This document shows, in pieces, positions 1-64,000 of a stretch of DNA of 64,000 nucleotides. How positions within the stretch are numbered: the first letter of the stretch is position 1; every line of letters starts with the position of its first letter. Below the pieces are notes generated by a model. That model ran no database searches. It was not told the origin of the DNA and worked only from the letters and a program-made list of their open reading frames with translations. A program made the translations under genes and the position numbers. The stretch is from an uncultured Planctomycetota bacterium (GTDB lineage Bacteria > Planctomycetota > Planctomycetia > Isosphaerales > Isosphaeraceae): NCBI GenBank assembly GCA_963823665.1, contig CAWGMQ010000007.1:576001-640000 (forward strand). Reading direction: 5' to 3'.

Positions 1-16
1 CCTCGCCTCGCTCACA

Positions 17-868
17 TTGCAACTCACTCCCTACCACTTCATCAGGGGGAAAGATGGCAAGCGGCAGTTTCTAAGCCCGGAACGCGGGCAGATACTGGTC
101 GCCGCCTTGAGAGCGAAAGTCCCGCTGAAACTCATCGCGAAATCTGGAGGCACCTTCGAGTGGGCCGACTTGAGCGGGCAAGTCCTCGACTTGCTCGAAT
201 GCGAGGGTCTGTCTTTTAACAATGCGGATTTCACCGAATCGAGCGTCACACACGCGACGTTCAAGAAGTGCCAGTTTTTGAATGCCGTCGTCGATCACAC
301 AGACTTCAAAGAGTCGAGATTTTACTGGTGCGCATTCTTTATTGAGAAGCAAAACCTTGATGCGACGAAAGCTACGTTCCGCGAATGTGATTTTCTAAGT
401 ATGAACACGTCTGCTCAAAAAAGCATGCCATTCGCAGCTTATGATCGTGACAGACCAAGGTCCTCCTATGTTAGTGATATCCCCTTTGAGTCGTGCACTT
501 TCTGGCTCTCCAAAGAGTTTCATATCAGCGAATTCGATGCTTTCATTTTCCGTTTGTGCAAATTCAACGAAATTAAGGCTGTTAGTCCGAATGAGCTTGA
601 TCTTTCAGAATTCGGGCGTTGGCGACGCACGGTTTCCTCGCTCCCGATTCCTACGCCTGATCCACGCCAACCCAGATACGACCTATTGAAAAAAACTCCA
701 CTGAGTGATTTGGGGAAGCCAGACATCCACCGTTCGCTTCGGGAAGCCAGACATCCTCCGTTCGCTTCGAGTAAAACGTGTGTGCTTTCGACTTTTTTCC
801 CAACATGCTTGACAACCGCCGCCGTGTTGGTATTTTGTCCATTACTGTTCGCGTGGATATGCAACTGA
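17..868 (+). CDS. Pentapeptide-repeat-like protein; start uncertain, C-terminal part probably degenerate
   Basis: 5-residue periodicity in ADLSG-QVLDL-LECEG-LSFNN-ADFTE-SSVTH-ATFKK-CQFLN-AVVDH-TDFKE-SRFYW; lower GC than neighbours. Confidence 0.55.
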   Translation: MQLTPYHFIRGKDGKRQFLSPERGQILVAALRAKVPLKLIAKSGGTFEWADLSGQVLDLLECEGLSFNNADFTESSVTHATFKKCQFLNAVVDHTDFKESRFYWCAFFIEKQNLDATKATFRECDFLSMNTSAQKSMPFAAYDRDRPRSSYVSDIPFESCTFWLSKEFHISEFDAFIFRLCKFNEIKAVSPNELDLSEFGRWRRTVSSLPIPTPDPRQPRYDLLKKTPLSDLGKPDIHRSLREARHPPFASSKTCVLSTFFPTCLTTAAVLVFCPLLFAWICN

Positions 869-902
869 CCCACTCCACAGTCCCTGGTGATGGAGCATTA
901 AC

Positions 903-1100
903 GTGCCCGCCTGCGCTCGCCGCGACGTCGTCGATCGTATCCTGGACCGGTTCGGTGTGGATCGATCGAACTGGGTACAAACGGTGCGCGAGTTTGGTCG
1001 CATGTTCAAGCGGGCGGCAGGTCGAGCGAATTCGCTGACGGACGCCGCGCCGCTCGCGGCGCTGGTTTCAGGGGAAGGCGGCCGCGCAAGCTGCGTTTCT
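903..1100 (+). pseudogene. C-terminal remnant of a long-type REP-associated tyrosine (Y1/RAYT-like) transposase
   Basis: ILDRFGVDRSNWVQTVREFGRMFKRAAGRANSL resembles, from recall, the C-terminal tail of long RAYT-like transposases; no HUH/Tyr catalytic part present. Confidence 0.5.
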
Positions 1101-1473
1101 GTACGTGAGCCGCTCGCTTACTCGTGCGTCCTGGTCATTGTGGCCGACGCACGGCTCGATTGACTTTAGTCCAGCTAGCGTCGTTGCCGTGGCTGGCGCG
1201 GTAATCGACGAGGTAGTGCTGTCCATATTGGGCGGTTACCAGCAACCGACGGTGCAAGGGCCGGCGACGATGCGCACTGGATTGTTCTAAACACCGACGA
1301 CGGTGTGGAGACCGTGCATCTGCGCGAGCGCCGGTGGCGATGTGAGCAGGATCGTTCAGCGTGCTCGGGCGCGTATGGCGCGCGGCATCGGCCGTGACGG
1401 TACAGCAGGCGCGGAACTCGGACCGCTGCGCGGGTGACGGGCGCCTCGCATCCGAATAGACTGAGTCCAGAGG

Positions 1474-1878
1474 GTGGCTGTCTGGCTTCCCAGCGAGCTG
1501 GCCCTCGACCTGGGCGTTCTCGGCAGCACTCTGAGCCGCGAGCATCGTAATACGGACGCACTCGAGGCCATGCAGGAGGCTCGCCAGGTCCTGGACGCCA
1601 TTGTCCAGCCCACCTTCGCGGATCTGTACAACCTCGCGCGTGTCTGCGCCAGTCTCACGACCCTGGTTGAGACAGGACGAGGGAGGCCGACCTTCGCCGA
1701 GCGTGAGGCCTTGGCGCGTGAAGGGGTGGAAGCGCTCAGGCGATCCCTGGCGGCCGGCATGTCCTATTTCGGCCCAATGGATCGCGACCAATGGCTCGAT
1801 CCGTTGCGTAATCGACCTGATTTCCGCGCCTTGATGCTTGACAGAGGCTTCCCCCGCGACCCGTTCGCTCACCCGTGA
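1474..1878 (+). pseudogene. C-terminal TPR fragment of a planctomycete Ser/Thr kinase
   Basis: LYNLARVCA...EALRRSLAAG...LDPLRNRPDFRALMLDRGFPRDPFA is the typical kinase-TPR tail; no kinase domain upstream. Confidence 0.65.
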
Positions 1879-1934
1879 CCATTAAAGCAGCGTTGGGATT
1901 CCGCGAACTCGGGTAGAAAAGAGGCAGCACGCGA

Positions 1935-4900
1935 ATGACGCGAGACGACGAACGCCCGCCAGTGAATGACCTCTTCGCTCCGAGAGCCGATCCAACCGCC
2001 GAGCGCGTGGAGGCGCTGTTTCAGCAGGCGGCCGAGCTGGATCCAGCGCAACGTGGGGCATTCCTGGAGCAGCAGTGCGCAGGCGACGGCGAGCTACGCG
2101 CCGCTGTGGAGGATCTTCTCCGATTCGACGCGGAGGTCGAAAGCGACCCTGACTTCTTGCCCAGCCCGGTGGCCCCCGCCCGCGCCACATTTCCGATTGC
2201 AGCGGAGCCCGGGCTGCCGGCTTTCATCGGCCGCTACCGCATCTTGAGGCGACACGGCGAAGGTGGCATGGGGACCGTTTACGAGGCCGAACAGGACCAC
2301 CCGCGCCGCACCGTTGCTCTCAAGGTGATTCGCGCGGGAGGCGCAACAGCCGAGCTGCTCAGCCGCTTCCGACACGAAGCAGAAATCCTGGCGCGGCTGC
2401 AGCATCCCGGTATCGCGCAGGTGTACGAAGCGGGCATCGGTGTGGACGGCCGGCCCTTCTTCGCCATGGAGTTCATTCGCGGTATGACGATGGACGAGCA
2501 CGCGCGAAATCGCGGACTGGACCCTCGAGCGCGCCTGGAGCTGCTGGCGAAGGTGTGCGACGCGATGCAGCACGCTCATGACAAGGGTGTCATTCATCGC
2601 GACTTGAAGCCGGGCAACATCCTTGTGGATGACTCCGGCCAGCCAAAGGTGCTCGACTTCGGCGTGGCCCATATCACCGCGGCCGAACTGTTCTCCACCG
2701 CGGGGCGAACCCAGGCCGGTCAACTGCTGGGCACGCTTACTTACATGAGTCCCGAACAGATCGCCGCCGACCCGGCCGGGCTCGACAGACGTTCGGACGT
2801 GTATACTCTCGGCGTCATTCTCTTTGAACTTTTGGCGCAACGGCTGCCATACCAGCTCGATCAGCTTCCGGGGCACGAGGTCGCGCGGGTAATCCAGGAG
2901 CAGGAACCGTCTCGACTGGGCTCGATCAACGCGCTTTACCGCGGCGACGTCGAGATCATCGTGGCGAAAGCGCTCGAGAAAGCCAAGACGAGGCGCTACG
3001 CTTCCGCGGGGGACCTGGCGTCGGACATCAGGCGCGACTGCGCGGGGAGGCGATTCAGGCGCGGCCTGCCTCGGCGCTGTATCAAATACGCAAATTCACG
3101 CGGCGACACAAAGCGCTGGTGGCCGCGGCGGCGGGCATTTTCGCGGCGCTCGTCGTGGGAACGGCCGTTTCCATTCTTTTTGCGTTGCGCGCCGCAGCGA
3201 ACGCTCGCGTGGCGGACGAAAACGCTCGCGTGGCGAAGGAACGGGAGCGAGCCGCCACGTACGAGAGCTACCGTGCCCGGATCGCGGCTGCGGTTGCCGC
3301 GATTTCGCGTCACGACGTTGCCGATGCCGCCAGCCAGTTGGGCGCGGCACCGGAGGCTTTGCGCGACTGGGAATGGCGACACTTGCACGCGCGGCTCGAT
3401 GACAGCATCGCCATCTTCCCGGCCAGCGCCGGCGAAGCTCAATTCCTGATCGGCGACCAGAAGGGCATCCGGATCGCTCAGTTAGCGCGTGAGAGTCTGC
3501 GCCTGGGCGACCTCGATGGGAAGGAACTCTGGGAGCGATCCTTTCCATCTGAGGCGAATGTACTCGATCATCCCCCGCTGCTGACGCGGCAGGGACTGCG
3601 GCTTTTCGCCGACGGCCGGGAGACTGGTGCTGCCACGGTCGGTCTGCCGAAGGATGTGCCACAGAACACAGGCATGCTGAACGTCCTTGACGACCTGGGG
3701 CGTGTCCAAACGCAACTGAGGGGGCCCGGAGTAACGCACACCGAACTGATGGCGGTGAGTGCGGACGGTTCGCGGCTGGCGGTTGTGTGGCAAGGCCCGA
3801 AGCAGTGGATATTCACGGTGTACGATGCCGAATCTGGCAAACCAGTGGCGACCTCGGCCCAGGACATCGCCAGCACCTGGGCCCTTGCCTTCAGTCCGGA
3901 CGGCACGCGCCTCGCGACTGGCGGCGAGGATGGCGTGACACGTCTCTGGGATACTTCAACCGGTATGATGACCATCCTCTGTGAAGGGCACACTCGCAAG
4001 GTGTTCAGCGTGGCGTTCAGACCGGATGGCCTGCGCCTTGTGACGAGCTCGGCGGATGGAACCGTACGCCAGTGGGATTCCGCGACCGGCCGGGAGGTAC
4101 TTGCGCCCTACGATCGTCACACCGGTGAAGTCCTGACGGCGAAGTTTAGCTCCGATGGGGAGTTGATCGCCTCCGCAGGCACGGACCGGACTGTCCGGGT
4201 ATGGCGCGCGTCGAACCGCCAGGACCAGGGTGTTCTGCAGGGCCACATCGGTGACATCAGCGATCTGGCATTTGTTGGGGACGGCCATCGGCTGGCTTCA
4301 GTGAGCTACGCGCCCCGTCGCGGCAGCGTGGCGCACCATGACGGCACGGTGCGGCTGTGGGAGGTCGGGAGTCAAGGAGCGGCGTCGGTGCTGCGCGGCC
4401 ACAAGCTCTACGTCTATCCGGTCGCGTACAGCCCGGACGGACAATGGATTGCTTCGGGCGATTGGGACAACAAGGTGTTTTTGTGGGACGCACTCACCAT
4501 GGAGCACATCGCGAGCTTGCCTCATTCCGGGAATATCCGCGCGCTGGCCTTTAGCCCGGACAGCTCGTGGTTGGTTGCCGGAACCGCGATGGACGATTCG
4601 CTCTCCATCTGGGACGTAACGACCGCCCGGCGCCGGAACAAGCTCAAGGGCCCCGGCGGCGACGTGGTTCAGGCAATCGCGGTGAGCCCGGATGGAGCCC
4701 ACATCGCCGCTGCTGATTCCGTTGGAGCCGTCAGCATCATGGAAGCCGCGACGGGCGCGGTTGTCGATTCCTTTCGAATGGTCGGGAGCGCTTCAATCGC
4801 GAAGAAGTCGCTAGCCTACAGCCCAAACGGACGACTCCTGGCAGGTACCGGTGAAGACGGCACGCAGATTGACATCCGAGACACGCAGACGCGGCGTCGG

Positions 4901-5470
4901 TCAGGGCGTTTGACGGGTCATACGGACGCGATTAGCTCCGTTTCGTTCAGCGGCGATGGGCTGCTGCTGGCCTCCGCGAGCGCGGATCGCACGGTCCGCA
5001 TCTGGGAGGTGGCGTCGTCGAAATGCGTCGCCGTGCTGACCGGGCACACCGACGCGGTCTTCTCGGCGGTGTTCCATCCGGACGGCAAGCGGCTGGCGTC
5101 TGCCGGCCGCGACCGGTCGATCTGGCTCTGGGACCTGGCGAGCGGACAGGAAGTGGCGCGCCTCGAGGGACACGCGAACTACGTCTTCTCACTGGCGTTC
5201 AGCCCCGACGGCACGAGCCTGGCATCCGGCTCCGGCGACGGTACGGTCCGGATATGGGACACCGAGTCGCCGGCGCTGCGATATCAGGCCCGCCGAGAGG
5301 CGGAGGCTATGCGGCCCGAGGCGGAGCGGTTGGTTGCACGCCTCTTCTCCGAGCTGCATGAGCCGGAGCTGGTTGTTGGCCGTTTGCGGGGGGATACCGG
5401 GCTGAGCGACCTGATGCGGCACATGGCGATGCGGGAGGTCATGCGGCGGGGGCAGGAGGCGGCGCCGTAG
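1935..5470 (+). CDS. Ser/Thr protein kinase with C-terminal WD40 repeats; one frameshift near 3037
   Basis: GEGGMGTVY, VALK, HRDLKPGN, DFG, YMSPEQ in ORF 1935..3449; many GH...WD repeats in ORF 3119..5470; the shifted frame reads LRGEAIQARPASALYQIRKF across the junction. Confidence 0.9.
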
Positions 5471-5861
5471 CGGCACCGGCTCGGGGAGCCGTTTTCGGAT
5501 CGGCAGCGTTCGCGGGATTTACCGGACGAAGGGGTTGGGGAGGATTGTGGTGGTGGTGTTCGTTTCTGGGCGTCTCTCCATCAAGGCGCTCCAGTTCGAT
5601 TGGGATCATTCGTAGACGAACATCACGAAGCATTCCCTTTCCCAACCGCGCACCAATCCTCTGTTGCTTATATCGACTCGCGAAAGCGGCTAGTTCAGAC
5701 GCGGCGGCTACACGCTCCCACCACTTTTCTCTAAACCTCCCGAACCGTGCCGCTCCCGCCGGCGTAAAAACGGCATTGCTCCCGCCGATCATTCCGCGGC
5801 GAATCACGCCCGATGCCCAATCGACGGCTCGAAATCGCTGCCCACGGAAGGACCTTGGATC

Positions 5862-6950
5862 ATGGATCCGCGTGATCGTAAAGCTCGTTCAACTCGGCAT
5901 CATTGCCATATTGCTCACCTTGAAGATCTCGAAGCACGTCGCCTTCCGAGCGTCTTCACTCCATTTTCGTCATCGGTTTTCGGCTCGTCGTCATCGAGCC
6001 AGTACTCGGCGCAGGTTGCGCTCGTTCGCCATGAATACGACACATACGTCGGCGCTGTGAGAACGCTCGAGTTCAAGTCGCAGGCGACGCCCCAGGAATT
6101 CCAGGCTCTTCGCAACGATGCCCGCGAAATCTCCGCGGCGGCCTCCGCCACCAAGCTACCGCTCGAAGTGGCACGGACCGAGGCCGTCGCCGTTTCGCTC
6201 CAGCTCGACCGGTCGCCGTTGTACGGCTGGGCGGGCGACTCGGCATGGTCGGAGTATAGGGCGCGGCTCGAGGCAAGTCTTGATAGCCTTGGCGTCGACG
6301 AGTCGTTGATCGACAAGACGCTCGCCGACACCAAAGCCATCGCGGTCTCGGCCGGCGTGAGCTTCAGCGAGTTTCAGACGTTCACGAATTCGTTCAGCAC
6401 GCTTCAGGCCGGCGAGAAGTCGCTTCCATACAGCACCTACTACAACTTTGAAGACCCCGAGCTGTTTTACACGCAGCATCTTCGCGGCTTTTTCCGCGGC
6501 TGGGGAATGCAAAAAAAGACGGCCGAGGCGCAGGTCAAGGATCTGCTCTTCACCATCAAGACCGCGAATCAACTCGCGCCGTCTCAGTCTGCCGTGCTGC
6601 ACCGCGATGTCCGGCTGCTGGAGAATCTTGGCGCCACGCTCCCGAGCACCTCGCTCGAGCAGCTTTACTCAAGCTACGTCGCCACATTTCAAGGTGGCGT
6701 GCCAATCCCGGCGACTCAGGCGCAGCTCCGCGAAAGCCTCTTGGCGGCTCTCGGCCCGGCAGCGGGCGCGCACCCGATCGGCTGGGTGAACAAGCTTGTC
6801 GCCGACGCACCTTCGTTCTACCGCGCAGTGGGGTCGTCGACATCAACCGTCCAAAACATCACGGGCGCCGTGACCGTTCTCGTCGACACAGGAGGTGGCG
6901 AGTCGCTGAATCCGTTCAAAGTGACGATCCGGCAGCGCTTGAAGTCGTAA
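5862..6950 (+). CDS. Hypothetical secreted protein with planctomycete LExRxL N-terminal motif
   Basis: Basic N-terminus followed by LEDLEARRLPS; 362 aa open frame. Confidence 0.75.
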   Translation: MDPRDRKARSTRHHCHIAHLEDLEARRLPSVFTPFSSSVFGSSSSSQYSAQVALVRHEYDTYVGAVRTLEFKSQATPQEFQALRNDAREISAAASATKLPLEVARTEAVAVSLQLDRSPLYGWAGDSAWSEYRARLEASLDSLGVDESLIDKTLADTKAIAVSAGVSFSEFQTFTNSFSTLQAGEKSLPYSTYYNFEDPELFYTQHLRGFFRGWGMQKKTAEAQVKDLLFTIKTANQLAPSQSAVLHRDVRLLENLGATLPSTSLEQLYSSYVATFQGGVPIPATQAQLRESLLAALGPAAGAHPIGWVNKLVADAPSFYRAVGSSTSTVQNITGAVTVLVDTGGGESLNPFKVTIRQRLKS

Positions 6951-7160
6951 GGGGGCTTGTCCGGCCGTCGCGGTCTCCGAACGCGTCCCCCCCCAAAGTG
7001 CCGTCATGCCGTCAGCACCTTACTGGGATTGGACTTACGTCTGACGGCAGCTTTTTGGTCCAGGGACGCCAATCGACACATCTCCTTTCGTTCATGACAT
7101 TTACGCCTGACGGCACCTCTGACGGCCCCCGCCATTTTCCCGGGGCCCGCAGCCGTTTCG

Positions 7161-7895
7161 TCAAACCCGAACGGTCCTGACGGCCTTATTGTCGCCCTTC
7201 GCTCCGGATAAAGCCGACCTCTCGTCCCTCCCGCGCCCACAGGCGCGAAACCCACCTACTGGACGAACCGGACGGGTATCGCCGCCTCGATGGGGCGGGT
7301 CGGAGGTCCGGCCACCTTGTGTAGATGAAGTTAATAACGCGCTTGATCTTCGTTCCGCGAAGGTACTGGACGGGCCCATCACTTCCGGAACGGACCCGTC
7401 GGTGATGATCGCCACCAATTTGGTCTGCCGCCAGTCGAGCGACTCAATCGGCTCGTCCTCATCCAGAATACGCCACATCCCGCCCCCGCTGATTCCATGC
7501 GTTTGGTCTAAGTCGAGTTTGTCCCCGGCGCCATCGGGTTGGTCCAGGCGATTGATGTCCAGCACGAGGTGATCCGCCGGGCTGATGTCCGGAGCGGGAT
7601 TGCGCTTCATATCATATAGCCCTGCAAAATAAGGTAGGACCTGTGCGACGATGGTCTGGTCCATCTCGTCCTTCTCTGCCCGAAACTCCGGGTATCCGAG
7701 CACCAGGTACTGGCCATCCTTGAGCTTGTCCGGATCGAGTTCCAGCTCGTGTAGCGTCACGAACCGCATGAAGACCGATAAGCGGTCGGCGATGTCTGGT
7801 CTCAATTCGAAAACCGCCAGGTCCCACAGATCATCCTCGCGATGCGGATCGCTTCGTTTCTTCGATCGGCAGTACTTCACGGTTATCATAGGGAT
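7161..7895 (-). pseudogene. Trypsin-like serine protease domain protein, 5'-truncated by IS insertion
   Basis: DLAVFEL (catalytic Asp), VLGYP and HGISGGG (catalytic Ser) motifs; the His-containing N-terminus is missing and the IS end lies at 7896; probable frameshift near 7370. Confidence 0.6.
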
Positions 7896-9803
7896 GACGC
7901 TGCCGACAGAATGCCGCCTGTGAATTGTCAGTGATGCACGCTCAAGCGGCCCAACAGCCTCCAAGATCAACCGAACAGCCGTGAGAACCGCGGAAAATCA
8001 TCTGAAAACCGTCCCACAGCCTCAGAACGAGCGCAGAGTCGCCCAGTTGGCCCAGATTCAGCTCCTTTCAGCGTCTGGGCCACTTCGCGGCTCACCCACG
8101 CGCGCAGCTTCTTCGACGCTGCCGCCCGTAGCACGTTCCAGCCCGCCACTTTGTGCAGGATCACACGGAACACACTCCCGCGGCCTCGCACTCGCAGACG
8201 TTCCAACCTCAGCCGATTCTTCAAGCCGCTATTGGTCGACTCGATGCCCGAGCGCATCCTGTACCGCTCCGCGAATACCGGTGTCTCTTGTTCCCGGCGA
8301 CGCCCAGCCATCCGATGATCCTTGTCACTGAAATCCAGCTCGTAGCGACCATCCCGCGTTTGGTGGATCGGGCACGACGTGCGGAACGGGCATCCTTCGC
8401 ACGCTGCCGCCGCCATCTGGATTCGCGTCGTGCCTACTTCTTCGTTCCGCTCGACCACAAGCGGCATGTGCCCTTGCGGACAGGCTTCCACCCGCCCGGT
8501 CCGTTCATCCACCGCGAAGTCGTCCAGCGTCAGCGCCCAGGGTCGCTTGCCGGCTCCCGACCGGGGATCGGTCCGACCAGCTCCACGCCGCGGTCCTCGG
8601 CCGCTTGTACGTTCTCGTCGCCGCAGTAGAGCGTGTCAGCCAGCATCTCCTCGGGCAACAACTTCGAGTCTTCGAGTTGATCGAGCATCGGCACCACCGC
8701 CGTGCCGTCGTGCTCCGCGGCACCCTGCGGCAGAGCGCCTGTGATCAACTGCACCTCGTTCTCAGAGCTGCACGTCTCGGTGATCTGCACCTGATAGCCC
8801 TTACCTTTGTGGGCGTCGTAGCCGGCGCTGAGGTCGGACGGGTTCTGAACGCAGTCACCGCCGGTCTTGGCCTTCACGACAACTTTGCCCTCACTCAGTT
8901 CGCACTGCTGGCTGAAGATCGTGACTAGGGCCTTGTAGCTCGACCGGGCCGTCATGTCGGGACAATTGGCGAAGTGGTCGATGATCCAGCACAAGTCCTC
9001 GGCTGCTTGCTGCCGCGACCGCTGTCGAGCCTCGGCATCCTTGGCGGCGGCGAACAACTGCGATTCTGCCGGTTCGTAGCGCCGCAGAACTCCGCGGGCA
9101 ACGCGGCGTACCGCTCAGGGGCATGCCGGATCACCTGGGTCAGGAACCGCTTGATTGCCACGGCCATCAGCTTGGTGCGACCAAAGCTGGCCATGTGAGA
9201 AAAGACGTGGGTCGAGTCGAGCCGCTGGCGGGAGATGTCGAGTTCGAGCTTTTCCGCCAGTCCAATCGTCACGTCGTGGAAGACCTGAGCGGCCAGTTCG
9301 TTCTCGCGAAAGAGCTTTTGGTAACGCTCGACCGTGCGCGACGACACTTCAACGCCGGGCTCCAAGTTAAGGGCGTATTGGACGTCGCTGCGGAAGATGT
9401 AAGCCTCGGCGGCCTCTTGGGCGGTCCAGTCGAAGAAGTCGGTCATGAAGACCAAGCCGGCCATCGAGTACAGTTCCTTGGTGGGGGCTCCCAGTTCCCG
9501 GCTGAAATGCTGGGCCAGTTGACCTACGGGCATCAGTTTGAGGAGGACGTGTCGAAAGACTCCCTGCCAGCCCGAGCTGATGATCCGTTGACCGGCGGGA
9601 GGTATGACGCCCTCGAAGGGGTCGAACAGGCGGTTTTGCCGCGGGTCAACGATGTGGATCATGGCGGGCGCAACTCCTTTCGCAGGGGATACTTGAATGT
9701 AGAGGTGCGCCTCGCTAGAGTCAAGGGAGAAATGGACATAAACTCAAATTTTACATTAACTTGCGCAGAAAACTAAACTCGACGAACTTTTGTCGGAGAC
9801 GTC
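7896..9803 (-). mobile_element. IS1182/IS5-like insertion sequence
   Basis: DDE transposase inside; imperfect terminal inverted repeats GACGCTGCCGACAGAAT (7896) and CTTTTGTCGGAGACGTC (ending 9803); no target duplication visible. Confidence 0.7.
7967..9662 (-). CDS. IS1182/IS5-like DDE transposase in three frameshifted pieces (8952..9662, 8530..9057, 7967..8512)
   Basis: QRLDSTHV, KGKGYQVQITET, LADTLY, Cys motif CEGCPFRTSC, YRMRSGIESTNSGLK. Confidence 0.85.
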
Positions 9804-9979
9804 AGTTGTGGATCTGGCTGGGTTGAAGGCCGAACTCATCGGCCAAGTTGGAAACAGGCTCTTTGCCACTGATATGGCGACGGACGATTTGAGCCTTTTG
9901 CGGCGCTGAGAAATGCCGGCGCGACTGTCTCATGGAACTCACCTCCGATAGGGTTAATTATAACCCAACCGGCGCGACA
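9804..9979 (-). mobile_element. IS3-family left-end remnant with truncated OrfA
   Basis: Minus strand begins TGTCGCGCCGG; GGAGG RBS; ATG at 9933 gives MRQSRRHFSAPQKAQIVRRHISGKEPVSNLADEFGLQPSQIHN (HTH_Tnp_1-like), cut by the IS end at 9803. Confidence 0.75.
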
Positions 9980-10020
9980 TTCTATTTTCAGGTGAGGCAG
10001 GACATGCAATCCAGTGCAAA

Positions 10021-10281
10021 AAGAAAAGGGGGTTCGGTGCGTGATGAAATTCCCGCCAGTTTTGAGCTGTGCCGAGCGTGGGACGGGTCTGGAACATGGG
10101 GAGCGTGAGTTCTCACCCGTCGGGGGAAGGGAACACGGAGCGGGACGGTGGCGTTATACTCTTTGTGCCTCAAGATTTACGTACTGCTTCAGGGTGCTTC
10201 GGCGAGCGATCGGACGGGGGTCCAAGACATCGAGGAAGATGAGACTTTTTCAGGCTCTGGAGTCCCATTTAGTCCCATTTA
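10021..10281 (-). repeat. Dispersed ~265 bp non-coding repeat, copy A (inverted relative to 49697..49965)
   Basis: Exact 21-mer 10073..10093 = reverse complement of 49896..49916; exact 15-mer 10151..10165 = reverse complement of 49823..49837; colinear similarity throughout. Confidence 0.85.
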
Positions 10282-10329
10282 ACGGGTCGAGCCGCGTACG
10301 GCCCCCTCACGGCCCGTGAACTTGGGTCG

Positions 10330-12265
10330 AGAAAGGTCTGGCTTGGTTTACCTCATTATGTCGACGTTGCCATATGGCGACGCGCGTCAGTGGCCGTTGG
10401 CACGTTGGTGCTCTTAGCCCGACATTTAGCATGGTCCGAGAGGCTTCGACCTTGTCATTGGTGACTTGCCATGCCGGGTTTTTCCGGCGTGGTATTGATC
10501 CCGTTGGGGAGACTATTTCGTTCCCGATACCCCTCTTGGCTCGCGGCGCCTTGTCGTTTCACCACACCTACCCGCGAAGCGGAGAGATCCCATGCTTGTC
10601 CCCCACGAAGAGCCGAAGAAGCCACGCAAGCCCAAGAAGCCGAGCAAACCCAAGGAGCCGACCAACAAGCCGCGGGTCAGGTCGCTTCCCGTCCCCGTCC
10701 CCGCCTCCTCTGCACCGCTCAGTGTCGTGAATCCAGACGCAGCCGGAGTTGATGTTCATTCCGACATGCATATGGTCTGCGTTCCCGCTGACCGCGACGT
10801 TGACCCAGTCCGCTGGTCTGCGTTCCCGCTGACCGCGACGTTGACCCAGTCCGCCAGTTCGGTGCCAACACCGCCGATCTTCAGGAGATCGCTGTGTGGT
10901 TAAAGAAATGCGGCGTAAAAACCGTCGCGTTGGAATCCACCGGCATTTACTGGATTCCTCTGTTCGAGCTCCTCGAATCCCAGGGCTTCGAGGTTATGCT
11001 GGTCGAACCGGGACAGCTTTCGCGTTGTGGCGCGCGCCCCAAGACGGACGTACTCGACGCGCAGTGGATCCAGCGGTTGCACTCCTACGGCCTCTTACGT
11101 GGGTCGTTCCGACCTCCGGACTCCGTGTTGGCCCTGCGCGCCTACTCCCGGCAACGGCAGATGCTGGTGCGTTACGCCGCTGCTCATGTCCAACACATGC
11201 AGAAGGCCTTGGAGCAGATGAACGTCAAACTGACGGAAGTCATGAGCGACATCACGGGACTGACGGGCATTTCGATCATCGACGCCATTCTGCGAGGCCA
11301 ACGCAATCCCAAGAAGCTGGCCAAACTGCGGCATGGGCGCTGTAATCACAGCGAGGAGCAGATTGCCCTAGCGTTGGAAGGGACATGGCGGCCCGAACAT
11401 CTCTTCGAGCTGCGGCAGGCGCGCGAGCTGTACCAGTTCCATCATGGGCAGATCACCGAGTGTGACCAGCAGATTGAAGCCGAACTGGCCAAATTCGAAA
11501 ACCGGGCGGGAGAGAAGACACAAACTGGTAAGCCACGCACGCGTGGTCGCAAAAGCAACGATGCCCGATTCGAGGCGACGGGCCCGTTGTTCCAGGCATT
11601 GGGTGTAGACCTGACAAAAATCGAGGGAATCGGCGTGGGAACGGCCCTGATCATTCTGGCCGAAATCGGTGTGGACGTCAGTCGGTTTCCCACGGAGAAG
11701 CACTTCGCAAGTTGGCTGCGTCTTTGTCCTTCCCAGGATGAGAGCAATAAGACCAAAAGACGTCGCGGTCATCGCCAAGGGAAGAACCGAGTCGCTATCG
11801 CCCTACGGATGGCCGCGCAGTCAGCAGGCAAGACGATGACACCCTTGGGCATGTACTACCGACGGATCAAAAGTCGGATCGGTGGACTTGGAGCCGTCAA
11901 GGCGACTGCACACAAGCTGGCCTGTTTGGTCTACAGGATGCTCAAGTACGGCGAAGAGTATGTGACCCAGTCGATGGAGGAGTACGAGGCCAAGATCAAA
12001 GCCAATCTGGTGAGAGCGCTCCAGCGGAAGGCGGCGGCGATGGGCTTCCAGCTCAGTCCGATAGCAACGCTATAGAGGAATCGATCGAGGCCGTCGCCAT
12101 CGCGCTACAGGCCTGTCACAATGCTCAACGCCGCGAAGCCCACTTCTCGCATATTCGTTGTTATGGGGGTCTGGGGGAAATCTGCGCGTCGTTCGCTACA
12201 AAATGCAGGAACAAACCCCAAATAATCGAGTCATGTTGTTGATTGCTTGGGGAGTTCATGGGGAG
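10330..12265 (+). mobile_element. IS110-family element; boundaries approximate
   Basis: IS110 transposase with a long hairpin-rich 5' non-coding region; putative right end GTTCATGGGGAG at 12254..12265; no terminal inverted repeats. Confidence 0.65.
10592..12075 (+). pseudogene. IS110-family DEDD transposase/recombinase, frameshifted by a 41-bp tandem duplication
   Basis: AAGVDVH, VALESTGIYW, KTDVLDAQW, IEGIGVGTALIILAEIG, KATAHKLA; removing 10814..10854 fuses the two ORFs as MVCVPADRDVDPVRQFGANTADLQEIAVWLKKC. Confidence 0.9.
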
Positions 12266-13138
12266 TTCCATCCACTGCTACTTATATGGAGCGTGTGAAC
12301 AGTGGGTTGTCAGTGGTCAGTTGTTGGAGGATTCCGTTAGTTATGATTCGTGCGTGTGTTCACAATTAACAAAGAAATCGCGCAAAGCCGTATGTCGGGA
12401 CGTTGCAGTCGTCTCGATCGAGTGATTGCACTTTTTTTGGATGCTTTTATTGCCGAAATCCGAAACCTGACACATAATAATATTAGAGAGGATGGGCAGC
12501 GAACGCGCGATGCTCGCGCGATCGGTGGCTCCCTCTGCTTTCCTACCTCCTCGTCGATCTCTGCTCATCCTGAGAACGGCGGTCAACTTCACGCACAGAG
12601 TGCCATCCAGTGCCAGATCGTGCCATCGGCAAGCAGGCTGAGATTCGCTCCAAAACCCGGACGGGCCGAAACGCTCGCCGGGATGTCTGCGTGGCGCTCG
12701 ACAGCTTCGCCGTGTCATCCGGTGAACGCAGGGTTTGCCCGCTCGAGATTGAACGAGAAGGGCGGGGATTTCTCATTTTTTTAATCAATTATTATCATTT
12801 TTTATCGACTGAAAAAGGCTCACGAATCGACCGAAACCTTTTTCGCATAAACCCTTGCGGATGACGGTCGATCGGAATCCTGGCGTGAGACGCTTGGCGG
12901 GCTGCGCGGCGGCGATTTTGGATCAAAGCGAGTTGCTCACGGGCGGGGTTTTTGGTTTCGAATTCCAGGTGGAGTCGCCAGGCTGGCCCTCGACAGCGGT
13001 TCCGCTGCCGATCGATTCCATGTCGCGGGCGGAACTTTCCGGGTTCGCCACGAAATTCCAAAACAACCTGCTTGACACGAAGATTTACTTCGATAAATTT
13101 ACTTGAGTAGATTATATCGGAGGATGGAGGGGCAGGTG

Positions 13139-13513
13139 ATGAGTGAGACGCAACTGGGGAGGATGCAGACTCGAATCATGCAGGTGTTGTGGGACCTGGG
13201 GCGTGCCAATGCGCGTGAGATCACCGACGCGCTCAACACCGAGGAGGCGGTCGCCCACAGCACGGTGCAGACACTGTTGCGGCAGCTAGAGGCCAAGGGG
13301 GCGGTCGGGCACGAGTCTACAGGGCGCACGTTCGTGTTTTTTCCGCGCCTCAAAGAAGACAAGGTCAAGCGCACGGCGACTCGCGACCTGCTCGAGCGGG
13401 TGTTCGGCGGCAATGTGGGGAGCTTGGTGGCGCACTTGCTCAAGCACGAGCGGCTTTCGAGGGACGAGCTTGATGAGCTCAAGCGGTTGATCGATGACGA
13501 GCGCCGGGATTGA
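13139..13513 (+). CDS. BlaI/MecI/CopY-family transcriptional repressor
   Basis: IMQVLWDLG...AHSTVQTLLRQLEAKGAV...LLERVFGG...LDELKRLID; GGAGGG RBS upstream. Confidence 0.92.
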   Translation: MSETQLGRMQTRIMQVLWDLGRANAREITDALNTEEAVAHSTVQTLLRQLEAKGAVGHESTGRTFVFFPRLKEDKVKRTATRDLLERVFGGNVGSLVAHLLKHERLSRDELDELKRLIDDERRD

Positions 13514-13555
13514 AGTGATCCACCATTCGTTCGGTCGAGGAACAGGGGAGCAGCC

Positions 13556-16500
13556 ATGGCGAACTATGGTCTCGAAGCAGTTCTGGGACAACTCGCGGGA
13601 TTTGGCCTGACGTGGCTCGTGCAATCATCGGTCTTGCTGGCGCTGGGGCTTGCGGCTGGGCGCGTGCTCAGGCGGTCGGGCCCAGCGGTGCAGTCGGGCG
13701 TTTACCGGACGACGCTACTCGCAGTGGTCGTTTGCCCGTTCGCGTCCGCCGTGCTCGGCGCAGCGGGCTTCGACGGATTATCGCTGCGGCTGCCGTCAAG
13801 GGCACACGAGCCAGTGCCCGGTGAACGGGCGGCGCACGACGAGCCGCAATCCACTGGGGAACCTTCAGTAACTCCGCGAGATCTGTCGCCGAGCCCCGTG
13901 CAGATGGCCGAGACGCCGCCGATCGTCGCGGAACGAACCAATCTCACGGCGGCCGAGGCCGCGCGGGCTGCCGCGCCCGGTCGCTTCGCGCTGAGAATGG
14001 ACACGACGGTTATCGCCGCCGTCTTCGTTGCCATTTGGCTTGTGGGATCGACATTCATGGCTTTCTGGCTGTGCGTCGGTTGGGCTCGGATGCGGCGGTT
14101 GCGATCTTCGGCGGCGCCAGCCGAACCGGCCGCGGACGCGCTCTGTCGCGATATCGCGCGCCAGTTGAGGGTCGCCTCACCATCGGTCTGGCGCAGCCCG
14201 TTCCTGTTCAGCCCGTGCCTGGACGGACTGAGGCGCCCGGCAATCTTGCTGCCGGACGACGTGGGAAGTAACTTGCGCGAAACGTTTATTCATGAACTGG
14301 CCCATCTTCTTCGCCGCGACGGTCTGTGGAACTGGCTGCGCCGCTGGACGAACGTCGCTCTCTGGGCTCAACCGCTGCTCTGGGTGCTCTCGCGTCGACT
14401 CGAGGCAACGTCCGAGGAAGTTTGCGATGACTACGTGGTGCACTCGGGAGCGAAGCGCAGCGCCTATGCCGGCCATCTTCTCGAGCTCGCGGGCAGGTCG
14501 CTGCCGCCGATTGCCCCGGCCAGCGTGGGGATGGTCTCATTGCGGTCGTTGCTGGCCCGGCGAGTCATTCGCATCCTCGACACATCTCGGGCGATCTCGA
14601 CTCGAGCGGGGACACGGGCCATCGTCGTGATGGTCGCCGTCGGTGCGGCGTTGACGCTCCTGGCGGGCTTGGTCGGAATCAATGAGCGGCAAAGGGCAGA
14701 GGCGAGCACGGCCGAAGTCGTCCCGGACGGCGGACCGGATCCGTCGGGCAAGAAGGTGCGCGGGCAAGTTGTCGGACCCGACGGCCGGCCGATGGCCGGC
14801 GCAACGGTGATTGCGTGGCGGTGGCGCCCCGATGGCCCGCGCATTGACGACGAGCACGTTTCGCGCAAAGCGTCGGTGATCGGGAGAAAGACCACCGGGC
14901 CCGACGGCCGGTATGAATTCTACTTCGAGACGGCGGAGGTTGCGACCGCGGCTCGGGTCATCGCGATTGCCCCCGGAGCTGGCCTCGGTTATCGCGGCAA
15001 GGATGACGAGATTCGACTTTCAGCGGGCGATCTGCCGATCGCAGGCCGGCTTGTTGACCTCGAAGGGCGCCCGGTCGCCGGTGCGAAGGTTCTCGCTTGG
15101 CCAGGTGATGCTCCCGCGGAGCGATGCCGCGCCGACTCGTATGCCAAAGCAGCCGGGGGCGGCGGTCACCAAGATGCAGATGCCGGCACGCTCGCCGGCG
15201 CCCGCAAGCGATCCCGTCTCGAAGAACGGACGAATGTTCCTGGATGCCACCGGCTTGCTGAGCGATGGCCTGGTCACAGACGGTGACGGCCGGTTCCGAA
15301 TCGAAGGCCTCGGCCGCGACGTCCTCGCGAACCTGACGATCTCGGGCCCGACGATCGCGTACAAGCAAGTGCAGGTGATCACTCGAGCGATGGGTCGGGT
15401 GGGGGACGACAATCGCGATCCCTCAGTGCGCGGCCTGAGCGAGGCTGCGACTTACGGCGCGACCTGCACGATCACGGTCGAACCCACGCGACCGATCGAA
15501 GGCTTCGTCCGCGATGCCGAGACGAAGCAGCCGATCCCGGGCGCCATTGTAACCGCGGCCGCGCTCTCCGGCTCAACGCTCCATATCGAAGGGTTCATTT
15601 CGACCGAGACCGACGCGCAAGGGCATTACCGTCTCATCGGGCTGCCCAAGGAAGGAGCTGCTGGCCACAAGCTGGCAGTCTATGCGCCGCTCGACCGGCC
15701 TTATTTCGAGTCGGGGTGGCTTGAAGCGCCCGCGAAGCCCGGCTTCGAGCCGCTCAGCTTCGACGTATCGCTCAAGAGCGGCATCTGGATCAGCGGCAAG
15801 GTGACCGAAGCCGCGACCGGCAAGGCCGTCGCGGCGGCGGTCGATTATTTCCCCATGTTCACCAACAAGCACGCGCAGGACTATCCGAATTTCGACCCCA
15901 ACATCACGGCCACAGTGAGCATCGACACGCGACGCAAGACGGCTGCGGACGGGTCGTTTCAGATCGTCGGCTTGCCCGGTGAAGGAGTCGTGACCGTCCA
16001 CACCGACGACAGGTCTTACCTGGGAGGCTATGGCGCAGAATCGATCAAGGGCCGGAGTGGGCAGGACCAGCTTCTCACATATAATCACATATTCACGTCA
16101 ATGTACCAGAGCCTGAAGCAGATAGCCGTTCCCGAGGGTGCGACTTCATTCGGCTGCGACATGAGCGTCGACGCCGGCCGCGCAGTCCGGCTGAGGCTTG
16201 TGGACGAGGACGGGAAGCCGGTGACGAACGCCACGGTGTGGGGCCGAAATCCGGAAGGATCGGACCACGGCGACCGGAACCTTTACAACGAGAGCACCAC
16301 GCGGGTCGGCGGCCTCGAGCCGGGCAAACCGCGTACGGTCGTGATCCAGCAACGCAGCCGCAAGATCGGCGCGTTGGTCACGATCGGCTCCGACGAGGCT
16401 GGCAAAGATGCGGAGCAGACGGTGACTCTCCGTCCCTGCGCCACACTCACCGGGAGGCTGCTCGGCAGCGACGGCAAGCCTGCCGCCGGGGGCGTCCGCA

Positions 16501-18443
16501 TCGAATTGGTCTGCGATGCTGCGGCTCTGTTCAAGCAGATTCATGTGACGTCGGCGGCAGTTGACTCCGAGGGACGATTCCGATGCGACGATCTTCCCGC
16601 GGGCGGCCCGTATCAGGTGACAGTTGCGGAGCGCCTGGTCTACGGGCTCGGTCGTCGAATGGATCCGGAATCGTACAAGCCGTTTCTGCTCTCCAAGGAA
16701 ATGAAAGTCGAGCGCGGGCAGACGGTCGATCTTGGATCGATTGACGTGAACACCGGCAAGGCGGCCGCGGGTGCACCGGCGGGCCAGGCACCAACCTCGG
16801 ACGTGCCGATAACCGGGCGAGTGCTCAATCTCGAAGGGCAACCGGTTGCAGGCATCGCGGTGAAGGTTGAACACGTCTACGTTCCCAAGCACGATAACCT
16901 GTTGCCATGGCTCGAGGGCGTGAGGAAGGGTGAGCCACCGTGGGTTGCGAGCGGGCATATCGACTGGGAGCGAAAAGACGCTCCCGCGGCCCCGCGCGAA
17001 ACGACCACTGATCAGAGCGGCCGCTTCCGGCTCGACGGTCTGCGTGCCGATCGAATCGTCGGGATCGAGCTACAAGGCCAAACGGTCGCGTTTGCATCAA
17101 TCGAGGTGGTCACGAGGAGAACCGAGCCAATTCCGGCCGCCGGTTATGCGAACAATTTCGGCTCAGGGAAACAATCAATCTACGGATCCGACTTCACCTA
17201 CACGGCGACCCCAAGCCGGCTGATCGAGGGCTCTATCAAAGACTCGAGAACAGGCCGCGCGCTAGCCGGCGCTGAAATCCGGAGCTACCACTTCGCCGGA
17301 TCCGATTTCATCGGGATCATGACGCTGAAGACGAAGACCGACGAACAAGGGCGGTTCCGTCTGGCGGGCCTGCCGAAGGGCGCGGGAAACAAGGTCATCA
17401 TCGTCCCGAGTGATGAGCAACCTTACTTGATGCAGGAAGTAGCGATCCCCGACCCGCCGGGCGCCGGTCCGGTGTCTCTCGAGCTCGCCTTGCAGCGCGC
17501 GATCTGGATCGAGGGCAAGATCACGGAAAAGGCGACGGGAAAACCACTGGAAGGGGCCTGGCTCCATTACTTTCCGTTCCTCGCCAACACGTTTGCCCAG
17601 CAGCACCCTGCCTTCGACGGCGATCGCAATGCCGATGGGGTGGGATTTCAGCATCGCTATCTCACAAAGGCTGACGGAACGTTCAGGCTCGTGGGCCTGC
17701 CTGGCCGCGCGATTGTCGGGGCCGTCGTGGACAAGGACAAGTATATGCCGGGCGCCGGATCCGAAGCGATCGAAGGCATGAACGCCGCAGGGCACTTCGA
17801 GACCTTCAACAATCCGATCATCCCCGGCAGGCTGTTTCCTACCGTCATGAAGGAGATCAACCCACCCGCCGATGCCGAGGTCGTGCATGTGGACCTCGAG
17901 GTCGTCACCGGCCCGTCGGTGCGCGTGCGAGTGGTCGATCCGGAAGGAAAGCCGATCGCCGGCCTCAAGACACGCGGTCGGTTCGGACGAAGTTCGTATG
18001 ACAAAGGGGACATGCCGGCGCCCGACGCCGAAGTTGGCAACTTGAGGCCGGAGGAACACCGAATCTTCCTGGTTCGGCATGAAGGACAGAGACTCGGCAA
18101 GGTGGCGACGGTGAAGCAAGGAGACGACAGGGGCGGGCCGCTCGTCGTGAGGCTTGCGCCACTGGCGGCGATCCGCGGGCGCGTGGTCGACGCTGACGGA
18201 AACCCGATGGCCGCCACCATCCGGCCGGACGTCCTTCCAGGCGGAGACTTCGGGCTCAGCCTGGCGAATGTCGTGACTGGCGCCGATGGGCGGTTCGTCA
18301 TCGAGGATATTCCCACCGGCTGTGACTACGGCATCGCGGTTGAAACCACGGAGCCCATCAAAGGACGGCGATACGCTCATCATCCGCGCGCTGCCGTGAA
18401 ACCCGGAGAAACGACCGAGATCGGCGAGATCAAGATCGAGTAA
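13556..18443 (+). CDS. BlaR1/M56 metallopeptidase sensor fused to multiple carboxypeptidase-regulatory-like Ig domains; frameshift near 15090
   Basis: N-terminal TM helices, HELAH and EEVCDD M56 motifs; repeated GRVxDxxGxPVAGA / TDxxGRFRL units in ORF 14913..18443. Confidence 0.88.
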
Positions 18444-18519
18444 TCCAAGCTCTCGCCCGATACACGGTAAGAAATCAGGAAAGGCTGAGCGTGCGCCCAA
18501 TGCCAGGAGTACCTGATCG

Positions 18520-19888
18520 ATGAGTACATCCCCCTGGTCGATCTATCGTCCGTCTGCCGCCGCCCCCTGGACCCTCGCCCGCGCCTGGACGCTCCGTCGC
18601 CGGGCTGGCTTTGGCGCCACCTGGCGCGAGCTCGAGCGCGACCTGGCCGGTGGGCCAGGTCCAGCCGTCGATCGAGTGCTCTCGGCACACTGCCGACTCG
18701 ACGGCGTTCCGCAGGATTTTGAGGCGACGGCTGCGTTGCTGGGTGATTCCGCCAGCGCTTCGTCTGACCCCCGCCGGCTTGAAGCATGGTGGCTCTACCG
18801 AGCTTACTTTACTCCGGACCCCCTGGGAGAGCGGCTCACGCTCGCGTGGCACGACCACTTCGCGACCAGCCAGCTCAAGGTGGACGATCTGTCTGCGATG
18901 CGAGTGCAGAATGACACATTCAAAAAGCTCGGCCGGGGTCCGTTCGGCGACTTGCTGCGAGCCATGCTGCGCGACCCGGCCTTGCTCGTCTGGCTCGATG
19001 CGCCATCGAACCGCAAGGCGAAACCCAACGAGAATCTCGCTCGCGAATTGATGGAGCTTTTTACACTCGGCGTGGGCCGATTCACAGAGAGCGACGTGAA
19101 GGAATGTGCACGTGCACTGACGGGGCTAAGCGTCGTGCAAGGGCACGCTCATTTCAAACCACCCGATCACGATGAACGTGAGAAGACTATTCTGGGCAGG
19201 ACCGCTCGATTTGATGCCGAGTCGCTCGCCGCGCAACTTTTGGCCCAGCCCGCAGCCGCCGACCGGCTGGCGTGGCGATTGTGTGCGACCTTCTTGGGCG
19301 AAGGAGTCTGCGATGAGTCAGCCCGAGCGGGTCTGGCCGATCTTCTCAGGAATGATGGCCTGCACATTGGCCGTGGAGTCGAGACGGTTCTGCGGTCGGA
19401 GGCTCTTCTTCTCGGAAAGGAATTTGCACACGCGGATTTCCGACCCGGTTGGATTCGTCATCGGATCAGCGCGAGTGCTCGAGCTCTTCGCACCTCCGCC
19501 TTCCACGCTGCTGCTCGCCGAGTGGACTGCGAGGCTGGGCCAGAAGCTTTTCTTCCCGCCCAATGTCGGCGGCTGGCCGGGTGGGCGGCGATGGCTCTCG
19601 GGGCGCGGGATTATCGCTCGCGCCAACTTCGCGGCGGCGCTCGGACTTGGCAGGCTGGTGGTAGAGGGAATCGCTCCTGATCTGTCATCGCTCGCCGAAC
19701 ACCGGGGTTCTTGCAAGGAAGCTTCGGATTCACTGAGTTTCCTTTCTGGGTTGCTCACCGGCCGGCGAATCGACACGTCGCTTGCCCGGTCGCTCTGGCT
19801 TGGCGCTGCGAGCACAGGCTCGGATGCGGGCCGGTTCAACCGTGCCGTCGCCGCGCTCTTATCAAGGCCTGAAGGTCAATTGAGCTGA
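18520..19888 (+). CDS. DUF1800-family protein; frameshift near 19410
   Basis: ERLTLAWHDHFATS, PNENLARELMELFTLG, PPNVGGWPGG. Confidence 0.88.
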
Positions 19889-19931
19889 GGATGGGAGTTT
19901 TGATCGGTTGATCGCTAACAGACGTGGAGCA

Positions 19932-21125
19932 ATGGTCATGATCACGCGACGAAATCTTTTGAAAGGCTCTGCATTTCTATCACTTTCGCGGTTCGTGCCC
20001 GGGTTCCTCGAGCGAACTGGGCGAGCCGCGGAAGGCGAGAAAAGCGGGCGAATCCTGGTCACGATCCAGCTCGATGGTGGAAACGACGGAATCAACACGG
20101 TTGTTCCGTTTGGCGACGAGGCGTACGCGAAGTGCCGTCGCGAGCTGCGGCTGCCCACCGACAAGCTGCTCAAGATCGGCGATGGGCTGGGCCTTCATCC
20201 TTCGATGCGGGCCGCGGCCGAACTGCTCGAGAGCGGGCGGCTTGCGATCGTTCAGGGCGTGGGCTATCCGAACCCGAATCGGTCGCATTTCGAGAGCATG
20301 AACATCTGGCAGACGGCCAAGCTCGGCAAACCGGGGCCGGAGGTCATGGGTTGGCTGGGACGCGCGCTTGACAAGGCGCCAGCGGAGAATGGTCCGTCGG
20401 GGGTCTTCGTCGGCGATCAGAATCTGCCGCTGGCGCTGTTCTCGCGGCGGGCCACATCGGCATCGTTTGCGGATGCATCGGATCTGGTTCTGACGCTGCC
20501 GCCGCCCGCGCCGGGCTCCACAGGCGATTTTGGTGACGACCTGGCGGCGTTCGTGAATCGCACAGTCACGAGTGCGTATGCGACGGCGGGTGAGATCGAG
20601 GCGGCCTCGGCCCGCGGCCGCGATAGAAACGCACGCTATCCTGAAACGGGCTTGGCTGTTCGCCTCGAGCTGGTGGCACGTTCGATCAAGGCCGGCTCGA
20701 CGGCGCGTGTGTTCTACGTGATCCAGCCCGGTTATGATTCGCATGCGATCCAGTTGCCGACGCAGGCCCAATTGCTCCGAGAGTTCTCCGGCGCCGTCAA
20801 GGCGTTTCTTGATGATCTGGCAGCCGCGAAGCTCGCTGACCGCGTGGTCGTTCTGGCATTCAGCGAATTCGGCCGCAGGGCCGAGGAAAATGGCTCACTC
20901 GGCACCGACCACGGCACAGCCGGGCCTGTGTTCGTGGCCGGGACGTCTGTGAAATCGGGATTAGTCGGCAAAACGCCGCTCTTGGGCGACCTCGAGGACG
21001 GCAATCTGAAGTGGTCGATCGACTTCCGAAGCGTGTACGCAACGCTTCTGTCCGATTGGCTTCGTCTCCCCGCCCAAGAGATCCTGGCCGGGAGCTTTCC
21101 TCGGGTTCCGCTATTGAAGATTTGA
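19932..21125 (+). CDS. DUF1501-family protein with Tat-like signal
   Basis: TRRNLLK, LDGGNDGINTVVP, NRSHF, SEFGRR, GTDHG, IDFRSVYATLL. Confidence 0.92.
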   Translation: MVMITRRNLLKGSAFLSLSRFVPGFLERTGRAAEGEKSGRILVTIQLDGGNDGINTVVPFGDEAYAKCRRELRLPTDKLLKIGDGLGLHPSMRAAAELLESGRLAIVQGVGYPNPNRSHFESMNIWQTAKLGKPGPEVMGWLGRALDKAPAENGPSGVFVGDQNLPLALFSRRATSASFADASDLVLTLPPPAPGSTGDFGDDLAAFVNRTVTSAYATAGEIEAASARGRDRNARYPETGLAVRLELVARSIKAGSTARVFYVIQPGYDSHAIQLPTQAQLLREFSGAVKAFLDDLAAAKLADRVVVLAFSEFGRRAEENGSLGTDHGTAGPVFVAGTSVKSGLVGKTPLLGDLEDGNLKWSIDFRSVYATLLSDWLRLPAQEILAGSFPRVPLLKI

Positions 21126-21146
21126 GCGAAAGGCGTCTGGCGGCTG

Positions 21147-21240
21147 AGCACTGGCACGGCGAGTGCCACACATCCAACTCTTCCCGAGGGCGGCACACGG
21201 AGTCTGCCGGCTACGCCAGAACGCTGGCGAGTGCCACCCA
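21147..21240. repeat. Cluster of REP-like palindromes between convergent genes
   Basis: CACTGGCACGGCGAGTGCCAC; GTAG-tagged GTAGCCGGCAGACTCCGTGTGCCGCC on minus strand (21189..21214); CTGGCGAGTGCCAC. Confidence 0.6.
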
Positions 21241-21293
21241 TCCAACACTTTGAGCGGTGAGTTAGCAAAGACCGCCTCCCATTCTATCCTATT

Positions 21294-21758
21294 TCAGCGC
21301 CTTCTCGGGGGCGTCACCTTCTTGGTTTTGTCGGTCGGCGGGCCGTCGATCATGTTGATGTTTCGCTCGTAGTCCTCATCACGAAAGACCATGACCGGGC
21401 CCGCTCCGAGCACGTGGTATTGCACTTCCTCGACACGCTCGGGCTTCGAGAAGGAGAGTCGGACGGCAAATCGCTTCTCGACACCGACTGCCTCTTCTTC
21501 TCGAAGGATCTCGAACGATTTCAGGCTTTGACCGGAAGCCCATGGCGTGTCGTGCACCTGGACAACAGGCTCGGTGCCCGGCAGAACACCGGGTTTGCCG
21601 CCGTCACACCATGTCTTGAGCGCTGACTCAAGCGCCGTGCGCGCCACAGTGTCGGAGGGTACGGCGGTCGAACCGTTGCTGCATCCTCCGCTCGAATACA
21701 GCACGGCCGCCGACAACCAAACTAGGAGAATCCGAGTTGAAATCCAGGAAGAGTGCAT
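21294..21758 (-). CDS. Hypothetical lipoprotein downstream of the DUF1559 gene
   Basis: Signal peptide ending SSGGC (lipobox-like); paralog of 23734..24252. Confidence 0.75.
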   Translation of the reverse strand: MHSSWISTRILLVWLSAAVLYSSGGCSNGSTAVPSDTVARTALESALKTWCDGGKPGVLPGTEPVVQVHDTPWASGQSLKSFEILREEEAVGVEKRFAVRLSFSKPERVEEVQYHVLGAGPVMVFRDEDYERNINMIDGPPTDKTKKVTPPRRR

Positions 21759-21772
21759 CGTGGCCCCCTTGT

Positions 21773-22816
21773 TCAGTAGGCGTCGCTCGATATGCTTTCG
21801 CCACCGTCACGCGTGCCCAGCGCTTGCCAGATTTGCAGCGAGACTCCGTTCTTGACGAACTTGGCGCTGCCGTCGCCGAACAGCACGTTCACGCCACCGG
21901 GATGGAGGCTCGACGGGGGCACCTGCATCGGCATGTTGGCCATATTGTTGTTCGAGAAGCCCAGACCGGCGCACGTTGCGGTGTTGGGGGTCGAAACGTG
22001 GTTGTATTCTGTGCAGCACATTTCGCCCATGACCCAGCTTGCGCCTTGCACGTGTGTGAGGCGAGTGGCGGTCAGTGGATTTGTCGCCATGCACGTTTGG
22101 TACGTGGTACTGAGGCTGGTCGTCGCCGTCATGACCATCGAGTCGGAGAGTGCGTTTGAGTCGCGCTGGCCGCTGCCGCGGATCTTCTCGCTGAAAAAGG
22201 CGGTGTTGCTCGTGCCATCCGTGATCTGCTGGAGCTTGGTCGAGCTCTGGAAGTAAAAGATGCCGTGCGGCGTATCACCAGGTGAGATTGTGGAGGGATT
22301 CTGATCGCCCAGGTCGCATTCCCACGACTGCATGTTACCCAGGTAACTGTTGGCCCCCGGCCAGCCGGCAACTGTGTTCGTGGCGTCAGTCGGGCAGAGG
22401 AACACGGAAACCTGGATTCGCGAACCCGTCATGTTGTCACGATTCGCGTTCTCGTAAGCCGGCATGAAGGCAACATCACCCGCCATCCCGGGGGTCTCCG
22501 GAGCCAGACTGAAATTGATGCTGTTGAAGAGGTTCCCTTGCTCAATGAACATCAGCAGTTGGCTCTGGGCAGACCAGCGAGCGTACGCTGCTGCTCCGAA
22601 GTAGCTCGCGCCTTTGCCAAATGGGAGAACCTGGAAGCTGGTCAGATAGTTATGGCACGCGAGGCCGATCTGCTTGAGATTGTTCACACACTGAGCGCGG
22701 CGAGCCGCTTCTCGTGCTGACTGCACCGCGGGAAGTAGCAGGGCAATCAGCACGGCGATGATGGCAATGACGACGAGCAATTCGATCAACGTGAAACCGG
22801 CACGTCGGGTCTGCAT
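21773..22816 (-). CDS. DUF1559 (SBP_bac_10) prepilin-type N-methylation protein
   Basis: [55 protein letters not shown]. Confidence 0.95.
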
Positions 22817-23107
22817 GGGTCGTGGTCCTTCCTGGGAAAGGATACGCTCAAGAAATAAGCGAAAGGATGATGAATGATCGATCAGAGCAATTGAGGAGTG
22901 CAAGGCGGCGCCCACGCGCCTGCCGCAGGTGTTACTGCGAGTCCAGGCCGCTGGCGAATGACTGATAAGAATTGTTCACGACGCAAGCCGCAGAGCCCAA
23001 TCCACGATCGCGTGTGGTCGGGTTTCGAGCGCGGCGGAGCGCATCTGGTCTACACGCACGATGGCACAGCACGACGAGGCGAAGTCACCTGCAGCTCGTG
23101 CGGCCAT

Positions 23108-23542
23108 TCACCTGGGCGGTCTTGCGAGCCGATCCACTCGGTCGATTGAACGAGCGTTTTCGTCGTCATGTGGAAACGGCGAGCAATCCGATCCAAAACT
23201 GGCCGGACCGTTTTCGCAGCAGCCAGAGAGCTCGACTCGCCCGCTCGCCGGCGGCTCCGCACGCGGTGGAATGGAATCTCCCGAGCAGCGCAAGCCGGCG
23301 CACGGTGAAGTCGGCACGCGGTGATGGGGTGCCTCGGGCAACAGGTCCTCAGTCTTCAAGTCCCCTGCCACCAATCGGTCGAGAGAAAAGGATCCAGAAG
23401 CCAGCGACTGCCCGTTCACTCTGACGTCGTGCGAACATCCCGCTTGGACGCTGCCGGGCGCGGCCGTCCCGACCGCCGCAATCAGCAAGCCCGCTATGAG
23501 CCATACAGGTGTGCGTCGCCGTCGACGGACATGCAACATCAT
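23108..23542 (-). CDS. Hypothetical small secreted protein
   Basis: RRRRR plus hydrophobic signal, AGCSH, PCAGLRCS, C-terminal RLARPPR typical of planctomycete leader-like proteins upstream of DUF1559 genes. Confidence 0.55.
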   Translation of the reverse strand: MMLHVRRRRRTPVWLIAGLLIAAVGTAAPGSVQAGCSHDVRVNGQSLASGSFSLDRLVAGDLKTEDLLPEAPHHRVPTSPCAGLRCSGDSIPPRAEPPASGRVELSGCCENGPASFGSDCSPFPHDDENARSIDRVDRLARPPR

Positions 23543-23733
23543 GCGGATCGTTTCCGTGAAACCCGGCTCAATGGTTCGAAAACAGGAGTCGGAGATTTGT
23601 GGATTCGCGAACGGACGCATTCAAACCCACACTTCAATCTACCCTGGCAACTGCGCAATCGCAAGTGTTATTCTCGAGCTCGGTTCTGTCAACAAGAAAT
23701 GCGTTGCGAGCCCAGCCGTTTGGGGGGGAACTT

Positions 23734-24252
23734 GTGACCAGGCAACTGGTTCGCTATGGCAGCGTCATCACGATTGTTGTCGCCGCCGTGGCGGTGATTT
23801 TTTACGAGACTCGCCCCAATTCGCGTCCGGTGTCCCCAACCGCCTTGCCCGAGCGTCCAGTGGCCCGGGCTGCGGTCGAGAAGTCGCTCGGCCGCTGGCG
23901 CGACTCGCTCGGGAGCGAGACCACGGGACTCAAGTCCGAGCAAGTCGTGTTCGTCGACCAGCAGCGGCGGCCCGCGCAGCGGCTCCGCGCGTTCGCGCTC
24001 TTGGGCGATTTCGAGCACGAATCTTGCCGGTGCTTCAAGGTCAGGCTCGACCTGAGCGAGCCCGAGCAGTCGATATTGGCTGTCTATTATGTCTTCGGCC
24101 GGGATCCCATATGGGTGTACCGCGCCGAGGATTTTGAACGGATTATGCATTGGGAGATGGATATGTCAGCCACCGCGAAAGCGGCGCCTGATCCCGGCAA
24201 TGAAGCGAAGTCGCAACCCGCACGCGCTGAGCAAGCGCAAAACGGCCGGTGA
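23734..24252 (+). CDS. Hypothetical membrane-anchored protein, paralog of 21294..21758
   Basis: Shared VARxAxExxLxxWxD...F.VRL...YxVxGxxPxxVxRxEDxER pattern. Confidence 0.7.
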   Translation: MTRQLVRYGSVITIVVAAVAVIFYETRPNSRPVSPTALPERPVARAAVEKSLGRWRDSLGSETTGLKSEQVVFVDQQRRPAQRLRAFALLGDFEHESCRCFKVRLDLSEPEQSILAVYYVFGRDPIWVYRAEDFERIMHWEMDMSATAKAAPDPGNEAKSQPARAEQAQNGR

Positions 24253-24349
24253 TCCAAAGAGATCCCCGCCCTGCCCCTTGAACGCTGCAACGAGGTGCTC
24301 GTGTCGTTCAAGTGGCCCCCTCGGAACGGCCGGCACCTGCCCACGACGC

Positions 24350-27300
24350 CTAGCGGAAGCCGCCTGCGGGAGCGCCCTTCCTCATTTCCGGGGGCTGATT
24401 GTAGCGCTGTTGCAGACGATTGAGCTGCTTCAGGTTATTGGTCGAGTTCTGCATTTTGAGATTGCTGTCCAGCGCCTGGTTGGCATCCGGGGCACTGTTC
24501 GGAGCCTGCCCACCCCGCACTTCCTGCGGCTTACCGGCGGCCGGGACGGAAACACCCAGATGAGTCGTACCGCGGTAGAAGGCATATTCAAGATCCCCCT
24601 TGCGAGCAACCGCAGTCACCACCCCGAAAACGCCCTCCGCAACAAAAACTCCTCGAAGGTCGGTTGTTCCCGAGATGAACTGCGGGTTGGCGCTGCCGAT
24701 CACCTTGACCTGCACCTTGGGCAAGAGATTCTTGCTGTGGGCGTCGCGCAGCGTGATGCGCACCCGCCCCGCCGCCGCATCTTCGAGCGCCTCGATCTCG
24801 AGGGGCGATACCAGAACGATTCCCGACGCGTACAGGTTTTCACCGCGAATCATCGCCAGGTAAGCACCTTCCTTGGTCAGAGGCAGGTCGATGGCTCGCG
24901 ACTGGTCGTCGTAGTCGGCGCCGGAGCCCAGGGTGATAGACTTCTCAACCAGCGGAGTGATGCCGGCCAGGTCGATTCCGGAAATCCCGTTCAAGTTGCG
25001 CCGCGTGAGGTAGAGCTGCATCAAATCAACGGGATAAACCTTGACGTCGACCTGCGCGATGTTGCGAAAGTCGAGGCTGATGCCCGGCTTGGCCGGGGGC
25101 TCGCTCGGGCGCGCGGTCGCACCGACAACATCCACGACCCGAAATCCCCGTTCCGGGTTTTCCCCGGCGGGGCGAGCCGCGACTGCTCCCTGAGCAGCCG
25201 GCCTCACGATGGACACTTCGGGAACCTTCAGGTCCTTGCGAGTGTAGGCCTGGATGGCGCCGGCCGCGTCGCCGAAGCGATCGGCAACTTGCTTGTAGTA
25301 CTCGAGTGCTTTGGCAGGCTGACGGCGAGCGTCGAAGATCTGACCCAGAATGTAGACGGCCTGCCACTTGTTCGGGCTGGGTACTTCGGCCCCGGAAGAA
25401 TCCTTGTACATTGCATTCGCGATCGCCTGCGCAAGCTCGACCGCCCGGTCGTACTGGCCAAGATGGAAATTGGCGAGTGCATCGGCGTACTGGAAACTGT
25501 CGAAGAAGGTGCTCTTGGGATAGAGCTTCGCGAACCGGGCCGAGAGCTTGTCCACCGACTTGAAGTCCTCGAGCTCGATGTAGGCGCCGACCAGGGCGAG
25601 GCTCGCCTCGTCGGCCACCGGGTTCTTGGGAGAGCAAGCGAGGAAGGTCTGGATCATGCGGATCGACTGCGAAAGCAACTGCGATCGCGTGACTCCGGCG
25701 ACAGCCAGCTCGTGACGGAGCCCGGGGTTGGTGAACGCCTCGTCCGCCGTTTTCACCACGAGCTGCGAAAGACCGAAGAAGTCGCTTTCGATCGAAGCAG
25801 TATTCGGGTAGGACCGCCAGAGATCGACCAGGTAAGCGATCGCCTCCAGGGACTTGCCGCGCTGGCTCAGCAGCTCGCCGACGCGAGCATCCTCGAGATA
25901 ACTGGCCTCGATCAGGCCGCGCCAGACGATCATCGCACGCTCATATTCCTTGATCTCACGGTACGCGTTGCCGATCGAAAGAAGCTCTTTGAACGTGAGG
26001 ATCAGCTCCGGAGCCTTCTCCTTCACAACCTCGAAGTAGGTGACGATCTTGCGCGGCTGCTCCTGTTTGATATTGACCAGAAGCAGCATGCGCGCGGCGT
26101 CCTTGGCGATGTCGTCGCGCAGGGTGTAGCCACCGAAAAGCGGCTCGAGGGCGTCGCCGGCCTCTGCGAAACGCCCGGCGTCGAACTGGGCCTTGCCCCG
26201 AGCGAACAGCTCGTCGGGTGTCGGCCGGTACGGGTCGGCGCCGGCCTCACCGGCCTGCCGCACGCGCAGCTCGCCCGGGCTGCCCAGGTGGAATCGTCCC
26301 GGCTCGTAGGCGCTCCTGATCGAGGGGGGCAACGCCCGATACTGGCCGGGAAGGTACCCGTACACGTCGTACGAGATCGCGTCCGGATTCTGATTGGGAG
26401 CAAAGTAGAACGTGAGAACGCCGTCGGCAAGCTCGAACGACGTGGCGCTTGTGCTGACCGAGCCGTCGATCAAGGTCGTGCCCGCCGGGATCTGTTCTTC
26501 AACGATCAAGAAGTCCCGCTCCCATTCGGGCGTGCTCGCGGGAATATTTCGGTGCGCCGTGAGCACGATGTGAGCCTTGCCACCCAGCGCGACCTGGCTC
26601 GCGACGTTCTCGAAAGTCTCGGGGTTCACGGCAACGCCGAAGCCCGTGGGCAGCACCTTGCCATCGAGCTCCGGAGCCGACGGGTAATAGACCCGTCGCG
26701 ACACCACGGCAACGCGGTTCGCCTGTTTCTGGTCGGGCGCGAAGTCGCGCGTGAACCCCTGGAGCGTGGCGGCGTATCCGAAGCGTCCGCGGCCTTCCAT
26801 GTCGAAGCGAATGCGATTCGCTTGCCCCACCTTCACCGACTTGAGCGGGACGGGGATCGCTGCTCCGGCGGTCGCGCCGGTGACATTCATCTCGACGAGC
26901 TTGGTGTCGTTGACCGTCACCGTCAGCTTGTAGCGATCTTCGGCACGCTGGGCGAGTCCGTAGTAAGCCGCCAGTGCGGCGAGCGCCGGCCCTTTGGCTT
27001 TGTTCGGCCGCCAGCCGGTGCCCGTGCGGTGAGCGTTGAGATAGGCAACAGCGCCTTCAAGCTCGGCCGCCTGAGGCCGAACCCGTGCGAATGCCAAGCT
27101 CACAAGCGCGGTCGTCTCGATCGCCCCGCGCACGCTCTGCGATTTCTGCGCGGAATCCCAGTACACCCGCCCCGGCCGCCCCGGCGCTGTCGGCTCGGTC
27201 TTGGCGCGAGACGCAAGTATGCCGATCAGCTCGTTCGCCAACGTTGCCCGATCGAGATTCGCCAGCGCAAGTGCCAGATACGCCAGCGCCGGGTCGGAAA

Positions 27301-30300
27301 GCCCGTTGCGCACGCGATTCAGGCTATTGGCCGCTTCGAAAGAAGCCGCGCGCCGGGTGCTCTGCGCGTGCAAAACGCGCCGCGCGCGTCTCGTGGTCGT
27401 TGCCGCTGAGCTTGGCGAATTCCGCGCTCAAATACGCGACCGCCTTGTCGAGAATCTTCACGTCGGCGAGCAGCCCGAGCGGCTCGGCCGACGCGAGCGC
27501 CCAGACTGTGGCGGCCGAGGCGAGGCGATCGCTCGGTGGCACGGCTGGCGTCTTCTGGCCCAGGCGCGGGCTGGATTCGGGGCTGACCCATGCCCATCCG
27601 CCGTCTTCGTTTTGAGACGACACGATCGAGGCAACCAACCCCTCGATTCGCTGAGAAAGTCGCCCGGCCTCCGGCGCCAGCCCCGCGGCTTTGGTCGTTC
27701 GCAGATATTGCAGGGCCGAGGTGGCGGCAAGCAGCTCAGCCGCGCGATCGGCCGTGGTAAAGGGCGGTGGATAGCAAATGCGCCGAGCTGCATTCTGCGC
27801 CGGATTCCTGAGCGCCGCAAACGCATCATCGCCGACGGCCATCTCGATGAGCGACCGTTCGAGGCTCGGCGATAACACGATCAGCATTTCCGGGTTTTCG
27901 TATGAACGGCCCGGCGGAAGCCCCACGAATACGGTTGTGCTCTCACTGGCGGTGCCGGACTCCGACGCGACGGCCTCGACACCCCAGGGACGCACCGGCA
28001 CGTTGACGCCGATCTCGTCGCTTGCGCCGCCGATCGTGCCCCGGAGGGACAGCCTGACCGATTCGGCTTCAGGGATTTCGAATAGATCAAACACGATTTC
28101 CTCGACACCGTCCTTCGAAAGCTCGATCGATTTCGGAAACACTTCCTCACGCCCCGCGGCATAGACTGTGAGCTGAAGGGCAAGCTTTCCGGTGACGCCG
28201 GTATGATGAACCTGGCCGAGGAACCGCGGCTTGTCGCCTTGAGTGAGCGACGCGGGAACCTTCAGGTCGACGAAGAAGCTCTTCCGCACCGTGACCGTCG
28301 CCGTCGTCTGGCCCGCCAAAGTGTCGGCGCCGGTGACGCCCCGCGCTGTGATGCGGTACTCCGAAAGCGCCGACGGAGCCTTGAACGTGACACGGGTCTT
28401 GCCGTCCTTGCCGGTCACGACGAGCGGGTTCCAATAAGCAGTCTCGACGAATCGGTCACGCGCTTGCGGCTCATTCTGGGCGAAATCAGCGTCACCAAAT
28501 GCAGCCCAGCCGGCAAGTCCGCGGCCAAGCCGGGTGTTGAGAGCGAAGTACTGGTTCTCGTGTCCGCGGTTGGCAACTGAACTGTCTTTCTTGTCACTCG
28601 CTTCTTCAGCTTTCTCGCCCGCCATCGCGCTCAGGTCGGCGACGGCCTTGGTCTCTTCCCCACGCCCGCCGCCTCCTCCCCCACTCGAGCGGCGCATGCG
28701 CCTGCGGGTCGGACCAGACTCCGGCGCGAGTCCCGCTCCTTGGGTTCCAACGATCAGAGGCGCAGGAGCCGCTGGCGCTTGTCCGACCTCGATCTGGCTT
28801 TTGGCCAGGCCTTTGACGGTCGCGTCACGTCCGGCTTCATCCGCAGCCAAAGCGGCCACGAGCTCGCGTTCCTCGACTAACGCAGAGGCGACCGCGCTCG
28901 TCGCCGGGGCATACCGAAACGTGTTGGTCGCCTCCGTGGCGAACGCCCCCGTACGGGTTTGGCCGAAGAAGAAGGGCCCGATCTCGGGCAGCGGATCGTT
29001 GTACAGACGCAGGAGCGACTGATCAACAACGGCGATCGAAAGCTCGGAGGCAACGGGCCGGCCGAGCTGATCGACGGTCGTGACCTCGATTTCAACCGTG
29101 TCGCCCGGCCCAACAGCAGGCTTCGCCACGGCAAGCTCGACTCTCAAGTCGCGTTCAACCTGCACATCGAGCCGGGCCTGATCCAGCTCGTTCTTGGCCA
29201 TCCGGGTCGCCGTGAGCGTGAAGTTGGGAAACTGTGCTCCATCGATGGCCCAGGCGACGGGGTTGTTCCCGACATTCAAGCGAACGAGCTTGTACGTCAA
29301 GATCCGGTCCGCTTCCCACGTCAGAAGCGCGGTGCCCGCCCGGTCGCGGCTATGCAGATTGACGCTGGCTTCCTCGCCCACCTTGAATCGCTGGCGATCC
29401 GCGAGCAGACGCAGCTTGGCTTCATCCTTCCTTCCTGAGATCGCCAGCGGCTTATCGGCCACAATCGGGTTGCCGAACCGATCTGTCCCTGCGACGCGCA
29501 CGACGTACAGACTTCCATCCGTATCGTCGATCCGCAGGGCAATTGATCCGTGCCCTGTCTTCGAGTCGGTCTTCAATTGCTTCCGCACGATCTCCCGCTC
29601 GGTGATTTGCCCTCCCGAGCGAATCAGCTTGATCACGGTGGCGGAGAGCGGCTGTCCCAACGGCTTGCCCTGGGCGTCGGCCGTGTTGACCTGAAGCTGG
29701 AACGCCTCGCCGTCCAGGTACAGATCGCGCGTGGTGTTCACGCTGATCCGGAAACCCTGAATCGCCAGCATCACGCTTGCGGCCGTCGCCACGTTGTCCT
29801 GCGTGAGCCGCGCAGCCAGAACGAGCGTCTGTTCCTCGGCAAAACCCTCCGTGGGAAACTCCACCGCGAATTGCCCGGCTCCGTCGGTCGTTCCGTGCAG
29901 GATCCGGCCGTCGGGAAGCTGCACATCGACGGGCCGGCCGGCCACCGGCGCTCCATACTGATACTTCGCGACCAGCGTCGCCTGCACCGGCTCGCCGCGA
30001 TAGAAGACGGTCTTCTTCAAGTCGAACGAGAGACCGATCGGCTCGAGCTGATAGGAGTGAACCTCGAAGCTGCCCGAGAATTCGCTTTTTCCCGGCTGGA
30101 AGACCCGGATGCGGTACGTCCCTACCGCCGCGGAGCTATCGAGCGTGAGCGTTTCGTGGAATGTTCCGAAGTCGGAGAGCGCGACCGGCCGCGCTGCGAT
30201 CAATCGGCCGCGGCTGTCGGCCACTTCATATCGATAGATCGCCTTCGGTACATGCGCGTACTGGCCCAGAGCGACTTCTCGCACCACGCCCCGAATCGCC

Positions 30301-32601
30301 ACCTTGTGGCCGGGGCGATACGCCGGGCGATCCGTGTAGATATAAGCGCGCGCCGTCAACCCCTGGGCGGCCCGATCGGGAACTCCCAGCCCGCTTCCGG
30401 CGACGTGCTGGCCGTCCATCAGTAAGTAGGTCAGACGGCCATTGCCGGCGCGGCTCGGTTTCCAGTCGCGCAGCAACACTCCGTCGGCCCCGGTCGTGGC
30501 GTCCAGAACAATCTGACCGCCTTCCGAGACCAGCACCCGTGCCCGCGCTCGCCCCTGGCCGGTCTTCATGTCCTGCGCGAAGACCAGAATCTGGTTGCGC
30601 GAGGTCTTGACGATGGCGTCCAGGTCGCTGCCCAGAACGAGAGTCGTCGCCTGAAGCGTCTTTTCATCCGTCACCTTGACAACGTAAACACCGGGAAGAG
30701 CGAGTTTCTTCAGCTCGAATTCCGCTTCGGTCGGTTTGTAGCGGGCGTAACCCGGGACCGGAGCTGTCCAGGCCGCGTCGGGCGCGACGAGCCCGATATC
30801 GAGCGACTCGACTCGCTCGAGCCCGCTCTTCTTGCGGAAATACGCCTCCGCATTCAGCTTGTAGGCCGTGAAGTGGAGCGTCTCGATGTTGCGCGTGGTG
30901 ATTTTGAGCGCGGCGGTCTCGCCGAGTTCGGAAGGTGCGCGGTGTGATCGACCACGAGCGCCTTCCCCTCCATGACGGCGATCCGCTGCGCCGCCTGAGC
31001 GTGCCACGGCTCCACGGTGATCTTTCTGAACCGCTCGATGGCCTCCCCGGGCTTTCCCAGCTCGATTTCGTACAGCGAAGCGGTCGTGAACTGGGCGTGC
31101 GCCGCCGGCTCGCTCGAGGGGAACTTGCCGGCGAGTGACTCCCACGCCGCAATCGCCTGGTCGTACTGTTTTTCGGTCGCGAAGCTCTCGCCGATCTGGA
31201 AAAGCAGCACGGGCACGCGGCCGTCAAGCGGATTCTGAGCCACGAATTCGGTCCAGGCGGTGCGTGCCGCGGCGAACCGCGATCGGCTCAAATGGTCGGC
31301 CGCGATCATGAGTTGCGTGTCGAGCACCGCCCGCTGTGCGTCGGCGCTTTGAGGGCCGTTCGGGAACTTCGCCAGGTAGCCCTTCCACGCCGCGATCGCC
31401 TCGGCGAACTTTTGCTGGCCCTGCAGGATCGCGCCAATCTTGAACGACGCGTCCATCGCAAGCTCCGCCCAATCGTGACGCGCTTCGGGCGAACCGATCT
31501 GAACGGGCTCCTGCTTGAGGAACTGGTTGAACGCTTCAAGTGCCTCATTGCTCTTTCCTCGCGCGAGATACGACGACCCAACCTCGTGCGCGGCCCGGAT
31601 CGCTTTCGGATGAGCCGGATACGCAGCGAGGAAACGCCGCAGCGCCGCCACTCCCTGGTTCAAACTCGTGTCATCCGGCGGATTGGGCAGTCCGTAGGTC
31701 GCGGTGATGGCGTACATCGCATCCGCCCGGATCGCGGCGGCGTCGTTCAGAAAGCTCGGCCGGCCTGAGCCGCTCGATCTCCCGCGCCAGATCGGTCCAC
31801 GTTCGCCGCGCCAGCAACGGCTGATTGAGTCTTCTGCTGGGCCTCGCCAAGCTGGAACCGCACCGCGAGCCGATCCTCTCCCGCCGGATACTCCTGAACG
31901 TAGAGCTGGTCATTTTCGACCGCGCGCGCAGGGTTGCCGGCCGCCATGCTCGCACGCCCCATCGTGTACAGAAGGCGTGCCCGAAGGGCAGGACTTTCAG
32001 CCAGCTCACGGGCCTGGACCAGCAGGTCGTACGCCCCGTTCGGGTCAGGCGCGATCAGCGGGTCGCCCGGCTCGAGAAGTCGACGGGCATAGTCATGATA
32101 GATCCCGGCAAGCTGATCTTTCCGATCGCCGGAAAGAAGCCGCTCCGCCTCCGCACGGGCTAGCTCTTCTGCGGGCGCCCAGTTTCCGGAAGCAAGCTCG
32201 ATGCCCGCGAGCTCGTACCGGATCTTGATGACCCATCGGCCTTTGGGATCGAGCGAGATCGCTTTCGCCAGGATTTCGCGTGCCGAATCTCGGTGGCCCG
32301 CCAGCCGCCCCGAAATCCCTCGAAGATACGAATAGTAAGCCTTGTCGTCGATCGACGGTGTCTTTTCAATAAGAGCGGCGAGAAGCCGATCGGCCGCCTC
32401 GTACCGCCCCTCCTGCATGGCGTCGATCACTTCAGCCGGGAGGATCGGAGCAGCCGGTGCGACCAGACCTTTCGGGGCTGCCACTGCTTTAGGTGGATCG
32501 TCACCTGCGGCCGCAAACGCCAACCAAGGTAAGGTCAAAAATGCCGCAAGTGCCAGGCAGACTGCGTGATGCACCCCCGCCGCTTCATGATGTAGCTTCA
32601 C
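24350..32601 (-). CDS. Giant alpha-2-macroglobulin (MG2)-family protein with N- and C-terminal TPR/BamD-like repeats; about three frameshifts
   Basis: Signal peptide; TPRs; YIYTDRPAYRPG, ETAYWNP, FFVDLKVPASLTQGD, GQYRALPP..SAYEP; pieces 31747..32601, 30854..31717, 27324..31145, 24350..27373. Confidence 0.88.
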
Positions 32602-33062
32602 GACTCAGCCTCCTCTCGAGGTCCGACGCGACGGGCGTCACGTCGCGCGGATATTGTCCGTAGAAAACAAGCACGTGTTGGTCAGCTTCGCGTTTCGCTT
32701 GCGTGACCGCCTCTGGGAACATACTTGGGGCGCTGCCTCTCGAACCGACGGGTTCCTCCTGATAGTTTGACGATGCAGCGGCCGGATTATTAGAGCGCCG
32801 AACTCGCGCCCGGAAAAGTGTTTGCGAATCGCGGTGCCGAGCCAGCATTCCTCGATCTCGGGGATCACCCTTGTGGCCGATCGCCGTGCTCTTTACATTT
32901 TGTAAAAACGTGTGTCCGAGATTGTCGTCGATTTTCGAGGTGATGGGATAGCAGGGATTGTGTCTGCACTATAATAATAGTCGCGAGGGATCGAGTCCGC
33001 GGTAAAGCGGAGACTGACGGTGGCTTTCAGATCAGATAGTCGGGATTCTTCTGACCGCACCG

Positions 33063-34855
33063 GTGGTGCGCAAGTCGAGTGATCGGGCTTCTTTCCGACC
33101 TACCCGCCGACGATTGCTCCTCGAGCAGCTCGAAACCCGCGTGATGCTTTCGGGCAGTCCGCCCAGCGCGCCCCTCCAGGTCATTGCAGTTGGCCCCGAT
33201 CCGGCTCAAACATCGATTTCTTTGATCGCGTCAATGCCCGCGACTCGTGACGATGGACTCACCGCGCTCGCTCCGACCGGAGAGGATATACGTTCCACCA
33301 TCGCTGTTTATGACCCGTCGCCTGTAACAAGCTCGATACAAACCGGTCCTCCTTCGATCGGTCCCTCTGGAGTGAATGAATGGATTGGTCCGCCGATCGT
33401 CGGATCAATCCAGGAAGGCCATTGGCAGGCCGCACTGCCCGATTCTCAGGCGCAAGATAGCGTCGTGGTCCCTCAGGAATCCGGTATGCAGGTCGCGGGG
33501 GGCTTCGGCGCCATTGGGCTCGATCAGGCCCGCTATGATCGCATGATGTACCTGCAGACTGGCGTCTCTCCGTTAGGCCCCGGGTCGGATGTTAGCCAGA
33601 ACGAACCGGAGTTACTCGCGTCTGAGGGTTCGGGCGGCCCACCTGGAAGCCGCCTGATCCTCGACGGATCGCTTGCGTTTCCCAGGCCGCTCATCTTTTT
33701 GCAATCTCCTGGCAACGCGGCGCCCGACACATTCGTGTTCCCTGGTCGCGAATCGGACGACCCAGGTGCGCAGCCGTTCATCGCCTCTGAAGGGTCGGTC
33801 GATTCGGGGGGTGCCACATACTCCCAGACGGAAGTCTTGGGCCCCTCCGCGATGCTCCCTCCAGCGATGATCGCGTCCTCTCGGGCGCGGCCCCGATGCT
33901 GGGCCATCTTCTCATCACCAAGAGCTCGACCGGGTCCGGAAGTTCGTCGACGAGCGAGTCGGGGATCGCCGCGGTCTCCGCCTCGAATTCGAGCGCGCCC
34001 TTCAATTCGTTGGTACAGCGACAGGATGATTCGGACGCGGCCGCAAGTGGCACCGCACCCGCCCAGGGATTGTTCGCCAGCGGTATGGTACCTCTGCAAC
34101 TCGACGCGTTCGGGTCTTGGTCCACAAGTGTCGACAGCCCCGCCCAAGGAAACGTCGATACAACCGCCGCGACGGCCTCGCAGTCCAGTTCCGACTCGGT
34201 CACACCCGCGCCCGTGTCTACTACTGCGGCCGACCCGACCGTGTCGGGCTCGGCCGACGGCTTTAACCTCCGAATTCCCACCGGGCCGTTTGCGTCTCGA
34301 AACGCTGGTCCGCTCGGCCCGATCCTCGCCTCCGTCGGTGGTGATCCAACGCCTGAAGTCGAGCGCGACGGCCGCGCCTTGTATCAGGAAATCGACCATC
34401 GAGATGGCGCTTCCGGATCCGCCGATGATCTCCGGGCGTACGCAATCCGGGAGGACGGCTCGACCGAGGAAGCACGGGGCGGCGATCACACTAACTCGGG
34501 GGTCACTGCCGACGGTGCGAGCCGATTTTCGCTGTGCGCCCCTGCCGCTTCGAAAAACCGCCGCACGGATCTGGGCGGTCTGGTCTCGTCGATCGGATTC
34601 GGCGCAGCCGACGTTCGCACGGGGCCCGCTGAAGGCTCTCACCAGCTTGATCGCTCCCAGGTCGGCGTTGTCGCGGCCGCAGCCGAAAAGCGAGATGACG
34701 CGCCGGGGTACGCCGTCTTTCTCAAGGCGGCCTGCGGCGTCGCGATCGGTCTGGCCATGTCCTCGCGCGCTCTCTTCCCCGGCCTCTTGCTCGGAGCGAA
34801 GAATCGCATACGCCTAGGACTGCGGGGCTCCCGAGCGAAAGACCGGCGTCGTTGA
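33063..34855 (+). CDS. Hypothetical Ser/Pro-rich surface protein with LExRxL motif; frameshift near 33880
   Basis: RRRLLLEQLETRVMLS; C-terminal hydrophobic segment followed by basic tail in ORF 33896..34855. Confidence 0.6.
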
Positions 34856-34913
34856 CAAGAATGCCGGGTCGCCCGCGGGCGCGGCGGCATTCCCGCAGTC
34901 GCCATTCGCCCGC

Positions 34914-37900
34914 TCATCGAGAAAACATCCCGTGGAAGTCACGCACCGTCCGCCCCGCCAGAGCCAGCCATCGGCCAAACCGATCCGGCTGGCTCGGTAG
35001 ACAGAGCAGATAGGCCGCAGCGATCGCCAGCTCCGTCGGCGGATCGGATTGGGCCCATGAAGCCCCCTGTTCCAGGTCCGCCAGTGCCAGGTCCCACTTC
35101 CTGAGCCGGATCGCCACACGGGCTCGCCCGAGATACGCCTGGGGCAACTCGGGGTCTCGCCGAAGCGCCAGCGTCCACTCCCGCAGCGCCGCGAAATCCT
35201 CTCCCAGCGCTTCCAGCGCGGCGGCCTTGTGCAGATGGATGCGGTCGAACGCACCCCGGTACATGGCGTCGTTGTAGCTCCGGACTGCCCCTGCCGCGTC
35301 GCCGGACGCAGCCTGAAGTATGCCACGCATCTCCAGCAGCCCAGGGTCGTTGGGTTCCAGTTGCAGGCCGCGCTCGACATCCTCCCGCGCGGGCCCGATT
35401 ACCGGCGAACGAGCTCACCCGCGCCCGGATGAGATAGGCTCGTGAAGATTGCGGTGCAGAGCCCAGCGCTCGCGTGGCCGCATCGAGCGCTTCTCGCCGT
35501 CGCCCCAGGGCCGCCAGCAGCACCGCACGATTCAGCGACTCGCGCAAGCTTGAGTCAGGCCGCGCAACGATAGTCTCTTCGAGCGCAGGCTAGGCCCGCG
35601 CGCACGTCCCTCGTCAAACGGCTTCCACCCACAGGGAAGGCAAGCACGTCTTCGGGTCGATCGAGCTGAAGGCTCCTGAACTGCCGGGCAGCCAGTAGCG
35701 CCCGCTGCCGCAGTCGCTCGTGCGCCGGGCTCGGGTGCTGACGCTGCGCTTCCTTCGCATCGGCGATCGCTTCGGTCGATCGACCCAGCAGCAAGAGCGC
35801 GAGCGCTCGCGCGGCCAGCACTTCGTGCCGGTTCTTGAGCTCGGTCTTGGCCTCCAGAAGTGCGGTGAAATCGATCAGCGCTCGGTCTGCCTGACCCAGC
35901 CTCAGCTCGAGCAATGCGCGGCTCTTGCGGGCAGTCGAGTCCGTCAGGTCTTCCAGGATGAGCGCGTCATACGCGCGCCGGGCCTTCTCGACCGCGCCCG
36001 ACTCGGCATCCATGTTTGCCTGGTTCAAACGGGCCGCTCGCGCGTAGAGGCCCGAATGGTCGGCCGCGATGATCAGCTCGCACTGGCGTCGCGCCTGCGA
36101 GAAGTCGCCCAGCTCTTGATAGAGATAGGCCAGCTCCAGACGCACCTGCGTTGCCTCGGGCCGGCCCTGAAGTGTCTCGAGGGCAATGCCGATGTCTTCG
36201 CGCGCCCGGTCCCACTGCCCACGCGCACGGTAGATTCTGGCCCTGCTGAAGAGAACCCAGGGCGATCGCGGCCGCAGCGAGCATGCGATGTTGTAACTGT
36301 TGAAAGCCTCGTCCGTTCGATCGGCCTTGTTCCGGAGATATCCCAGCAAGAACTGATACCAGTAGTTCTTACCTCCGTCGAGCCTGGTCGCTCGCTCGAG
36401 CCACTCGATCGCCCGCGATAGGCGTTCGGCTCGATATGCCAGAACTCCCCACTGAAAGCAGTCGAGCGCCTTGGTCACCGCCGTGACTTCGCGCGGCTCA
36501 TTGAGCTCGGATGCTCCCGCACGATCGCCCAGGTTGACCGCAGGGCCTGGGCCGACGGCCTTGCTCTCACGCAGCCGCGCCTCGAGCGCCCGCCACGGCG
36601 CCTTCGAGTCGACCCAACCAATCGCCTGTTCGCAGATCGCCACCACCGGCTCGAGCAGAACTTGATTCTCACCCGGGCCCGGCTTGCCGTCTGAACTTGT
36701 GCTGTTCCACGCCGATTCGTCGATCGTCGCCATCCAGAGGAACAGCAGCTCGTTCACGTCGTTCACGATGCGCACCCGGCGAGCGTCGTCCAGGAGGTTC
36801 ATCGTAATGCCGAGCTTGGTCCAGTCGTCGCTTTCCAGAACGAAGAATGGGCCCAGAACTCGCTGAAGCTCGACCGTCGCCTCGTTGAGCTCGGCTCCTT
36901 CGTCCAGCAGAAGCTGAAAGCGAAGGTCGTCGGCGGCCTGAAAAAGCGCGTCGGCTTGCTTTTGCATCTGCCCGGCGCGTTCCGCTAACTGCGATTTCTC
37001 GGCCGCTCGTGCCCCCAGACTTTCGGGCGTATCGAGCGTGCTCAGGTCCTCGATCTTCGATTTCAATTGGGTCGTGATCTGGCCGATGCCCTCCACCCTG
37101 CTCAGGTAGCTCCACGGCGTCACGTTCGACCTCGCCGCAAATTCGGCTGCGTCGTCGAAGTGGGTCTTGGCGTCGGAGAAATCCCGGTGATCGAAGGCCG
37201 CCTGGCCCATTTCGAGCTTGTCCCGGGCCTGCCGCAGCAGGTTGGACTGCTGAATCCGCAGCCCGAGCCCCCCGGCGAGCAAAGCCGAGACCACGATGAA
37301 AACCGCTGCCGCGATTGTGATCCGCCTCCGGCGGCGGCGGATCCAGGATCCTGCGCGATAAAGCCAGAGCTCCCGGGTGTGGGGAAGGGGCAGATCGTCC
37401 GCGACGGCCTGCAGGTCTTCGGCCATTTGAGATGCACGCTGGTAGCGGTATTCCGGCTCGGGCTCGAGCGCCCGCCTGATCACCTGCTCGAGAGCAGCCG
37501 GGATTTCCGGATGCCGGTCGCGCAGCCGCGGCAGCGGGCGAAGCCGCAGGTCGGCCGCGCGATTCAGCAGGTCGATCATCGATCCGCCCCGGCGCAGCGA
37601 GGCAAACGGCCGCTTTCCGGTCAGCGCCTCAAAAAGAACCACGCCCAGACTGTAGATGTCAGCCCGGGCATCGACCTCGTCCGAGCTACCTTCGGCCAGG
37701 GCCTTCAACTGCTCCCGCGGCATGTAGTCGATCGTTCCCCCGAGCGTCGGCTCTCCCCCGCGTGTTCCGTCCTCGAAGAAGGGCTCGCGCGCCAGATTAA
37801 AATCCAGCAGCATCGGCATGCCGTCGGCTGTGACCAGGACATTCGACGGCTTGAGGTCGCGGTGCAGAACGCCCCGGTCATGAGCGTGATAGAGCGCCTC

Positions 37901-38821
37901 GGCCAGCCGCGCCCCCCACCACGCGATCGCCTGCGGATAAGATCGTTGCTCGAGCGCCTCCCGGCTGCTCGAGTGCGGCGACGACGGAACTCCGCCAGGC
38001 TCGAGCCGGTCCAGTGCACGGGCCACGGTTTCGCCCGATGTCGCCGTTTGCACCTCCGGGTCGGCCAGTATCCGCGCCAGAGTCAACCGCCCAAAGTAGG
38101 GCATGCAGAGCAAATGGAGCCCCGTCGCCGAGTCGACGCGATGCGAATACACCGGCACGATGTGCGTGTGCTGGAGGCGGGCAAGCGTTTGCGGCTCGCG
38201 CGAGCCGCGGCGCGATACCTTCAGAGCAACCGGCCGGTCCGCAAGCTGCCGCTCCTTGGCCAGAAACACCCGGGCGAACGCTCCTCTTCCCAGCTCCTCC
38301 ACCAGCGAGAATCCACCGATCGTCTGGCCGGCCTCCGGCAAGATCGCCGTTCCTGCGGTCGCTGGGTCGCCCAGCGAATTCGGGCTCACCGTCGCCGGAG
38401 TTCCCGACCCCACGAGTTCGTGAATCTCCAGCACCCGCGCCAGCGACCCGGATACTCCCGGGTAACGGGCAAGATACTCGGCGGCAGACGGATGTTCGTC
38501 GTCTTCCTCCCGGAGACAGAACTCCTCGTACACAAGCGCAACGATCGTGTCTTCGCCAAGGTCCGAGTAGCGGTCCAGATACCACTGCGCAGGCACCTTC
38601 TCGCCGGTCTCCCATCGCAGCGCCATGTCCGCACGCAACACCGCCAGCCGTGCCCCCGGACCGTCGCTCGAATCGCCGGCCCTGACCACATAGATCTGGA
38701 GACTCGGCCGCCTTCCGGCCCGGTCCGAATCACGCCAGGCTTGCTCATATTCTCGGGCCAGGAGGACTGCGGCGGGCGAGGCTGCCTCTTCCCACGTCCG
38801 CCGGCCGGCGGACAGATTCAT
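34914..38821 (-). CDS. Membrane Ser/Thr kinase with TPR repeats; frameshifts near 35590 and 35380
   Basis: GRGAFARVF, VALK, HRDLKPSN, DFNLA, TM helix, TPRs; ATG overlaps the stop of the upstream ECF gene. Confidence 0.9.
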
Positions 38822-39426
38822 CCCGGGCTCTCCCACTCCGTCTCCATGCGCCGGCGCAGCTCCTCGAGAACACGCTGCACAGTACGTTCGCTCATCCCCA
38901 GTCGCTCGCCGATGTCCTTGCTCGAATATCCCTCGGCTTTCAACACCAGGATCGATCGCTTTTCCTCAGGCACCAGCTCCCGCATCCGCCCCAGCGTCTC
39001 GTGCGCCTCCGCCACCTCACTCGGAGTATCATTCGAGGCGGCAACTTCCCGAGGGCGGTTTCCATCCGCCCAGAGCGGCTCCTCCCGGTGCATATTCTGT
39101 TTGTGGCTGGCTGCTCGGCGGTACTCGTCTATCACTTTATTCTTCGCAGCCCGCGCCAGAAATGCGACAAGATGACGCGAATCCTCGAATTCAGTCGGAG
39201 AAGTACGCATCCGCCGAAAAAAACTTCCCCACACGCTTTGCAGAAAGTCGAGCGAGTCGAACCGCGATCGCAGCAACCGCGGCAACTGTCGCCTCACCAC
39301 CAGGCGGACCTCCGCCTCGAATCGCTGCAAAAGCTCGCGCGCAGCTCCCTCGTCTCCAGCCTGGATCCGCTTCAAGAAATCAGAAATCCCGGTCTCACCG
39401 CCGGAAAGCTGTTCGTCCTGCGACAT
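38818..39426 (-). CDS. ECF sigma-70 factor (planctomycete kinase-associated type)
   Basis: RSRFDSLDFLQSVWGSFF, AKNKVIDEYRR, GYSSKDIGERLGMSERTVQR. Confidence 0.9.
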   Translation of the reverse strand: MSQDEQLSGGETGISDFLKRIQAGDEGAARELLQRFEAEVRLVVRRQLPRLLRSRFDSLDFLQSVWGSFFRRMRTSPTEFEDSRHLVAFLARAAKNKVIDEYRRAASHKQNMHREEPLWADGNRPREVAASNDTPSEVAEAHETLGRMRELVPEEKRSILVLKAEGYSSKDIGERLGMSERTVQRVLEELRRRMETEWESPG

Positions 39427-39674
39427 TAGTACGCCGCCCCCACCCGGTCGACAGGCATCGCTCCTCCGCGTCCCTCACGTCCCTGCTTCCGACACGAATG
39501 ATCGCTGTCGCCCATCAGCCGCCAGCGTAACCCGGAGCCCGCTCTCATGGCAAGCGAACCACTCATATACCATCCATCCATTCTTGCATTGAATTATAGC
39601 TTCCCGCGTCGCGAATCTCTAGCGGATTCTAGCTCCGCCTTTCAGCCCGGCGTCCCCCCCGCACGTCGGAGCCG

Positions 39675-39835
39675 CCGCTCGAATCGCTACCGCCGTGCCG
39701 GATAGTCGCCTTTTGCTCCGCGAAAGTGCATCCCCTCTTGAATCCCAAGCGTCGTGCCGCATAGTCGCCTTTCGCCCCGCGAAAGTGCGTCCCCGCTCCT
39801 CGCAGCGACCGCTCGAATCGCTACCGTTGTGCCGG
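39675..39835. repeat. Two GTCGCCTTT(T/C)GC(T/C)CCGCGAAAGTGC REP-like units between a duplicated 27-bp gene end
   Basis: Units at ~39704 and ~39763; CCGCTCGAATCGCTACCGnnGTGCCGG at 39675 and 39809. Confidence 0.7.
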
Positions 39836-41062
39836 CGCAGGGCATTGCGGCATGGAAGCCAATGACGTGTTGAACTTTTGATCGATCTGATCGCGCGCAC
39901 TTTTATACAGCAGCCGCTCAAATTCATCGGAGCGCTCCGGGCTCACCGCGACCCGGGTTGCCAGGTAAGCCGGCAGCCCTGGAAGCGGCACCACACTCCG
40001 CGCCCGTGGACTCGTCCGCCAGATTTCGCGTTTTCCCTGGGTCACGAGCAGGTCGATGTGGATCAGCGTCAATCGGTTTTCCGATGAAAAATAGTTGTCC
40101 GCCTTCTTCTCGTCCACGTCCAATCTCGCCTCGAACGGCGACTTGGGCCATGCGTCCCGCCAGACCGAGTCCCCCCGCCGCGGCAGGTAGCCCTTGGCTA
40201 CGAGCGCCCGTTCCAGCACCGGAACCAGCTCCGATACGTAGCTGTTCGATCCGTACACGAAATTCCCAGGCCGGACGATCACCCCGATACCCGCCGTCCC
40301 GACCAGATCGTTCACCAGTGATTCCGCCGCCTTGCGGGTCTCCGGCTCCGCCTCCTTCGAAAAATGCTTCAGAAGCGCCCCCACACGATCACAAGCATCC
40401 ATCGAGCTGCTCACATTCCCCGACTCGAAAAGCTGACGCCCGAGAGCCAGCTCACGCTTGGCCTCCTCCTGGAGCGACTTCTGGAATTCTTCTTCGATCC
40501 GCGGCGCGAGCGGGGCCAGATCCGCGTCGCGAACAGCCCAGGCGATCAAGTTGAGCCAGTCTCCCAGACGGAAAGTCGACGATGGTTCCCCGCACAAGCC
40601 CGCCAGCCGCGAGCCCGCAACCCGCCGCGCCAGTAGGCCACGCGCGCTCCGCTCTTGCTCGCGCCGCCTCACCCAGGCCGGGCCCGCCTTGTCGGCAAGC
40701 TCGAGCGCGGCGTCCAGATCGATCAGCGCTTCGCTGATCCGCCCGTCCGACTCGTGACGCCCCGACGTCGCGAGCAACTCGTTGATGGCCCGGTCCTGGA
40801 TCGAGCTCGACCGTCTCCGCAGCATTTCGACGGCCCCGGCCGTCACGACTACGACCAGCACCAGACCAAGGAGTGCCCATGCCCAGCCGACCCATTTCGG
40901 GCGCGCGTACCGACGGCGCTTCCACGACGGGCCCGCGGCGCGCGGCAGATACGGAACCTCCAGCAGCCGATGGCAGAAGCCGCATCGAACCTGCCGGCCA
41001 GGAGCGAGACCGTCCATCTCCACATCCGAGCCGCATTCAGGACAGGCAAACGCCCCATCCAT
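39821..41062 (-). CDS. Hypothetical protein with N-terminal zinc ribbon and one TM helix
   Basis: FACPECG...VRCGFC, then a hydrophobic helix. Confidence 0.8.
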   Translation of the reverse strand: MDGAFACPECGSDVEMDGLAPGRQVRCGFCHRLLEVPYLPRAAGPSWKRRRYARPKWVGWAWALLGLVLVVVVTAGAVEMLRRRSSSIQDRAINELLATSGRHESDGRISEALIDLDAALELADKAGPAWVRRREQERSARGLLARRVAGSRLAGLCGEPSSTFRLGDWLNLIAWAVRDADLAPLAPRIEEEFQKSLQEEAKRELALGRQLFESGNVSSSMDACDRVGALLKHFSKEAEPETRKAAESLVNDLVGTAGIGVIVRPGNFVYGSNSYVSELVPVLERALVAKGYLPRRGDSVWRDAWPKSPFEARLDVDEKKADNYFSSENRLTLIHIDLLVTQGKREIWRTSPRARSVVPLPGLPAYLATRVAVSPERSDEFERLLYKSARDQIDQKFNTSLASMPQCPAPAQR

Positions 41063-41238
41063 CCTCGAGGGTCTCCCCGACCGTGGTTGAGTGCGCCCGG
41101 AACCCGCGTGCGGGCCGCTACTTCCAGGATACACTCCGTTCGAGGTCCTTTGGAGAGCGCACCGCCGAAACCGCTGCCGGCGCCAGCCCGCTCGACATCG
41201 TCCTTCAGTCGCCACCTCGCGAGAAGGGCCGCTTCCGC

Positions 41239-42024
41239 TCAATAGCTCGGGCTCGCCGTGCAGTGGCCCATCAGCCAGGTGTCAACGTCCGAGAGCATCG
41301 CATTCGACAACCGGTGTGCGCTTGGGTACGACTGAAACGCAACTCGCAATCCACCCGCCCGAAGTGTGCCCACGTTCTGCCGGGCATCCGCCAGCGGGAC
41401 CTTCGTGTTCCAGGCGCCATGCACGACCAGCACCGCCAGATTGCGACATGCCTTCAACCTGGACAGTGGCCGCAAACCCACCGGAAGCCAGCCGTTGATC
41501 GCCACCACGCCCGCAAACCGCTCCGGGAAGCTCATCCCCAGCCAGTACGCCACCGCCGCACCCTCCCCGCAGCCAACCAGGAAGATGCGCTCGGAATGCG
41601 TGTGCAGCAGCCGCCGCGTCTGCAGGATCGACTCGAACACCGACTCTTCCAATCGCTCGATCGCCTCCGGCTCGGCGCCGAAAAACGCCCGGCGCACCAC
41701 CTCACCCTCCGGGACTGTCGCACCCGCTCGCACTCGCTTCCGCCCTGCCTGCTCAAACTCGGGCCCCCATCCGAACCCCGCCATGCGATCGCGCTTGATC
41801 ACCGGCTCCGGTCCACGCAGCCCCAGTCCAATGTAATTCCGCCACGACACCGCCGGCATCGCTCGGACAAGCTGATCCTCGTCTCCACCCCGTGCGTGAA
41901 AATGAACCAGCAACGGATACGGATAGTTCGGTTCATACTCTCGCGGGATGAACCTCGCCTCAACCAGCGGGCTGGGAGCCGATGTTGTGGCGTTCGATGG
42001 TGCTTGCAGCCGGTCGAAACTCAT
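41239..42024 (-). CDS. Phospholipase/carboxylesterase-like alpha/beta hydrolase lacking the canonical nucleophile
   Basis: YPLLVHFHARGGDE, RIFLVGCGEGA, FAGVVAING, VLVVHGAWN, SAH. Confidence 0.8.
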   Translation of the reverse strand: MSFDRLQAPSNATTSAPSPLVEARFIPREYEPNYPYPLLVHFHARGGDEDQLVRAMPAVSWRNYIGLGLRGPEPVIKRDRMAGFGWGPEFEQAGRKRVRAGATVPEGEVVRRAFFGAEPEAIERLEESVFESILQTRRLLHTHSERIFLVGCGEGAAVAYWLGMSFPERFAGVVAINGWLPVGLRPLSRLKACRNLAVLVVHGAWNTKVPLADARQNVGTLRAGGLRVAFQSYPSAHRLSNAMLSDVDTWLMGHCTASPSY

Positions 42025-42390
42025 CTCAGGCGAACCTCCTGCTGATCGAGAGCCAAGCGAACAACTCGTCGCATCTCATGAGCCAGATCCCGCACCCGGG
42101 CTCCTTTGCCTAGCTTGCCTCGCCAGGCAACTTCAAGTGGTGCCAAGCATAGCTTGCGCGAATCCCGCCTTCAACCAGTAAAACCCTGTGTTATTTCCAA
42201 TTTTGTCTCAAGTTTTTGGAGATGGGAACCGAAACTCCCGTAATTCGACGGAAGATGCTTGGATTATGCGGGTTGCACCTGCGCTTGTCGCCGCTTACTG
42301 GGCATATTGGTCGCTCGAACCGTCATACACCCATCATTTTCTCGAAGTCGATTTCGTTCGTTGATCTGGCCGTCCGGCAGGGCGGTTAGC

Positions 42391-43962
42391 TCACACGAAC
42401 TTTTTAATCAGATTGTTCACCTTGGTCGGAAGCTCCGTGAGTTGATGAACGATCGAAGGTTCCGTCTTGGGCGCTTTGCGATGCAGCTTCTTGAGTGGTT
42501 GTTCCGCGGCCAGTTTCGCTCGCGCGGCCGCGCGTTTGGGATGAGGCTTGGTCACAGGCGCCGGCTGCGCCTTGAGCGACGGCAACGTGTTGGGAGATGC
42601 GGCCGTCGGCACGACGCTGGTGCCGTTCGTGCCCGGCAACCGGACCACAATTGGCCCCGATTCTCCCAGGTTGTTGCTGATCAGGCTCTCGTTGACCGTG
42701 TTCTCCGCATCCACGATCACCGCGATCCGGGCGTATCCCACGCTGTTCAGGTTCATCCCCGCGGGCACGCGCGTCGGAAGCTGCAGCGTCTGGACCAGGG
42801 GCTGGTTATACCCGGCCGCCAGGCTCGGTATCTGTGCGTCACCCAGGAAAATGCCCTGGTTGACCTGGCCGTTCTCCCCGATCAGCAGGAATCGCACCGT
42901 GAACGGCCCGGCGTCACCGGTACCCAGGTTCTGCACCGTCGTCGTCACCTGGAACGTCTCGCCCCATGACAGAGCGTTCGTTGACATGAGCACCGAGGCA
43001 GCCGCCAGGTCCGGCAGCGCCGGCGTGGTCGCCGCTGTCGTCGTGGATGGGTTGATCGTCATGTTGACCAGGTCGTAGCCAAGTCCCACCGACGGCAAAT
43101 GCGGGTAAAGCGAGTTCGTCACGTAGTCGGCGTCCTGGATCATCGACAGCGTGAACGCCGTGTTGCCGCTGTTGTTGAGCAGGACGGGAACGTTGGCCGG
43201 TAGCGTGATGGTCTGCACTAGGTTCACGGTCTGATACGCCGGGATCGGCGGGACGGCGAGACTGCCGATCGACACGTCATTCGGCCACGTAGGGGCCGTG
43301 CCCGTCGGTGTCAGAACGAGGAGCGCCCGCGTCGCCGGTGAGCTTCCGGCGCCCGCATTTCGCACCTGTGCCGTCACCGTGACTGTCGAGCCCCACGTCG
43401 TGGTCGGCGCCGAAACCGCCAGCGTGCTTCCCAGCAGCTCCGAGGGCTGGTTCGGCGTGATCACGATATAAGATGACTCGTACGGAATACCCACCCCCGA
43501 GCTGGTTCGCCGATTGAGGTCCGGTACGCTGTCCGTTGGATCGATTTTCTCGTCGATGTAGACGATGCCGCCCGTACCGCTCACGCCCGGAATCGGTGTG
43601 GCCGGCAGCTTCACCGTCGTGCTGAACGGCACCGACTGCCCCGGCTCGATGCCGGCGGGAATCGTCACGTCGCCGATTTCCACCGCATATCGGCCGATCG
43701 CCTGCGACGGCGAGGCATACAGTGCCACGTCGAACGGCACATTCACAGCGGTGCCGCCCTGGTTCACGATTGTGCCCTGAACGCTGACGGTGTCATTCCA
43801 GTCGGCAGCATGCGTCGTCACGAGCGAAGAGCCGGCAAGTTCCGCAGCGGGAGGGGGGCTCGTGAGCAGCTCGCGCCGTTCCAGCGAATCAAACTTGAGG
43901 ATGATCGGACCGCGGCCCCAGGCGCGACGTCGGCCAGCAGCCCGGCGGTTAAGGGTCGGCAT
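42391..43962 (-). CDS. Secreted CARDB/Ig-fold repeat protein with LExRxLL motif
   Basis: LERRELLT; three units with V.N.G...A and ending VDAENTVNESLISNN; GGAGGAG RBS. Confidence 0.85.
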   Translation of the reverse strand: MPTLNRRAAGRRRAWGRGPIILKFDSLERRELLTSPPPAAELAGSSLVTTHAADWNDTVSVQGTIVNQGGTAVNVPFDVALYASPSQAIGRYAVEIGDVTIPAGIEPGQSVPFSTTVKLPATPIPGVSGTGGIVYIDEKIDPTDSVPDLNRRTSSGVGIPYESSYIVITPNQPSELLGSTLAVSAPTTTWGSTVTVTAQVRNAGAGSSPATRALLVLTPTGTAPTWPNDVSIGSLAVPPIPAYQTVNLVQTITLPANVPVLLNNSGNTAFTLSMIQDADYVTNSLYPHLPSVGLGYDLVNMTINPSTTTAATTPALPDLAAASVLMSTNALSWGETFQVTTTVQNLGTGDAGPFTVRFLLIGENGQVNQGIFLGDAQIPSLAAGYNQPLVQTLQLPTRVPAGMNLNSVGYARIAVIVDAENTVNESLISNNLGESGPIVVRLPGTNGTSVVPTAASPNTLPSLKAQPAPVTKPHPKRAAARAKLAAEQPLKKLHRKAPKTEPSIVHQLTELPTKVNNLIKKFV

Positions 43963-44237
43963 GAAATTCGTCTCCTCCATGAGATCGCGGCCAAGGCAAC
44001 CGCTTCCGGCGGGCCCCGCCCGGCAACTACTGCAACCGGCGAGCCAAGCCATCGGTCCGGTCTGCCGGCGCAAGCTTTCGCTCAAACCCGTCCCTGGGTT
44101 CTCGCAAACCTTAATCACGCCCGCCGATTCGGTCAAGCCCGGCTGCACGGAATTGAGACGCCCCATTTGGCGCGTTATAAAAGTGGATTCCCGATTTCGC
44201 AACGTTCAAGCCACCTCAGGCCAGGAGTACCGTTTCC

Positions 44238-44675
44238 ATGTACCGCGCACTGTTGACAAGCGTGTTCGCGCTGGTTCTGATCTCGGCCACTGGCGGCCCT
44301 GACAAGTCCAAAGCATCCACCGAGGCACCCCCCGTGGCCAACCGAGTGTTTGAGCTCCGCACGTACTACACCAACGAAGGAAAGCTCGACGACCTCCACA
44401 AGCGCTTCCGCGACCACACGTGCGCTCTCTTGAAAAAGCACGGCGCCGAGCTGATCGGCTTCTGGACCCCGCTCGACGACGACAAGGGCAAGGGTAGCAA
44501 GCTCGTGTACCTGGTCGCCTTCCCGAGCCGCGAGGCCGCCAAGAAGACCTGGGAAGAATTCGGAAATGACCCTGAGTGGAAAAAGGTCTACGAGGAGAGC
44601 CACAAGAATGGAAAGCTGGTGGACAAGGTCGACTCCGTGTTCATGGAGCCGACCGACTACAGCGAAATGAAGTAA
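44238..44675 (+). CDS. NIPSNAP-family protein with signal peptide
   Basis: VFELRTYYTNEGKLDDLHKRFRDHT...LVYLVAFPSREAAKKTW...DPEW...PTDYS. Confidence 0.92.
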   Translation: MYRALLTSVFALVLISATGGPDKSKASTEAPPVANRVFELRTYYTNEGKLDDLHKRFRDHTCALLKKHGAELIGFWTPLDDDKGKGSKLVYLVAFPSREAAKKTWEEFGNDPEWKKVYEESHKNGKLVDKVDSVFMEPTDYSEMK

Positions 44676-44950
44676 GCAGCGGCTACTTATAATATGGGCG
44701 CTATTTGCGGAATCGGCCGGTCATTCCGCAAAGAAAGTCCGGCTGTGTGAACGCAAATCCTTTGCAGCACCGCGAATAGGGCGGCGAAGAAATCGTACAG
44801 ATGAGCCCGTCGATCGCGCGAACTAGCATTCCTCCCCCTCTCGTGGCGGAGGTCCCACCTCCCGGCGGCGGTGCGGGGCTGTCGCAGAGGGAAGGCCTGG
44901 CATCCCAAGTGCGTTCGGATCTCCGGTACTGCTCCAGCGTAAACCCCGCG

Positions 44951-44990
44951 CCTCCCTTTCCCCCCTTGCAAAGGGGGGGCCAGGGGGGTG
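44951..44990. repeat. GC-rich REP-like hairpin
   Basis: CCCCCCTTGCAAAGGGGGGGCCAGGGGGG. Confidence 0.55.
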
Positions 44991-45042
44991 AAGGGCGTCA
45001 CCCACAGTGATCCGCTCGCCGCGCATCAGAACTCACATCAAC

Positions 45043-47105
45043 TCACGGCCCCCGCACATCATGCGGCGGCATCGCTTCCCCCGATGTCGACGAAGTGGCC
45101 CCAGCATCCGGCACCCCCGCGTCCAACCGCGCCCTCTGCTCCCGCTCCCGCGCCTCTTTCTCCGCACGCGACCGAATCCACTCCCGCCGCCTGATCTCCT
45201 TCCACGCGTCCCGCCGCTCGCCTTCCGTCAGCGGTCGTGCTTCCGGCTTGGTCGAATCTCCCGCTCCGCCCGCTTCCGGACCACCCCCCGGAATTGGCTT
45301 CGTTTCCAAAAAAATTGGCTTCGTTTCCGAGTTGTCAAGTCCCGAAGAACCGCCGGAATTCGCCGGAACCTCAATAGTTTCTTCATGTTGTGCTATGCAC
45401 ACGTCATCACAAAAATTGGCTTCGTTCAGCGCTTTTTCAGCGATTTGTACCTCATCGACGCTCCCGGCAACCCCTTCATCGCACCCCCGATCCGCAGCTT
45501 CTGCCAGTTCATCCTGCCTGACTTCACCCACACCACCCGCGTTCAGCTCCGCGTCACAGGTCCCGGCGCCCTCAGATTCAGAGCTCCCCGCTCCAGGACT
45601 CGGCACATCTTCCTCCACCGCAGCCGCAGGCTCGACCTCGCAGTCGCCGCCACCCGCAACGCCGATGTACCTCTCGGGCAGATACCCCCCACACGCAAGA
45701 ACGTCCGATTCCTCAACCACGACCGAATCCCACCCGCGGCGCTTTTCCTTCGAAGTAGCAGGCACACTCCGTGTGCCGTCCGCCGGAGTCTCACGGCCGC
45801 TTTCAACTGCCGCGCCCGAAGTGCCATCCGCGATTGGCCCCCCGCTCCCACACTCACCCGCACCCGCCCCACCCTGCGCGTGTTCGGCGCGGGTCTCACC
45901 ATGTTGGGCGCGGGTCTCCAGACCCCGCCCTCCGCCCGACCGCAGGTCTCCCGCCCCTCCGCCCTCCGCCCTCCGTCCTGCCTTCCGCTCGCCCCCCACG
46001 CTCTCCCTCCACCAAGACGCCGGCCGCCCGTCATAAGGGCTAATATCTTTCCCCGGCACCGGCGGCAATGCCTCCGCATCGCTATCCGCTTTCCTCGCCC
46101 GTTTCTCCCTCCGAACCGCCACGAGTCCCCGCTCCAGCGAGCCCTTGTATTTCACATACTCTCGGCGCAGCGCCACAGCCTTCGGGCTATTCTCGAACGC
46201 CTTGAGCGCCCGTATCCGTACAGCATCCTCCCCGGCATTCTGTTCGTGCTCCGCCGCAAGCGCCCGGATCCGCTCGATCTCGCCCTCCACCATGTCGATC
46301 AAGCTCTGCCTGGCCTTCTCCGGTTCATCTTTGCGTGATAGGTCGCGCCACTTCACCTTGATGGTCTGTATATGGGCCTCGAGCACCGGCTCGCTCATAT
46401 CGCTTTGTAGATCATCAAACGGTTTGCCCACGGGCCGAATCGCGTGACTTGCCGCGAAGACCTCAGCGACCCGCCGGTCTGCGATGCCGTCCACGGGATT
46501 CCGCCCCAGCAGCCGGATCATCCGCAGCCGATCTCCCGCGGCCCAGAAATGCTTCTGCGCGTTCTCCAGCAGTTCTTCCAGCACTCCGAGCATCCAGAAG
46601 CAACCGATCGCGCTCGATTCCAGTTTCCCGACGAGCTTATCGGGCTCGAGCGCGGCGCAGTCTCGCTGCCCCACGACGGTCCCCCCGGTTTCCTGTTGTT
46701 AAAGCGACTCGTGCCATACAACGCCAGCGGAATCCCTCGCGGATCGGAGAACAGCAAGTTCCCCCTGTCGTATGCCTCTTCGATCTCGACGTCCACGGCC
46801 TGATCGATCGCGCTCTGAGCTTGTTCGAAGTACGCGCGCTCCGCACGGTCCATCTCCCCTGCCACGAACAAGTTCGAATGCACCAGAAATTCCTCGGAGT
46901 CGGTCTCAGGCGCATAAGTCCCGGCCCAGCGAAAGAATCGCGATTCATACGCGATACTCTCGTCCCGCCCGAGCTTCTCCTGCTCGGAGCGAATCGTTCG
47001 CTTCCGAGCGTTCATCGCCGAGCGGGCACGCCCGCGCGGCGAAGACGGCCCAGTCGAACGCAAAGCATTCAGCCGATTCGCATTGATTTGTGCGTCAGAG
47101 GCCAT
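45043..47105 (-). CDS. Hypothetical protein of the 'ANRxNAxxSTGP' family; frameshift near 46640, low-complexity REP-containing tail
   Basis: MASDAQINANRLNALRSTGPSSPRGRARSAMNA; continues in ORF 45043..46674; NEANF and ETKPI motifs near the C-terminus. Confidence 0.65.
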
Positions 47106-47612
47106 ATCAGTATACATTCCTATTCAAATAAGCTTGGAAGCCTGGCCCGAAGTCCCGCGACCCCGCGACCGGGTCCTGACGTCAAGCGATCGAATAACGT
47201 TCATCAGAATGTTGACGAGTGGAAAGGCACATCCCGGATGTGGTGAATGGAAGAGATGAGAAAGAACTGCGATTCGAGCCACGGACCAACCAGCATGGTT
47301 GGTTACGCAGGCGAAGGTCAGCTTCGCGACGCGGGCCGGGCCGGCATCACGCCGCACCGCCGGGTAGGGGCCAAGCGACCGAGCCGCCCACAGCGGCGGC
47401 GCTCCCTCCCCACGACGACTGACAACGGCCGACTCGCAATTGATCTCCTATACTATTATGCGCCGATTTGGGCCCGACAAATCTCTAAACCGCACTCTCT
47501 TACGATGGTGTATAAGCGCAACCTCATTCAGCACAAGTGATTGAGATCGGAAGAATTTCACACTGAAATGCCCGTTCAATACGGTTCGAAAAGTCTAGTA
47601 GGGTGGGTGCAA

Positions 47613-49159
47613 CTACCCCTGTGAACATGCAGATTTAATTGTCATAACCTCTTTTGCCGAAAAGGATTGGTAGGTTCGCGCTGGATCAATTCGTCCGGAC
47701 AAGGAGGTCCAATGGTTCTCCCATCCAAACTCGACCCATTCGCGGAGGAGGCAGCTCCGGCGGTCATGGCCCGGATCGCCCTGGATTGGATGATCGAACG
47801 CACTTCGATTGACCCCATTCTTGATGAGGTGTCCGAGGGACAATACACGCGAGAATTTTTGCTCGGTCATTTCGTTCAGGTGATGTGTGATGTCGCCTGC
47901 GGCTTTCGGCGCTCCCCGCGGGAGGCATTCCTGAAGCGCCAACTGCACCTCGTGGCTTCGCTGTCCGCTTTCTACCGCAAGCTGGGTCGGATGGAACCTG
48001 GCGTAGCCGCCGCCATCGTACGAGAGACCGCCAGTCGAGCCCGCGAACTCATCTCCGCTGCTGATTGCCTCCTGCCCGAGCCGATCCCGGGATATACAGC
48101 AAGGATCCTCGACGGCAATATCCTGACAGGGACCGATCATCGCATCAATGAACTGCGCTCGACTCGTTCGGCGGCCCTGCCGGGCATGTCGCTGGCCATT
48201 TACGAGCCGGTCAGTGGCCTGGTGCTCGACCTCATCCTTGAGGAGAACGCCCACACCCAGGAGCGCTCGCTGCTGGATCAGGTGGTCATCGCGCCGGGCC
48301 AGCTCTGGATCATGGATCGTAACTTCTGCGTCCGGAGCTTCGTGTTTCGGATCCTGCGAACCGAAGCGTTCTTCTTGGTCCGCTGGCATTCTTCCACCAT
48401 GCCGTTCCAGGCGATCAAGCCGTTGCGGTCGGTCGGACGCTGCAAGGCCGGCGAGATTCTTGAGCAAGCAATCTGGGTCGATGATCCGGAATGCGAGGGG
48501 CGTCGCTATCGCCTGCGACGGATCGTCTTGAGGTTGGACCAACCCACCCGCGACGGGGAGACCGAGATCATCTTGATAACTAACCTCCCGGACACGGCCT
48601 CGGCGGAGTTGTGCTGCCAGGCCTACTGCGGACGATGGGAAATTGAGAAGCACTTCCAGAAGTTGACCGACCTTCTGCATTGCGAAATCCCCACGCTGGG
48701 ATACCCTCGAGCAGCTCTGTTCGGCTTCTCCATGTCTGTAATTGCCGGAAACGGCTTGGCCGTCTTGAAGGGGAATCTGCGAGCGGTCCACGGCGACGAG
48801 ATGGTCAATGAGGTGTCGAATCACGCCCTGGTCAATGACATCGCCGAGGTTTACCCCGGGATGATGATTGCCGCACCACCGTCGGTTTGGTCGTTTCTGG
48901 ACGGCTGCGTGGCGGGCGAAGTGGCCGGACTGCTCAGCGCCTTGGCCGCCAAGGTGCCCGTGGACCGGATGCTCCGATCGCGACGGGGCCCGAAGAAGCC
49001 CAGGAAGACCAAAAAGACTTCCGGGAGCAGGATTCATCACGTTGCCACCAAGAAGCTCCTGGACAAGTCCCGCGGAGCCCCTGCCGCGGGAACAAAGGGA
49101 TCAAAGCATAGTAGAATCACAGTTTAGCTAATTTCGCATCTGCATGTTCACAGGGGTAG
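47613..49159 (+). mobile_element. Complete IS4-family insertion sequence (1547 bp)
   Basis: Perfect 22-bp TIR CTACCCCTGTGAACATGCAGAT (47613..47634 and 49138..49159); 10-bp target duplication GTGGGTGCAA (47603..47612 and 49160..49169). Confidence 0.93.
47712..49127 (+). CDS. IS4-family DDE transposase, intact
   Basis: ILDGN, WIMDRNF, ILITNL, YCGRWEIEKHF (YREK-like); AGGAGG RBS. Confidence 0.92.
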   Translation: MVLPSKLDPFAEEAAPAVMARIALDWMIERTSIDPILDEVSEGQYTREFLLGHFVQVMCDVACGFRRSPREAFLKRQLHLVASLSAFYRKLGRMEPGVAAAIVRETASRARELISAADCLLPEPIPGYTARILDGNILTGTDHRINELRSTRSAALPGMSLAIYEPVSGLVLDLILEENAHTQERSLLDQVVIAPGQLWIMDRNFCVRSFVFRILRTEAFFLVRWHSSTMPFQAIKPLRSVGRCKAGEILEQAIWVDDPECEGRRYRLRRIVLRLDQPTRDGETEIILITNLPDTASAELCCQAYCGRWEIEKHFQKLTDLLHCEIPTLGYPRAALFGFSMSVIAGNGLAVLKGNLRAVHGDEMVNEVSNHALVNDIAEVYPGMMIAAPPSVWSFLDGCVAGEVAGLLSALAAKVPVDRMLRSRRGPKKPRKTKKTSGSRIHHVATKKLLDKSRGAPAAGTKGSKHSRITV

Positions 49160-49696
49160 GTGGGTGCAACCCTCCGACCGTGATGCGACATCGAGTGGCG
49201 GGTTGCACCGACTCGGCGGAGTGGTGGTCGGGCTTCAGCCTGACGACCCGGCCCGATAGCTCTTCTCATCCGTTGCACTTTCTTGCACTCCATTGCACTA
49301 ATCTCGAAGAATTCTCGTTCCTCCCACTCGCGGTTCTGAGCCCAGGCCAAGGGTTTGCGTCGCACATTCGCAGCCAGCGCCAGCGAAAGCGCCCATCAGC
49401 TCCACAGGACCAACCATGTCACCCCAATGCTCCGCGCGTTATATGTCGTGCTCATTGTTGTGCACATTTGCCAATCGGCCTGAACTGCCCGATTCGAGTA
49501 GCGACCGGCCCAGTGGCGCGAAAGATGGGAAAGCCGTCCAACGCGAGAAGCATTCCGCCCGCCGCGCGTGTTTCTTCTTCGTGACCTTGGTCTTCCTTCT
49601 GTTCAAACTCCCTTCTTCGGCGTATCTGCGGTTCGACGTCCCCCGCCATGTCAAACGGCAGCGTGGCCGCGCTCCGCAAGCTGCAAATAAGCAGAG

Positions 49697-49965
49697 GTGG
49701 ATGGGACAAAATGGGACAAAATGGGACGATTACCCTGAAAAAAGTCTCATTTTGCTCGCTGTCATGAACGCCGGGCGACGGCTGGTTGGAAGGCCCTGAA
49801 GCAGCATATAAATCCTGAGAGGCAAAGAGTATAACGCGACGAGTCCCGCTCCACGATTCCCCGGCCCGACAGGTGAAAACTCACCTTCACCGCGGTCCAG
49901 ACCCGTCCCACGCTCGCGCAGCACAAAACTCGACAGCTTTTCGCCGCGCACCGTTCCCCCTTTCC
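49697..49965 (+). repeat. Dispersed ~265 bp non-coding repeat, copy B
   Basis: Colinear with the reverse complement of 10021..10281; begins with ATGGGACAAA tandem units. Confidence 0.85.
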
Positions 49966-50374
49966 GGCGCAATCCGGCCCAATTTTTCCGACTCCATGCC
50001 ATGGGCCTGGTCAGGCCGAGCTGAGATACTCGAGCAGGTGCTCGAGCAAACGAAGGAGTCATTCTCAGTTCCAGAGACGTGGCTGCCCCTCGCGCCGACT
50101 CCAGTGTCGGCGATCGAGATGCCGCTACATATAATATGCGACGGTTTTCCCGGAATTAGCCATTTCGTCGATTAGAAATCCTGGAATTTTTTTCACGTCG
50201 CAACGGTCATAACGACGAACTCGATAAAAAACCCAAATTTGCGCACGCCGCGGCCAAGAACGAGGAAAATACACTCGACGCGATTCCCGCATCGAGGCTG
50301 CCCGTTCAGTCCGTGAGCCTCTAAGACCGCCGCCACACTGGACGCGCGCATCGAGCTCCCGGTTGGCGAGGACG

Positions 50375-50519
50375 TAGCCCGGCGTGTCACCGCCGGGAGC
50401 AGACCAATGCCACCCAAACAACCCGAGCCCCGCAAGGGGCGACATCGTATAGCCCGGCGTGTCAACGCCGGGGAAACAACCGACGAATCCAAACCACCCG
50501 AGCCCCGAATCGGGCGACA
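50375..50519. repeat. Two 75-bp tandem units of paired hairpins (REP/BIME-like)
   Basis: TAGCCCGGCGTGTCA(C/A)CGCCGGG at 50375 and 50450, each followed by a CCCGAGCCCCG...GGGCGACA hairpin. Confidence 0.8.
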
Positions 50520-50569
50520 CCCGAAACCCTAACGTTTTAACGCCCGCGGAGCTCGCCCCAAAGGGATGT

Positions 50570-50725
50570 GAGCCGATTTCATGGAACGTTTTCTTGGAAC
50601 CGCTTCGCAGCGAGTACCACATTCGGGACACTTCGTGATGGCCATCTGTGCGGAGGCGATCACACCCATCTGCCGTGCCTGGATCTCACGACTAAGTTGT
50701 TGCCGAGCGTCCCATGAGAGGCAGC
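50570..50725 (-). pseudogene. Fragment of an IS accessory zinc-finger ORF (ISKra4/ISLre2-like)
   Basis: QQLSREIQARQM...KCPECGTRCE...RSMKS; family assignment from recall. Confidence 0.4.
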
Positions 50726-50915
50726 AAAAGCTGACGTGCACCCGTTGGCGGCAGCGTGTGGTGGGGCAGAACAGACCTTGCAATGTCTGTTCCTTTCTTT
50801 ACAACCACAATTGGACCTGGTCAAAGAAGGGGTCTCGACGCTGGGGGATCAACGGTGAAACTACTTACGATCAGGCCGAAGATTTCTATCAGGAACCTGA
50901 TGGCTGGCAGTCGCG

Positions 50916-51539
50916 GTGCTTGCCGTGACTTTGGCGTCCATTCGAGGACTCGAGCCGACGTACGAGCCCCCGCTCACGGATAAAACGCACTTCCTGCTCC
51001 AGGTCGCCACCCTCGGGCCGGACGGCCACGTCGCCGAGCTCAACGGACGTCACCTGGAGAATGCATTCCAGCGGATGACAGAGCCGGCCGTGCTTGACGC
51101 CGCCCTGGCCGACGCGTGGCTTTCCTCGCTCCCGCAACTGAAAAAGGCAGCCGACCCTCGGGTGGAACTGCGTCGAATGATCCACCTCCGCTCCGTTCAA
51201 TCGACTGCCGGGCCCGGTGTCATCGCGCTATCCGTGGCGTCGCCAATCCAGCCAATCCGCGCCGCCAGAGTCGTGGCGTACGCCATCGCGTTCGCGGGAC
51301 CTCCCCGCACCAGCGTGGTCCCCAGGGTCTACCGCTGGGGACCGCTGGATCGCCCATGGAACTTGGCCGCCGCGTGCGTGTTCGGCCTGCTGGCGACGCT
51401 CTTCACTCTGATCTGCCCCTTGTGGCAACGCCGCCCGGAATCCTCCGCCGACCGAGCGCCGGGCCGACGCCCGACCTCGAACGAAAATCGGGCCAACCGG
51501 ACGCCTGACGCGGCACGTTCCGCGATTCGGGCCGAATGA
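50916..51539 (+). CDS. Hypothetical membrane protein
   Basis: 207 aa ORF with a C-terminal hydrophobic helix; start uncertain. Confidence 0.45.
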   Translation: MLAVTLASIRGLEPTYEPPLTDKTHFLLQVATLGPDGHVAELNGRHLENAFQRMTEPAVLDAALADAWLSSLPQLKKAADPRVELRRMIHLRSVQSTAGPGVIALSVASPIQPIRAARVVAYAIAFAGPPRTSVVPRVYRWGPLDRPWNLAAACVFGLLATLFTLICPLWQRRPESSADRAPGRRPTSNENRANRTPDAARSAIRAE

Positions 51540-51737
51540 GCTTCGAGCTTCACCAGCGGTAGTCAGCCCATTTCAGCTCAAGGTTTCAATCTCGAGACTT
51601 TGACTCGCGCACCACCGTCAAGCTCCGTCAGCGTCCGCAGCAAGGCGTACTCGAACTCGTAAAGCTCGAGGTCCTATTTCGCCGTCAAGACCCGGGTCGA
51701 GCCCATCGCCATATCCTGAAAACGGTCGGCAGTGACG

Positions 51738-52181
51738 CTATTGGTTGGCATGTTCTTTCAAGTTGAAAAACCCGCGTCCTAAGTTGTCGAATTTGTCGCT
51801 TTTATTGATCGATCCATTGAGGGAATGGCCGAATCCGCGTAGCACTTCCTCTGGGATTTCGCCGTCTGAGTAAGACTTTCCTCGGTACTTACAACCGTTC
51901 TTTAACGCCTGCCTTGCGATGTCCATGTAATGCATACCTTTAGGAACCGGGCGCAGGGCCTCTTCCGCATAGTCCAATTGTTCTCGTCGTCGACGCTCAG
52001 GTTCTTCCGCACGCGATGCGATTCCATTCATCTTCGGCGGGTTACTCGTTAAGAAGTCCAAACCCCCTACAGCCTGCAAACTCAACTTGACGTCGTTGGT
52101 CGATAAGTACGCCGCTGCCTTCTTTAATGCTTCTAACGCGGCAAAAAAATCGATGATCCTTTTGTTCGACGACGATGACAT
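51738..52181 (-). CDS. Hypothetical protein with C-terminal HARE-HTH-like winged helix
   Basis: AEEALR..PKGMHYMDIARQALKNG...SLNGSINKSDKFDNLGRGFFNL; low GC. Confidence 0.55.
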   Translation of the reverse strand: MSSSSNKRIIDFFAALEALKKAAAYLSTNDVKLSLQAVGGLDFLTSNPPKMNGIASRAEEPERRRREQLDYAEEALRPVPKGMHYMDIARQALKNGCKYRGKSYSDGEIPEEVLRGFGHSLNGSINKSDKFDNLGRGFFNLKEHANQ

Positions 52182-53049
52182 GGGGTGCCTCCTCTCCGGA
52201 CGTTAAACGCGCGCTCTCCATACGGTGTGCGCAGGGCTTGGTTCTCGCACTGGCAGCGGCGGACCCGAACCGGGTCCTACCGTTTTGTACGGCGATTGGA
52301 GACTAATCGCGCGCGACGATTTGTCAACCGTTCGACCGATGGTAATCGATGCGCCGCCAGAATCGGTCGAAAGCCGACGTTATCGGTCGAGTACCGCTAG
52401 AATCGGTCGAACGCCGTCACATTCATCGAACCACTTGCGTGGATATGTGTTTGGCACGAATGGCCAGTATGGTTGAAAGCCGAACATCGTGGAACGAACC
52501 AGACGCGAAGAAAGCCACCAGATTGATTTCGTGATGGCTCTTTCATTTGGTGGGTAGATTTTGGTCAAGGAGTTGGTTCGGACCCGTTAGCATCGCCCCT
52601 GGTGACAGCCACCCGTCCGTTCAATACGCGCCGGAAGAAATGGCCGAAGCATTTTCATTGGCGGGATGCCTAACTAATTGGCCACACGGCCGTTGGCCGC
52701 GTCACAGTTGCGGTTCTTCGGATCAATGATCCGTTCCGTGTCGAGTTTCGTGGAACGCTGATCGAGGAAGGTATCTTTCCGCCGGCCTGATGTGCATCAC
52801 GTTTGTGTGGTTGTGTTCGGGGGGTCGATACCCCAGACAAAATCACGTGCCGCCGGTGTCATCACTTCTCCGAACAGTTACGCATCAACCTGGACACCAG
52901 AGTCGTTCGCCCGATCGGAATGGACGACATTGTTGAACCTGAACCATATTGCATCATCAGCAAGCAACTTTTTATCGATAATCTGAACAATTTCACCGTT
53001 ACACGGAACTCTTGTAAGTTCAACTGACCCTCAAGAGCGAGTGGTATCT

Positions 53050-53497
53050 ACGCGAATCGTTTGTAGATAGACAGATACCATTGTGACTGTCCTTTCAGCG
53101 AAAGTAAGACGATACTCGCCGATTCTAAATCCTCATCCTCGTTGCTCAAGAGAAGCCGCGAAACTCGAGAATGCCGTCGACTACCATCTTTCATCGTGAA
53201 TTCGCACGGGCATTGTTCAAGTTTTCGGCTCGAAGCCCTGAGCGAACCGACTGTGTTCAAGCATCAGAACCGTTGATTTCTGCTGTTGCGAAGGCAGGGG
53301 ATCGGGATAGCATCGAACTCCGACCTCGCGCAGCCGCGCCGTCATTTCTTCGGAAAGGCGTGCGCCAGATTGTTCATCTCAAAAATGTCGCACAATCCCT
53401 CCATCGTCGTGGCCCACACGAAGTTCTCTTTCGCTTCGATAATGGATCGAACCCTTTGGGCTTTGCGTGCTGCGTCAGATATGCGTTCGGCAGGCAT
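53050..53497 (-). pseudogene. Frameshifted hypothetical gene directly downstream of 53508..53999
   Basis: GAGGGAG RBS then MPAERISDAARKAQRVRSIIEAKENFVW; continues in another frame as EQSGARLSEEMTARLREVGVRCYPDP. Confidence 0.35.
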
Positions 53498-53507
53498 GTT
53501 AACTCCC

Positions 53508-53999
53508 TCAATGAAACGGAAGTGATTTGATGAAGTCCGAAAGCCGCGCAGCTTCCGCTCCTGTCAGATCCACGGGAAGTGTAATAGCGAGCGGATAGTC
53601 GGGACGAAGCATAAACTGATGAGTTAGCGTTCTGATCCCTCCTTGCTCATTCCCAGCAGGCTCTCTTCTCGCACCAGCGTTGGCAGCGCCAACAGAGGTG
53701 GGTTTGGGTTGTTCGGCCCGGGACTTCGTCTCCGGCTCGGACAGCGTCTTAGGGTCTAAGAGATCGCCGAGTATCCGGAGTCCGCGAGGAGCTTCGAATC
53801 GGGATTTATGGCCGCGACGCCCGGCCGTAAATCTTCCCCAATTCTCCTCTTCAAGTTGTTTCAGAAATTGAATAACTCGTTGACGAACGTTATCGAGATT
53901 GGGCACGTAAGTTAACAATGAATCAACATCAATACTGATTTCCGATTCGCTAAGCTCGGAGAAATGTTTAAGAACGGCCTGAGCAATCGGATCTCTCAT
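53508..53999 (-). CDS. Hypothetical putative DNA-binding protein
   Basis: VIQFLKQLEEENWGRFTAGRRGHKSRF (winged-helix-like); C-terminal HQFMLRPD...LPVDLT..EAARLSDFIKSLP. Confidence 0.6.
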   Translation of the reverse strand: MRDPIAQAVLKHFSELSESEISIDVDSLLTYVPNLDNVRQRVIQFLKQLEEENWGRFTAGRRGHKSRFEAPRGLRILGDLLDPKTLSEPETKSRAEQPKPTSVGAANAGARREPAGNEQGGIRTLTHQFMLRPDYPLAITLPVDLTGAEAARLSDFIKSLPFH

Positions 54000-54297
54000 A
54001 TAGGTTCTCCGTATTTTCTTATATGAAGTGGTGAATGCGGCTTTCCTTGTCAATAAAGTTGCCTCAGGTATTATTGATCCAGAAGTTAAGAATGAATCAG
54101 GGCGCCCCCAATTGGTGACCACGGGATTCCAGACACCCATCCTTTTGTCACGGTCCCCCGGGTTCCATTCATTCGCGGCTCGTGCGTTCGGTGCAAAACT
54201 ACGCCTATGGTCATTTCGAACACGCATAAGACGAGGGCTTGCGAAGCATCCCCGATAGGGATAAACTAGGCTGATAATCTAGTTAGGAGATCACGAA

Positions 54298-54543
54298 ATG
54301 GAATCCGTCGGGACGTTCGAAGCCAAGACCCACCTGACTCGCCTGCTTGAGCGCGTCGCGCGGGGGGAGCGGATTGTCATCACCAACCGTGGGAAGCCGG
54401 TGGCGATGCTCGTCCCGCCAGAGGCAACCGGGCGGGCCGACGCGGGGGAGGTCGGCCGCGCGATGCTCGCCTACCGCGACCGCGCCGGACGGCGGCTCGG
54501 CGGGACGTTCCGGGAGTTGGCACACGAGGGGCACCGGTACTGA
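54298..54543 (+). CDS. Phd/YefM-family antitoxin
   Basis: VGTFEAKTHLTRLLERVARGERIVITNRGKPVAMLVP; AGGAG RBS. Confidence 0.93.
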   Translation: MESVGTFEAKTHLTRLLERVARGERIVITNRGKPVAMLVPPEATGRADAGEVGRAMLAYRDRAGRRLGGTFRELAHEGHRY

Positions 54544-54561
54544 CGCGGAGGCGGACGAACG

Positions 54562-54996
54562 ATGAGCACGCCCACCGCCACGGACCGGTTCGTCCTCGAC
54601 GGTTCGGTCACGCTCGCGTGGCTCTTCCACGACGAGCAGGATCCGTACGCCGACGCGATCGTGGCCAGGCTCCCTGACATCGAGATGCACGTGCCCCGGC
54701 TCTGGCATCTAGAGGTCGCCAACGTCCTGGTCGTCGGCGAGCGCCGGGGCCGTTGTACGCAGGCCGACACGACGAGCTGGCTCGGCTTCCTCGCCGGGTT
54801 GCCCGTCCTGGTCGACGCAGCGACGGAGGCACAGGCGTGGTCGGTCACGATCAACCTGGCCCGACAGCATGGCCTGACGGAATACGACGCCGCTTACCTG
54901 GAGCTCGCCTTGCGACGGGGGTTGCCCCTGGCGACCCTCGACGCCAAGCTCGAGGCAGTGGCGACGGCTGCCGGGGTGGCGCGCTACCAGCCATGA
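54562..54996 (+). CDS. vapC: VapC PIN-domain toxin
   Basis: FVLDGSVTLAW, LEVANVL, LTEYDAAYLELA, LATLD. Confidence 0.92.
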   Translation: MSTPTATDRFVLDGSVTLAWLFHDEQDPYADAIVARLPDIEMHVPRLWHLEVANVLVVGERRGRCTQADTTSWLGFLAGLPVLVDAATEAQAWSVTINLARQHGLTEYDAAYLELALRRGLPLATLDAKLEAVATAAGVARYQP

Positions 54997-55069
54997 AAGG
55001 GAAAAGGTGCCAGAAAGGGAAAAGGAAAGGGAAAAGGTGCCAGGAACCAATTCGCCCGGACGAGAACGG
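54997..55069 (+). repeat. Tandem GGAAAAGGTGCCAG repeats plus the 5' stub of the module at 61330 and 62549
   Basis: GGAAAAGGTGCCAGGAACCAATTCGCCCGGACGA is shared exactly with the 62570 region. Confidence 0.85.
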
Positions 55070-55555
55070 AGGGTGTCCCGCGTGTAGTTGAAATGTAGAG
55101 CGGCTCCCCCGGACATTTTCACGCGACGCCGGTTCGGTATCCAGTCCCTTGTTCTCGGACCGAGGACGCCAGGCTCTTCATGAGAGTCCGTATCCCGCGA
55201 TGGCTCTTCAGTCACCGGTGGTGGGATTGCACCCCCTAAGTTCATCGGACGGCATGATAAGCGAGATCCGACTCAGGTTCCCTTGCCGGAGCCATGGCGC
55301 ACGGAGGGGTTTCATGGGGCGACTGCGGCCACTCCGGGGTCGCCATCACGCACCAACCGTGACTCAGGCTCTTCGCAGCCTGAATCGTCGCCCCCGGACC
55401 CGCCTGCAACCAGCGGGGCGGGGTTCTCGCCGACCGGACATCTGCGGACGTTGCAGTCCTTAACGCCGACGGGAAAGGTTCTGGCAGCGGCGTTCCGTGA
55501 TCTTACCACACACGGCTGAAACTATCTCCCGAACAGAGAAGAATCCCAAGGATAC

Positions 55556-55605
55556 GACGTACGACGGGGACATCCCTTGCGACGTACGACAGGGACATCC
55601 CTTGA
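55556..55605. repeat. 25-bp tandem duplication
   Basis: GACGTACGAC(G/A)GGGACATCCCTTG twice. Confidence 0.85.
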
Positions 55606-55685
55606 CATACAAGCAGAATGGAAAAGGTGGGGAAGGGCGCCATTCAGAGACCAAGGCACCGCAAGCAACTACGGAGTAGCAGTTT

Positions 55686-57565
55686 CTAACTTGCCCAGTC
55701 AACCGCCACGTCCAGGGCTGTCCCCTGCGCCCCACCGGTCGGCTGGGAGATCGCCTTGCCTTTCAGGAGCGCATCGACATCCCGCCAAAGGGCCTCCCAT
55801 GCCTTCTGCTCGTCGGCGAAGAGCTTTTTGAGAGCATCCCGCTCACGGATGCCGGCGAGATCGGGGTCAACCTTCCAGTGCCCAAGGTTCTGGACGACGA
55901 CGGGGCGGGCCCGGGGACCTGGGCTTTGAAGGATCTTGCCCCAGTCGGCGAGCTCGGCCGTCAGCCAGTCGCGCGCCTGGTCGCGTAGCCGGCGGCGGGC
56001 GGCCTCGTCCGGCGGTGGGACGTCCTTCGATTGACCCGAGCCAGCCAAGGCGGCGGCGCAAACGGCGTTGTAGCGATGGCGGAGTCCAGGATCTCGCCAG
56101 CCTCCTCGGATCGGCCTCGGGCCTTTAGCGCCCGGCCGAAACAACCCAGATGAAGGCCGTTCCGGGCACGGATGAGGCAGAGCTGGCGAAAGACCTCGAT
56201 CGCCTCGTCCGACTCGCCCCGGTTTTCCAGGGCATGGGCCAGCTCGTGGGCCGTCTCGGGACGGATCGCGCGCGCGGCAGTAAAGTAGCGGATGGCCTCG
56301 TCGGTCCGGTCGACCGCCTCCAGCACGCGGGCCAGGTTGTAATTGACCCAGACGTCGTCCGGGTGCCGGCGCTGTGCGCAGCACCGCCTCGGCCGCCGCG
56401 CGGTCCCCGGCCGTATCCAGGGCCAACCCAGCAGGTTCAGGCTCACGGGGCCGAGCTCGTCGAACCGGGCGTCTTTCGCCAGGGCGATCAGCTCGGCCTC
56501 GGACCCGCAGGCGTCCAGCCGCGCCACGGCGTCGGCGGTTGCGCCCTCGGTCGCCTTGCGGATGATCTCGGTCGCGGCCCGGCCCGTGAACGCCGGCATC
56601 CCGGTGAGGACCTCGCAGAGGATCGATCCCAGCGCGAAGACATCGGCCTGCTCGTCGCCCCGATCGGTCTGGCCCCGCGCCTGCTCGGGGGGCATGTAGC
56701 TCGGCGTGCCCATGATCGAGCCGGCGCGGGAGTGGTCCCGGTCCGAGCCGCTCTGCGCCGTGGTGATCAGGGTCTCCTCGGGCGGCTCCTGGCCCGCCCT
56801 CGCATCGGCGGCGACACCGCCCCGCGGCAGGACCCGCGCCAGGCCCCAGTCCATCACCTGGACCTCGCCGAAGCTGCCGACCATCACGTTGGAGGGCTTG
56901 AGGTCGCGATGGATCACCCCGCGGGTGTGGGAGTAGGCCATTGTCTGCGCGATGGCCGCGAAGATCGACAGGAACCGGGGCAGGTCGTCGGCCGGCCCTG
57001 AGCGGTCCTCGAGCAGGTCGGCGAGTGTCTGCCCTTTCACCAGCTTCATGCTGAAGAACGGCCGGCGGTCGGCGAAGGTGCCCAGCTCGTAGATCGGCAC
57101 CACGCCCGGGTGCTGGAGCTGGCCGCCGATCTGGGCCTCCTCGACGAAGCGGCGGACCAGGTCGGCCTTGTCATGGAGGTCGGCGCGCAGGACCTTGATG
57201 GCGACGTCGCGGCCCAGGTCGGGGTCGCGGCCCTTGAGGACTGCCCCCATGCCGCCGCGGGCGATCTCACCGTCGATGCGGTAGCGGATCGACCGGTCGG
57301 CGTCAGTTGAATCGGGTCGGACGACCGGCCCCGGGGTCTCGCCCGGCGCCGTGTCCCGCAGGAGCACGCGGGGGACGGTACCGATGCTCTGTGCGATGGA
57401 GTCGAGGACGCCGGGGCCGGCCAGCTCGAACGTGCCGGTCGTCTCGTGCGACGCGGGCGACGTGCTGGGGAGCGCGGCCCCCATCAGGCAATTCGGGCAA
57501 AGCCCGCGCGGGGCGTCGGCGGGCAGCGTCGCGCCGCAATCCGGACACGTTCGCTGAGGTTTCAT
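55686..57565 (-). pseudogene. Ser/Thr kinase-TPR gene with internal deletions and frameshifts
   Basis: IARGGMGAV, HRDLKPSN, DWGLA, YMPPEQ; jumps from ELIALAKD straight into TPRs; C-terminus ends shortly after KGKAISQPTG. Confidence 0.8.
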
Positions 57566-58047
57566 GGCAAGGTCCTCCCCGGGGTTCCCGACGACCCCTC
57601 GTCGTCTTCCTCTACACATAAGAACGGGAAATCGCCCCGAGGTCACACGAATCCGCGCGGTTTCATCGAGCGAGGGCCGCGAACAGGGCCCGGGAACAGG
57701 GTATTCGATGACGTTTCGGGAAGCGATCGGGGCACGGTTGACCTCGCCTCCAGCTCCGGAGCGAGCGTGAATTCGCAGCTTCGCCGATCTGCGCGAGCCT
57801 ACTCTACGGCATGTCGGCCCGGCGTCGCAACCGACGGCCGCCAGAAGGCCGAGCCTATTTCACCGGCGCCGACGAACCCTACGAAAAACTCACGAATCGC
57901 CGGCAGATCCTTGTGATCACCTTCCTGCGGCGCGGATAATCCGCCGGGTTCTTGAATCAACGTACAATTGGACATTTTACAAGCTGCCCGCTCAGCGACC
58001 GAATACTTGTAAGGCGCCGGGGTTCGAGCTGCGGGAGGTGAGTTGAG

Positions 58048-58470
58048 GTGGGTACACGCGTTCCTGAACGTTTGTCGGTGCCCGAAGCGCGTCCTCGATG
58101 GCGCCTGGTGGTGGACGGCATTGCGCTCCTGTTAGCCGTCTCCTGCTTTGCGAGCGCCTTGTTCCTCGCCATCGCGGTGTTCTGCGCAATTCCACTCGTT
58201 TACTCTACCCTCACCAGCGATTGGCTTGGGGAGACGTTCCGTCGCTTCACTGAAGTCCCCGGAGAGATCAGCCGTTGGCTCGGCCTCGTTACCGTGAGCG
58301 CCCTACCGGGGGGGCTGAGCCTCCTGTTCGCTCGCCGCGGACGGAGCGCGCCCCGTGCCAGAATATCGGGGAGCGCGTTCCGGTTCGCGGTCTGGGGCCT
58401 GTGCATCGACGGGGCTCTGACGGTTTTTCTCGTAACCCTGCGCCCCGTTTATCGGCTGTTCAGCGGATGA
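58048..58470 (+). CDS. Hypothetical membrane protein (about 3 TM)
   Basis: Three hydrophobic segments in 140 aa. Confidence 0.55.
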   Translation: MGTRVPERLSVPEARPRWRLVVDGIALLLAVSCFASALFLAIAVFCAIPLVYSTLTSDWLGETFRRFTEVPGEISRWLGLVTVSALPGGLSLLFARRGRSAPRARISGSAFRFAVWGLCIDGALTVFLVTLRPVYRLFSG

Positions 58471-58526
58471 CTCGTTTGGACAACAGCCTCGTGACTTCGT
58501 CCAAGAAGGGAAGACGACGATAACAC

Positions 58527-60002
58527 TCATCCGTAAATTACGGTCCCATATATGTTGCTGTTGCTGGTCGACGCGAGGTTCTGCGCGACCGCCGATTTCT
58601 TGAGGGTGACCACGCCGCCGGTGGCGACGTAGAGGCCACCGCCAGAGCCTTCGCTGTTGCCGAACAGAACGGTCAACGCCTCGTTCAGGAGGATATTCGA
58701 TTGGTCGAAGCTCGCGGAGCCGCCCGCGCCGACCCAGGCGCCGCCACCCCAGGCGTTGCCGCCTTTCGCTCCCGACCCGGCTCGACCGCCCTGGGCGAAG
58801 TTGCCGGTCACCAAGCTTCCGGTGATGGACAGCGAGGACGTGTCGGCGTTGCCGGAGATGCTGCCGATGGCCACCGCAATGGCACCTCCGATCCCGTCGC
58901 CGCCATTGGCCCCGGAGCCACCGGCACCGCCCTGGGCGAGATTGCGCAGGAAGAGCGTGTTGCTGACGCTCGCGGTGGCGTTGTTTTCGAGAGCCAAGCC
59001 GCCGCCGATGCCGTCGCCACCTGAGCCGCCGCCCGCCCCGGCGCCGCCGATCGCCGTGTTAACCATCACGTTGCTGCCGGCGAGCGCGACACTCCCACCA
59101 CTGCTCAAGATGCCGCCGCCGGCTGCCAGGCCGCCGCCGCTTTCGCCCGTCGCCTTGTTGTTGTTGATCGTGCTGGAGGAGACTTTGAGCGTGGCCGTGT
59201 GGGGCATGCCAAAGGCGGGGGTGACCGTGTTGGCAATGCCACCGCCGGTGGTGGCGGAGTTGCCACTGACCGTGCAGTTGTTCAGCGTGAGCGTCGGGCT
59301 GAAGAGGTAGTTCGTGTTGTACAGCCCGCCGCCGCTCGTGCCGGCGGTGTTACCGCTGACGGTGCTGTTCGTCAGCGTCATCTTGCCGCCCCTGTTGACC
59401 AGGCCGCCACCGTCGTCGGTGGCGGTGTTGCCGCTCACGGTACTGTTGGTGAGCGTGGCTGTGGCCTGGAAGTTGAAAATGCCACCGCCGGCGACGGCGT
59501 TGTTGCCGCTGACGGTGCAGTTGGTCAGCGTCATCGTGCCGTTGCTGTACACTCCGCCGCCGTAGTAGCTGCCGGCGTTGCCGCCGGTGATCGTCAGCCC
59601 CGAGACGGACGCGGTGACACCGCTGTCGACCTGGAACACCCGGCTCGAGTTGTTGCCGGAGACGGCCACCGCGCCGGAGCCCGATCCATTGTAGATCTTG
59701 GTCGCATTGCTCGTGTTGCTCAGCTCGAGCTGACCCTGCTCGAGCGCCACGGTTGCCGCCCCGGGACCCAGGTCGAACTCGATGGCGCTGGGACTTGTCG
59801 CCGCATTAGCCTGCTCGACGGCCCAGCGCAGCGTGCCCGGGGTGAGAGTGGCCGGATCGGCCGCGCTCGTGACCTGGAACGTCGACAGCAGCCGCCGGTC
59901 CTCCAGCGTCATCACGGTCGGCAGCATCCGCCGCCGCCGATTCCGGGACTCGACCGCTGCCCGCCCGCTCCGTCGCTGCTCTCTCGCTTCCTTGCGACTC
60001 AT
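58527..60002 (-). CDS. Secreted right-handed beta-helix / Gly-rich repeat protein with LExRxLL motif
   Basis: LEDRRLLS, GTLRWAV, repeated LTNxTVSGNxAxxGGG, then GGAGG repeats. Confidence 0.88.
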   Translation of the reverse strand: MSRKEAREQRRSGRAAVESRNRRRRMLPTVMTLEDRRLLSTFQVTSAADPATLTPGTLRWAVEQANAATSPSAIEFDLGPGAATVALEQGQLELSNTSNATKIYNGSGSGAVAVSGNNSSRVFQVDSGVTASVSGLTITGGNAGSYYGGGVYSNGTMTLTNCTVSGNNAVAGGGIFNFQATATLTNSTVSGNTATDDGGGLVNRGGKMTLTNSTVSGNTAGTSGGGLYNTNYLFSPTLTLNNCTVSGNSATTGGGIANTVTPAFGMPHTATLKVSSSTINNNKATGESGGGLAAGGGILSSGGSVALAGSNVMVNTAIGGAGAGGGSGGDGIGGGLALENNATASVSNTLFLRNLAQGGAGGSGANGGDGIGGAIAVAIGSISGNADTSSLSITGSLVTGNFAQGGRAGSGAKGGNAWGGGAWVGAGGSASFDQSNILLNEALTVLFGNSEGSGGGLYVATGGVVTLKKSAVAQNLASTSNSNIYGTVIYG

Positions 60003-60222
60003 GATGCTCTCGCTTTCTTGTGATGAAAAAGCTTTCTTACGCCTTCACTAACGCTCGAACGGCACACTCCCGTTTTCTCGTGGCCTCGGACACCGATGGC
60101 TCAAATCAGTGAGTTCACTCTGCTGTCTTCAACGCGACAGAAGCGCGCGAAACCCCTCACTCCCCTTGAAAAACTCTCGCGATTTTCTCGGAATGGCCGT
60201 CGTCGCCGGAATCTCCTCGGTC

Positions 60223-61330
60223 TCAGGGCTCGTTCCTAGTCCCGTCCGTGGGCTTCGCCAGCTTGGTCCGCCATTCGGCGGCCTTGTCCTTCTTGCCCCA
60301 CTCCTCGTAAAGCCGGATGACACGTTCGCCGCCCTCCGCGAGGCGCGGCATGCCAGGCGGGTGGATCTTGGCCTCGCGCGCCTTCATGCCCTCGTAGCCC
60401 GAGACAATCAGCGGCTCGGCCTCGGCGTACTTCTTCTGGCCCAGCAGGCTGTCGCCGAGCAGGCTGCGGGTGTTGAAGGTGGTCCACTCGTCGGGCTGCA
60501 CCTTCTCGCGGATGGCCAGGCACTCGCGCAGAACGGGCTCGGCCTCGGCCCATTTGCCCTGATGGATGAGGCTCAGGCCCCGTACGGCCATGATGCCGGC
60601 GGTCCTGGGATTGTCAGCCCCGAACCGCTTACGAGCGCCGTCCAGGCCGGCGCGGAACAACGGCTCGGCCTCGGGGCCGCGGCCGGTCTGATCCAGGAGG
60701 TTGGCCAGGTCGAGCGTCAAGTCTAGGGTCAATTCGCCGTCCGATCCCTGTGCCTTGCGGTAGCCCTCGAGCGCCCGGCGAAAGAGTGGTTCGGCCTCGG
60801 TCGGTCGGTCGGCGTTCAGGGCATGAGCGAGGTTGTGGACGATCGCGAGCGTGTTGAGGTGGTCGGGGACCAGCTTCGGCTCGAGCAGCTTGAGGGCCTG
60901 CTCGAACAGTGGGACGGCCTCGCCGGCGCGGCCGATCCGCACGAGGACGGAGGCCAGGTCGAACGTCAAGACGAGGGTCAAGTCGCCGTCCGGTCCCTGC
61001 GCCTTGCGGTAGCCCTCGAGCGCCTGGCGGAACAGCCGCTCGGCCTCGGCCGGCTTGGAAGGTGCCAGCTCGCGGGCCCGCTTGTGGAGGCTGGCGAGTG
61101 CTTCGAGCGTGTCGGGCTTGCCGTCGGGCATGGCAGTCGCAGGGGCGAGAGGCTCCCGCGGAGGCACAGACGGCTTTGACCCGGCCGGAGCCTCGCGTTC
61201 CTGGACCGATGCGGTTCCACTCGGCTTCCTCCCCGTCGGTTGGGAGATCGCCTCGCCCTTCAGGAGCACATCGACGTCCTTCCAGAGTGCCTCCCAGGCC
61301 TTCTGTTCGTCGGCGGGGAGCTTCTTGGAG
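60223..61330 (-). pseudogene. C-terminal TPR (kinesin-light-chain-like) fragment of a Ser/Thr kinase; 5' part replaced by the repeat module
   Basis: EAEPLFRRALE repeats, WTTFNTRSLLG, KYAEAEPLIVSGYEG; the first ~27 codons of ORF 60223..61410 are repeat-derived. Confidence 0.8.
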
Positions 61331-61545
61331 GGGAAAAGGTGCCAGGAACCAATTCGTCCGGACCAGAACGGGTTCCGTAGGGCAATCCGTTTGACGATCG
61401 CGCGATACATGTAAACCCACGTCCAAATGTCGAAAGCGCGATGCTGCTCCGCGAAGGTGCATCCCCGTGCCGCTTCATGCCTCTACTAATCGTGGGGATA
61501 ATGTTCGCGGAATCCGGACCCGGGCGCGATTCCCGCCGCCTTCAC
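61330..61545 (+). repeat. REP-anchored module ending in a degenerate tmRNA-like 3' end, copy 1
   Basis: Colinear with 62568..62784; ends GGACCCGGGCGCGATTCCCGCCGCCTTCA. Confidence 0.85.
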
Positions 61546-61761
61546 TTCTTCGCCGGCCTTGGCACGAGTAACATCCAGACTATGGGCCGGGTCATGGCTC
61601 GCTGCTCGCTGACTTCGTCGAACCGGAGCTCGCCGCGCCGGAGGGTTGCCGACTCGTCGTACCGGTCTCGGCCCCGACGAACTTGAGGCGTGCCCGGCCG
61701 AGGCCGATCTGCGCCACGCTGGTATCCCGCTGGAGAGCCGAGCAGCGCTGGAGTCCCGGCC

Positions 61762-62397
61762 TCAGCCGGTCCTTTGCGACGGCAGGATATCTGACACGGC
61801 GATCAGTCCGAGCTGCTGCCCGTCGATTACGACCGGCACGCACTGCCCCTCCGGAAAGACTTCGGTGGAAAGATAGCCGGCCGGAGCCGGGTCGGTATAG
61901 ACCTCGACCTGGCGATCGCCCAGGTTGACGATCCAGTAAATGGGAATCCTGGCCGGCCCGTACACCTCGGAAGCCAGAGTGCGATCCTCCGCGAGGCTGG
62001 TGTCGGCGACTTCGACGATCAGGGCGATCTCGTTTGGACCCGGTTGGTGATCCTCGTAATCGCGGATCGTCCCTCGCACGACGCACCGATCGGGTTCGGG
62101 TTCGCTATCCCGCCCAGGGAGCCGGACCGGCTTGGCTGCCGCGACATGATATCGATCGCGAGGAATAACCCGGGTCAGCTCCGCCCCGCAGAGTTCGTCG
62201 GCCACCCGATGAGGCGGATTCTGAGTCGTCTTGGCTACCAGGTATCCGTTGATGAGATGGAATTGATTGCGGGACTTCAAGCCGCCTGATTCGACCAGCG
62301 CTTCGTATTCGTCGACGCTCATCCGGTAGAGCCGCGACGGGATCCACCCCGACTGCGACTCTGGAATCGTTTGTTGACTCGGCGCGATCGCGGACAT
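61762..62397 (-). CDS. Uma2 (DUF820) PD-(D/E)XK endonuclease-family protein
   Basis: YRMSVDEYEAL, LINGYLV, SEPEPD, LIVEVADTSL, YWIVNL..RQVEVY. Confidence 0.92.
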   Translation of the reverse strand: MSAIAPSQQTIPESQSGWIPSRLYRMSVDEYEALVESGGLKSRNQFHLINGYLVAKTTQNPPHRVADELCGAELTRVIPRDRYHVAAAKPVRLPGRDSEPEPDRCVVRGTIRDYEDHQPGPNEIALIVEVADTSLAEDRTLASEVYGPARIPIYWIVNLGDRQVEVYTDPAPAGYLSTEVFPEGQCVPVVIDGQQLGLIAVSDILPSQRTG

Positions 62398-62548
62398 GCG
62401 AGCTGATCCTTCCCTTCGGCTGCGGGCGTGATTGGGCACTTTCGCTGCTCACTGCATTGTACTCTGGTAACAGACCCAGTTGAAGCCGCCGCAGCCGGGC
62501 CTCACTGCTCGCTCCCGAAGCGCTGACTCCGTTGTCTGGGTGGCTAGT

Positions 62549-62784
62549 GAGGGGAAAAGGTGCCAGAGGGGAAAAGGTGCCAGGAACCAATTCGCCCGGA
62601 CGACAACGAGTTCCGTAGGGCAATCCGTTTGACAATCGCGCGATACATGTAAATCCCCGTCCAAATGTCGCAAGCGCGATGCCGCTCCGCGAAGGTACAT
62701 CCTCGTCCCTCTTCACACTGCAACTGATCTTGGGGAAAACGTTCGCGGAATCCGGGACGCGGGTGCAATTCCCGCCGCCTCCAC
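62549..62784 (+). repeat. REP-anchored module ending in a tmRNA-like 3' end, copy 2
   Basis: Tandem GAGGGGAAAAGGTGCCA x2, two stems, then GGACGCGGGTGCAATTCCCGCCGCCTCCA. Confidence 0.85.
62755..62783 (+). other. tmRNA (ssrA)-like 3' fragment, possible att-site remnant
   Basis: GGAC + 5-bp T-stem GCGGG/CCCGC + 7-nt loop + acceptor strand CGCCTCC (U70-type) + discriminator A; no matching 5' GGGGGCG strand nearby. Confidence 0.7.
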
Positions 62785-62807
62785 ATCCTATGTTGTAATT
62801 CGTCTGA

Positions 62808-63269
62808 TTATGATGCGTTACGACTACAAGCGGTGCGCGGCGAGACGCCCAGAACCTGGGCACACTCAGAGAGTGTCAAGCCGCCGAAATGTCGTAGCTG
62901 GACGAGCTCAGCAAGTTTTGGCTGGTCGACCGCCAGCCGTGAGAGGGCAATATCGAGTGCTTCGATGTTGGTATCTTCCGGCGTTGTAGCCAGTTGCTCG
63001 GTTTCAAGATCGACGCGGCGCCCGCCTCCTCGCTTGGCGGCGTTCCTGGCGCGGGCGTGGTCGACGAGGATCCGACGCATCGCCTGCGCGGCCGCTTTCA
63101 AGTAGTCGCTGCGCGACGCGAACGACCGCTCGCCGCCGAGCTTCAAAAATACTTCGTGAACAAGAGCCGTGGCGTCGAGGGTATGGCCGGGCTTTTCCGA
63201 TGCGAGCTTCGCCGCCGCGAGCTGGCGGAGTTCGTCGTACACGTACGGAAGGAGTTCCGCGGGGTTCAT
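62808..63269 (-). pseudogene. Planctomycete-type ECF sigma factor (TIGR02999-like), 3'-truncated
   Basis: LLPYVYDELRQLAAAKL, HTLDATALVHE, AMRRILVDHAR, KRGGG; similarity stops at VSPRTA, before the usual W..ARAWL helix. Confidence 0.8.
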
Positions 63270-63277
63270 TTCATCAT

Positions 63278-64000
63278 TCAGTTGGCGGAGGCGATCACTC
63301 GTTGCCAGCGTGCCGGCACGGTGTCCCATGCCGATTGGTAGGTTACTTCCAGAGGCACCATGACGTACAGCTCTGGTGCGAGAAAGAGCGGCATGTCGGG
63401 CAACGCGTCCCCGACGCCGACAGTTTCAATGTAGGCCCTCGTGCAGAGGTCCGCATCGTAAGCGACCATGGTGAGCGGTTTCTCCGGAGGTAGTTCAAAC
63501 GGCTCGTCAGTGAATTGTTCCCAGATCGCTGAGTGAATGCCGTTCGGATCCCGGCGACCGGGAGGAAACGGGTCGAGCAAAAGCAGATGAATCCGTTGCT
63601 CCATCAATTCGCAGGCCTTCTGTACGAACGCTCGGAAGGAGTTGGCATTGTTTTTGTTTCCCGGCGAGACGATTTCGACGATGGCGACAATGTGATCCCC
63701 GCTGACGTGACGGACTGCCACCATGCTTTTCTTGCGCTGTTGGAACTCGCCGGGGAGTTCGGTGTAGTACGTCGTCTTGGGACGTGCCTGAGTCGCGACA
63801 CCCCCGCCGTTGTAAGCCGTGGCGACCGTCCGGTCTTGCAACGTCAAGACATCCGGCCCAAACCCGGCAGCCACTTGCTCAGCAAGGGCATAATAATCGG
63901 GTGGCAGCAACCCTCGGTTCAGCGCGCGTTTGATTTCCGAGATCCACTCGTGGTGGAAATCGTGGTAGATCCCGGCATCCACGCGAGTCCAGTCGTGCAT
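63278..64000 (-). CDS. DUF4058-family protein (PD-(D/E)XK-like); start at the window edge
   Basis: HDWTRVDAGIYHDFHHEW, LPPDYYALAEQ, IVEIVSPGNK, IHLLLLD, LPDMPLFL. Confidence 0.88.
   Translation of the reverse strand: MHDWTRVDAGIYHDFHHEWISEIKRALNRGLLPPDYYALAEQVAAGFGPDVLTLQDRTVATAYNGGGVATQARPKTTYYTELPGEFQQRKKSMVAVRHVSGDHIVAIVEIVSPGNKNNANSFRAFVQKACELMEQRIHLLLLDPFPPGRRDPNGIHSAIWEQFTDEPFELPPEKPLTMVAYDADLCTRAYIETVGVGDALPDMPLFLAPELYVMVPLEVTYQSAWDTVPARWQRVIASAN

Follow-up and report, generated by a model that had tools for sequence, protein, structure and literature searches.

In this study, we asked whether two similar stretches of DNA, which flank a Uma2 nuclease gene in an uncultured Planctomycetota bacterium and end in a piece resembling the 3' end of a tmRNA gene (ssrA), are copies of a mobile element or the remains of something else. 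The window, by which we mean the whole 64,000 nucleotides analysed, corresponds to C7:576001-640000 of a 16.5-Mb genome (G000; 12 contigs, 92% complete), for which copy numbers of repeats and sites were obtained by a genome-wide search together with individually retrieved stretches. An earlier note had suggested that a REP repeat, an arm and the ssrA 3' end move as one piece. On the strength of sequence comparisons we consider a different reading to be reasonably probable, namely that the window contains a decayed island-island attachment junction of ssrA-targeting tyrosine-integrase elements, which was truncated where the repeat lies and then underwent a local duplication; a mobility of its own is most likely lacking in the module.

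The two diverged direct copies around the single Uma2 gene are real and extend over 61328-61548 and 62566-62787, which are 87% identical over 222 nt. They start with the same repeat, as the earlier note had stated (repeat plus extension, 40/43), and the agreement is 78/84 in the middle, 47/60 in the arm and 27/32 in the ssrA piece. The 5' stub noted further upstream was also recovered at 54997-55068 (plus strand); it follows the vapC stop codon directly and is made up of a REP-like repeat and partial tandem copies of it, and its last 40 nt (55029-55068) are in common with the modules. A fourth local copy, longer than this third one, lies at C7:661322, 22.7 kb beyond copy 2. All four copies, within about 30 kb, begin at the same repeat, and their 3' tails measure about 40, 57, 220 and 220 nt. 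Genes are cut at both module ends. On the left, the TPR-repeat 3' remnant of a kinase-type gene (60223-61327, minus strand) is cut at the repeat of copy 1, and 61232-61327 within it is 84% identical to 55735-55830; on the right, an ECF sigma factor gene (62808-63329, minus strand) has lost its 3' end near 62830. No third full copy was found in a search of the genome or in 120 relatives, many of which are incomplete, and among the 121 family genomes the whole unit was found only at the window locus. The module middle matches one of the 120 relatives, via a SnoaL start only, and an exact-pattern scan of a species-genome collection with the module arm returned no stretch, although exact patterns miss diverged copies. 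The search thus yielded only local copies with ragged ends, which is largely the outcome that the earlier note itself had named as speaking against its module, and the module is a patchwork rather than a conserved element. As 62485-62700 recurs without change in a public contig, an assembly error at the left junction of copy 2 is improbable, unless the run behind that contig is the source sample.

Other repeats are present in the window and its surroundings. Inverted repeats at 10073-10250 and 49739-49916 (72-82% complementarity, 39.5 kb apart, close to transposase genes) are probably the ends of related insertion sequences, and further short intergenic repeat pairs with units of 25-59 nt are located at 21158-21250, 39657-39835 and 50414-50544. 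The Phd/YefM antitoxin and PIN toxin (VapBC) pair at 54298-54996 ends directly at the repeat cluster of the third copy, and no ssrA core was found near it. Beyond the window, 6.6 kb past copy 2, a kinase/nSTAND1 block (C7:645397-650261; L038:5397-10261) is 95.7% identical to DNA of G035 and begins at a short tRNA-like 3' piece, which suggests a tDNA scar of another kind within this region.

The repeat that opens the module is located at 61328-61370 in copy 1 (including a local extension) and at 62549-62608 in copy 2, where a partial repeat (62549-62565) precedes the repeat and extension (62566-62608), all on the plus strand. It has 68 genome-wide matches at no more than two mismatches (0 for the reversed control), and the copies viewed have varied and unrelated flanks. 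At one of 11 Y1 transposase loci it flanks the gene on both sides in inverted orientation. Both the dispersal and the inverted flanking of a Y1 gene that characterize RAYT-associated REPs were thus found, and because of the latter the repeat is likely a REP of the RAYT type. The locus in question (C10:639975-640725; L406), with a RAYT-like gene between two inverted copies, is a candidate master locus of the repeat family. Among 20 extra copies viewed, at least 7 are alike for about another 60 nt or more on the 3' side and form a subfamily unrelated to the window's module (L219-L234).

These properties bear on the idea that the repeat anchors a unit copied together with its adjacent DNA, possibly by a Y1 (RAYT-type) transposase, which would in this way seed ssrA-like sites. 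The common start of the four local copies, the Y1 gene between repeat copies and the fact that REP-like motifs also terminate arms at other junction types are in agreement with such copying; however, the tails are ragged, no unlinked copy was found in G000 or the 120 relatives, and the repeat lies within 300 nt upstream of only one of 99 other ssrA-end sites. Copying of this kind could account for the duplication seen locally, though not for the family of sites, and we regard it as improbable. The claim that the repeat, arm and ssrA end travel together is not supported, given the unrelated flanks of the 68 copies and the single co-occurrence in 99 sites; moreover, the full unit is confined to the two adjacent copies and its "arm" is mostly a gene stub, as described below. 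The repeat is incidental to the ssrA junction.

The stub forms the middle of the module (61371-61454 and 62609-62692, minus strand) and comprises the start of a SnoaL-like gene, with the DNA upstream of it and its first codons (an ATG at 62649 in copy 2), truncated at the repeat. Homologues of 62609-62692 are intact at C10:2458832 and in G043 (PF12680), the middle matches gene starts in 50 of 82 SnoaL loci, and neither core nor repeat was present at any of 80 metagenome SnoaL loci. The Uma2 gene between the copies encodes a putative endonuclease (PF05685, E 6e-24; 61762-62439, minus strand, start codon approximate). Homology of this interval to relatives is limited to the coding region and its immediate edges, and none of 24 Uma2-homologue loci has the repeat or a core, which speaks against the module moving as one piece. 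The Uma2 gene is probably a passenger.

The 3' piece is of a different nature. In copy 2, positions 62753-62784 (plus strand) consist of a T-arm and acceptor strand; they agree at 30/31 positions with the end of one host ssrA gene and at 32/32 with those of the other two, a match for which the chance expectation within the window is about 1e-13. Thus the 3' 29-mer of the earlier note does match an ssrA end; the fragment is a true one, belongs to a family of attachment-type junctions and likely represents a recombination core. The statement that both copies stop at a tmRNA-type end holds for copy 2 as regards this identity, whereas copy 1 carries a degenerate fragment (61515-61545, plus strand; 27/32 to copy 2, that is, 5 changes in 32) without the family spacer behind it. 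These are the only two cores in the window, 1.24 kb apart, and no further core was found in C7:556-576 kb or 640-700 kb.

An ssrA-like end might belong to a small RNA gene or a permuted (two-piece) tmRNA. The Rfam permuted-tmRNA model gives a 19-bit match at 62755 (E 1.9), and ARAGORN makes permuted-tmRNA calls at four related sites, but the tags of these calls differ from each other and from the host tag. The check with the Rfam tmRNA model suggested earlier did return a match, at 62732-62786 (E 0.0007), but with 17.9 bits it remains, like the permuted match, far under the gathering score of 47. ARAGORN called no tmRNA or tRNA in the window, the core-plus-spacer strand folds no better than its shuffles (z -0.7 to 0.6), and no sigma-70-type promoter was found. 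We therefore consider an RNA gene highly improbable. A permuted tmRNA and a structured RNA were each rejected, and as a tmRNA gene, standard or permuted, the unit has no acceptor 5' strand, tag frame or score at the model cut-off.

On its right, the homology of copy 2 to other ssrA-end sites continues past the boundary of the earlier note to about 62830. With a matrix built from 23 other sites, the 46 nt that follow the core reach 29.7 bits (copy 1: -58), compared with a null maximum of 13.6 in 42,636 windows and a leave-one-out minimum of 19.0, and this spacer is also the best profile match in the window (E 0.016). It corresponds to the family spacer of a double-core left end (62784-62830, plus strand) that has lost its second core, and at 62830 it is fused to the cut 3' end of the ECF sigma factor gene; contigs of two other sequencing runs carry the same ECF gene with different DNA left of 62830. 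Neither the matrix nor the profiles detected a left arm after copy 1. On the other side of the core, the approximately 60 nt at 61455-61514 and 62693-62752 (plus strand) score -0.8 and -0.2 on an anchored right-arm matrix (null fraction about 0.00035), six arm profiles did not match this stretch in either copy, and in contigs of one run the DNA from 62745 onward is preceded by a typical right arm. Positions 62686-62729 have one further genomic relative (C3:725796, 82%), at which a core-like half follows. From these comparisons the 60 nt are likely a remnant of the family right arm, although this assignment is weakly supported. Measured against the order expected for a chimeric junction (right arm, core, left arm), copy 2 has the core and the left-arm spacer, and its right arm is weak.

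The ssrA-end pattern is present in 110 of 121 family genomes, once in most, and 12 genomes (8.8-16.5 Mb) carry 4-12 such sites each, often as same-strand clusters; 40 stretches around sites were taken from seven of these 12. Most of these sites are without a full ssrA gene upstream, and in a phrog_1 screen of four relatives the matches were rarely within 10 kb of an ssrA-end site; in G043, ssrA fragments lie upstream of a full gene. When arms were sorted by single-linkage BLAST clustering into upstream (U) and downstream (D) types, of which D0 is heterogeneous, the types were found to combine freely at the core in 102 site entries. Orphan cores are preceded most often by the right-arm type U1. 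Among the downstream types, one consists of the 3' end of a tyrosine integrase gene (PF00589) whose frame crosses the core on the opposite strand; several genomes have this integrase intact next to ssrA, and stubs of it stand at orphan sites, one of them on C11 of G000 (residues 307-387, 75% to the G015-type integrase). In G015, a single contig, the frame of this widespread integrase (L172:18539-19837), as in relatives, runs antisense through the ssrA core at the tmRNA 3' end, so that integration would swap the C-terminus of the enzyme, a feature described for Mx8-type integrases, and a matching U1-type right arm and core are located about 115 kb downstream. This interval is a classical island, and based on this pairing the right arms at orphan sites most likely represent the right ends of islands.

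The downstream type seen most often at orphan sites (34 of 102 entries) begins with an approximately 48-nt quasi-palindromic spacer followed by a second T-arm-like core. The spacer, we assume, resembles IHF sites. The period of the two cores is 76 nt in 26 of the 34 and 98-100 nt in six, and the second core has 19 different loops, none of which is the ssrA loop. The left end as a whole is about 390 nt long and terminates at a REP-like motif or at a tRNA-like 3' piece, which we take to be tRNA-Pro. The exact double-core pattern was found as 27 doublets in 12 of 121 genomes and not in viral contigs, though exact patterns miss diverged copies, and no autonomous element with a double-core end was detected in the retrieved stretches or in the five genomes screened for integrases. 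When sites were ascertained by their arms, 6 of 28 had at most one mismatch to the core and 12 of 28 at most two; in this count L323 and L324, which are cut at contig ends, were mis-scored although cores are present there. Arm-ascertained sites thus show graded core decay.

The host genome itself contains three full ssrA genes of 90-93% identity (C10:360462, C10:422392 and C8:2039527; L001, L002, L003), the C8 gene near smpB, and ten ssrA 3' fragments, nine within three mismatches and copy 1. C7 carries no ssrA gene, with 638 kb of this contig upstream of the module, and neither an ssrA gene nor a tyrosine integrase was found within 600 kb of the module on C7; the nearest tyrosine-recombinase matches, among those listed, are at C7:9-11 kb. 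In keeping with the earlier statement that the window has no integrase, family searches for tyrosine and serine recombinases gave no match near it, and neither did two ssrA integrases used as tblastn queries against the window and its flanks at C7:556-576 kb and 640-700 kb; the family searches did, however, miss a divergent C10 integrase, and another very divergent one could escape likewise. Behind one C10 ssrA gene stands a tyrosine-integrase-like gene of 579 aa (phrog_1, E 4e-5); the intact ssrA-linked integrase of this genome, at C10:360975, has a different arm type (D2). The two C10 ssrA genes bracket a 62-kb island-like block, which starts with the divergent integrase missed by PF00589. 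At C8:194336 (L053/L176) and in G042 (L116/L175), an ssrA core is followed about 300 nt on by a sequence that in G042 is called as tRNA-Leu by ARAGORN, and parts of the arm at this site recur inside both neighbouring blocks.

That such junctions delimit cargo blocks in arrays, as the earlier note had supposed, was seen in G000 and in relatives. At C4:2483109-2507692 (L040, L041), a same-strand array of four ssrA-end junctions spaced 5-11 kb starts behind nikR and carries adhesin-like, kinase/ECF and type III CRISPR cargo. The head of this array has no right arm, and no convincing core-like empty site was found at nikR in the same-genus orthologue and 18 other nikR loci, so that this comparison gave no evidence of integration at a secondary site. 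The type III CRISPR cluster of one array unit (RAMP, Csx3, Card1-like) is 97-99% identical to DNA of the same-genus G029.

One may also ask whether the junction still works as part of an integrase-free cassette system. In such a system, an ssrA integrase encoded elsewhere would act in trans to excise and integrate units that have ssrA cores at their boundaries; one of these cassettes would be the 1.24-kb Uma2 interval, with its right end in common with the resident unit. The shuffling of arm types at the core and the 76-nt period kept in 26 of 34 double cores point in this direction. G035 and G026, which belong to two genera, have in common a 1331-nt stretch (95.9% identity) that begins 5 nt ahead of the core and lies behind different upstream DNA (a right arm in G035, an ssrA-like gene in G026); however, the match stops inside a kinase gene and not at a second core. 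Similarly, a 394-nt left end is duplicated within G042 at 99.7% behind two different arms, but whole arrays are common to G025 and G026 at 96% (within one genus), which indicates that blocks are also inherited or moved whole. The intact integrase at C10:360975 could act in trans, but its arm type is D2. For present-day mobility speaks also one right end with its terminal gene that is common to four genomes, with the DNA beyond the core differing in two; against it stand the graded core decay, the missing empty site at the C4 array head and the failure to find any unit with both ends at cores in two contexts. In the window itself, the Uma2 interval starts without a recognizable left arm, the copy 1 core has its five changes, and the 24 Uma2-homologue loci are free of core and repeat. 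We consider this explanation of the junction rather unlikely. A broader version is possible but doubtful: large-genome members of the family may run such a system on ssrA-type cores, with kinases, ECF sigma factors, toxin-antitoxin pairs and a type III CRISPR block as cargo behind a double-core left end (76-nt period, relaxed 7-nt loop), which ssrA-island integrases would mobilize in trans between genera, building arrays away from the tmRNA gene; the window would be a damaged junction and Uma2 a small cassette.

We favour a decayed junction. According to this reading, tyrosine-integrase islands would recombine at the ssrA T-arm and stack in tandem, so that each internal junction would consist of a right arm, an ssrA 3' piece and a left arm. 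The integrases and most of the arm DNA would then be lost, leaving the block at a great distance from all ssrA genes. On the left, a deletion with its end at the repeat may have taken the greater part of a SnoaL-like cargo gene, and on the right a second one may have joined the left-arm spacer to the ECF gene, after which the repeat-to-core stretch would have been duplicated, and copy 1 would have lost its spacer and decayed. The parts and their homologies can be read from the DNA; the order of events is our reconstruction. The reading draws on the autonomous ssrA islands with a U1 right arm, the commonest before orphan cores (G015), the integrase stubs behind orphan cores, including that on C11, the matrix score and profile rank of the copy 2 spacer, the origin of the middle as a SnoaL gene start that elsewhere occurs without core or repeat, the 68 copies of a repeat that flanks a Y1 gene, the genes cut at both module ends and the graded decay of arm-ascertained sites. 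Counting against it are the right-arm scores with six profile misses, and the fact that copy 1 stops a few bases from the core end, where core recombination would also leave a boundary. The perfect core of copy 2, although its arm differs from that of copy 1 at 13/60 positions, could mean selection or recent refreshment. No empty site for the window's junction and no parent element with its exact right end were found. The scar itself most likely stems from a known process, while the junction architecture of the family is apparently undescribed: a full-text literature search yielded no description of detached ssrA-end arrays or of the double core in this group, which, with most subscription papers and supplements outside its scope, is weak evidence of novelty.

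Sites of this type, with no integrase and no nearby full gene, are discarded by island finders by design, and with them a pattern in which a genome may have as many as 12 ssrA-end sites, additional full ssrA genes and a double-core end of stereotyped form. If the sites still recombine, they would help to explain how the 10-16 Mb genomes of the family gain and shuffle signalling and defence cargo; if they no longer do, they are good markers of old island boundaries. The ssrA-end sites provide precise ends for an excision test.

Among known systems, the islands catalogued by Islander are closest in their targets. In that work (PMC4383910), a displaced 3' tmRNA fragment marks the island end, the integrases are of the tyrosine type, and Mx8 and SSV are named as having integrases that extend across attP; tyrosine integrases, displaced ssrA 3' fragments and an attP-spanning integrase, as in the G015 type, are likewise found here. 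For Islander, the full gene must lie within 200 kb of the fragment on one and the same replicon and be correctly configured, and every member of an array must have an integrase. The module has a 3' fragment matching the host gene (32/32), but no full ssrA within 200 kb and no integrase, and in G043 the fragments lie upstream of the full gene. In CIMEs, as described in PMC5704250, the integration genes are lost, attL and attR are kept, and elements stack in tandem with chimeric internal junctions. The CIME tandems described there stay anchored at the target gene, whereas the arrays of this family are often detached from ssrA, recur many times within a genome and in many cases show the double-core left end; matching partner ends, moreover, are missing at the window's junction, which does not retain both attL and attR of one element. 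The module thus fails as an autonomous island and is incomplete as a CIME. REPs of RAYT systems are described in PMC3733652 and PMC6006769 as short intergenic quasi-palindromes in dozens of copies that flank a Y1 HUH transposase gene; the module's repeat, a dispersed quasi-palindrome flanking a Y1 gene, is REP-like, though we do not place it in a named family. Tycheposon islands (10.1101/2020.12.28.424599) carry cargo at tRNA and tmRNA genes with partial copies between, and leave fragmented integrases and partial tRNAs as remnants. They abut the full gene and come from a different phylum, and the likeness lies in the remnants and in the partial gene copies between cargo. By analogy, the pattern described here resembles the known accretion of integrase-less islands, as in CIMEs and tycheposon remnants.
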